37,187 bases of DNA from a virus. Taxonomy: Duplodnaviria > Caudoviricetes. The notes beneath the pieces were generated by a model. That model was not told the DNA's origin and made no database searches. It saw nothing but the letters and a program-made list of their open reading frames with translations. A program made the position numbers and the translations under genes. Below are positions 1 through 37,187 of the stretch, one piece after another (within the stretch, counting starts at the first letter, position 1; each line of letters begins with the position of its first letter). The stretch is taken from the IMG/VR virus record IMGVR_UViG_3300032274_000766, positions 1 to 37,187 of that record; one strand, given 5' to 3'.

Positions 1-93
1 CCAACCATCACGATCATCACCAACCTTTTCAGCGGCGAGGCGTTGACAGTTATCAAGACGTTCGCGGGTCCAGTCTTCAACGCTTAACGGCAT
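1..93 (-). CDS. Phage hypothetical protein, 5' part only (MPLSVEDWTRERLDNCQRLAAEKVGDDRDGW...), runs off the window edge
   Basis: ATG at 93 (minus) preceded by AGAAAGGAAA RBS; frame stays open to position 1; continues the leftward operon. Confidence 0.6.
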   Translation of the reverse strand, partial: MPLSVEDWTRERLDNCQRLAAEKVGDDRDGW

Positions 94-128
94 CGTCGTT
101 TCCTTTCTGGTTTGAAATCTCGGACATA

Positions 129-989
129 TCAAAAACCCCGCCCTGGCACGTACTTGGCGCGGGGCGTTCCCTCGCCGTTCTGGACCCGTAAATATTTATC
201 CGTCTCGCAAAGGATATTCGGCACGTCGCTGAAATCCAGGTCGATGCCGGTTTCATTTGACGCGATGCGATAGATGACGCGCATTTCGCTGAGGGCTTGT
301 TCTTGGGAAAGCGATTGCTTTACCTGCCGACCGTGAAGGCGGTTCAATCCCCGGATCGTGCCCGGCCCTGCAGCCGCCCAGGATTGCACGTCCGGCGCGT
401 TTTCGAGCAAGGGGGTGAAGCGCATATCGACGACGGCTTGATAGGCCATGAACGGTCCCCAGCCATTGGAACGGGTGAGCATTCCATGGATTTCCTGAAT
501 GGTTGATGACTGGCTAAGGGCGCGCTCTATGGCCTCGCGGCGTTTCCAAAGCGCACCGCAGACCGTTTCGGCGATGTATGCTTGTTTATCCGCGCCTTTT
601 GTCGATGGTGCGGAAATCATATAAGCCCCGGTGTAGACCTTTTCGCCTCGCGCCTTCCTGTCATTCAATATTGTGGTTATCTGGGCAGGATCAAACGTTT
701 CATGATCTGGCCAAGCGCCCGATGAAATAAGTTCGGTCAGGGTGGCAGGCCAATTTATTTGACGGGCGACGCACAACATAAACCAAAGGGCGGAGTAATC
801 AGCGAAGCGTTCCCGGATGTTCTCGCGTATCCACTTTGTTCCCCGGTCATCTTCCCGACGAACATTGCAGAACCGATAGGCGGCGATAATCGGATCGTCT
901 GAATAAGGCGGATGATCGTGGTCTTTACGAATACGGGTCGCCTCGCGCTCTTTCATCCAGTGCCACAGCGGCTGATAATCAACAGTCAT
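129..989 (-). CDS. 5-hmdU DNA kinase helical domain / alpha-glutamyl-putrescinyl thymine pyrophosphorylase clade 1-like protein (HhH DNA-glycosylase-like fold)
   Basis: Motifs DDPII..YRFCNVRREDDRGT.WI, YTGAYMI, GPFMAYQ.VVD, GPG..RGLNRL, CETDKY.R..GEG.PR..Y recognised from this family; start moved to MTVDYQ (989), which has a GAAAGGAA RBS. Confidence 0.75.
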   Translation of the reverse strand: MTVDYQPLWHWMKEREATRIRKDHDHPPYSDDPIIAAYRFCNVRREDDRGTKWIRENIRERFADYSALWFMLCVARQINWPATLTELISSGAWPDHETFDPAQITTILNDRKARGEKVYTGAYMISAPSTKGADKQAYIAETVCGALWKRREAIERALSQSSTIQEIHGMLTRSNGWGPFMAYQAVVDMRFTPLLENAPDVQSWAAAGPGTIRGLNRLHGRQVKQSLSQEQALSEMRVIYRIASNETGIDLDFSDVPNILCETDKYLRVQNGEGTPRAKYVPGRGF

Positions 990-1055
990 CGGAAGTGTTC
1001 CTTTCAGGGGACGAGTCCGGGCAGGCAAATTTTCGGCGGCCCGGATTGTCGGTAT

Positions 1056-1667
1056 TTATGCGGTTCTGGCTTTGGCTCTGGCCTTTTGCAGCTTTTCTTC
1101 CTGGGCCAGCAGGTAGCGGTTTTCTGACCTGTACCAAGTGTTGCGGCCTACTTTTAAGAACGTGCAAAGCTGGCTGACGTTCCAGTGCTGGTATTTCAGC
1201 AGGTCGAGCCCCGCCTTGATGTCCTTGTCTTTCAACTTCGGTTTTCTGCCGCCCATGCGACCGCGTTTTTTGGCCGCAGCCAGTCCGGCCTTGGTGCGTT
1301 CGGAAATCATCGCCCGTTCCAGTTCGGCCAGTGCGCCCAACAGGTGAAACAGGAAATTCCCCATCGCCGATGTGGTGTCGATCTTGTCCTGAATGCTGAC
1401 AAGGTCCACGCCGCGACTGTGTAGTTTTTCGCTGAGTTCGATCAGGTCTTTTAGCGAGCGCGAAAGCCGGTCCAGCTTCCACACCACCAGCACGTCGCCC
1501 TTGCGTAAATATTTCAGGGCTTCCTGCAGGGCGGGCCGTTTGGTGTCCTTGCCGGATTTCTTTTCCTCGAACAAAAATTCCTGTTCGACGCCTTCTTTGA
1601 GCAACGCATCGCGCTGCAAATCCAGTTTCTGATCTTCGGTCGATACACGCGCGTATCCTATTTTCAT
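1056..1667 (-). CDS. Small serine recombinase (resolvase/invertase, Pin/Hin-like) with C-terminal HTH
   Basis: MKIGYARVST catalytic Ser motif, GDVLVVWKLDRLSRS, AELER.MISERTKAGL.AA..RGR.GGRKP; AGGAG RBS before ATG 1667. Confidence 0.93.
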   Translation of the reverse strand: MKIGYARVSTEDQKLDLQRDALLKEGVEQEFLFEEKKSGKDTKRPALQEALKYLRKGDVLVVWKLDRLSRSLKDLIELSEKLHSRGVDLVSIQDKIDTTSAMGNFLFHLLGALAELERAMISERTKAGLAAAKKRGRMGGRKPKLKDKDIKAGLDLLKYQHWNVSQLCTFLKVGRNTWYRSENRYLLAQEEKLQKARAKARTA

Positions 1668-1733
1668 GGGTAGAACTCCTAAATCGGAATTCCCCCCCAT
1701 GCTCTCGGGTGAAGGTGGTTTGGATGGCGGCGG

Positions 1734-2312
1734 TCATGCGGCGGCGCTCGGCGGCAGCGGGTCGCCTGCCAATTCGGCGAAGCGGCCCAGGAACATTTTC
1801 TGCGCCTGTGTTTCGTGCCAGGGCTCGGGCAATGTTTCGCGGCCTTTGCCATTTATGAAAAAAAGATTTTCCGACTGTGCGGTCCTGACCGGCGGGGTCA
1901 TGTGGTCGCGGCCTTCCCACGCGAGGGCCAGGGCGTCCATGTCCTTGACGACTTGTGGCATGGGCCATGGCAGGTCGAAGCGTTCGGCGACGGCGCGTTC
2001 AATCGCTTCCTCGACAGTCCTGAAATCCGGTAACTGGCGCTTAAGCGGGGTGATGCAGTCCCCGGTGTAGGCTTCCGCCGCGTCGTGCAACAGGCCCCAC
2101 AGGGCGTATTCCGGGCAAAAGGTATCGCACAGCCATGAAACCCGGACCGAATGTTCGGCGACGGATGATGTCAGGGCGGTGTTGGTCCAACCGTTCCAGC
2201 GGGCGGTGCGGGAAAGTGCGCGGGCGATATCGAAAATATGAATGTCTGCGGCGCGCGGGGCCAGCACATCGATGTGTGCGCCGGTGCCGGTCTGGGCGAT
2301 GGATGAATTCAT
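1734..2312 (-). CDS. HD-domain phosphohydrolase (phage YfbR/5'-deoxynucleotidase-like)
   Basis: DIARALSR..RWNG, SVAEHS, LLHDAAEAYTGD..TPLK motifs. Confidence 0.85.
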   Translation of the reverse strand: MNSSIAQTGTGAHIDVLAPRAADIHIFDIARALSRTARWNGWTNTALTSSVAEHSVRVSWLCDTFCPEYALWGLLHDAAEAYTGDCITPLKRQLPDFRTVEEAIERAVAERFDLPWPMPQVVKDMDALALAWEGRDHMTPPVRTAQSENLFFINGKGRETLPEPWHETQAQKMFLGRFAELAGDPLPPSAAA

Positions 2313-2536
2313 GCGGCGGTTTCCCGTTCTTGCAGGGGCGCGGGTAATTTTGCTTGCAGCCTTTTCAGGATGTCCGGCACTCGTGCCTTGCGCTGATCAT
2401 CGGTCAGGTGCTTGCGCGCCCATGCGTGAAAGGTTCTGATGACGGCCCCTGCCGTGGTCTGGTTCGGGTTTCTGGTCCATGCCAGTTCGGCCTGCATGTG
2501 GGCTTGCCATTCGGGGCCTTTGAAGGTGTCACTCAT
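2309..2536 (-). CDS. Phage hypothetical protein
   Basis: ATGA-type overlaps with both neighbours. Confidence 0.6.
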   Translation of the reverse strand: MSDTFKGPEWQAHMQAELAWTRNPNQTTAGAVIRTFHAWARKHLTDDQRKARVPDILKRLQAKLPAPLQERETAA

Positions 2537-2796
2537 GAAATCCTCGCTTCTTTATTATCGTCCAGGTCGGGGCCTGCGCTGGTGTCGCGGACGGTGCGTG
2601 ATACCCCTGGCCTGGGCGGTCGGGGCCGCAATTGCGACATGTCAACGGGCTGGAAAAGCATCCACACCTGGATCATGAGCAAGCCCAAGATGATGACCCA
2701 CCAGCCCGGCCATTGCGGGTGGCCGAAATCGGCAATTTCAGCCATGCCCCGGTCAGGGTTGTAGGGCAGGGCGAAGTCAATAATGATGGCGGTCAT
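2533..2796 (-). CDS. Small protein with one predicted transmembrane helix
   Basis: Start MTAIII at 2796 overlaps the upstream stop (ATGA) and has an AGGAGG RBS; hydrophobic stretch WWVIILGLLMIQVWMLF. Confidence 0.6.
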   Translation of the reverse strand: MTAIIIDFALPYNPDRGMAEIADFGHPQWPGWWVIILGLLMIQVWMLFQPVDMSQLRPRPPRPGVSRTVRDTSAGPDLDDNKEARIS

Positions 2797-3203
2797 GATG
2801 TGCCTCCTGGTTTGCGGCGTTTCAGGTCGTCGTGCATGGCGCTGGCGGTTTGGCAGATGTCGGTCAGGGACAGCCTGCGGCCAAAATAGCGCCAGCCGAG
2901 CAGCGCCTTGACCAGCCGTGGTCCCCACGATTTTGCGAAGTTGTTGAAGGCGTGGCGGCAGGCATCTGAGCAATGGTCGTGGTTTTCGCGACGGGCCTCG
3001 AACATCGCATCGCACCAGTTGCAGCGGCGTTTGGGTTTGGGGTGCTGGCGGGCGATAGCGGCGCGGCGGGCTTCGTAAGCCACGCGGCAGGGTGTTGAAC
3101 AGCATGTCTGGTTTTGGGAGCGCGGCGCAAACCCCTCGCCACAATTTTTGCAGTGGCGGGCGACGGTTGAAACAGGTGTCTGTTGTGTGGCGAGGGTTGT
3201 CAT
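2793..3203 (-). CDS. Double Cys-rich zinc-finger protein, first gene of the leftward operon
   Basis: Two CxxC...F...CSxxCR repeats; sits directly behind the leftward promoter. Confidence 0.7.
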   Translation of the reverse strand: MTTLATQQTPVSTVARHCKNCGEGFAPRSQNQTCCSTPCRVAYEARRAAIARQHPKPKRRCNWCDAMFEARRENHDHCSDACRHAFNNFAKSWGPRLVKALLGWRYFGRRLSLTDICQTASAMHDDLKRRKPGGTS

Positions 3204-3263
3204 GCGGGAACGGTAGTGCGGGAATTACCCCTTGTCAACAGGAAATGAGGTATATTTCCCGCA
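3201..3263 (-). promoter_or_regulatory. PL-like leftward promoter (leaderless) with two operator sites
   Basis: Minus strand TTGACA(3238-3233)-17 nt-TACCGT-6 nt-ATG; operator-like 18-mers at 3217-3234 and 3246-3263 related to TGCGGG-N6-CCCGCA. Confidence 0.7.
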
Positions 3264-3312
3264 CTTTGTTGCAGACATGTGTGTGGCTTGTGGAAAAGTG
3301 TAGCGGGCGGGC

Positions 3313-3999
3313 TTAGATTGTGGCGCGGTAAACGCGGACAATGACGCCGAACACCGTGGTCGTCGTGGCGTCGGTATCACCGAGGATTTGCGCTTTGTTG
3401 GCCGGGTTATGGGAATGCGGCTCAAGGATGCCTGCGTAAAAGGCGCGCAGCAAGGTCTTGGCAGTGCCGCGCTGGTTATCGACACATTGGGCGACGACGG
3501 CCTGACCGGGCTGTGGGGCCAGTTCCGGATCGACGATAAGAAAGTCGCCGGGCATGATGCCAAAGCGGGTCATGGCGTCGGTAGAACAGCGCATCCACAC
3601 GGCATGTGTCCGGTTTGGATAAAGCGTGGCCAGTAGAGCGTCGCCGCCTTCGCCAGGGCCTTCAAAGCTGGCGTTATCTTCGGCCAGGCCGCGCAGGGCG
3701 GTCAGTTCGTGAATTCTACGGGTGTCGGGATGGTCCGGGTCAATGGCCGCGCCGCGATTAAGGGCTTCGGCTTGCCTGTTGGTGCCGTGGTTGCCGGTGC
3801 CGGTCAATAGCCAGTCGATGGAACAGTCAAGGGCGGCGGCGAGTTTCGCCAGCTTGTCGCCGCCAGGCGCGCCGCCACCCCGGCGGCGGATGTCGCGGAT
3901 GGTGTCGACACCAAGGCCCGCTTTCAGGCATGCCTTGCGTTCGCTCCAGCCTAATGCTTTCAGGCGATGCTCGATGCGGGCGATTAAAGAATCGGTCAT
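3313..3999 (-). CDS. CI-like repressor: XRE HTH plus degenerate S24 peptidase domain
   Basis: N-terminal HTH (RLKALGWSERKACLKAGLG...LAKLAAALDCSIDWLLTG); C-terminal DAM..GIMPGDFLIVDP...GQAVVA...FGVIV; divergent from the cro-like gene. Confidence 0.85.
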   Translation of the reverse strand: MTDSLIARIEHRLKALGWSERKACLKAGLGVDTIRDIRRRGGGAPGGDKLAKLAAALDCSIDWLLTGTGNHGTNRQAEALNRGAAIDPDHPDTRRIHELTALRGLAEDNASFEGPGEGGDALLATLYPNRTHAVWMRCSTDAMTRFGIMPGDFLIVDPELAPQPGQAVVAQCVDNQRGTAKTLLRAFYAGILEPHSHNPANKAQILGDTDATTTTVFGVIVRVYRATI

Positions 4000-4020
4000 G
4001 GCTTTATTATTCCGGTTTTG

Positions 4021-4087
4021 TGCGGGAAATACATTCGGGAAAATTCCCGTTGACAATGCGGGGCAATTCCCGCAATGTCGGGTTATG
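4021..4087 (+). promoter_or_regulatory. PR-like rightward promoter (leaderless) with operator sites
   Basis: TTGACA(4050-4055)-17 nt-CAATGT-6 nt-ATG(4085); palindromes TTCGGGAAAATTCCCGTT (4034-4051) and TGCGGGGCAATTCCCGCA (4057-4074); half site at 4021. Confidence 0.72.
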
Positions 4088-4282
4088 GACTTAAAACAGA
4101 CAATTTTGGACCGTTCGGTGGCGTATTGCGCCGGGCGCGGTATTTCCAAGGCCCGGTTGGCGACCATCGTCGTCAACGATGGCAAATTCTTCGTCCGTAT
4201 CGAGGCGGGCGGCGGTTTCACCATTGAAACTTATCAGAAATTCATGAGTTTCTTCGACGAACAAGAAAAGGCGGCGGCATGA
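4085..4282 (+). CDS. Cro-like small DNA-binding protein (65 aa)
   Basis: MDLKQTILDRSVAYCAGRGISKARLATIVVNDGKFFVRIEAGGGFTIETYQKFMSFF; position divergent from the repressor. Confidence 0.8.
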   Translation: MDLKQTILDRSVAYCAGRGISKARLATIVVNDGKFFVRIEAGGGFTIETYQKFMSFFDEQEKAAA

Positions 4283-4284
4283 CA

Positions 4285-4533
4285 TCATCGCGCCCGCTCC
4301 GGAAATCTGACGACGACGGTCGAGTTACTATCATCAAGCCCATGTCCGTGGGGCCGACCGAGTTCGGCTGCGATGGGTTGTTCATCTATAATCGCCTCGG
4401 TGATGTCGAGCAGAACGGCCAGGTCACCGGCGGCGGCGGGGAAGCGCACCCCCAGGGCCATCAATTGCCCGGCGATGCGGCCAAGGGCGCGGCGCAGGGT
4501 CGGCGTTTCGGCTGTGGGCTGGCTTGTGTTCAT
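4285..4533 (-). CDS. Small hypothetical protein antisense to the early rightward operon
   Basis: Fills the cro-to-4587 gap; amphipathic helices and a C-terminal VVVRFPER motif of the kind seen in small alphaproteobacterial phage proteins. Confidence 0.45.
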   Translation of the reverse strand: MNTSQPTAETPTLRRALGRIAGQLMALGVRFPAAAGDLAVLLDITEAIIDEQPIAAELGRPHGHGLDDSNSTVVVRFPERAR

Positions 4534-4586
4534 AGCGCCACGTTAGTGCGCCCGAAAAAGTCGCGCCACTTACAAAACGGGAGGAA

Positions 4587-4985
4587 ATGATAATGACCTG
4601 CCAACGAAACCTCGATAGCTGGTGCGGGCGTATTTGGGCCATCGCAAAAGGTGTCGGCGAAACACAAGCGGCTGTGGCTGCCGGGGTTTCGCCCGCCCGG
4701 CTGCGCCAACTTGCCAACCCCAATCGCAACGACGCCGATGTTATTGAAACCCTGTTCCGGCTGGACCGGGCTGCGGTCGATGCTGGCCTTGGCGCGCCGC
4801 TGTTTGATTTGTGGCGCAGCCGCATGGTGGATGCCGGGAGTTTACGCGAATCCCAGAGTGAACGACGGCGGCGATTGATTGAGGCTGCGGCGAAGGCTGC
4901 GGTCAAGGCGCTGCTGGTTGTTGTTCAGGCGCTTGAAGCGACACTCAACCCGCCCACACCACAACTGCAAAGGGCGCAGGCATGA
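4587..4985 (+). CDS. CII-position putative transcriptional regulator
   Basis: GGGAGG RBS; HTH-like GETQAAVAAGVSPARLRQLANPN; synteny after cro. Confidence 0.6.
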   Translation: MIMTCQRNLDSWCGRIWAIAKGVGETQAAVAAGVSPARLRQLANPNRNDADVIETLFRLDRAAVDAGLGAPLFDLWRSRMVDAGSLRESQSERRRRLIEAAAKAAVKALLVVVQALEATLNPPTPQLQRAQA

Positions 4986-5062
4986 CGGCGCGGGGAAAAT
5001 TTATCTGGTGCGCGATGAGCGCTTGTTTGGCGGTTTTGTACGCCTGGACGGTGTTGCCATGA
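4982..5062 (+). CDS. 26-aa hydrophobic peptide (MTARGKFIWCAMSACLAVLYAWTVLP)
   Basis: ATGA overlap with the 4587 gene stop and with the 5059 start; too short for the ORF track. Confidence 0.5.
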   Translation: MTARGKFIWCAMSACLAVLYAWTVLP

Positions 5063-5277
5063 CGCGCAGTCTTAAAAATTCGATGGCGGGGTCTTCCCTC
5101 TCCCTCTCCCCTGGTGGGGCTCCGCAAACCTTGGTCCCGGTTGGAGAAATCCGACCGGGACTTTTTAAACGCACCGGCGCGGCCATGCAGGCGATCAGCG
5201 ATGCGGCTCTTACAAGGCGGCGGCAATCCCGCACCCTGCTGGCCAAGGCTTATCGCCTTGCCTGGGGGTGCGGATGA
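5059..5277 (+). CDS. Phage hypothetical protein
   Basis: ATGA overlaps on both sides. Confidence 0.5.
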   Translation: MTRSLKNSMAGSSLSLSPGGAPQTLVPVGEIRPGLFKRTGAAMQAISDAALTRRRQSRTLLAKAYRLAWGCG

Positions 5278-5654
5278 GTGCGACCTGCACAGCCAAGGCC
5301 ACGGTCAAGTCATGGTCAATGGATAAGAAACTCGAATTTTCCGAAGATTGGTGGGGCGGCATGTCTTACAAAAATCTTGCCCACACTTACGGCCTGGTCG
5401 GCACATCGTTTCACGCCGTGCGCAATGTTGCCATGGCCATTGGCCTTGGCCCGCGCGACCGCATAAAGCCGGTGAACGATGTCAAAAAAACCAGTCGGAA
5501 ATGTTTGATGCACGGCGGAACTTTCATGTCCGAAGGGGTGGGCAACCGGGTTTGTGATGACTGTAAAAAATTAAGCGTTTGGAAAAGCGGTGCGGATTCC
5601 TCGCTGGGTGAAGGGTTGGCCATCCATGGAAGAGCGGCGCGTGTTGAATCTTAA
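5274..5654 (+). CDS. HTH-like plus C-terminal zinc-ribbon protein
   Basis: WWGGMSYKNLAHTYGL HTH-like segment; RKCLMH..FMSEGVGNRVCDDCK. Confidence 0.6.
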   Translation: MSATCTAKATVKSWSMDKKLEFSEDWWGGMSYKNLAHTYGLVGTSFHAVRNVAMAIGLGPRDRIKPVNDVKKTSRKCLMHGGTFMSEGVGNRVCDDCKKLSVWKSGADSSLGEGLAIHGRAARVES

Positions 5655-5817
5655 AGGGGCGCGGTTGATTTTTTCCGACACCGGTGATGGTGGGTTGTGT
5701 CTGGTCATCGACCACGGCGGGTTAGCCGGGCGGGTGCTGATCGATGCGCCGGAACGGCAAGAATTAAAGGTGTGGCTTGATGACGCCGGGGACGGGGAGG
5801 CGAAAACGGATGACTGA
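5641..5817 (+). CDS. Small hypothetical protein
   Basis: GTG start with GGAAGAG upstream; overlaps both neighbours. Confidence 0.5.
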   Translation: MLNLKGARLIFSDTGDGGLCLVIDHGGLAGRVLIDAPERQELKVWLDDAGDGEAKTDD

Positions 5818-6553
5818 AATGATAACCATCGGCGATGCGACGCTTTACCTGGGCGACTGCCGCGACGTGCTGGACGACATCGCGCCTGCCGATCTGGGGC
5901 TTACCGATGCGCCGTACAAACTGACGACCGGCGGTAAAGCGCAGGGCGGCAAGTCCATGTCCGGTATTTTTGCCGCCCATAATTACGCCAACGACGGCGA
6001 ACTGGTGATGACGCCGGTGGAATGGGGTGACGTGGTGATGATCATGTACGGCCTTCTTAAAGCGGACGCCGATTGTTATTTGATGGCCAACGATAAGGAA
6101 ATATTCAAGGCCAGAAATAACGCCCTGCAAGCAGGTTTCAACCTTCACAATCTGTTGGTCTGGTGGAAAATCAGCGGCACCGCCAATCGCTGGTACATGA
6201 AGGACTGTGAATTTACGGCCTATCTGTGGAAGGGCCGGGCCAAGACGATCAATAATCCGGGCTCCAAGCAATTGACGCCCGGTGCGCAAAAAGACCAGTC
6301 GGACCACCCGACGGAAAAACCGGTCGGCCTGATGGCGCAGTACATCACCAATTCGTCAGAACCGGGAGACGTGGTGCTTGACCCGTTCATGGGCAGCGGC
6401 ACGACCGGCGTCGCGGCTATAGAAACCGGGCGCAAATTCATCGGCTGTGAACTGGACCCTAAATTCTTCGAGATGGCCTGCGAGCGCATCCGCCTGGCGC
6501 TGCCGCCAAGACGCGAAGCACCGCCGCGCACCCTGTTCGATGACGCGGCATGA
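5810..6553 (+). CDS. Orphan N4-cytosine/N6-adenine DNA methyltransferase (beta class)
   Basis: LYLGDC, motif IV variant TDAPY, HPTEKP, motif I VLDPFMGSGTTG, FIGCELD; GGGGAGG RBS. Confidence 0.92.
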   Translation: MTEMITIGDATLYLGDCRDVLDDIAPADLGLTDAPYKLTTGGKAQGGKSMSGIFAAHNYANDGELVMTPVEWGDVVMIMYGLLKADADCYLMANDKEIFKARNNALQAGFNLHNLLVWWKISGTANRWYMKDCEFTAYLWKGRAKTINNPGSKQLTPGAQKDQSDHPTEKPVGLMAQYITNSSEPGDVVLDPFMGSGTTGVAAIETGRKFIGCELDPKFFEMACERIRLALPPRREAPPRTLFDDAA

Positions 6554-6894
6554 ACGGGCCTAAACGGGTGCAGCGGACACGCACGAAAGGCGGTGGCATG
6601 CCGCCGGGGGCGGTTTATGTTGGCAGGCCGGGGCGGTGGGGCAATGGCTTCCCGGTGGGCAAGCCGCTTTTGGGCGAACCGCCGCTCAGTGCCGCCGAGG
6701 CGGTGGAAAAATATCGCGTTTGGGTGATTTTTCAGATCCGCGCCGGGGTGCTTGATCTTGACGAACTGGTTGGCCACGACCTGGCTTGCTGGTGCGCCCT
6801 TGATAAACCCTGCCACGCGGACGTGTTGATTGACCTTGCCAGCGCTTCCGCACGGCGTTTGGGGAAGCGTGTACGCGGAGCCCGTAAACCATGA
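6550..6894 (+). CDS. DUF4326-like protein
   Basis: PKRVQR.R.KG..MP.GAVYVGRP.RWGN.F, L.GHDLACWC....PCHADVL. Confidence 0.85.
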   Translation: MNGPKRVQRTRTKGGGMPPGAVYVGRPGRWGNGFPVGKPLLGEPPLSAAEAVEKYRVWVIFQIRAGVLDLDELVGHDLACWCALDKPCHADVLIDLASASARRLGKRVRGARKP

Positions 6895-7697
6895 AGTCCG
6901 AAAAACAAAAAGGCGATACCACGACCATCGAATGGGTGACCGCCGTGGCGCGGGCGCGGGGTATGCGCGCCGCCGTGTGGAACCCGCAGCGCGGCTGTTC
7001 AAGGGCCGGGGCCGGGTGTGACCATTGCTGGGCGGCGAAAGTCGCGTGGATGCGCGGGCAGCAGAAAAACCCAAAAATGCAGGCCAAGTACGCCGGGCTG
7101 ACCCGCAAGCGCGGCGATATCATTGAATTTAACGGCACGGTGCGCCCGGTTTGGGAAGATTTTGCCATCCCGCTTAAAACGTCCGCGCCGACGGTTTACT
7201 TCATGGGATCAGAGACAGACCTGTTCCACCCCAATTCAAACCCGGAATATATGGAATTGTGTTTCGATGTTGCCGGGCTTTGCCCACAGCACTTGTTTTT
7301 GGTGCTGACAAAGCGTCCCGACCGGATGCGGGAATTTGTCGCCGCCGACAGGATGGATGGACGCGCGCACAACGTCTGGCTTGGCACCAGCGTCTGGGAC
7401 CCGCCCAGCGCCGAAAAATATATTCCCGATTTGCTGGCCACCCCGGCGGAAAAACATTTTGTTTCTTACGAGCCCGCGCTGGTGCCGGTTGATTTCTCGC
7501 CCTGGTGGTTCGACTGGCTGATTGCCGGATGTCAGTCGTCGCCCAACGTGGCGATGCCCGCTTTAACGCCGCAGGCTTTGCAGAAATTCTGTGCCCGGCG
7601 CGGCATCGGCTTTTTTTATAAACAGGATGTGATTGGCGGCAAGCTGGTGCATCTGCCGGAAATCTTCGGCAAGTCGTGGACCGAGGTGCCGCGATGA
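6891..7697 (+). CDS. Phage Gp37/Gp68 (DUF5131) family protein, three-Cys radical-SAM-like
   Basis: TTIEW, WNP..GCSRAGAGCDHCWA, DLFH, PQH.FLVLTKRP.RM, NVWLGTSV, FVSYEP.L, FFYKQ. Confidence 0.88.
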   Translation: MKSEKQKGDTTTIEWVTAVARARGMRAAVWNPQRGCSRAGAGCDHCWAAKVAWMRGQQKNPKMQAKYAGLTRKRGDIIEFNGTVRPVWEDFAIPLKTSAPTVYFMGSETDLFHPNSNPEYMELCFDVAGLCPQHLFLVLTKRPDRMREFVAADRMDGRAHNVWLGTSVWDPPSAEKYIPDLLATPAEKHFVSYEPALVPVDFSPWWFDWLIAGCQSSPNVAMPALTPQALQKFCARRGIGFFYKQDVIGGKLVHLPEIFGKSWTEVPR

Positions 7698-8350
7698 AAA
7701 CGGCGGACCTGATTGACGAGCTGGAAGCGGCGGTGGCGGCGGTGAGTGCGGAGCAGATGCGTTGGTTCGCGGGGCAGGGCATCGACGGCGATGTGCGCAA
7801 GCGTTCGGGACCGCTGGGGCGGGTGCGGCTTTTGCCCGACGATCCGGTGGCGGGGCTGTACACGCCCATCGATTGTGACCGGGGCGATGAGGGCGCGATT
7901 GACGCCGTTGTCCACGCGGTGCTGTTTTGGCCTGCGGATGGCTGTCCAGAGGCGTTTCGCTTGCTCGACATGGTTGCCTGGAACCCACACAAACCGGAAC
8001 AATGGTGGTTGCGGTGCGGCGGCGGTGTGACGTGGCTTGGCGCGGGCGCGGTGCTGAACGCCGGGGATGAAAGCTGGGACGCGGGCCTGTTGGGATCGCC
8101 CCGGCCAGACCTTCGGCTTTACCCAACCCCGTTGGACTGGTTACGGGCCGGGGCGCGAAATGACGGCGCGGTGCTGCTGGATGCCGCCGGGCGGCTGTGG
8201 CGCGACGTGCTGGCCGGTGTTGAAAAGGTCATCGTCGAAGACGTTGAATTCGCCGCCGCCGTATACAAACAAATTCGCAAGCGCCCTCCGGTATTCAAAC
8301 TGCCGGAAGTGTGGGTCGATAATATTGAAAAACATGAGGCGGCGGCATGA
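7694..8350 (+). CDS. Conserved phage protein upstream of the helicase (possible divergent primase/TOPRIM-like partner)
   Basis: ATGA-coupled to the D5 helicase; DMVAW.P..P..WWLR.G and LRLYPTPLDWLRAG...GAVLLD motifs; function inferred from position only. Confidence 0.6.
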   Translation: MKTADLIDELEAAVAAVSAEQMRWFAGQGIDGDVRKRSGPLGRVRLLPDDPVAGLYTPIDCDRGDEGAIDAVVHAVLFWPADGCPEAFRLLDMVAWNPHKPEQWWLRCGGGVTWLGAGAVLNAGDESWDAGLLGSPRPDLRLYPTPLDWLRAGARNDGAVLLDAAGRLWRDVLAGVEKVIVEDVEFAAAVYKQIRKRPPVFKLPEVWVDNIEKHEAAA

Positions 8351-9927
8351 CGGGTGCGGAAAAATTCACACCGGGTAAATCCGGCGGCGGGCAGGGGCCA
8401 ACCGAGGAAGCCCCGGCGTGGGCCGATGATGACCTTTACGACGCGGCGGGCTTTGATGGCGACATCAATAACTGGTGCGCCTGGCGGGCAGGGAATGACC
8501 TTGGCAACGCCGAACGCTTTATTGCGCGCTTCGGTGAAGACCTGATTTATGTGGAAAAATCCGGTTGGTACGCTTGGGACGGGGTGCGCTGGAATCGTGA
8601 GGACGGCCCCAGGCGGGTGCAAATAGCAGCCCAACGCACGGCCAAGGCCATCCGCGCAGAGGCCAAGGTGGTTGAAAACCGCAAGGTTGCATTGATGGAA
8701 TGGGCGCGGGATTCTGGGTCGTCGGGAAAAATATCGGCGATGCAGAAAGAAGCTAAACCGCACTTGAGCGTTCGCCACGACGACCTTGACTGCGACCACT
8801 TCCTGTTCACCTGTCATAGCCACACGGTGCGGCTGGGACCGCGCGTTCAGGCGCAAGCACATGACAGGGACGACAAGATTACGCGGACCGGGGGGGCGGG
8901 CTTCGATGAAAGCGCGGACGCGCCGGTGTTTCATGCGTTCCTGGAAAAGATTATGCCAGATAAGAGACTGCGCCGCTTCCTGCAGACTTGGTTCGGCTAC
9001 TGCCTGACTGGCGATATTTCCGAGCAGGTGATGGTGTTGTTGCTGGGCAACGGGTCGAACGGAAAATCGACGCTGCTTAATTGCATCGACCATGTGATTG
9101 GCGATTATCATATGTCTCTGCCCATCGAAAGCCTGATGCGCAAGGAAGGCAAGCAAGGTAGTGGACCAAGCCCGGATATCGCCCGCCTGCCCGGTGCGCG
9201 CATGGTGACGACATCGGAACCGGAAACCGGGGCGCAGTTTTCTGAATCCATCATTAAACAGATTACCGGTGGTGAAAAAATAGTCGCGCGGCACCTGCAA
9301 GAATCATTCTTTGAATTTATTCCGGTATTTAAGGTCACGGTTTCCATGAACAACAAGCCGCGCATTCGCGGCCAGGACGATGGTATCTGGCGCAGATTAC
9401 TGCTGGTGCCGTTCGACCAGAAAGTCGGCAAGGATGACGTGACACCGGTGTACGCCGCCCTGGAGGATGAGGCGGCGGGTATTTTCCGTTGGATGCTTGA
9501 AGGTGTTGAGTTGTGGTTCGAGGAAGATGAATACGGCCATCGCAAAGGCCTTGACGTGCCGGAACAAATACAGAGCGCCGTTGATGAATACCGGGCGGAC
9601 TCATCGCCGCTTTCGGAATTCATCGCCGACCGGGTGGTGTTGGCTGGCGGGGACGCTGAAAGTATTGTCGCCGGGCAGTTGTTCGCGACCTACAAGCAAT
9701 GGGCGGCAGACAACGGCTACGACGCATGGAACATGACCATGTTCGGCAGGCGCATGAATGATGGTAATTACAAAAAGGTCAAGCGCGGTGGACTTAAGCA
9801 TTACCTCGGCATGCGATTGAAAGACGCGGCGGCGGTCCAGGCCGGGGAGGGTGGGGACAGTTCGACGGGCGATCCGCGACCAGAACCGCCTCCATCGAGC
9901 TGTGACGGGGTGAGGCCGGATGGGTAA
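8347..9927 (+). CDS. P4/D5-family primase-helicase (D5_N, SF3 helicase, C-terminal winged helix)
   Basis: NDLGNAERF, W..WDG.RW, Walker A G.GSNGKST, IKQITGGEKI.ARHL, N.KPRIRGQDDGIWRR. Confidence 0.92.
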   Translation: MTGAEKFTPGKSGGGQGPTEEAPAWADDDLYDAAGFDGDINNWCAWRAGNDLGNAERFIARFGEDLIYVEKSGWYAWDGVRWNREDGPRRVQIAAQRTAKAIRAEAKVVENRKVALMEWARDSGSSGKISAMQKEAKPHLSVRHDDLDCDHFLFTCHSHTVRLGPRVQAQAHDRDDKITRTGGAGFDESADAPVFHAFLEKIMPDKRLRRFLQTWFGYCLTGDISEQVMVLLLGNGSNGKSTLLNCIDHVIGDYHMSLPIESLMRKEGKQGSGPSPDIARLPGARMVTTSEPETGAQFSESIIKQITGGEKIVARHLQESFFEFIPVFKVTVSMNNKPRIRGQDDGIWRRLLLVPFDQKVGKDDVTPVYAALEDEAAGIFRWMLEGVELWFEEDEYGHRKGLDVPEQIQSAVDEYRADSSPLSEFIADRVVLAGGDAESIVAGQLFATYKQWAADNGYDAWNMTMFGRRMNDGNYKKVKRGGLKHYLGMRLKDAAAVQAGEGGDSSTGDPRPEPPPSSCDGVRPDG

Positions 9928-10091
9928 ACGGGCGCGAACTGTCCCCACCCTCCCCAAACTGTCCTGATTTGACGTGGCGGTTGCAAAGGGTTGGGGACAG
10001 TTGGACAGTTTGGAGGGTTTGTTTGCTTAGGTTCATGTGCTCAGGCGTAAGAGAAAGACTTAAGAAAACTATCCAAACTGTCCAACTGTCC
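9844..10091. repeat. Two long perfect inverted repeats built from GGACAGTT iterons; putative replication origin
   Basis: 9844-9864 / 9935-9955 (21 bp) and 9995-10014 / 10072-10091 (20 bp); extra AACTGTCC at 9957-9964; AT-rich tract follows (about 10125-10145). Confidence 0.8.
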
Positions 10092-10187
10092 TGTTTTTAC
10101 GAGTGATTGCCATCACATAGCCTTAGTTGAAAAATAATTTATAACCTTCGGTTCGTTTGGACCTGGGTGGTTACACAGGGACGTTAA

Positions 10188-10793
10188 ATGAAAAATAAAC
10201 TCTCAAGTGCAAAGCAGAATATTGATATCGAGCAATTATTAATCTGGGTCTATAGGGATCAGGCAGCCGAAGCGGTTACGTCAAGGGCGGCTGGTTTTGG
10301 CCCGGCGCTTCTTCCAGGGTATGCGTATGGCAGCGGCGACAGTACAGGCCCGGTCGAACGCTATGGACGGCTGGGCTGTTCGGTCGATTGCGCCGGGGCG
10401 GCGGCGTCGGGCAATAATGAACTCCACCCCGATGCGGAAACGATATATGAGGCAGTCGGTTTTAATCCGTTGATTGTTCAACATGCCAGAACCGGGACGC
10501 GCCCGGATTGGATGGAAGGGGAAGTGACGCACTATGAACCGGTCGATGGTTGGAAGGATGACAAAGAAGGCGCGCGGGTGCCGAAGCGGTATGATTACGA
10601 TATCACCGTTGGTATTGGTCATCGGCCTTGGTTGTGTCGGGTGCGAATCGTCAATCAACCAAGCATGATTATCTTTGCCAGGGCGCAATACGGTGAGTGG
10701 TGGCAGGCGATGGCTGACTTGTCGGTAAGGCTTGAACTATTGGAATACATAGCCTCGCCGCCGTCTGCCCCGGCCTGTCCTTGGTCGGTGTGA
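10188..10793 (+). CDS. Hypothetical protein at the late-regulator (Q-like) position
   Basis: CAGGGA RBS; DIEQLLIWVYRDQ...LHPDAETI...HARTGTRPDW; lies between replication and packaging modules. Confidence 0.65.
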   Translation: MKNKLSSAKQNIDIEQLLIWVYRDQAAEAVTSRAAGFGPALLPGYAYGSGDSTGPVERYGRLGCSVDCAGAAASGNNELHPDAETIYEAVGFNPLIVQHARTGTRPDWMEGEVTHYEPVDGWKDDKEGARVPKRYDYDITVGIGHRPWLCRVRIVNQPSMIIFARAQYGEWWQAMADLSVRLELLEYIASPPSAPACPWSV

Positions 10794-10801
10794 TTTTATG
10801 C

Positions 10802-10828
10802 TTGACATGGAGGGGGAAAAATTTGACA
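10802..10828 (+). promoter_or_regulatory. Tandem TTGACA elements; putative late promoter
   Basis: TTGACA at 10802-10807 and 10823-10828; no convincing -10 hexamer. Confidence 0.4.
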
Positions 10829-10861
10829 AGTGACCCAGCGGGACATGCGCCCGCACTACAG

Positions 10862-10893
10862 AAACCGCCCCGGAAATCCGGAGGCGGTTTTTT
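10862..10893 (+). terminator. Rho-independent terminator (tR'-like)
   Basis: AAACCGCCCCGG-AAAT-CCGGAGGCGGTTT stem (one mismatch) ending in a T6 tract. Confidence 0.8.
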
Positions 10894-10981
10894 CGTGCGC
10901 GCCTGCTGTGGTCGCCATAACCCCTGCTGGGGCGCTGTTGGTTTGGTCGGGTAGCAAGGTACGCTGGGTTGCCCCCCCTTT

Positions 10982-11083
10982 GGGTCCTTCCGGGAACCAA
11001 AACAGATACGGGCGGCAGGGGCGTGGGGAAAAACTAGTGCGGCTTTTGGGATTTGATGCAACGTAAGGGCTGCATCATGCAAC
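10982..11083 (+). other. Lambda-like cos site (cosQ, cosN, cosB-like repeats)
   Basis: GGGTCCT (lambda cosQ heptamer) at 10982-10988; TACG GGCGGCAGGGG CGT at 11007-11024 resembles lambda TTACG GGGCGGCGACCT CGC; ATGCA(A/G)C repeats at 11054-11083; the phage encodes a GpA-type terminase. Confidence 0.7.
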
Positions 11084-11106
11084 ATCTGATCAATACAAAT
11101 CATGGT

Positions 11107-11241
11107 TCCTGCGGTGGCGGGGGCCGGGGTGTTTATGCACCCCGAACCGCGAGGCTGTAACCCCGCACGTCCAAGCCGACCGGTCGGCTTGACTGTCCCG
11201 CCTTCCCTCCGCGAAGGGATGGCGATAGTTGTATCGCAGGA
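11107..11241 (+). ncRNA. Putative structured cis-regulatory leader of the ParB-methyltransferase gene
   Basis: Multiple helices visible by eye; the outer helix covers the AGGA RBS; not assigned to a known family. Confidence 0.5.
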
Positions 11242-11247
11242 CGTGTC

Positions 11248-12618
11248 ATGGTGAAACCTTCGTTTCGACTTAAGGTCGAAGCCTGGCCTGTTGAGGCATT
11301 GGCACCGGCTTTAAGAAATCCGCGCGAGCATCCGGTTGGACAGCTTGCGGCGTTAAAGAATTCTATTCTGGCCTTCGGGTTTAATAATCCGATTTTGGCA
11401 AGTTCTGACGGCAGCATTATCGCCGGGGAAGCGCGCTGGTTGGTGGCTGGCGATCTGGGCATGGCCCAGGTTCCGGTCATCGTGCTGGATCATTTAAGTG
11501 AGAACGAACGCCAGGCCTACGCGCTGGCCGACAACAAGATACCGCTGGGCGGTGTTTGGGACGAAGAAATGCTGGGCCAGATCATGGCCGACCTTGAGGC
11601 GGTGGCCTTCGATATTTCGCTGACCGGTTTCAGCGACGGTGAGATTGACGACCTGCTGGCGTTGGCCGCCGGTGATGTGCTTGAGGATTTAGACCAGGCA
11701 CCGCCGCCGCCGGTTGTTGCGGTCAGTCAGATTGGCGATGTCTGGGAGTTGGGCGAACACCGCCTGATTTGTGGTGACAGCACGAAGACCGAGACGTTCG
11801 AGAAATTGCTTTCCGGTCAAACCGCCGGGAGCGTTGTTTGTGACATGGTTTTTACCGACCCGCCTTATGGCATGGCTTATGATGGCGGGCGGGCTTTGAG
11901 GGAAGCGCCGGGGCTGGTTTTCACAGACCCGCCGTACGGTATGAGTTTCGGGGCTGGCAAGGAAGCCGGTTCGACGGCGAAGGGCTCGCTGGTTAAAGCC
12001 CACGGTCAGATCATCGGTGATGATGCGCGCGGGGAGGACCTGGTTAATCTGGTTGGTGAGGCATTGAAACGGGCGCACGAAGTGGCCTGGCCGGAGGCGG
12101 CGTTTTATGTTTGTTTTACCTGGCGGACTTACTGCGAATTTGAGCGCGGGCTTAAAGAGGCTGGCTTAAACATTGCGGCCTGCATCGTTTGGGATAAAGG
12201 TTCCATCGGGCTGGGTCATCAACACTACCGACCGCAGCATGAATTTATCTTTTACTGCAAGGGTGCAAACTGGAACGGCGGCAAGGGCGAAAGCGACATT
12301 TGGGAATTTTCGCGCGGGCATACTGAAAGCTATGTTCACCCGACGCAGAAACCGGTTGATCTGATCAAGCGCGCCATCGGTAATTCGAGCCGTCGCGGCG
12401 ATCTGGTGCTGGACCTGTTCGGCGGTTCGGGTTCTACCGTCATTGCCTGCGAGGCGATGGGGCGGCGGGCGCGGGTGGTTGAACTGGACCCTAAATATTG
12501 TGATGTGATCGCCTGTCGATGGCAACAATTTGCGGGTGGCGCGGCGCGGCTTTTGGGCGACGGTCAGAGCTTTGATGAAACGGCGCTCTCAAGGAAAAAC
12601 ACAGGAACCATTGCATGA
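11248..12618 (+). CDS. ParB-N domain fused to N4/N6 DNA methyltransferase
   Basis: RNPREH...SI..FGFNNPIL...IIAGEAR...ADNK (ParB-N); GDVWELGEHRLICGDS, DPPY twice, HPTQKP, VLDLFGGSGST. Confidence 0.92.
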   Translation: MVKPSFRLKVEAWPVEALAPALRNPREHPVGQLAALKNSILAFGFNNPILASSDGSIIAGEARWLVAGDLGMAQVPVIVLDHLSENERQAYALADNKIPLGGVWDEEMLGQIMADLEAVAFDISLTGFSDGEIDDLLALAAGDVLEDLDQAPPPPVVAVSQIGDVWELGEHRLICGDSTKTETFEKLLSGQTAGSVVCDMVFTDPPYGMAYDGGRALREAPGLVFTDPPYGMSFGAGKEAGSTAKGSLVKAHGQIIGDDARGEDLVNLVGEALKRAHEVAWPEAAFYVCFTWRTYCEFERGLKEAGLNIAACIVWDKGSIGLGHQHYRPQHEFIFYCKGANWNGGKGESDIWEFSRGHTESYVHPTQKPVDLIKRAIGNSSRRGDLVLDLFGGSGSTVIACEAMGRRARVVELDPKYCDVIACRWQQFAGGAARLLGDGQSFDETALSRKNTGTIA

Positions 12619-13169
12619 GCGACCTTGTCAGTATCAGCGCCGCCGCGAAGGTGATTGGCATCGATAAATCGGTCCTGTCGCGTTACATCGCTGACTATCC
12701 GGACCTGGTTAAGGATGAAAAAGGTCGGTCCAAGCTGGTCAATGTGGCCGAGGTTAAAGACCACCGGGAGCAAAATGTTAATCTACTGATGTCGGATAAC
12801 CATAAAGGCGACGCGCCTGATGTGGATGTGCCTGCTGATCATTCAACAGGTAAACAAGAACCCAATTACAAAAATGCAAAAATCGTTGGTGAGTATGCCA
12901 ATGCACGGATGAGGCAGCTTGATCTGGCCGCCCGGTTGGGTCAGACGCTCGATACCGCACTGGTCGAGGCGGCGCTGGCCGACGCGGGGCAGATGCTGGT
13001 GCAGGCCATGGAGGCCCGCCACCGGCTGCTGGGTGACGAGTTGGCGACCATGAACGACCCGCGCGCAATAGCAGCGCGCCTGAAACTGTCTGACCGCGAG
13101 GTTCTGGAGAAAGTATCCGATGCTCTTGTCCACGCACTTAGGCCAGACGCGGAGGCCGCTGCCGCCTGA
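12615..13169 (+). CDS. Terminase small subunit (Nu1-like)
   Basis: N-terminal wHTH-like (VSISAAAKVIGIDKSVLSRY), coiled-coil C-terminus; directly upstream of and overlapping terL. Confidence 0.75.
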   Translation: MSDLVSISAAAKVIGIDKSVLSRYIADYPDLVKDEKGRSKLVNVAEVKDHREQNVNLLMSDNHKGDAPDVDVPADHSTGKQEPNYKNAKIVGEYANARMRQLDLAARLGQTLDTALVEAALADAGQMLVQAMEARHRLLGDELATMNDPRAIAARLKLSDREVLEKVSDALVHALRPDAEAAAA

Positions 13170-15210
13170 TCTGGCGGGGCAACTTGCGGACGCAAGAGAA
13201 ACCGTTTTTGAAGCCTTAGCGGCGGCGATACGACCCGCGCCGGAAATTACGGTCAGCCAGTGGGCCGATGAAAATCGTTATGTGGCGACGGAGTCCTCGC
13301 CGCATCCGGGCAAGTGGCGGACTGATCTTGTGCCATATATGCGCGAAGTGATGGACGTGTTATCGCCCGGCCATCCTTGTCGTGAGGTGGCGTTTAGCAA
13401 AAGTCACCAGATTGGCGGCACCGAAGGTGGGGCTAATTTTTTTGGAACCATCGTTGATCGCGACCCAGGGCCGACGATGATCGTGCTGCCGACGCTGGAT
13501 GAGGCCAAGAAATACAACCGGGTCAAACTAGACCCGGCGATTCAGGCGACGCCGGTATTGCGGCGGAAAATAAGGACACAGAAAAGCCGCGACGCCCAAG
13601 GCTCGACGACACTGTTCAAGAAGTTTCCCGGCGGGTTCCTGGTGATAACCGGGGCCAATTCTTCTGCCGGGTTGCAGATGGTGTCGGTGCGTTATCTGAT
13701 ACTGGAAGAGGTTTCGGAATTTCCCGACGACGTGGACGGGCGCGGTGATCCGGTGGCGCTGGCGCTTAAACGGACGACGGCGTTTTCTGAAAGCCGCAAG
13801 GTTTTTTATGTCTCGACACCCGGCGTCAAGGGGACGTGCCGGGTGACCATCAAGTACGAGGCATCGGATCAACGCTGTTACTACGTCCAGTGTCCGCACT
13901 GCGGTGCCTGGCAACAACTGAAATTTGACGCCCTGAAATGGGATAACACCTTCCCGCCGTTTGGGGCGTGGTTTGAATGCCGGGCGAAGAAATGCCGCAT
14001 CGATCATCACCTGAAAACGGCGATGGTCGCGGGCGGTGTGTGGATAAAATGCTTTCCTGACGAGGCCGGTGAAGTGCCGCTGGATGTGTTGAGTATTGAT
14101 GAATTTGCGCGCTGGTCGGACCGGGACAGTCGGGGTCGGGAACCGGGCTTCCATATCTGGCAGGCTTATTCGCCGTTCCCGCATTGGGACGATATGGTCG
14201 ATGATTGGCAGACCGCCGAAGGCGACCCGCACGAGGAAAAGGTGTTCTGCCAGCAGGTGCTTGGCAAGGCTTGGGAAGAAAAGGGCGAAGCGCCGGACCA
14301 CGAGAAACTGTTTGCGCGGCGCGAGGCGTACAAACTTGGCACGCTTCCGCCTGGGGCGCTGGTGCTGACCGGCATGGCCGACGTACAGGGCAACCGCCTT
14401 GAATACGGCGTGTATGGCTGGGGCATCGGGCTGGGTGGCTTCCTGGTCGATAAAGGGGTGCTTGAGGGCGACCCGTCGGACGATGACGTGTGGCGCAGGT
14501 TGGATGAGGTCATCGCCAAAACATACACGACGCCGGGTGGTAAAGAATTGGCGATTGACGCTTTCGCCGTTGATTCCGGTTACCTGTCGCACCGGGTTTA
14601 TATGTTCTGCCGTGGCCGTCCGAATGTGCTGGCCTTCGATGGACGCCCAGGCGCGTTGCACCCGTTTATAGGGACGCCGAAGAAAGTCGATATCAACTGG
14701 AAGGGCCGCGTCATCAAGGGCGGCACGATGTTGTGGCCGACCGGCACATGGCCACTGAAAAGCTGGGTCTACGGGGCGTTCCGCAAGACCATAAACGGCC
14801 CTGACGAAGACGGTTTGTGGCCGGTCGGGGCTTTACGTTATCCGGATGCTTGCGATGAGGAATATTTCAAGCAACTGACTGCGGAATATCAGGCCGAGGT
14901 CGAGAAGAATGGTCGTTCGATAAGGATTTGGAAGAAAATTAAAAACCAGCCCAACGAGGCGCTGGACATCGTCGTCGGTGCGCGGGCGCTGGCTTATCAC
15001 TTAGGCCTGGACCGTATGAAACACGACGACTGGCAAGCCCTTGCTATTGATCGTGGGGCGTCACCGGAAGATGTGCAGCGCGACATGGCGGGGCTTTGGT
15101 CACCGGGACCGGTGGCTGAGACACCGGCTGCGCCGGGCGTAACGGTGGACCGCTCGGCAAATGTGATTGAGCGGGGCGCAGGTGGTGTGCGCGTTCGTGG
15201 GCAAACTTAA
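13120..15210 (+). CDS. Terminase large subunit, lambda GpA family
   Basis: TVSQWADENR, G.WRT...PY.RE.MD, KSHQIGGTE, STP..KG, CPHCG, DVQGNRLE, VDSGY, NEALD; exact start uncertain. Confidence 0.95.
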   Translation: MLLSTHLGQTRRPLPPDLAGQLADARETVFEALAAAIRPAPEITVSQWADENRYVATESSPHPGKWRTDLVPYMREVMDVLSPGHPCREVAFSKSHQIGGTEGGANFFGTIVDRDPGPTMIVLPTLDEAKKYNRVKLDPAIQATPVLRRKIRTQKSRDAQGSTTLFKKFPGGFLVITGANSSAGLQMVSVRYLILEEVSEFPDDVDGRGDPVALALKRTTAFSESRKVFYVSTPGVKGTCRVTIKYEASDQRCYYVQCPHCGAWQQLKFDALKWDNTFPPFGAWFECRAKKCRIDHHLKTAMVAGGVWIKCFPDEAGEVPLDVLSIDEFARWSDRDSRGREPGFHIWQAYSPFPHWDDMVDDWQTAEGDPHEEKVFCQQVLGKAWEEKGEAPDHEKLFARREAYKLGTLPPGALVLTGMADVQGNRLEYGVYGWGIGLGGFLVDKGVLEGDPSDDDVWRRLDEVIAKTYTTPGGKELAIDAFAVDSGYLSHRVYMFCRGRPNVLAFDGRPGALHPFIGTPKKVDINWKGRVIKGGTMLWPTGTWPLKSWVYGAFRKTINGPDEDGLWPVGALRYPDACDEEYFKQLTAEYQAEVEKNGRSIRIWKKIKNQPNEALDIVVGARALAYHLGLDRMKHDDWQALAIDRGASPEDVQRDMAGLWSPGPVAETPAAPGVTVDRSANVIERGAGGVRVRGQT

Positions 15211-15227
15211 ACATTAGCAAAGGGGCC

Positions 15228-15443
15228 ATGATGGCATCCGGATATACCCAAGCACAACTCACCGCCCTGCAGGGGGCGTTTGCCAGCGGACATTTACGCG
15301 TTACGCACGATGGATCGACGTTTGAATATCGCAACACCGCCGACTTGGAGCGGGCAATCCAGCGAGTCGAAAGTGGTCTTGCCGCAGATGCCGGAACTGT
15401 ACCTGTTCGTCAGGTTCGTGTCGTCACGAGTAAGGGAATTTAA
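15228..15443 (+). CDS. Head-tail joining protein (gpW-like)
   Basis: YTQAQL.AL..A.ASG.LRV..DG...EYR...DL; between terL and portal. Confidence 0.85.
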   Translation: MMASGYTQAQLTALQGAFASGHLRVTHDGSTFEYRNTADLERAIQRVESGLAADAGTVPVRQVRVVTSKGI

Positions 15444-15445
15444 TC

Positions 15446-17026
15446 ATGGGAGTACGTGATTTTCTCGCTCGGCAGGCTTTGTCGGCGACCACTTTTATGG
15501 TGCGTAACGGTGCAAGTTTACCGGGCTTCGACACGACAGGAAGCGCCGCCAGGACATCCGGCATTCGTGGTGCGCCTGGCGGGCATATTAATTCATTACT
15601 GAGTGGTGCCGGTTCAGTCCTGCGCCGTCAATCGCGCGATGCGGTGCGCAAGAATGCCTATGCGGGCCAAGCGATTGACAAGTATGTGTCGAACGCCATT
15701 GGCACAGGTATTCGTCCACGGTCCATGCATCCTGACGAAAAGAAGCGCCTGGAAATTCATGAGTTGTGGAACAGGTTCGTTGATGAATCCGATGCGTCGG
15801 GTAATTGCAGTTACTACGGCCAGCAGGTACTGGGATTACGTTCAATGCTGGAGGGGGCGGATTGTTTTGGGCGATTTCGCGCACGGCGTCCGAGTGATGG
15901 CCTGACTGTTCCGTTTCAACTGGAACTAATGGAAAGTGAACAAGTTCCACTGGAATTAACCAGGTCTTTGTCGCGGGGTGCCGGTGTGATTCGTTGTGGT
16001 ATCGAATACGACGGTATCAACCGCAAGAGCGCATATCACGTTCTGCCGTATCATCCTGAAGACCACGCATTGTTAGGTCGCGGTGCAGGACAGGCGGTGC
16101 GTATTCCTGCTGATCGCATGATCCATTTGTTCAAGCCACTGCGGCCCGGACAGGTGCGCGGTGTTCCTGCTTTGGCATCGGTTTTGTTGCGGTTGTACGA
16201 ACTGGATCAGTTTGAAGATGCAACGCTGAAAAAACAGCAAATTGCTGCGATGATCACAGGTTTTATCACGAAGACCATGGAGGATTCCGGCAGCGGGAGT
16301 CCGCTTGGCGGCGCGATTGATCCACTTAATGCCGCGCTGGAAATTATGCATCTGGAACCCGGAACGTTCCCTGTGGGGCGACCGGGTGAGGATGTGAAAT
16401 TTGCGGACCCGCCAGAGATTGGCGCGGGTGTCGATGATTTTGTGAAGCGTGAATTGCGCGCCATTGCGGCGGGCGGGAGCGTGACGTATGAGCAGCTTTC
16501 TGGCGATCTGTCCGGGGTGAATTATTCCTCGATCCGGGCTGGGTTGTTGGAGTTTAGGCGGGAGGTTGAACAGTTTCAAACCTGCTTTTTCATTTATCAG
16601 TTTTGCCGACCTACGTGGAGAGAATTTATCGACACGGCGGTTATCTCTGGTGTCCTGGACGCCGCCGATTTTCATCGTAACCGGCATCATTATTATGGCG
16701 TTCGATGGGTACCACAGGGCTTCAAGTGGACCGATCCGGTCAAGGAAGTGGCTGGGTTGATCATGGCTATTCGGGCGGGTTTGATTTCGCGCTCCGAAGC
16801 AATCCAGATGTCGGGTTACGACCCCGAGGTTATCGACAACGCCTTGGCAGAAGATGCCAAGCGGGCAGAACGTCTTGGTTTGATTCTGGATTCGAACGCC
16901 AAGCACACATCAAAGGCAGGTGTCACGAATGCGCGATCTGAGGGGGTCGTGTACCCCGATGAAAACGAGCCCGATCCGAACGCCGACCCGGATGCAGCCG
17001 ATCGGGCCGAACGTCAAACAATATAG
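15446..17026 (+). CDS. Portal protein, lambda family
   Basis: LR..SRD..R.N.YA, IG.GI.P, R.GQVRGVP, YEQLSGDLS.VNYSSIRAGLLEF, DPVKE. Confidence 0.95.
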   Translation: MGVRDFLARQALSATTFMVRNGASLPGFDTTGSAARTSGIRGAPGGHINSLLSGAGSVLRRQSRDAVRKNAYAGQAIDKYVSNAIGTGIRPRSMHPDEKKRLEIHELWNRFVDESDASGNCSYYGQQVLGLRSMLEGADCFGRFRARRPSDGLTVPFQLELMESEQVPLELTRSLSRGAGVIRCGIEYDGINRKSAYHVLPYHPEDHALLGRGAGQAVRIPADRMIHLFKPLRPGQVRGVPALASVLLRLYELDQFEDATLKKQQIAAMITGFITKTMEDSGSGSPLGGAIDPLNAALEIMHLEPGTFPVGRPGEDVKFADPPEIGAGVDDFVKRELRAIAAGGSVTYEQLSGDLSGVNYSSIRAGLLEFRREVEQFQTCFFIYQFCRPTWREFIDTAVISGVLDAADFHRNRHHYYGVRWVPQGFKWTDPVKEVAGLIMAIRAGLISRSEAIQMSGYDPEVIDNALAEDAKRAERLGLILDSNAKHTSKAGVTNARSEGVVYPDENEPDPNADPDAADRAERQTI

Positions 17027-17047
17027 CAGTAATTCTAAGGACATCTC

Positions 17048-18451
17048 ATGAAACGTGATTATCCACATATTTTGGGGCGCATCTTCAATACGCCGCTGGT
17101 CATCCATCCGGATAAGGCCGCCGCTATGGTTGCCGCCCTCGGGCCGCGCTTGGGGATTGATGAGGGCAAGCTTCTTGAAGCCGCTGACCATGGCCAAGGG
17201 CAGGGCAATGTTTTGCCAGACCGCCTGGCTTCGGTTCCAGGGCGGGTGAAAAGCAACAAACCCTACGCGATAACCGATAATGGCGTGGCGGTAATCCATG
17301 TTTTGGGAACCTTGGTCCATCGCGCCGCCGCCGCCTCGCCACCATCAATGCTTTGGTCATATGGCGAGATAGAAGACATGTTCATGGACGCGGTCACAGA
17401 CCCATACATCAAGGCGCTGATGTTTGATATTGATTCCGGTGGTGGCGAGGTTTCCGGTGTTTTTGATCTGGCTGAATTAATTCACCAGGCGCGCGGCGTC
17501 AAACCAATATGGGCGGCGGCAGACGAGCATGCCTTTTCCGCCGCTTACGCGCTGGCCAGCGCGGCAGACCGCATAACCGTGGCGCAAACCGGCGCGGTCG
17601 GTTCGGTCGGTGTGATCGCCATGCATCTGGACGTGAGCAGGCAGGATGCTGCTGCCGGGTTGAATTACACTACCATTTATGCCGGTGCGCACAAAAACGA
17701 TTTCAACCCGCACGAACCATTGAGCGATGCCGCGCAGCAACGACTGCAGGCGTCTGTCGGTGAAACTTACGATCTGTTTGTTGAAACCGTGGCGCGCAAT
17801 CGAAAGACCAACACCGACACGGTACGCGCGACCGAGGCGGATATATTCACAGGGCTTGGCGGTGCCGCCGTCGGGTCAGGACTTGCGGATGCGGTGATGC
17901 CGTTTCGTGAGGCTTTGGCTGAATTGACTGAAAAGGTTAACCAGCCCCGGCAATCATTTTTCACAGGCGCGGGTACCGCCGCGTCACAACCCGGCAGCCA
18001 TAAGGAGACACTACCCATGCCTAAATCTAACGACGAAGCGCCCAAGCCGGACGCAACCAAGACAAACACAACCACCACCACCACAGCAGAAACCCCTGCC
18101 GCACCTGAATCGCCATCGGCAGAAACGCCGCTGAAAGAAGCGGTTGGCAACAATATCATCGCCTTGGATACGGCCAGGGCGGAAGGCCACGACCAAGGCC
18201 ATGCCGCAGCCGGTGAAATTGCACAGTTATGTGATATTGCCGGGCGCTCCGATTTGACGGCGGGTTATCTGGGCAAGAAGTTGAGCGCCGCAGCCGTGCG
18301 CGATGACCTGGTTAAACAGCGCGCCGATGCCGACGATAAATTATCCACCAGCACACTACACGGCGGTGGCGATGAACACGGCCACGGCGGCACATTAAAT
18401 GCTGCTGCTATCTATGCCAAGCGCCGTGCGGTTACGCGCGGCAATACCTAA
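17048..18451 (+). CDS. S49 capsid maturation protease (gpC-like) with C-terminal scaffold
   Basis: DIDSGGGEV.G, A.SAAYALASAA, GSVGV, AGAHKND.NPHEPL. Confidence 0.93.
   Translation: MKRDYPHILGRIFNTPLVIHPDKAAAMVAALGPRLGIDEGKLLEAADHGQGQGNVLPDRLASVPGRVKSNKPYAITDNGVAVIHVLGTLVHRAAAASPPSMLWSYGEIEDMFMDAVTDPYIKALMFDIDSGGGEVSGVFDLAELIHQARGVKPIWAAADEHAFSAAYALASAADRITVAQTGAVGSVGVIAMHLDVSRQDAAAGLNYTTIYAGAHKNDFNPHEPLSDAAQQRLQASVGETYDLFVETVARNRKTNTDTVRATEADIFTGLGGAAVGSGLADAVMPFREALAELTEKVNQPRQSFFTGAGTAASQPGSHKETLPMPKSNDEAPKPDATKTNTTTTTTAETPAAPESPSAETPLKEAVGNNIIALDTARAEGHDQGHAAAGEIAQLCDIAGRSDLTAGYLGKKLSAAAVRDDLVKQRADADDKLSTSTLHGGGDEHGHGGTLNAAAIYAKRRAVTRGNT
18017..18451 (+). CDS. Nested in-frame scaffolding protein (Nu3-like)
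   Basis: Strong internal RBS TAAGGAG (18001-18007) before in-frame ATG 18017 (MPKSNDE...), followed by low-complexity sequence. Confidence 0.65.
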   Translation: MPKSNDEAPKPDATKTNTTTTTTAETPAAPESPSAETPLKEAVGNNIIALDTARAEGHDQGHAAAGEIAQLCDIAGRSDLTAGYLGKKLSAAAVRDDLVKQRADADDKLSTSTLHGGGDEHGHGGTLNAAAIYAKRRAVTRGNT

Positions 18452-18502
18452 ACCCCCTCTGAGTTTTCATCTATCAATTACATTTATGGAGAACTTTAAG
18501 TC

Positions 18503-19150
18503 ATGACTACTTTAACCGAAGGCCAGCATGCTGGCGAATTTATGGTATCGGAGGCGAACGGTAGCCGTTCGCGTGAAACCAAAACGCTGATTTTAGGCCA
18601 GAACCTTTCTGCCGGTGCCGTGCTCGGCGAAATCACAAAGAGTGGTTCGGCGACATCCGCCGCCGATGCGGGCAATACCGGTAACGGGGCAATGGGCGCT
18701 GTGACCGTTTCCGCCGGGGCGAATGTTGGAGATTACGTTTTGAGCGTCGTCGCCACCGCAGCTAACGCGGGTGCCTTCGAGGTGGAAAATCCTGACGGCG
18801 TGAACATCGGCACCGGTGATGTCGCCGCTGCGTTTTCCGATGGTGGGTTGGCGTTCACGCTGGCAGACGGCGCGACCGACTTCGCCGTGGGTGACCGTTT
18901 CATTATCACCGTTGTCGCCGGTTCGGGTAAATACACGGAATACAACCCAACAAACACGGATGGGTCTGAAACCGCTGTCGCGGTGTTGTACGACAACGTT
19001 GATGCCAGCGCCGCCGATGTGGACTGCGTGATTATCGCCCGCGAGGCGGAGGTGGCCAGTTCGTCCCTGCAATGGTTTACCGGCGCAACTGCTAATCAAA
19101 TCATTACTGGTAAGGCCGAATTGTCGGTCGCAACCATCATCGCGCGCTAA
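18503..19150 (+). CDS. Head decoration protein (gpD-like) with inserted beta-rich domain
   Basis: LTEGQHAGEFMVSEANG.RSRE, AGAVLG, Y.P..TDGSE.AVAVL, AREAEV. Confidence 0.88.
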   Translation: MTTLTEGQHAGEFMVSEANGSRSRETKTLILGQNLSAGAVLGEITKSGSATSAADAGNTGNGAMGAVTVSAGANVGDYVLSVVATAANAGAFEVENPDGVNIGTGDVAAAFSDGGLAFTLADGATDFAVGDRFIITVVAGSGKYTEYNPTNTDGSETAVAVLYDNVDASAADVDCVIIAREAEVASSSLQWFTGATANQIITGKAELSVATIIAR

Positions 19151-19193
19151 GCATCGCGTTTCAAACTCAATTATAGATTAAGGAGTTCAAAAA

Positions 19194-20210
19194 ATGGCCG
19201 AAATGGACATTTTCAACAACGACGCATTCAGCGCTTTGTCAATGACGACGCGCGTCAACAATATGGATTTCGTTCCAGGGCGTGTGGGCGAGGTCTGCGA
19301 TTTTCGCGAATACGGTGTGATCACCACGACGGTTGCTATCGAGGAAAAGGATTCTGTCTTGTCCCTGATTGCCAATAGCCCGCGTGGCAGTGCGCCGGAA
19401 CAAGCCTCGCGTGGCAAGCGCCGCATGCGCAACCTGAACCTGACGCACCTTACACGCGAAGCTGTGATCTATGCGGATCAGATTCAAGGCGTTCGCGCAT
19501 TTGGCGGCCAAGGTGAGCTGGAAGTAGTGACGCAGGTCGCCGACGCAGAAGTTCAACGCCTTCTTTTGTCGATGGACATGACTTTGGAAAACCTGCGCCT
19601 GGGTGCATTCAAGGGCGATATCCTGGACGCCGACGGATCGACGGTAATTTACAATCTGTTCACCGAATTTGGCGTGACGCAAGAAACAGAAGTTAATTTT
19701 GCCCTGACCACTGCCACCACAGACGTGCGTGGATTATGCCAGAAGCTGCGGCGCACGATGGTTAAAAACTTGAAGTTGCCGGAAAATAGTAAATTCCGCA
19801 TTCACTCGTTGTGTGGTCCTGACTTCTTCGACAACCTGATCTCTCATCCAGAGGTTAAGGCTGCTTACGACCGCTGGGAACAAGGTGCCGCGTTGCGCGC
19901 CGACCTAACTTACAGCGTTTTCAATTTTGGCGGTATCGATTTCGAGGATTACCGGGGGTCAGACGATGGCACTGTCGGCGTTCCAGCGGCCAAGGCTCAC
20001 TTCGCGCCGGTCGGCGTTCCGGGTTTGTGGGAAAATCCCAACGGGCCAGCGGACACCATGGAATTTGTTAACACGCCGGGTATGCCGCGTTACGTCATTC
20101 CTGGTTTTGATCCGAGCGGTAAGAACAAGTTTATGTCATTCGAAGTCCAGGCTAATCCGTTGCCGTTCTGCACCCGTCCGAAAGTGCTGATGAAAGGCAA
20201 GCAAGCTTAA
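19194..20210 (+). CDS. Major capsid protein (lambda gpE family)
   Basis: MDIFNNDAFS...MT, RG.A, ADQIQGVRAFG, TLE.LRLGA.KG..LDADG, QANPLP.CTRP; TAAGGAG RBS. Confidence 0.95.
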   Translation: MAEMDIFNNDAFSALSMTTRVNNMDFVPGRVGEVCDFREYGVITTTVAIEEKDSVLSLIANSPRGSAPEQASRGKRRMRNLNLTHLTREAVIYADQIQGVRAFGGQGELEVVTQVADAEVQRLLLSMDMTLENLRLGAFKGDILDADGSTVIYNLFTEFGVTQETEVNFALTTATTDVRGLCQKLRRTMVKNLKLPENSKFRIHSLCGPDFFDNLISHPEVKAAYDRWEQGAALRADLTYSVFNFGGIDFEDYRGSDDGTVGVPAAKAHFAPVGVPGLWENPNGPADTMEFVNTPGMPRYVIPGFDPSGKNKFMSFEVQANPLPFCTRPKVLMKGKQA

Positions 20211-20240
20211 ATTTCAGGGTTGTTATTTCGATAAATATAC

Positions 20241-20288
20241 GAACATGGGCGGTCCTTCGGGGTCGCCCTGTTCTCTTCCTTATTCTTT
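20241..20288 (+). terminator. Probable terminator hairpin after the capsid gene
   Basis: GAACATGGGCGGTCC-TTCG-GGGTCGCCCTGTTC followed by a pyrimidine/T-rich tract. Confidence 0.65.
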
Positions 20289-20345
20289 AATTTTTTAAAA
20301 GATCAGCGGACGCTTTTCGCTGGGAGCGCTAGGGGCCTTAAAATT

Positions 20346-20663
20346 ATGAATTGGAATCTGGCTCTTGATGAACTGTACACCGTCGTCCATGACACGTTTG
20401 CCAAAGACGCTGCATATTCACCGCTGTCCGGTGGCGGGCCAATTTCGGTCAAGGTGATTTTGAAGAAAGAACCGGCGGGTGAAAGTTTTGGCAAGGTTGG
20501 CATCGCCACTGCGCAGGTCCGGGCCGAAGTCCGGGTGTCGGAAATCGCGGCGGCGGCGAAGGGCGACACGTTTGTCGTCGGGGCCGATACCTACAAGGTG
20601 ACGCGGGCAGACACCGACGCCGACGGTCTGATTTGGCAGTTGGGCGTCGAGCGCACGTCATGA
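20346..20663 (+). CDS. Head-tail joining/closure protein (gpFII-like)
   Basis: Synteny; KGDTFVV...Y.V.....D.DGLIW.L. Confidence 0.7.
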   Translation: MNWNLALDELYTVVHDTFAKDAAYSPLSGGGPISVKVILKKEPAGESFGKVGIATAQVRAEVRVSEIAAAAKGDTFVVGADTYKVTRADTDADGLIWQLGVERTS

Positions 20664-21346
20664 CCGGTTTGGGCTTGGCGCTAAAAGGCGATTTGCGCAA
20701 GTCCATGGACCGGCAACTCAGGCGGATCAAAAAAGGGGTTAAGGCAGGGACAGCCAGCACCGCGAAAGGATTACAAGGCGACCTTCGGGCGCAGACGCGG
20801 CATGCAAAACTTGGCCGCGGGCTGGAAAAGGCGTGGCGCTTCGAAGTCTATCCGCGACATGGCAAGATTAGCCTGCATCCTGCCGCTATTGTTTTTTCGA
20901 ATGCTAAACGCATTCACGCGGCCTTTAGCCAGGGCGCGCAAATCAGGGTGCGTAAGGCCAAGTTTTTGGTTATCCCGCTGCCAGCGGCAAAAAAATTTGG
21001 TTTCGACATGGGCCTTAAACATTCGAAGGGAAACAAGGAACGCAAGTGGTCGGATATTGAGGCTGCTATCGGCAAATATGCCTCGCTGCGCTACGTCAAG
21101 ATAGGCCCCGGCAAAGCGCTGCTGGTTGCCGATAACCTGACCAGCGGGTTGCGGCGGTCGAAATCGCGGGTCAGCAAGAAAACCGGCGCAGCCTATTCGC
21201 CGGTCGGTGGCAGGCGGGCGTCTGCACCGCTGTTTTTGCTGGTGAAGCAGGTGCGGATTAAACGCAAGATCGATGTTAAGCGGGCAGTAAAACGGGCAAA
21301 CAGAGACTTGGGGCGTCAAATTTTGAAACATTTATCGGCACGGTAG
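20660..21346 (+). CDS. Basic neck/minor tail protein (gpZ/DUF6441-like)
   Basis: LR.Q...A.LG..L..AWR..YP, AF..GA.IR....FL.IP, PLF.LV.QV..KRK.D. Confidence 0.7.
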   Translation: MTGLGLALKGDLRKSMDRQLRRIKKGVKAGTASTAKGLQGDLRAQTRHAKLGRGLEKAWRFEVYPRHGKISLHPAAIVFSNAKRIHAAFSQGAQIRVRKAKFLVIPLPAAKKFGFDMGLKHSKGNKERKWSDIEAAIGKYASLRYVKIGPGKALLVADNLTSGLRRSKSRVSKKTGAAYSPVGGRRASAPLFLLVKQVRIKRKIDVKRAVKRANRDLGRQILKHLSAR

Positions 21347-21357
21347 GGAATTTAATA

Positions 21358-21804
21358 ATGGCTACTTCAATTCGTGAGCAAATCCTGACCGCCGTCGATG
21401 CGGCGCTGATTGCCATCGGTGCTGGTGTTTTGGCGGCGCGCAATCGTTCCAGTGATGTCGAGCCAGCGGAAATGCCAGCGGCTATCCAGATTGACGGCGG
21501 GCATCGGGCAAGTGACCACGAGACAGGTGCCGTTGGAATGACGCTGGACGTTTCCGTGCAGGGTTATGTCACAGGCAGCGACGACGCAGCCATCACGGCG
21601 GCGGTCGATGCTTTGTACGTGCAGATCGGCACGGCGCTGATGGCCGATATTACGCTTGGCGGCTTGGCTTCGGACGTGCGCGAAGTGGAAATGCTTGAGC
21701 CTGAAATCATGCGCGAGGAACAAGAAAAACCGTTCGCGGAATTTACCGTTGAATTTGAAATTGATTATCAAACGTCGGAAACAGATCCGACGGCATTGCC
21801 TTAG
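21358..21804 (+). CDS. Tail terminator (gpU-like)
   Basis: SIREQIL.A, AL.AD.TLGGLA.D, Y.T...DP; synteny. Confidence 0.75.
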   Translation: MATSIREQILTAVDAALIAIGAGVLAARNRSSDVEPAEMPAAIQIDGGHRASDHETGAVGMTLDVSVQGYVTGSDDAAITAAVDALYVQIGTALMADITLGGLASDVREVEMLEPEIMREEQEKPFAEFTVEFEIDYQTSETDPTALP

Positions 21805-21871
21805 TTTTGGTCGGGGCAATTTACGCTTCAGGAAGCCCTGAAGCGATTGCACCTTTACAGGAGAACACAAA

Positions 21872-22150
21872 ATGAAAACACCTGCACACCGCAAGGCTGG
21901 CGGGCCGATGGCCGTCGGCGGAAGCCACCTGACACCGCAAGAACCTGCCACGGCCCAGAGCGCCCCGAAAGGCAAGCGCGAACGGCTGGCTGCCATCACC
22001 GCCGTCATTACCGCCCGCCTTGAGCCAACCAACCCCGGTCAGTTCACCGACGAGGGTGTGCCGCAAATTTCCGCAATCGAATCTTTCCTTGGATGGCGAC
22101 CTTCCAGCGACGAGCGCGACACCGCATGGGCCGCAATCCAGTCCGCCTGA
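21872..22150 (+). CDS. Small hypothetical protein
   Basis: AGGAG RBS; FT..G.P....I...LG...S..ERD.AW motif. Confidence 0.65.
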   Translation: MKTPAHRKAGGPMAVGGSHLTPQEPATAQSAPKGKRERLAAITAVITARLEPTNPGQFTDEGVPQISAIESFLGWRPSSDERDTAWAAIQSA

Positions 22151-22186
22151 AACACGCAACCTACAGATATTTAAGGATTAAAAATC

Positions 22187-23365
22187 ATGGCCGATTTTCG
22201 TACCAAAAACCAAACCGTGACCGCCAAGCCGGAAGCCGTTTCCGGCATCGAGGAATCCCCGACGGTCGCCGCTAACGCCATCAAGGTTTCCAGCCCTCAG
22301 TATTCGCCCAATTTTGATGTCCTGGATACCGACGATGAAGCCACCGGATCGCTTGATGTGGGCAACCCGATTGTCGGTGGCGGCAATGCCACAATTAATT
22401 ATGATGTCACCATGCGCGGTTCCGGCGCGGGCGGCACGGCCCCTGAATATGGTGCGTTGCTGCGCGGCTGTGGGCTGTCTGAAACTGTTACGGCGGCAGA
22501 TGTTACCGGCACGGCGACGGCTGGCGCGGCTTCGACTGTAACACTGGCCGCTGGTGCTTCGGCGGTCGATGATGCCTACAAGGGCATGGTTATCGAAATC
22601 GACGGTGGCACCGGTTCGGGGCAGTCGGCGGTGATGACCGGTTACGTTGGTTCGAGCAAGGTCGCCACGGTGGCCGCCGCGTGGACGACCGCACCGGACG
22701 CCACATCGACCTACACCATCCCGGCCAACGCGCTGTACCGCCCGGCATCCACCGGGCTTGAGACGCTGACTATTTTCGATTATCAGCATTCCTCGGCGTC
22801 CGGCGGTCAATCGCTGCTGCGCAAACTGATAGGCGCGGCGGGGACCATGAATTTGGCCATCGACACGCGCGGCATTGGCCGCATGAGTTTCAACTTCACC
22901 GGCATCCTGCCAGCCCTTCCGGCGCAGGTCGCCCATCCGGGCAGCGCCACGTATGATAATGTGCAAGCCGAAGCGTTCAAGAATGCCGAGGCGCTGATGG
23001 GTGGCGCGGTTGTCAAGTTTGGCAATTTCTCGCTGGACCTGGGTGGGGAAATCTCGCAGGCAGACGACCCGGCTGCGACTTACGGTTATGACATCGCGGG
23101 GCTTACCAAGCGCAAGGTGACCGGTTCCATCACCCCGCTTTTGGCGAACCTTGCGACGCGAAACAATATGTCTGATTTCATGAATCAGAATTCAAAAACC
23201 ATCGTCACCCGTTGGGGTTCGGTTGCTGGCAAGCGGGTCTCGTTGTTGGTGCCGACGGCGAAATTGACCGGGGCGGCTCCTGGCGATAGTTCCGGCTACG
23301 CCAACGAAGATGTGCCGTTCCAATCGACTGGCGTCGATGACGGTTGCTGGTTGTGTATTCACTGA
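22187..23365 (+). CDS. Major tail tube protein with inserted domain
   Basis: TAAGGA RBS; GSG..GTAPEYG.LLRGCG, Y.P.S, GAAGT; position before the tail chaperone. Confidence 0.8.
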   Translation: MADFRTKNQTVTAKPEAVSGIEESPTVAANAIKVSSPQYSPNFDVLDTDDEATGSLDVGNPIVGGGNATINYDVTMRGSGAGGTAPEYGALLRGCGLSETVTAADVTGTATAGAASTVTLAAGASAVDDAYKGMVIEIDGGTGSGQSAVMTGYVGSSKVATVAAAWTTAPDATSTYTIPANALYRPASTGLETLTIFDYQHSSASGGQSLLRKLIGAAGTMNLAIDTRGIGRMSFNFTGILPALPAQVAHPGSATYDNVQAEAFKNAEALMGGAVVKFGNFSLDLGGEISQADDPAATYGYDIAGLTKRKVTGSITPLLANLATRNNMSDFMNQNSKTIVTRWGSVAGKRVSLLVPTAKLTGAAPGDSSGYANEDVPFQSTGVDDGCWLCIH

Positions 23366-24096
23366 TGGCTATTAAATCAACATCCGCACCCGTCCGCATG
23401 GAACCCACAGGTCAGGATGACGTTGATGAGGATAAGCGGGTGGCTTATCTGGTCAAGGTGCCGAGTGTTTATGACCGTGCCGCATACCGTCGCCAGGTCA
23501 AGGCGCGGGGGGCGCGTTTGTTTATGCCTGCTGAAATGCGCCAGTCCATGCGCACCGATGTGGCGGCGGCCAACGACGCCGGGGCTTTTTCGAAAGACGA
23601 AGCCCGCGCCGCCAACGCCACCATCGACGCTTTCGAGGCGGCGCTTGCGGCCCGCGACGGCGATGCTGACACGGCGGTTCCCGATAAATTGTTGCAGGCG
23701 TTTATGGATTTCGAGGAAAGCGTTCGCGGGCTGGGCGGTGAATACGCAGGACGGTTGGCGGAAAACGAATACTACCTTGAAATTGCCATGATTGAGGCGG
23801 TGCGGATGTTTGTCGTCGGCTGGGAAAATGTGGACGCCGATTTCAAGCGGGTTGAACCTGTGGGCTTGAGCGAGAATTCCTTGCAGGCTATTTCCGACGA
23901 CCACCTGCGCCAGATCGACGGAAAGGTCGGGGCGTTGATGGCCCCTGGGGGCACGGCTGAAAAAAACTTAAACTCGCCGTCGCCTGGGCCTTCTGGCCCG
24001 GCGACTTCGCAGGCGGCGAAGCCTTCACAGCCGAAAACCCGGCGCACAAAGACGAAGACTTCTGGAGTCTCCCGGAAATCGGCTTCGAAAAACTAG
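23365..24096 (+). CDS. Tail assembly chaperone (gpG-like)
   Basis: TGATG coupling to tail tube; VVGWENV motif; slippery A AAA AAC at 23961-23967. Confidence 0.75.
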   Translation: MAIKSTSAPVRMEPTGQDDVDEDKRVAYLVKVPSVYDRAAYRRQVKARGARLFMPAEMRQSMRTDVAAANDAGAFSKDEARAANATIDAFEAALAARDGDADTAVPDKLLQAFMDFEESVRGLGGEYAGRLAENEYYLEIAMIEAVRMFVVGWENVDADFKRVEPVGLSENSLQAISDDHLRQIDGKVGALMAPGGTAEKNLNSPSPGPSGPATSQAAKPSQPKTRRTKTKTSGVSRKSASKN

Positions 24097-24290
24097 GCGT
24101 TCATCCGCAGCACCTTGTCGGGGACCTGCTCGAAGTGGTGCAGTTGTGGCGGGTGTTTAAAAAGTCGGCAACACTTCCAGACACCGGCGGCTGGTTGCAA
24201 CAAGCGGCGTGGACGATTGATGCGTTCGTCATCATCGAGACGGCGCTGGAAACGCTAAAGGAGGCGCGGCGGGAATTGATAGGGCGTTAA
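23964..24290 (+). CDS. gpT-like -1 frameshift extension of the tail chaperone (gpGT = 23365-24290)
   Basis: The -1 frame is open for 108 codons: KLKLAVAWAFWPGDF...LPDTGGWLQQAAWTIDAFVII...ELIGR*; it has no ATG of its own and is missing from the ORF track. Confidence 0.75.
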   Translation, partial: KLKLAVAWAFWPGDFAGGEAFTAENPAHKDEDFWSLPEIGFEKLGVHPQHLVGDLLEVVQLWRVFKKSATLPDTGGWLQQAAWTIDAFVIIETALETLKEARRELIGR

Positions 24291-24577
24291 GGCGTATGCA
24301 AGGCGCGCACGGCGGTTTCTGGTTCCTTGTCGATAATGTGCAGCAGGGCGGCGGCGGGGCCATCGGGGTGGCGGCGACCCTGTTCCCAATTGCGCAGGGT
24401 GCCGATGGGAATGTGAAAGACGGCGGAAAACCTGGCCTGGCTAAGTTTTGTTTTGGCGCGGATTTTTTTAACATCGGGTCGTGGGAAAGTGTGGATGATG
24501 CAGTCGATGTCCTCGCCTGCGGCGTGGGCGGCGGCTTCTTTCAGGCCAGCCATGATTTGGTCAAAGGCTTTGCTCAT
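24287..24577 (-). CDS. higA: HigA-type XRE HTH antitoxin
   Basis: MSKAFDQIMAGLKEA, DVKKIRAKTKLSQARFS...GTLRNWEQGRR.PDGPA..LL.II. Confidence 0.88.
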   Translation of the reverse strand: MSKAFDQIMAGLKEAAAHAAGEDIDCIIHTFPRPDVKKIRAKTKLSQARFSAVFHIPIGTLRNWEQGRRHPDGPAAALLHIIDKEPETAVRALHTP

Positions 24578-24930
24578 TTTGGGTGACTTTCCTTCCAGTT
24601 TTTAACGGTGGTTTCGACAAATAATTTCAGTTGTTTTAATTCGGCTTTTGAAAGATTGGTTTTTTCGTTCTTGGTAAACACGGCCAACATATAAACCGGC
24701 ATGTCGGTGTTGCGGAAATAATAAACGACCCGCGCACCGCCACTTTTGCCCCGGCCTGAAAGTGCGACCCGCACTTTGCGAACACCGCCGCTGCCGACAA
24801 TGATGTCGCCAACCATGGGGTCGGCTGAAATCATGTCGATGGTGTTGGTTTTTTCCTGTTCGGAAAAGACTCGCTTGGCCTTGGCGATAAAAGGCGCGGT
24901 TTCGATAACGGTGATCATTGTGTTTTCCAT
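24574..24930 (-). CDS. higB: RelE/HigB-2-type toxin
   Basis: TVIET..F, P..GDII.GSGGVRKVR....GRGKSGGARVVYY, L..F.KNEK.NLS; toxin-first order. Confidence 0.9.
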   Translation of the reverse strand: MENTMITVIETAPFIAKAKRVFSEQEKTNTIDMISADPMVGDIIVGSGGVRKVRVALSGRGKSGGARVVYYFRNTDMPVYMLAVFTKNEKTNLSKAELKQLKLFVETTVKNWKESHPK

Positions 24931-24992
24931 GATCTAAATATACGCCATTGGCGTACTTAGATCAAGAAAAAAAGTAAATCATTGGCGTATAT
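24930..24992 (-). promoter_or_regulatory. higBA promoter with palindromic operator
   Basis: Minus strand TTGATC-17 nt-TATATT-6 nt-ATG; palindrome TACGCCATTGGCGTA (24941-24955) flanked by TGATCTAA/TTAGATCA; second CATTGGCGTA at 24980-24989. Confidence 0.7.
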
Positions 24993-25010
24993 TATTTAGG
25001 AGGATTTTTA

Positions 25011-25298
25011 TTATGAATGAGGGTTTGTCACACCAGGCTGTTCGGAAGGAACCGCCGCGCCCGTTTGTTGCTGAAGCTGGGCAAGCAGATTCAGCAGATA
25101 CATCGCGTTCGGAATGTTCACCCAGAACTTTACATATTCGCCTTTATGGTCGAGTCCACTTATGGATACCAGGGAATCCGCCGGCGTCGATTCTCCTTGA
25201 GACATCACCCCTTCTACCTTTTCCCAGCGCAATTCCGGGGGGAAGTTAGCCAGAAACGCACGGTGGTTATATTCATCCATGTCAATTGTATCCGTCAT
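25011..25298 (-). CDS. Hypothetical protein (95 aa)
   Basis: Strong AAGGAGG RBS; protein-like composition. Confidence 0.7.
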   Translation of the reverse strand: MTDTIDMDEYNHRAFLANFPPELRWEKVEGVMSQGESTPADSLVSISGLDHKGEYVKFWVNIPNAMYLLNLLAQLQQQTGAAVPSEQPGVTNPHS

Positions 25299-25355
25299 TG
25301 TTTCCTCCTTTTGGTTGTGAAGGGGGAGGATGGCAGAAACGGTAACGAGAGTCGA

Positions 25356-25592
25356 TCAGGAGGATTTTTTCAGGCGGACACCGGGGCCGGAACCGTTCTC
25401 GGCGATGAACTCAACCCCGGCGGCTTCGAGGGCGGTTTGGATGGCGGCGAGTGTGCTGTTGTGAGGAGAGCGGGCATCAGATTCAAAATCAGCGATTGTC
25501 CGCTTGGCGACCTTTGACCCAGCCGTGAGGTTATCACGAGACCAATTAAGAAGGGCGCGAGCAGCGCGGCACTGTGAAGGCGTTATAGACAT
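25356..25592 (-). CDS. Small XRE-family HTH regulator
   Basis: ITPSQCRAARALLNWS...L......V..RTIADFE...R.P...TL.AI..ALE.AGVEFI.ENG.GPGVRL. Confidence 0.9.
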   Translation of the reverse strand: MSITPSQCRAARALLNWSRDNLTAGSKVAKRTIADFESDARSPHNSTLAAIQTALEAAGVEFIAENGSGPGVRLKKSS

Positions 25593-25619
25593 AAATAAAT
25601 CCAAATTGCTTCTTTTGCG

Positions 25620-25650
25620 TTGACAATTATGTAATTGTTGCCTTTAATAC
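25620..25650 (+). promoter_or_regulatory. Promoter for the BRO gene overlapped by a near-palindromic operator
   Basis: TTGACA 25620-25625, AT-rich -10 region 25643-25650; ACAATTATGTAATTGT at 25623-25638. Confidence 0.55.
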
Positions 25651-25685
25651 GCATAAGTTACCCTTTTGAAGTGGATTTAGCAACA

Positions 25686-26405
25686 ATGCAAACACAGACA
25701 TCCAGTTTGGTTCCGACATTAATGACCCTCGATTTTGAGGGTGATGCGGTTCGGATTGACCCACGGGACGGTGAGCCATGGTTTGTTGCAAAAGATATTT
25801 GCCGGTGTTTGGAAATAGATAATCCGAGCGATGCCCTTAAACGACTTGATGAGGATGAGGTTACCCTAGGTTCAATCGAGGGGAACCATCGTCAGATTAA
25901 TCTAATCAACGAACCTGGGATGTATTCCTTGATTCTTGGTAGCCGCAAGAAATCGGCGAAAAAGTTCAAGCGCTGGGTGACCCATGAAGTCTTGCCGACG
26001 ATCCGGCGGACCGGGTCTTACGGTGTGGCGGGGTTCGACATGGAACAGGAAGCCGATGACACCCGGCTTTATTTGAACCTGGTCAACGAATGCCGTCGTA
26101 CCTTCGGGCGGGCGGCGTCGCAGCGCATGTGGCGGTTGCTGCCTTTGCCGCAGGTCGATGATGGTCCGCGACAGATTGCCGTTGGCGATCACGCCATCGA
26201 CAGGTTTATGGACGAACGGACCGAGACTGGCGAGAATTTCAAATCTCGCGCCTCGGACCTGTACGCCGCCTACGCCGACTGGTGCGCAAAAAATGGAACG
26301 GCTTCGGCAAGCCTGACGGCATTTGGCCGGGCGCTGGGCGAGCGCTACGTCAAGAACAAAGGCAACGGAGGATTTATCTGGTACGAGGGGGTGACCCTGA
26401 CATGA
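25686..26405 (+). CDS. BRO-N (antirepressor-like) protein fused to a D5/P4-type C-terminal winged helix
   Basis: F.G..VRI...DGEPWFVAKDIC..L.I.N...AL.RLDEDE, INEPGMYSLIL.SRK..AKKFKRWVTHEVLPTIRRTGSY; C-terminus aligns by eye with the C-terminus of the 8347 helicase. Confidence 0.85.
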   Translation: MQTQTSSLVPTLMTLDFEGDAVRIDPRDGEPWFVAKDICRCLEIDNPSDALKRLDEDEVTLGSIEGNHRQINLINEPGMYSLILGSRKKSAKKFKRWVTHEVLPTIRRTGSYGVAGFDMEQEADDTRLYLNLVNECRRTFGRAASQRMWRLLPLPQVDDGPRQIAVGDHAIDRFMDERTETGENFKSRASDLYAAYADWCAKNGTASASLTAFGRALGERYVKNKGNGGFIWYEGVTLT

Positions 26406-26656
26406 CGGCGCTGTTGGAAAGCGAAGTGACGCGGGGCGGTATCGCGGCGTTTCTGGAAATGACTGGCGATGAGTTCGAGCCCGTAGCCGGATATGAAAAG
26501 GGCGGTGACATGTTTTTACCGTCGCCGATGATCGAAAGTCGAGACGTGGGCGCATACGCGGGGAAAAATTTGTGGTGGGTAGGAATCAGATTAAAAAAAC
26601 ATCCGGACTTGCTGATGTCCGTCGCCCGCCGAGAGTTGCGGCTGCCGGTGCTGTAA
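26402..26656 (+). CDS. Hypothetical protein
   Basis: ATGA overlap with the BRO gene; GAGGGG RBS. Confidence 0.6.
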   Translation: MTALLESEVTRGGIAAFLEMTGDEFEPVAGYEKGGDMFLPSPMIESRDVGAYAGKNLWWVGIRLKKHPDLLMSVARRELRLPVL

Positions 26657-26729
26657 TAGTCCTTCAAGGAGGGCGAGGGCGGACCGTAAGAGACGCCTCC
26701 CCCGGCAGCCGTTTGTTAAGTTGAAAGGT

Positions 26730-27596
26730 TCATCCCTCGTCTTGGGGTAATTTTATACTTTCGAGATAAGCAGATGGTTGACCGTGTTCAATCCATTCGA
26801 GAAGGCCGTGCAAGACCGGGATTAATTCACCCGTTTTTGCGTCAATGGCTTCTTCGATGTTGTAGATGTTAAAAAATCTTGGCGCTTTTCGAAGATGGCA
26901 ATATGCCTGAATATATTTTGGGTATTTCTCACCGTGTAGCGCCTTGACGGTAATGGGACGCTGTGTTTCGTTATCGTCTTTATCGAAGTAGCAAAGTATC
27001 CAATTAAGGTCGAGGCCATCTAACAGGACAGGGCCTGGATCAAACTTGAAAGGTTTGGAATCGTTTTCTTCATCATCGAAGTCTTCATCATCGTCGTCAT
27101 CCCAGTCGTCCAAGTCTAATCCCTTGACCTCGATTTTGAAATTTAGGCTATCGACAAAGGCTTCATTATCTATCTCTACATCGCCGTCTTCGGTGATAGA
27201 GGCATATTCGGCGGACATTAACGGCATATCGCAGTGCGGGCAGGTGTCCTGTCCGGCATAGGTTTCCTTGTTGCAAGCAGCGCAGGTGATGATGTCTGTC
27301 TGGTTGGTGGCGGACTTTTTGGCGCTAGGGCCGCTCGGAACTACGGTTTTAGTGAACTCGTGACCGCAATGGCGGCAGATGCGGGCGTCTGGTTGGACTT
27401 GTTCGGCGCAATCAGGGCATTTTTTTGAAATTTCGGCGGTTGGTTCTTCCTTGATTGTGGGAAGGGCGAACAGGACCAGTATTGCAATTGGCAGCAGTAG
27501 ACAAATGGTTGCCCATCCGGCAGCGCTGCGATTTTTGCCGCTGGCGACAGCGCCGCCAAGAACAGCTGCGGCGACCCAAATAATAATATATTCCAT
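26730..27596 (-). CDS. Membrane protein with two zinc ribbons, acidic linker and C-terminal WYL-like domain
   Basis: GGAGG RBS, start MEYIIIW; 2 TM helices (..VASGKNRS..GW..); CPDC/CRHC and CAAC/CPHC; DDWDDDDDEDFDDEE; Y.DKD...T.R.I....YIQAYCHLRKAPR.F. Confidence 0.75.
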   Translation of the reverse strand: MEYIIIWVAAAVLGGAVASGKNRSAAGWATICLLLPIAILVLFALPTIKEEPTAEISKKCPDCAEQVQPDARICRHCGHEFTKTVVPSGPSAKKSATNQTDIITCAACNKETYAGQDTCPHCDMPLMSAEYASITEDGDVEIDNEAFVDSLNFKIEVKGLDLDDWDDDDDEDFDDEENDSKPFKFDPGPVLLDGLDLNWILCYFDKDDNETQRPITVKALHGEKYPKYIQAYCHLRKAPRFFNIYNIEEAIDAKTGELIPVLHGLLEWIEHGQPSAYLESIKLPQDEG

Positions 27597-27676
27597 TTGC
27601 TGACCTCCCGGCGGTGAGTGAAACACAAGATAACCGGGTGTGACAACCCCTTCATAACAACTTGAACGGTAGGCTG

Positions 27677-30600
27677 ATGGCAAAGAATCAGGAGACGGTC
27701 TCTATTCGGATCGCAATCGAGCGGGCACAGAAGGCGACAGCCGATCTGAAAAAGTTCGGTACGGCTGGACAGGCGGCGCTTGAAAAACTTGAATACGCGG
27801 CAAAAAAACCAACGAAGGCGCTGGGTGCGCTCGACAAGAGCATCGCCGGTTCGACCGGTAAATTGCGGCGTATGGGGCAAGTCGCCTCCGTCATTGACGG
27901 GCCGCTTGGTGGTGTAGCCTCGCGTTTTTCCGGTATGGCTTCCTTAATAACCGGTGCCGGTCTGGCTGCGGCGGGATTCGCACTAACAATCGGCGGTGTT
28001 GTTTGGGGTTTGAAAAAAGGACTTGAAGCATTTTCCGGATTTGAACGGTCAATGTTTAAGACCGAAGCGTTGCTTAAAAGTACGGGTTATGCGAGCGGTT
28101 TAACAGCGGGCCAGATTGATACTTTGGCTATTTCAGTCGGGCGTGGCACGTTAGCTAGCGTTGAAGGTGCCCGCAAGGCGGCTGGAGAATTGCTGACTTT
28201 TAAGTCGGTCTCCGGCGATGTGTTTAAGAAAACCCTGTATTTGGCGCAGGACTTGGCGGCTTCCGGTTTCGGAACGCTGGAAACCAACACAATCCAGCTT
28301 GGCAAAGCGCTGGAAGATCCGATTTTAGGGTTGACGGCGTTGCGCCGGGTCGGTGTCAGTTTCACCGACCAACAGCGTGACATGATTAAGACTATGGTCG
28401 AAGTTGGAAATGTCGCAGGTGCACAGGCAAAAATCCTAAAAATTCTTGAAAATCAGGTCGGTGGGGCGGGGCTGGCAGAGGCCAAGGGCTTGGCTGGTTC
28501 TTTTGATACGCTTTCGGAGAACGTCGGATTGTTTTTCGAGGCCGTGGGCAGCGCCGAAGGGACAGCGGTGCAACGGTTTTTCGCCGACCTGGCTAAAAAT
28601 GTCGAATCCACCACGTACAATTTGTTCCCGCCGCTGATTGAGGAAGCCCGGCGCTTAAAGATTGAGATTGCCGCCCTGGAAGATCAAGCCAGGAAGGCAC
28701 CATCCATGGACGAACTGGTCGGAGTTCTTGGCGCGGCTGATATCGCCAGCGAGGGGCTGATGGAAAAAGCCCTGCAACGGCGACTGCGGCTGAGGGAAAT
28801 AGAATTAAGCTTGGGCGAAAAACACCGCGAAAGAGAAAACGCGGTCAGGATGTCCGATTTTGCGCAGACCAACCGCACCGCCGAAGCGCAGTCGGCGCTT
28901 AAGGAAAAAGCCGCGAAAAAATGGGCCAAGGTTCTGTTTACCGTAGAAAGGCAGAGCAAGAAACTTCGCACCGCCGAGGCTAAAAAATCCGCCTCTGACC
29001 TGGTTGCGGCGGAACGCAAGGCCGCTTCGGAGCGGGCCAGCGCTCGCAAAAGCGGGCTGGCGAAGCTGTCCGGGATGGAAGAGCGTGCGGCGCAGGCGAC
29101 GTTATCGAAGCTGGATTTCCTCAAACGCGCCAAGCTGACCGATGAGAACGCAATTGATTCCTTACGCAAAAAGGGCCTGATTTCCGAAACCGAACTTCTG
29201 AAAGCGTCAAGCAGCGTCAACGCCTTTTACGGCAAGAAAATTCTTGATGAGCGGGCGAAGATTGCCGAGGAAACCTTCGGCGGCCAGGCATCAAAACAGG
29301 TGGCGTCCTATTTCGAGGAAATCAACAACGGCGGCAAGCGGTCCGGCGCGTTCCTGGTTACCGCGTTCAAGTCGGTCGAGGATTCACTGGCGCAGTTCTT
29401 CATGGGCTCTAAGGTCACGTTCCGCGATTTTATGACATCGATCAAGGCCGGGCTGGCGCGGCTGGCCGCGCAGGACGTTATTTCCGGCATCGGTTCGGCG
29501 CTTGGCATCGGTTCATCATCGGCACCCGGCGGCGGTTCGATCATCGGCAGTTTTATTTCCGGGGCCGGTAGTTTTATTTCCAGCCTGTTCGCCGAAGGTG
29601 GGCAGGTCAGCGGACCCGGTACCGGCACGTCGGACAGCATCGTGGCGCGGCTTTCCGACGGTGAATTCATCGTCAACGCGGCGGCCACCCAACGCCACTT
29701 GCCTTTGCTTCACGCCATAAACGACAACAACCGCTACGCCACCGGCGGCCTGGTCGCAAACGACACCCTGCCGCGCTTTTCGCTGGGCGGCCCGGCGGGT
29801 GGCGGGGCCGGTTTTGGACATGGCGCGCCGGGCCTTGACGGTTCTGCTGGTCAACGTGGCTTCAGTCAGGGGCGGGCCGACAGGGAAAACGCTGCGGGTC
29901 ATGGATTTACCGGCGGTGCGGATGGCCGTGGTGGTTCGGGTTCCGGTGCTGGTTCTGCTGCTGCAGTGGACACGCGCGGGTTTTGGGACCGGATTGCCGA
30001 CTTTTTCAGCGGTCCGACCAGCATTTCACCGGCGGGTGCGTTTGAAACCCCGGCGATGGCATCGATCAAGGGCTATGTCAGCGAAACAGGGTTTCTGGGT
30101 TCGTCCGCCGCCGGGGCGGGCCTGGGCATTCTTGGCGCGTTGCTTGGGGGCATTCCGGGGCTGGCTTTTTCGGCGTTGGGCAATTTGACCCGCGCCGCGC
30201 AGACCGGTGGATTGGCGCAGGGAACGGGGATCGGCGGGGCGGCTTACGACCTGTTCACCGGGCGCAGGACGATGGCGGGCATTGTCGGCAACCTGACCGG
30301 CAAGTTCGGCGGCGGTACGGCGTTGGCAAGTTCCGGTTTTGGGCGTTCGGGCGGCGATGCGGTGTTCGGGGTCAATGACAATTCGGCGAGCAGGGCCGAT
30401 GGGTTCCGCACCGACGCGGCGGGCTTGCTGGGTGATTTCGGCGCGCAGCTTGCCAATAATTATCGCGGTGTTGAAAGCACCGGGTTAAGTGTCATGCGCG
30501 GGCTTAAGCACGGTGGGCGTTTTACTGCTGGCGAGAATTTTGTAGTCGGCGAGGATGGCCCGGAAATCTTACGGCAAGACCGCCCCGGCACAATCACACC

Positions 30601-30790
30601 CATGGCGCAAGCCGTCGGCGGAAACGACAACCGCGAACTGGTTGACCTGGTGGCTCAACTGCTTGAAGAAACCCGCCAGACCCGCCGGGAGACGGCCCGC
30701 GCCATGGACCAGATGGCGTCGTTCGCATCAAGCCACGCGACAAGTGCGGCGGTGCGCAAGACCACCAGCGGCCTGAGTTCGGCTGCTTAA
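27677..30790 (+). CDS. Tail tape measure protein
   Basis: About 1037 aa, Ala/Gly-rich helical; QLGKALEDPI.GLTAL.R.GV.FT, FAEGG.V.GPGTGTSDSI.ARLSDGEF.VNA, VGEDGPE. Confidence 0.92.
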   Translation: MAKNQETVSIRIAIERAQKATADLKKFGTAGQAALEKLEYAAKKPTKALGALDKSIAGSTGKLRRMGQVASVIDGPLGGVASRFSGMASLITGAGLAAAGFALTIGGVVWGLKKGLEAFSGFERSMFKTEALLKSTGYASGLTAGQIDTLAISVGRGTLASVEGARKAAGELLTFKSVSGDVFKKTLYLAQDLAASGFGTLETNTIQLGKALEDPILGLTALRRVGVSFTDQQRDMIKTMVEVGNVAGAQAKILKILENQVGGAGLAEAKGLAGSFDTLSENVGLFFEAVGSAEGTAVQRFFADLAKNVESTTYNLFPPLIEEARRLKIEIAALEDQARKAPSMDELVGVLGAADIASEGLMEKALQRRLRLREIELSLGEKHRERENAVRMSDFAQTNRTAEAQSALKEKAAKKWAKVLFTVERQSKKLRTAEAKKSASDLVAAERKAASERASARKSGLAKLSGMEERAAQATLSKLDFLKRAKLTDENAIDSLRKKGLISETELLKASSSVNAFYGKKILDERAKIAEETFGGQASKQVASYFEEINNGGKRSGAFLVTAFKSVEDSLAQFFMGSKVTFRDFMTSIKAGLARLAAQDVISGIGSALGIGSSSAPGGGSIIGSFISGAGSFISSLFAEGGQVSGPGTGTSDSIVARLSDGEFIVNAAATQRHLPLLHAINDNNRYATGGLVANDTLPRFSLGGPAGGGAGFGHGAPGLDGSAGQRGFSQGRADRENAAGHGFTGGADGRGGSGSGAGSAAAVDTRGFWDRIADFFSGPTSISPAGAFETPAMASIKGYVSETGFLGSSAAGAGLGILGALLGGIPGLAFSALGNLTRAAQTGGLAQGTGIGGAAYDLFTGRRTMAGIVGNLTGKFGGGTALASSGFGRSGGDAVFGVNDNSASRADGFRTDAAGLLGDFGAQLANNYRGVESTGLSVMRGLKHGGRFTAGENFVVGEDGPEILRQDRPGTITPMAQAVGGNDNRELVDLVAQLLEETRQTRRETARAMDQMASFASSHATSAAVRKTTSGLSSAA

Positions 30791-30791
30791 G

Positions 30792-32306
30792 ATGACAGTT
30801 TTCGACGACCCCAACGCGCGGCGGGTGTTTACCGCCGAAATAAAGCCTTACGACACGGCGACATCGGCGCTGACCACGCTGTACGTTTCCACCGAGGGCT
30901 TTACGACGGCATCAAGCGACACCCCGGCTGATACTTATTTCGAGCCGATTTTATCCAGCAAGCTGGTTTTCCAGCGTTCCATGTACCGCCCCGGTGCGGT
31001 GGGCGGGCGCTCGCTTCCCGGTCGCGGCAACCTGGTGCTGGTCAACACCGGGCAGTTCGATGCCTGGTTGGCGCTGCACTTCGATGGCCGCCAGGTGACA
31101 ATCAAGGCCGGGGTTAGCGGCGATGCATATTCAACCTTTCAAACGGTGTTTGAAGGCTTTTGCGGCGAGGCCGGGTTCGGGCGCAACGAAATACATTTGC
31201 CGCTGTTGGACAAGCGCGAAAAGCTGGACAAGGTGCTGCAGGAAACCCTTTTCGCTGGCACCGGCGGGGTCGAGGGTGGCGACGATCTGAAATCGAAACC
31301 GAAGCCGGTGTGTTTTGGAAAATGTTTTAATTTGAAGCCTGTTGAGGTCGACGCGACGAACCGGATTCATCAGGTCAATAATGGCCAGATTGAAGCCATC
31401 GACGCGGTTTACGACAACGGCAAGCTGTTGGTGCTGACGACGGATTACACGGTTGACCTGGTTAACGGGCGCTTCACGCTGGTGGCCGCATCGACCGGGC
31501 TTATCACGGCGGATGTGCAGGGCGACAAGGCGGGCGGGGTGTACGTTTCATCTGCTGCCGATATCATGGAACGGCTGGTCGTGACGTTTGGCGGGCTTGC
31601 CACGCCTGCCGACCTGGACACCGCGTCGTTTACGGCGCTGAACGTGCTAACCACGGCGGCGCTGGGGTTTTATTCCGGCACGGCGGCGCGCAATTTGCTC
31701 GACGTGCTGGATGAAATTGTCGCCTCCATCGGTGGCTTTTACGGGTTCACCCGCGCCGGTCTGTTTTCGGTCGGGCGCTTTGAAGCCCCCGGCGGCACAC
31801 CGGCGCTGTACCTGACCGAAAGCGACCTGACCAAGGATTCACTTGGCCGGGAAAGCTACGGCCCGCCCGCGTGGCGGCGGCGCATCGGTTACGGGCGGTC
31901 CTGGACCGTGCAACTGCCCGACCAGATGGACGTGTTGGCAACGGCTGCGCATAAATCGTTTGTGGCCGAAGAATTTCGCGTCGCCTCGGATGAGGACACA
32001 ACCGTCAAGGCCGACGGGGTTGGTAACGGCGGCTATAAAAACGCCATCGACCCGGAACCACTGGCCACCCTGCTGGCCCTGAAAGCAGACGCAGAGAGCG
32101 AGGCGACCAGACGACTGACTTTATATAAAACCCGGCGCGAGAATTTTAACGCCGTAGCGAAGACACAACCCTTCGCCATCGACCTTGGTGATGTCGTCAA
32201 TTTGAGTCATGCCCGGTTTGGCTTGGCCGGCGGGCGCGACCTGATCGTCGTCGGCTTCAAGGAATTCGCCGCGCTCGGTGAAGTCACTCTGGATTTGTGG
32301 GGCTAA
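30792..32306 (+). CDS. Tail tip / hub protein
   Basis: Follows TMP; F.GTGG.EG..DLK.KPKP..FG...N..PV, VYD.G, G.ITAD..G, LGDVV.L.H.RFGL..G. Confidence 0.7.
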   Translation: MTVFDDPNARRVFTAEIKPYDTATSALTTLYVSTEGFTTASSDTPADTYFEPILSSKLVFQRSMYRPGAVGGRSLPGRGNLVLVNTGQFDAWLALHFDGRQVTIKAGVSGDAYSTFQTVFEGFCGEAGFGRNEIHLPLLDKREKLDKVLQETLFAGTGGVEGGDDLKSKPKPVCFGKCFNLKPVEVDATNRIHQVNNGQIEAIDAVYDNGKLLVLTTDYTVDLVNGRFTLVAASTGLITADVQGDKAGGVYVSSAADIMERLVVTFGGLATPADLDTASFTALNVLTTAALGFYSGTAARNLLDVLDEIVASIGGFYGFTRAGLFSVGRFEAPGGTPALYLTESDLTKDSLGRESYGPPAWRRRIGYGRSWTVQLPDQMDVLATAAHKSFVAEEFRVASDEDTTVKADGVGNGGYKNAIDPEPLATLLALKADAESEATRRLTLYKTRRENFNAVAKTQPFAIDLGDVVNLSHARFGLAGGRDLIVVGFKEFAALGEVTLDLWG

Positions 32307-32308
32307 GA

Positions 32309-33169
32309 ATGACCGAAAAGGTATTGATCCTGCACGACAACAAGATAGACGCGGCGACCATGGCCGCATCAAGCACGGCGGGAACGCTTGGCCCTGATAA
32401 TTTACGGGACAGGGCGCTAAAGAAAACCGCGCGCACGACGGGCGTCACTGGTGAATGGTGGCGCGCCGGATTTGGCGAGGCGACGACAATTTCAACGGTG
32501 GCGCTGTGGAACCACAACCTGACGGCGGCGGCGACGATTAGGGTGCGGATTTCAGACAGCGCCGACATGAGTTCGCCGGTTTTCGATACGACCTTCGATG
32601 CATGGGCAGGGATATACGGCGTTGATGAGATTGGCCTGGATTTGTGTGGTCTGGACGGGACGCCAATCCTGAGCGCGCTGAACGATTTTAAATATTACCG
32701 GGTGATCAGGCTGGGCGCTTCGTACAACGGTTTATACCTGCGCGTCGATATTGATGACGCCACCAACGCCGATGGCTACATCCAGGCCGGGCGATTAATT
32801 GCCGGTGTCGGTTGGCAACCGAGCAAAAATTTTTCCAACGGCTGGTCGCTGGACTGGATTGACCCGTCGGCCCAGGTGGACATGGACGACGGCGGCATCT
32901 GGTTCGACAAGCGCGACAAATACCGGGTGTTGACCTTGCCGTTCAGCTATGCCGAAAAAGCAGACGCCATGGGCGGTTTCGACGATTTAAAACGCATCGT
33001 CGGGCATTCCCGCGACATCCTGGTGATGCCTTTTCCGGCGGCAGAAACGTCCGAACAGTACCGCACCAGTCTTTACGGAGTGCCGCTGCGAGGCGGCGTG
33101 TCGGCGATCCGCCAGGACCGCCTTAACCAGTTCGTCATCGATATGAAAATCAGGGAATTAACAGCATGA
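32309..33169 (+). CDS. Distal tail (Dit-like) protein
   Basis: HNLT..ATIR, Y.R.DI.D..N.DGYIQAGRL..G..WQP..N...GW...W.DPS; synteny. Confidence 0.6.
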   Translation: MTEKVLILHDNKIDAATMAASSTAGTLGPDNLRDRALKKTARTTGVTGEWWRAGFGEATTISTVALWNHNLTAAATIRVRISDSADMSSPVFDTTFDAWAGIYGVDEIGLDLCGLDGTPILSALNDFKYYRVIRLGASYNGLYLRVDIDDATNADGYIQAGRLIAGVGWQPSKNFSNGWSLDWIDPSAQVDMDDGGIWFDKRDKYRVLTLPFSYAEKADAMGGFDDLKRIVGHSRDILVMPFPAAETSEQYRTSLYGVPLRGGVSAIRQDRLNQFVIDMKIRELTA

Positions 33170-34122
33170 GCGCCTATGACACCGTCATCGCATGGACCCG
33201 CGGAAAAACGAGTTGGATGGCCGACCTAATCGCGCTGGCGACAAAAGCCCGCGACGACATCGCCGCCCTGACCATCGGCGGCCTGACCAACGCGCTGGTC
33301 TACGGCGCGCGCGAGACGACATCAGCCGTCGATGTGACGCTGGTTGCCGCCGATAGCCTGGTGCAGGCGGTGACCATGACGGCGGCGTCTATGGCTGTGA
33401 ATATGCCCGACGCGACAACCGATGTGGAAGGCCAGCCGTGGGTTATTTACAACGCCGGGACAATCGCCTTCGCCGTCAAGGACAATGCTGCCGGAACGAT
33501 CCTCGCAGCACTGGCACCGGGCGACACGGTCGTGGTTCGCCTGCTTGACGGGGCGACCGCCGCCGGGGCATGGGTTGCCGAAAATCATGTCCTGCAGGGC
33601 AAACACGCCATCCCGGTTATTGCCCGCTCGCTGACGCCGACAACGACATTAGGCTGCGCGGCTGTGGCCCAAGGTGAAACCACGACCAACAAGATCAATT
33701 ATGAATACCTGGCCTTTGACGCCTCGACGGAATGGCATTGCTTCGTAAAATTCCCGGCCCCGAAATCTTCCGACGAAACGGCTGGCTTTTATATTAGGAA
33801 CCTTAAATGGTCGCACCCGGCGACGACAACCAACTTTGGGGTCGTTTGGGGCTTTGCCATGCTGGCGGTTGGTAACGACGACACCCTGGAAGCGGCGCTG
33901 GGAACGGAAGTCACCGTCACCGATACGGGCGGCACGACCGAGGATATTTATTCGGCTGACGAAAGCACGGTCATCACCCCAGCGGGAACGTGGGCCGAAG
34001 GCGACGACCTATATCTTGAGGTCGCCCGTGTTGCCGCCGACGGGTCTGACACCATGGCCGTGGAGGCTTATTTACACGGCTTTGAAATCATCATCACCAC
34101 CAACGCGGGGAACGACGCATGA
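33166..34122 (+). CDS. Putative tail fibre / receptor-binding protein
   Basis: Ala/Thr/Val beta-rich; two apparent domains (..MPDATT..G....IYNAG.. and ..LAFDAST...W.H...TT.FGVVW..). Confidence 0.6.
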   Translation: MSAYDTVIAWTRGKTSWMADLIALATKARDDIAALTIGGLTNALVYGARETTSAVDVTLVAADSLVQAVTMTAASMAVNMPDATTDVEGQPWVIYNAGTIAFAVKDNAAGTILAALAPGDTVVVRLLDGATAAGAWVAENHVLQGKHAIPVIARSLTPTTTLGCAAVAQGETTTNKINYEYLAFDASTEWHCFVKFPAPKSSDETAGFYIRNLKWSHPATTTNFGVVWGFAMLAVGNDDTLEAALGTEVTVTDTGGTTEDIYSADESTVITPAGTWAEGDDLYLEVARVAADGSDTMAVEAYLHGFEIIITTNAGNDA

Positions 34123-34544
34123 TTATTTATGTAAAAATTGACCGTCTGACCGGTGATGTAATCCACCGGCGCTCTGTTGAAAAAGCCTTGGACTATCGTG
34201 GTCTGGACAAGCCGTTCCCCTGGCTGGAATTACAGCAAACTGCGCAGCCGGTTTTTAATCCTGATACGCACAAACTTGTGGCGACCATTACCCAGCCGGA
34301 TTTATCGGACCTTACCATCGACGTTCCGGCCACGGCGAAGCGCGTTCATGGATGGAATAAAGTCGCCTTGAATGTCGCCGAACAAACACGGCAAAAGCAG
34401 CAGAAAATTGACGGCCTTCACTCCGGCCTTTTCCGCATTATTGAAGACCTTGCAGCATACAGCGTGAACGGTACGCCTCTCAGTGTTGAAGTGCTGGCAA
34501 AAATCAACACCATTCGCCGCCTACGCGGCGAGGCGGACTTGTAA
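34119..34544 (+). CDS. Hypothetical tail-associated protein (possible fibre chaperone)
   Basis: ATGA-coupled; P.FNP.THKL motif and C-terminal helix. Confidence 0.55.
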   Translation: MIIYVKIDRLTGDVIHRRSVEKALDYRGLDKPFPWLELQQTAQPVFNPDTHKLVATITQPDLSDLTIDVPATAKRVHGWNKVALNVAEQTRQKQQKIDGLHSGLFRIIEDLAAYSVNGTPLSVEVLAKINTIRRLRGEADL

Positions 34545-35101
34545 TGTTACCGGGCCTGCTTGGTTTGGGTGCAGGGGCATCCGTCATTCCATGGATAGAC
34601 ATGAGCGCCACGCAGTTCAGCCTTGGGGATACCGGCAGCTTTTCATGGTCAGGTTCGGACATCACATGTGGAACGGCTGATAAGAACGTCAGGACCGCCT
34701 TGACGCTTATCAGTTCGGCGGACGATTTCGATTTTGAATTTACTTGCCCGGCTTCGATGGGTGATACCCCATCAATCGGATTTTACGACAACGGGGCAAC
34801 AAACGGGTCAGAACGCCCGACCGGCACCGACGATGTTGTTGGCGCGGTCAACAGCACCTTCGGGTGGTGGCATGGGGCGCGTGTTACAGACACCGGCGGG
34901 GGGCAAACTGCCGGATGGATGGATAGTAATGTGATTCGCCTCTCGCGCCTGGGGTCAACCTATTACGGGTACATAAACGATATTCTCGATCATACCTTTG
35001 TAGACGTAACCGGGAACACGGCGGGTGGGTTATTCATTGGCCGGACAGGTGTCGGTGGTTCAATCATTATCACCCAAGTCCGCTACCGGATTATTTCATA
35101 A
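34544..35101 (+). CDS. Beta-sandwich (lectin/SPRY-like) virion protein
   Basis: TAATG-coupled; MLPGLLGLG N-terminus; DFDFEF...IGFY...IRLSRLGSTYYGYIND. Confidence 0.55.
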   Translation: MLPGLLGLGAGASVIPWIDMSATQFSLGDTGSFSWSGSDITCGTADKNVRTALTLISSADDFDFEFTCPASMGDTPSIGFYDNGATNGSERPTGTDDVVGAVNSTFGWWHGARVTDTGGGQTAGWMDSNVIRLSRLGSTYYGYINDILDHTFVDVTGNTAGGLFIGRTGVGGSIIITQVRYRIIS

Positions 35102-35156
35102 TGGAATAACGGCGCTTAATCACAACGTCTGAAATAATTACGAGAGTGGGGAGAAT

Positions 35157-35477
35157 ATGGAACAGGCAAGTGTTGACCTGGTGTTTTGGCTTGCCGGTGG
35201 CGCGGCTGCGGCATTGGCGGCGGATTTTTCTTACACCTGGTGGGTCCGCAATGACGCTATCAAGGCCCGCGACATCCTGCACAAGCGCATCAACGCGCTG
35301 ACCAGGGATTTAGCCGATTACAAACTGGCTGTGGCGGACAAATACGCCTCCGTCGGCCACCTGCAGGAGGTCGAAAGCCGTCTTGCCCAGGAACTCGTCA
35401 CCATGAATGCGACCCTGACAGCCTTGTTGAAGGCAATTTCCACGATGCAGGGCTCGCTTGGCGTAAAGGGAGAATGA
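35157..35477 (+). CDS. Single-TM plus coiled-coil lysis-cassette protein (holin/antiholin-like)
   Basis: GGGGAG RBS; N-terminal hydrophobic helix; L..YKL.VA..YAS...L.EVE.RL; precedes the endolysin. Confidence 0.6.
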   Translation: MEQASVDLVFWLAGGAAAALAADFSYTWWVRNDAIKARDILHKRINALTRDLADYKLAVADKYASVGHLQEVESRLAQELVTMNATLTALLKAISTMQGSLGVKGE

Positions 35478-35478
35478 T

Positions 35479-36012
35479 ATGAACCTGTCAAATAACTTCA
35501 CGCTTTCCGAAGCAACAAAATCAGACACCGCGCTTCGCCTGGGTATCGATAATAGCCCGCCCGTAAGCATGCACCTGGGGCTGATTAACGTAGCGGTGAC
35601 GTTGTTGCAGCCGGTGCGCGAATACTTCAACGTCGGCTTCGTTCCATCTAGCTGGTTTCGCTGCGAGGCGCTTGAAAAAGCCATTAATTGGGGTGGGCGT
35701 TCCGACAGTGCCTTCGGTCGGTGGTGTGGTCGCCATGGCCATCCGACCGATGATGAAAGTTGGGATATTTACTTCGCAAAGAAGCAACACCCGACCGGCC
35801 AGGCTGTCGATTTTGAAGTTCCCGGCGTGGCAAATTTGGCTCTCGCCTTATGGATAGAATCCAACCTGAATTTTGACCAGCTAATCCTTGAATTCTATAG
35901 CCCTGACAATCCGCGTGCTGGATGGGTTCACGCATCAACCCGCCTTGACGGTAACAACCGCCGCCAAACCCTGACCATCACCCGCACCGGCACCCGCGCC
36001 GGGTTGGGCTGA
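35479..36012 (+). CDS. Endolysin, peptidase M15A family (Zn D-Ala-D-Ala peptidase)
   Basis: LS.NFTLSE..KS.TA.R.GIDN.P, LQPVRE.F, S.FRC..L, QH..GQAVDF, FDQLILEF, WVH.S. Confidence 0.9.
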   Translation: MNLSNNFTLSEATKSDTALRLGIDNSPPVSMHLGLINVAVTLLQPVREYFNVGFVPSSWFRCEALEKAINWGGRSDSAFGRWCGRHGHPTDDESWDIYFAKKQHPTGQAVDFEVPGVANLALALWIESNLNFDQLILEFYSPDNPRAGWVHASTRLDGNNRRQTLTITRTGTRAGLG

Positions 36013-36025
36013 TAAGGAAAATATC

Positions 36026-36667
36026 ATGATTCAGTTTTTGCCACTTATCTTCAAAGCCCTGACCGGCGCACCGGCGCTGATCGAGGTCGGTAAGGTGGTG
36101 TTCGAGGCCGTCACCGGGTCGCCATCGACCGCCACAACCCCGGAAGCCCTGCAGGGCGAAGTCGAGGCCATGCCGCAAGAACAGCGCGCTGCCTGGGCCG
36201 AACAGATGAAAGTTAAAGTCGATATATACCAGGCGGAAACCGAACGCCTAGTCAATGAACAGGGTGTGGTTACGGATGGTCTGATCGATAAACTGGATAC
36301 GCCGACCGCTGACAAGATCGCGCTGCTGCGCATGACGACACGGCCAAAGGTGGTCTTGCGTATGTCGCATTTCTTGATGGTGCCGCTTTATATCATGGCT
36401 TTGGACGGCTTCCTGGCCCTTTGCAACACCTTCATATTGTTTCGCCATACCGGCGAAGGTGCGCCGCAGTTGCTCACCCTGTTGGCCTCGACGTTCTTCG
36501 CAGAGGGTTCAATCTATCTGGGCATGTATCAGGCCGGGGTAACTCCGGCGGCGACCATCGTCGTTAGTTACATGACCCTGCGGCAAATAGAAAAGGCTGG
36601 CCATCCAAACCCGCTGGCGTCCGCAGGTAACGCCATCAAGGGCCTGCTGGCCGGGTTGCGTAAATAA
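36026..36667 (+). CDS. Holin-like membrane protein
   Basis: TAAGGA RBS; N-terminal amphipathic helix, RP motif followed by hydrophobic helices, Y...R..EK C-terminal motif; follows the endolysin. Confidence 0.6.
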   Translation: MIQFLPLIFKALTGAPALIEVGKVVFEAVTGSPSTATTPEALQGEVEAMPQEQRAAWAEQMKVKVDIYQAETERLVNEQGVVTDGLIDKLDTPTADKIALLRMTTRPKVVLRMSHFLMVPLYIMALDGFLALCNTFILFRHTGEGAPQLLTLLASTFFAEGSIYLGMYQAGVTPAATIVVSYMTLRQIEKAGHPNPLASAGNAIKGLLAGLRK

Positions 36668-36686
36668 CGGAAAATAAATAGGGGCT

Positions 36687-37187
36687 TTATTTATGTCGCC
36701 ATTCCCCCGGCGTCATAAACGGCCCTGACCAGATACCCCGGCGCGCCGCCTTGGCGAGCGCTTCCTCCCCCACATACAGATTCGAATATTTCCGATAGGC
36801 CATGGCCAAGCCGTCAAGAACCAGTTGGCGGGCGATGTTCTTACCGCCTGCCTCACAGGTCGCCAGGGCGCGCTTGAATTTGTCGCGGCCTTCCGGCCTG
36901 CAGGCGACGACCTGGCCGTCGATCATCGCCCTGACTGCCGCCGTGGCGGCTTCCCCACACGCCCATTCTGCGCCCGCAGCGCCGCAAGTCTGATTCCATT
37001 CCGGCGCATCGATGCCTTGAACACGGATTTCAATATCGCCGCCCCGGCACCTTCCCTTAACCATTTCCCCGCCGATGATCAGGCTGTCGCCATCGATCGC
37101 GCAAGCGCGCCCGGTGATAACCGTTTCGGCGGCGGTGGTGATGGCGGACGACATAAAAAATAGCCCCAAAATGATGATGATAATCAT
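36687..37187 (-). CDS. Thermonuclease (SNase family) with signal/membrane anchor; the 5' end may lie beyond the window
   Basis: IDGDSL, IRVQGIDAPE..Q.C, W.CG..A, D.FKR.LA.C, LV..GLA.AYRKYS..Y...E..AK.ARRGIW.G.F..P.EWR. Confidence 0.92.
   Translation of the reverse strand: MIIIIILGLFFMSSAITTAAETVITGRACAIDGDSLIIGGEMVKGRCRGGDIEIRVQGIDAPEWNQTCGAAGAEWACGEAATAAVRAMIDGQVVACRPEGRDKFKRALATCEAGGKNIARQLVLDGLAMAYRKYSNLYVGEEALAKAARRGIWSGPFMTPGEWRHK

What the first reader, a model, noticed from the sequence alone, without database searches (positions are those of the whole stretch)
129..2312. Thymine-hypermodification-type gene plus HD nucleotidase in the early operon of a temperate phage
Seen: 129-989 carries the motifs of the aGPT-Pplase1/5-hmdU-kinase helical family but has no P-loop kinase domain, and it shares an operon with an HD 5'-deoxynucleotidase-like gene. 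Known: this family is characterised mainly in lytic phages that replace T with 5hmU and need a dUMP hydroxymethylase and a kinase. Neither enzyme is in this window, and a prophage replicated by the host cannot be globally 5hmU-substituted. Inference: either the partners lie left of the window, or the stand-alone domain does different chemistry, for example acting on or sensing the modified DNA of competing phages.
Basis: partly seen in the sequence, partly recalled or inferred. Interest (0 to 1): 0.7.

Follow-up and report, generated by a model that had tools for sequence, protein, structure and literature searches.

The report
Orphan thymine-modification enzyme in a prophage
This prophage carries an intact gene of a phage DNA-base-modification family, from a lineage that mostly lacks the family's partner enzymes; the protein likely converts stray hydroxymethyluracil in the phage's own DNA, and the nearby HD gene is not a conserved partner.

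Summary
129-989 is a real PF18723 (aGPT-Pplase clade 1) gene: 286 aa, purifying selection, predicted HhH fold like the PaMx11 gp46 transferase. Lacking a kinase domain is normal, since M6-like phages encode the kinase separately. What is unusual is the lineage. In whole virus records, 0 of 29 close relatives have a thymidylate-synthase-type gene, the kinase or the transferase, against 11, 10 and 10 of 12 distant ones. Two exceptions turned up later (L060, L099). The HD gene is real but is no partner: a resolvase gene lies between them, and only 5 of 29 relatives carry a similar HD gene, never adjacent. The DNA left of the window could not be read. The operon sits behind a repressor-type promoter, so action in lytic growth is likelier than lysogen defence. 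The protein keeps the transferase's catalytic Cys and aromatic clamp but not its amino-acid-binding lysines. My best reading (0.35) is a kinase-independent enzyme that converts 5hmU in the phage's DNA to thymine or caps it, as counter-defence or repair. This is untested. The scan found this orphan lineage before on other DNA (e1-3778381, e1-5324054).

The parts
129..989 (-). PF18723 / aGPT-Pplase clade 1 protein, 286 aa, orphan lineage; invariant Cys261-Glu262, HhH motif at 176-184
   Evidence: Pfam E 6e-49; alignment; AlphaFold pLDDT 95; VIA-align Z 10.2 to PaMx11 gp46; tree
1056..1667 (-). Serine resolvase / DNA invertase gene between the two genes of the finding; not a conserved neighbour
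   Evidence: PF00239 E 8e-50, phrog_125 E 5e-70; no homologue in any other locus held
1734..2312 (-). HD-domain 5'-deoxynucleotidase-like (YfbR-like) gene; ordinary early-operon cargo, not a partner
   Evidence: PF12917 E 4e-9, phrog_318 E 2e-51; similar gene in 5 of 29 orphan-clade records, none adjacent; not hit by the profile of the HD gene of 5hmU phages
1..93 (-). Start of a small ORF cut by the contig end; lies in a repeat of about 415 bp at 2.6 times the prophage depth, which breaks the assemblies
3215..3265 (-). Predicted PL-type promoter (TTGACA at 3238-3233, weak -10) between two GCGGGAAWT boxes, heading the leftward operon
   Evidence: inverted repeat I4; 6 boxes in the window against 1.85 expected, 4 of them flanking cI; geometry; the strict sigma-70 scan called no promoter
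3313..3999 (-). cI-like repressor (HTH + S24)
4022..4073 (+). Predicted PR-type promoter (TTGACA at 4050) with the matching pair of boxes

Best explanation
129-989 encodes an intact HhH-fold PF18723 protein of a lineage that mostly travels without pathway partners, and it likely acts in lytic growth as a kinase-independent enzyme that would flip 5-hydroxymethyluracil out of the phage's own DNA and convert it to thymine or cap it. Proposed steps, all inferred: Phe180 and Cys261 clamp the base; Cys261 adds to C6; Glu262 protonates the hydroxyl so that water leaves; a cellular reductant or small nucleophile quenches the exocyclic methylene. The phage does not make 5hmU. It would come from outside: host cassettes that pair a thymidylate-synthase-like gene with PF18723 and MazG or Nmad2 (DS-4 type), a co-infecting 5hmU phage, or oxidation. 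The gene would then be counter-defence or repair cargo, like the orphan methyltransferases in the same operons. The HD and resolvase genes are unrelated cargo.
For: Shown: family, fold and conservation. dN/dS 0.08-0.23 in 11 of 12 pairs, one saturated. Cys261 99% and Glu262 98% among 146 diverse representatives, both invariant in 124 closer sequences. One clade of 39 of 70 rows, SH-aLRT 95. No TS, kinase or transferase in 29 of 29 records. The family tracks the 5hmU-making TS more than the kinase: L048, L049, L060 and L105 have TS within 1 kb, but no kinase or transferase hit in 9 kb or more upstream, and L048's complete 218-kb record has neither. L060, nested in the orphan clade, adjoins a TS 40-45% identical to the phage hydroxymethylases. 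Profile comparison aligns Phe180, Gln184 and Asp188 with the transferase's Trp, Lys and Asp (weak). In solved transferases Trp146 and Cys247 clamp the base and two lysines hold the glycine (passages of PMC11472151; PMC13458397). Literature: M6 gp55 is dispensable for glycine transfer, and gp51 plus borohydride yields thymidine (PMC8989533); how 5hmU becomes T is stated as unknown (PMC5889632). DS-4 (TS, dNMP kinase, PF18723, TIR/NDT, Nmad2) restricts lambda (PMC13092281 tables S7, S8).
Against: No activity has been shown for any clade-1 protein in the papers I read, and the lysate experiments containing gp55, gp160 or gp50 report no thymine formation in the text or legends seen. The protein has no cofactor-binding domain, so the hydride source is unexplained. 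Equivalence of Cys261 with gp46 Cys247 rests on motif spacing and position; the profile comparison did not reach that region (probability 6.9%), and fold scores are tied with glycosylases (Z 10.2 against 9.9, 9.8 and 9.4). The metal-binding Glu position is Pro257 in this clade. Only 1 of 14 host genomes with an orphan copy has a second, host-type copy, and such cassettes are rare (8 of 401). DS-4's effect is weak (about 10-fold, one phage listed), and the role of its PF18723 gene is untested in what I saw. Some orphan copies lie outside prophages (L059 among metabolic genes, L066 among conjugation genes). The promoter and operators are predictions.
Confidence: 0.35

Rival explanations
1. Weapon or sensor against 5hmU or hypermodified phages: the protein traps or damages modified incoming DNA and protects the lysogen.
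For: No partner needed; copies also occur in non-phage settings (L059, L066); a family member is part of the validated defence unit DS-4.
Against: The gene lies in the leftward early operon behind operator boxes shared with PR, and no internal promoter was called. L060 sits beside a 5hmU-type TS. The one phage listed for DS-4 is lambda, whose DNA is canonical. No effector or nuclease partner recurs.
Confidence: 0.17
2. It installs a sparse, unknown modification on the phage's own T or U with a host metabolite, needing no 5hmU, as anti-restriction.
For: Catalytic Cys kept. DNA methyltransferase genes lie within the fetched flanks of 17 of 29 orphan viral loci and directly upstream in L011/L012, L016 and L018. 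Family members are fused to primase-helicase, Pol A and Pol III alpha domains.
Against: No background rate for methyltransferases was measured, and they are common in such phages. Unactivated thymine has no leaving group at the 5-methyl (established chemistry). No co-substrate gene recurs.
Confidence: 0.17
3. A base-excision glycosylase of the HhH superfamily that removes damaged or foreign pyrimidines.
For: All 25 best fold matches are HhH-type proteins, nearly all glycosylases or the queuine salvage hydrolase. P0124 carries a weak HhH-GPD match in an extra N-terminal domain (E 9e-5, below cut-off). Asp188 and Asp200 are 97-98% conserved.
Against: The top match is the Cys-dependent transferase, and Cys-Glu is near-invariant. 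The usual catalytic Asp position appears to be Gly208 (motif comparison from memory, not tested). Fusion to a separate glycosylase-like domain suggests a different job.
Confidence: 0.15
4. Part of a complete 5hmU pathway whose other genes lie left of the contig break or in the host.
For: The left flank is unread; CheckV calls the record 55% complete. Two clade members have a TS (L060 adjacent; L099 about 13 kb away, beside a weakly kinase-like gene).
Against: 0 of 29 records, and 1 of 4 further clade records (that one has its own Pol A gene). All head, tail, lysis, replication and immunity genes are already in the window, and L001, L002, L006, L008, L010, L016 and L038 show no such genes around the same position.
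Confidence: 0.07
5. A non-catalytic DNA-binding protein or a decaying relic.
For: Pro257 replaces the Glu or Gln at the metal-ligand position.
Against: dN/dS about 0.1 with active-site residues fixed; Pro257 also occurs in the TS-linked L060 and L102.
Confidence: 0.05

Closest known systems
Pseudomonas phage M6 gp55 / ViI gp160 / PaMx11 gp50 / Pam3 aGPT-Pplase1 (PF18723)
   Same: Same Pfam family, 42% identity to M6 ORF055 and 44% to the Pam3 protein over almost the full length; same invariant Cys-Glu; also without a kinase domain.
   Different: Those sit between kinase, transferase and dUMP hydroxymethylase genes in lytic phages. This lineage mostly has none of them, is shorter (about 285 against 300-340 aa), has Pro for Gln at 257 and lacks an insert near 130. 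Function is unknown for both.
Amino acid:DNA transferase (aGPT-Pplase2, PF18724), PaMx11 gp46, PDB 8z2m/8z2n
   Same: Best fold match (Z 10.2, rmsd 4.7, 227 residues); HhH aromatic and a Cys on the last long helix in matching motif spacing.
   Different: No PF18724 match; 10-13% identity; the two glycine-binding lysines correspond to Gln184 and Glu262 and the metal Glu to Pro257 (inferred); no kinase to make the phosphorylated substrate.
DS-4 (NTTI) defence unit of E. coli, PMC13092281
   Same: Contains a stand-alone PF18723 protein with the same Cys-Glu motif.
   Different: Five genes, including TS, dNMP kinase, TIR/NDT and Nmad2; chromosomal; none of these partners is in the window.
YfbR-like HD 5'-deoxynucleotidases of temperate phages (phrog_318)
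   Same: 1734-2312 matches with intact H...HD...D residues (read from the sequence).
   Different: Not the HD subfamily that follows TS in 5hmU phages; activity untested.

Membership tests
PF18723 HMUDK_hel (aGPT-Pplase clade 1) | Score above the curated cut-off over the full profile | tested here: met
   167 bits against 25, profile 4-277 of 281
PF18723 HMUDK_hel (aGPT-Pplase clade 1) | Conserved R15, F-x-N, R45, D48, R76, N79, D188, D200, GPG and C-E-x-x-K residues | tested here: met
PF18723 HMUDK_hel (aGPT-Pplase clade 1) | All-helical HhH glycosylase-like fold | tested here: met
   pLDDT 95; top 25 VIA-align rows are HhH-type, Z 5.1-10.2, next row 4.2; Foldseek gave no E<=0.001
5-hmdU DNA kinase (PF18748/PF18747) | P-loop kinase domain | tested here: not met
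   No P-loop family in the protein; kinase profile finds nothing in the window
Amino acid:DNA transferase (PF18724) | Profile match | tested here: not met
   No PF18724 hit at E<=0.01; profile-profile probability 6.9%
Amino acid:DNA transferase (PF18724) | E-T-x-x-C-K active-site motif with metal-binding Glu and glycine-binding Lys | tested here: inconclusive
   Cys present at matching spacing, but P-N-I-L-C-E; residue equivalence not shown by superposition
Thymine hypermodification pathway (M6/ViI/phiW-14/SP10 type) | dUMP hydroxymethylase, 5-HMUDK and transferase in the same genome | tested here: inconclusive
   Absent from the 37 kb held and from 29 of 29 close relatives; the left end of this prophage is unread
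Thymine hypermodification pathway (M6/ViI/phiW-14/SP10 type) | Modified thymine in virion DNA | not testable with these tools
   needs LC-MS
HhH-GPD DNA glycosylases | PF00730 match and catalytic Asp after the HhH motif | tested here: inconclusive
   No PF00730 hit; fold similar; Asp position judged only from recalled motifs
DS-4-type host cassette | TS-like plus MazG, Nmad2 or dNMP kinase genes beside PF18723 | tested here: not met
   Neighbours are a resolvase, an HD gene and small ORFs; no PADLOC hit for the two genes; left flank unread
YfbR-like HD 5'-deoxynucleotidase | PF12917 above cut-off with HD motif | tested here: met
   36.7 bits against 25.9; motif read from the sequence

The most novel reading that the evidence does not exclude
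PF18723 is the long-missing enzyme that turns 5hmU in DNA into thymine, without a kinase. Temperate alphaproteobacterial phages have taken it as a stand-alone eraser that defeats host defence cassettes which load DNA with modified uracil (TS-like + MazG + PF18723, DS-4 type). That would be a new counter-defence class and a DNA-editing tool.
Probability: 0.15. Interest if true: 0.85.

Novelty: new variant of a known kind. Interest (0 to 1): 0.45.

Why it matters
Clade 1 is shared by all four founding thymine-hypermodifying phage groups, yet no activity is reported in the papers searched, and the conversion of 5hmU to T in their DNA is a stated open question (PMC5889632). A conserved lineage that works without pathway partners shows that the family has a job of its own, and it offers small stand-alone proteins and a minimal natural cassette (L060: PF18723 + TS) for a direct test. 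The locus itself is one more member of a lineage the scan has already noted, and the HD pairing adds nothing.

Tried and rejected
Left flank: the 241-kb parent scaffold (L067) and a second contig (L068) end one base left of the window, and Logan contigs branch there, so nothing further could be read. The right-hand host DNA of L067 was not available. HD as partner: rejected; a reverse scan for relatives of the HD gene found none. Tet/JBP dioxygenase as another 5hmU source: 0 of 42 records, but no control rang, so this is uninformative; PMC13229309 notes that the Pfam model misses many such enzymes. PDB sequence search: no match (best E 0.29). NCBIfam and PADLOC: no hit for the two genes. Pro257 as a marker of changed function: rejected, it occurs in TS-linked L060 and L102. 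Recombinase sites or an invertible segment: only chance-level repeats. Expression: no RNA holder listed. Host-type copy in the same genomes: 1 of 14, MAGs incomplete. The careful tree did not finish; quick trees were used. Iyer et al. 2013 is not held and is known here only through citations. No complex prediction was run.

Full report
Observation. The window is a whole 37,187-base record classed as a provirus, 55% complete by CheckV. It is lambda-like: cI, D5 primase, two N6/N4 methyltransferases, gpA terminase, portal, gpE capsid, tape measure and endolysin (44 ORFs scanned). ORF 129-989 (-) is a 286-aa PF18723 protein (E 6e-49) with no other domain. ORF 1734-2312 (-) is a YfbR-like HD protein (E 4e-9). 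The order from the repressor leftwards is: small ORFs, HD, resolvase, PF18723, then an ORF cut by the contig end.

The missing kinase domain is not special. In the M6-like loci the kinase is a separate upstream gene. Table 3 of PMC5889632 shows a kinase fusion only in SP10. Pfam's name 'kinase, helical domain' is misleading for a stand-alone copy.

What lies left. An exact DNA pattern found a 241-kb scaffold and a 1.2-kb contig, both ending one base left of the window. Logan contigs of two runs, which may be the source of this DNA, show window 1-126 in a contig of about 415 bp at 2.6 times the depth of the prophage contig. The break is a repeat, and the flank could not be read. The question was therefore answered through relatives.

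Relatives. There are 1,408 homologues of similar length and 3,344 representatives at 50% identity. Of 51 viral loci, 29 are 56-77% identical and 22 are 35-49%. I searched the whole records of all 29 close loci and of 12 of the 22 distant ones. Thymidylate-synthase family: 0 of 29 against 11 of 12. Kinase, single-protein query: 0 of 29 against 10 of 12. Transferase profile: 0 of 29 against 10 of 12. Six close records are at least 90% complete. Three pairs among the 29 are near-copies (L011/L012, L019/L020, L022/L024), so about 26 are distinct. Pfam scans covered 118 cluster representatives and the 259 singleton genes of at least 100 aa from close loci; they show temperate-phage accessory genes (methyltransferases, DUF5131, DUF4326, ASCH, integrases) and no constant partner. 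In a tree of 70 rows, near-copies and protein-only hits left out, the window falls in a clade of 39 rows with SH-aLRT 95 (one search agrees at 87). Of 15 genome loci, 14 belong to the close group, 13 of them in records titled as Alphaproteobacteria or genera of that class; five repeat viral loci. No cultured phage exceeds 47% identity (133 records matched, 40 listed).

Exceptions, which matter. L060, nested in the clade, is a chromosomal cassette: PF18723, then a TS 40-45% identical to the phage hydroxymethylases, an unassigned gene and a convergent dCTP deaminase-like gene. L099's phage has a TS and a weakly kinase-like gene about 13 kb away (1 of 4 further clade records). L059 lies among metabolic genes and L066 among conjugation genes. 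So 'always orphan' and 'only in prophages' are both too strong.

The HD gene. A homologue occurs in 5 of 29 close records and 0 of 12 distant ones. It is about 2 kb upstream on the same strand in L001, about 7 kb downstream in L009, and 12-13 kb away on the other strand in three. 5hmU phages often have an HD gene after TS, but its profile does not hit the window. The pairing is best read as shared residence in a cargo operon.

Protein anatomy. The model is confident (pLDDT 95). The best fold match is the PaMx11 gp46 glycine:DNA transferase (Z 10.2), tied with an 8-oxoguanine glycosylase, the queuine salvage enzyme and Mag1 (Z 9.9-9.4). Foldseek ranks gp46 first but below significance. Cys261-Glu262 is invariant in 124 sequences and 99/98% conserved in 146 representatives. 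The transferases carry E-T-x-x-C-K; the window has P-N-I-L-C-E, and 36% of representatives have Glu at the first position. A weak profile alignment pairs Phe180, Gln184 and Asp188 with the transferase's Trp, Lys and Asp. In the solved enzymes Trp and Cys clamp the flipped base, Glu-Thr bind a metal and two lysines hold the glycine. Inference: clade 1 keeps the base clamp and the nucleophile, has lost the amino-acid site, and has an acid next to the Cys. Selection is purifying (dN/dS 0.08-0.23 in 11 of 12 pairs).

Regulation. Four of six GCGGGAAWT boxes (1.85 expected; 0 of 100 shuffles reach six) flank cI in two pairs, each around a TTGACA. This is the PL/PR layout, so the operon is likely repressed in the lysogen. 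The strict promoter scan called nothing and no RNA data exist, so an internal promoter is not excluded.

Host systems. PF18723 occurs in 10 of 401 genomes of the class. Of nine host-type loci, 7 have MazG_C, 5 IrrE, 4 a divergent TS-fold gene (probability 87.5%, E 4e-6), 3 Nmad2 and 2 a dCTP deaminase. DS-4 of E. coli joins TS, dNMP kinase, PF18723, TIR/NDT and Nmad2 and lowers lambda plating about 10-fold with smaller plaques.

Mechanism. The family follows the 5hmU-making enzyme more closely than the kinase, is dispensable for hypermodification, and is present in phages whose DNA ends up with T although they incorporate 5hmU. I therefore favour a kinase-independent 5hmU-converting enzyme, used by temperate phages on 5hmU that arrives from host cassettes, co-infecting phages or oxidation (0.35). 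Rivals: attack on modified phages (0.17), a new self-mark (0.17), glycosylase (0.15), hidden partners (0.07), non-catalytic (0.05). Family, fold, orphan state and the failure of the HD link are shown; substrate, product and timing are inferred.

Novelty and sources. Five literature searches found no paper on an orphan clade or on a clade-1 activity; PMC5889632 already notes homologues in cells and other viruses. Seen: PMC8989533 (passages, Discussion, supplement legends), PMC5889632, PMC11472151, PMC13458397 and PMC13229309 (passages), bioRxiv 2025.01.08.631726 (one passage), PMC13092281 (passages, rows of tables S5, S7, S8). Its supplementary PDF and the figure panels of Lee 2022 were not visible and may bear on DS-4 gene roles and on whether gp55-type lysates make T. 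Iyer 2013 was not held. Two earlier scan reports describe this lineage on other DNA (made after my reading was formed). New here are the L060 and L099 exceptions, the host cassettes and DS-4 link, the operator layout and the active-site comparison.

Noticed in passing
window 1056-1667: Stand-alone serine resolvase/invertase gene inside the early-left operon, with no homologue in the loci held and no clear inverted sites.
   Followed up: partly
window 1-126: Part of a repeat of about 415 bp at 2.6 times the prophage depth, holding the start of a small gene; it breaks all assemblies seen and may be shared with another prophage.
   Followed up: partly
L060:10001-13620: Chromosomal cassette: orphan-clade PF18723, phage-type dUMP-hydroxymethylase-like TS, an internally duplicated unassigned gene and a convergent dCTP deaminase-like gene; a minimal test system.
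   Followed up: partly
L088-L095: Alphaproteobacterial cassettes of HTH, IrrE, a divergent TS-fold gene, MazG_C and PF18723, or MazG_C, PF18723 and Nmad2; candidate defence systems related to DS-4. L088 lies beside a Cap4/HamA gene.
   Followed up: partly
P0122, P0142, P0146, P0221, P0124, P0140: PF18723 fused to primase/helicase-type regions, Pol A, Pol III alpha, or a short glycosylase-like N-terminal domain.
   Followed up: partly
L048:6606-11900 and L049: PF18723 with TS and TET-associated glycosyltransferase genes but no kinase or transferase; L048's 218-kb record is complete. Possibly a glycosylated 5hmU pathway.
   Followed up: no
window 5810-7697 and 11248-12618: Two N6/N4 methyltransferases (one ParB-fused), DUF4326 and DUF5131 genes, the same cargo that often flanks the orphan gene in relatives.
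   Followed up: partly
window 24287-27596 and 36687-37187: Minus-strand small genes, a BRO antirepressor and a zinc-ribbon gene interrupt the tail operon; an SNase-like gene lies at the right end.
   Followed up: no
L003:9456-11357: Portal protein fused to an Acb1 anti-CBASS domain.
   Followed up: no
L038:6883-8570: bAvd plus reverse transcriptase (diversity-generating retroelement) two genes upstream of the orphan gene.
   Followed up: no
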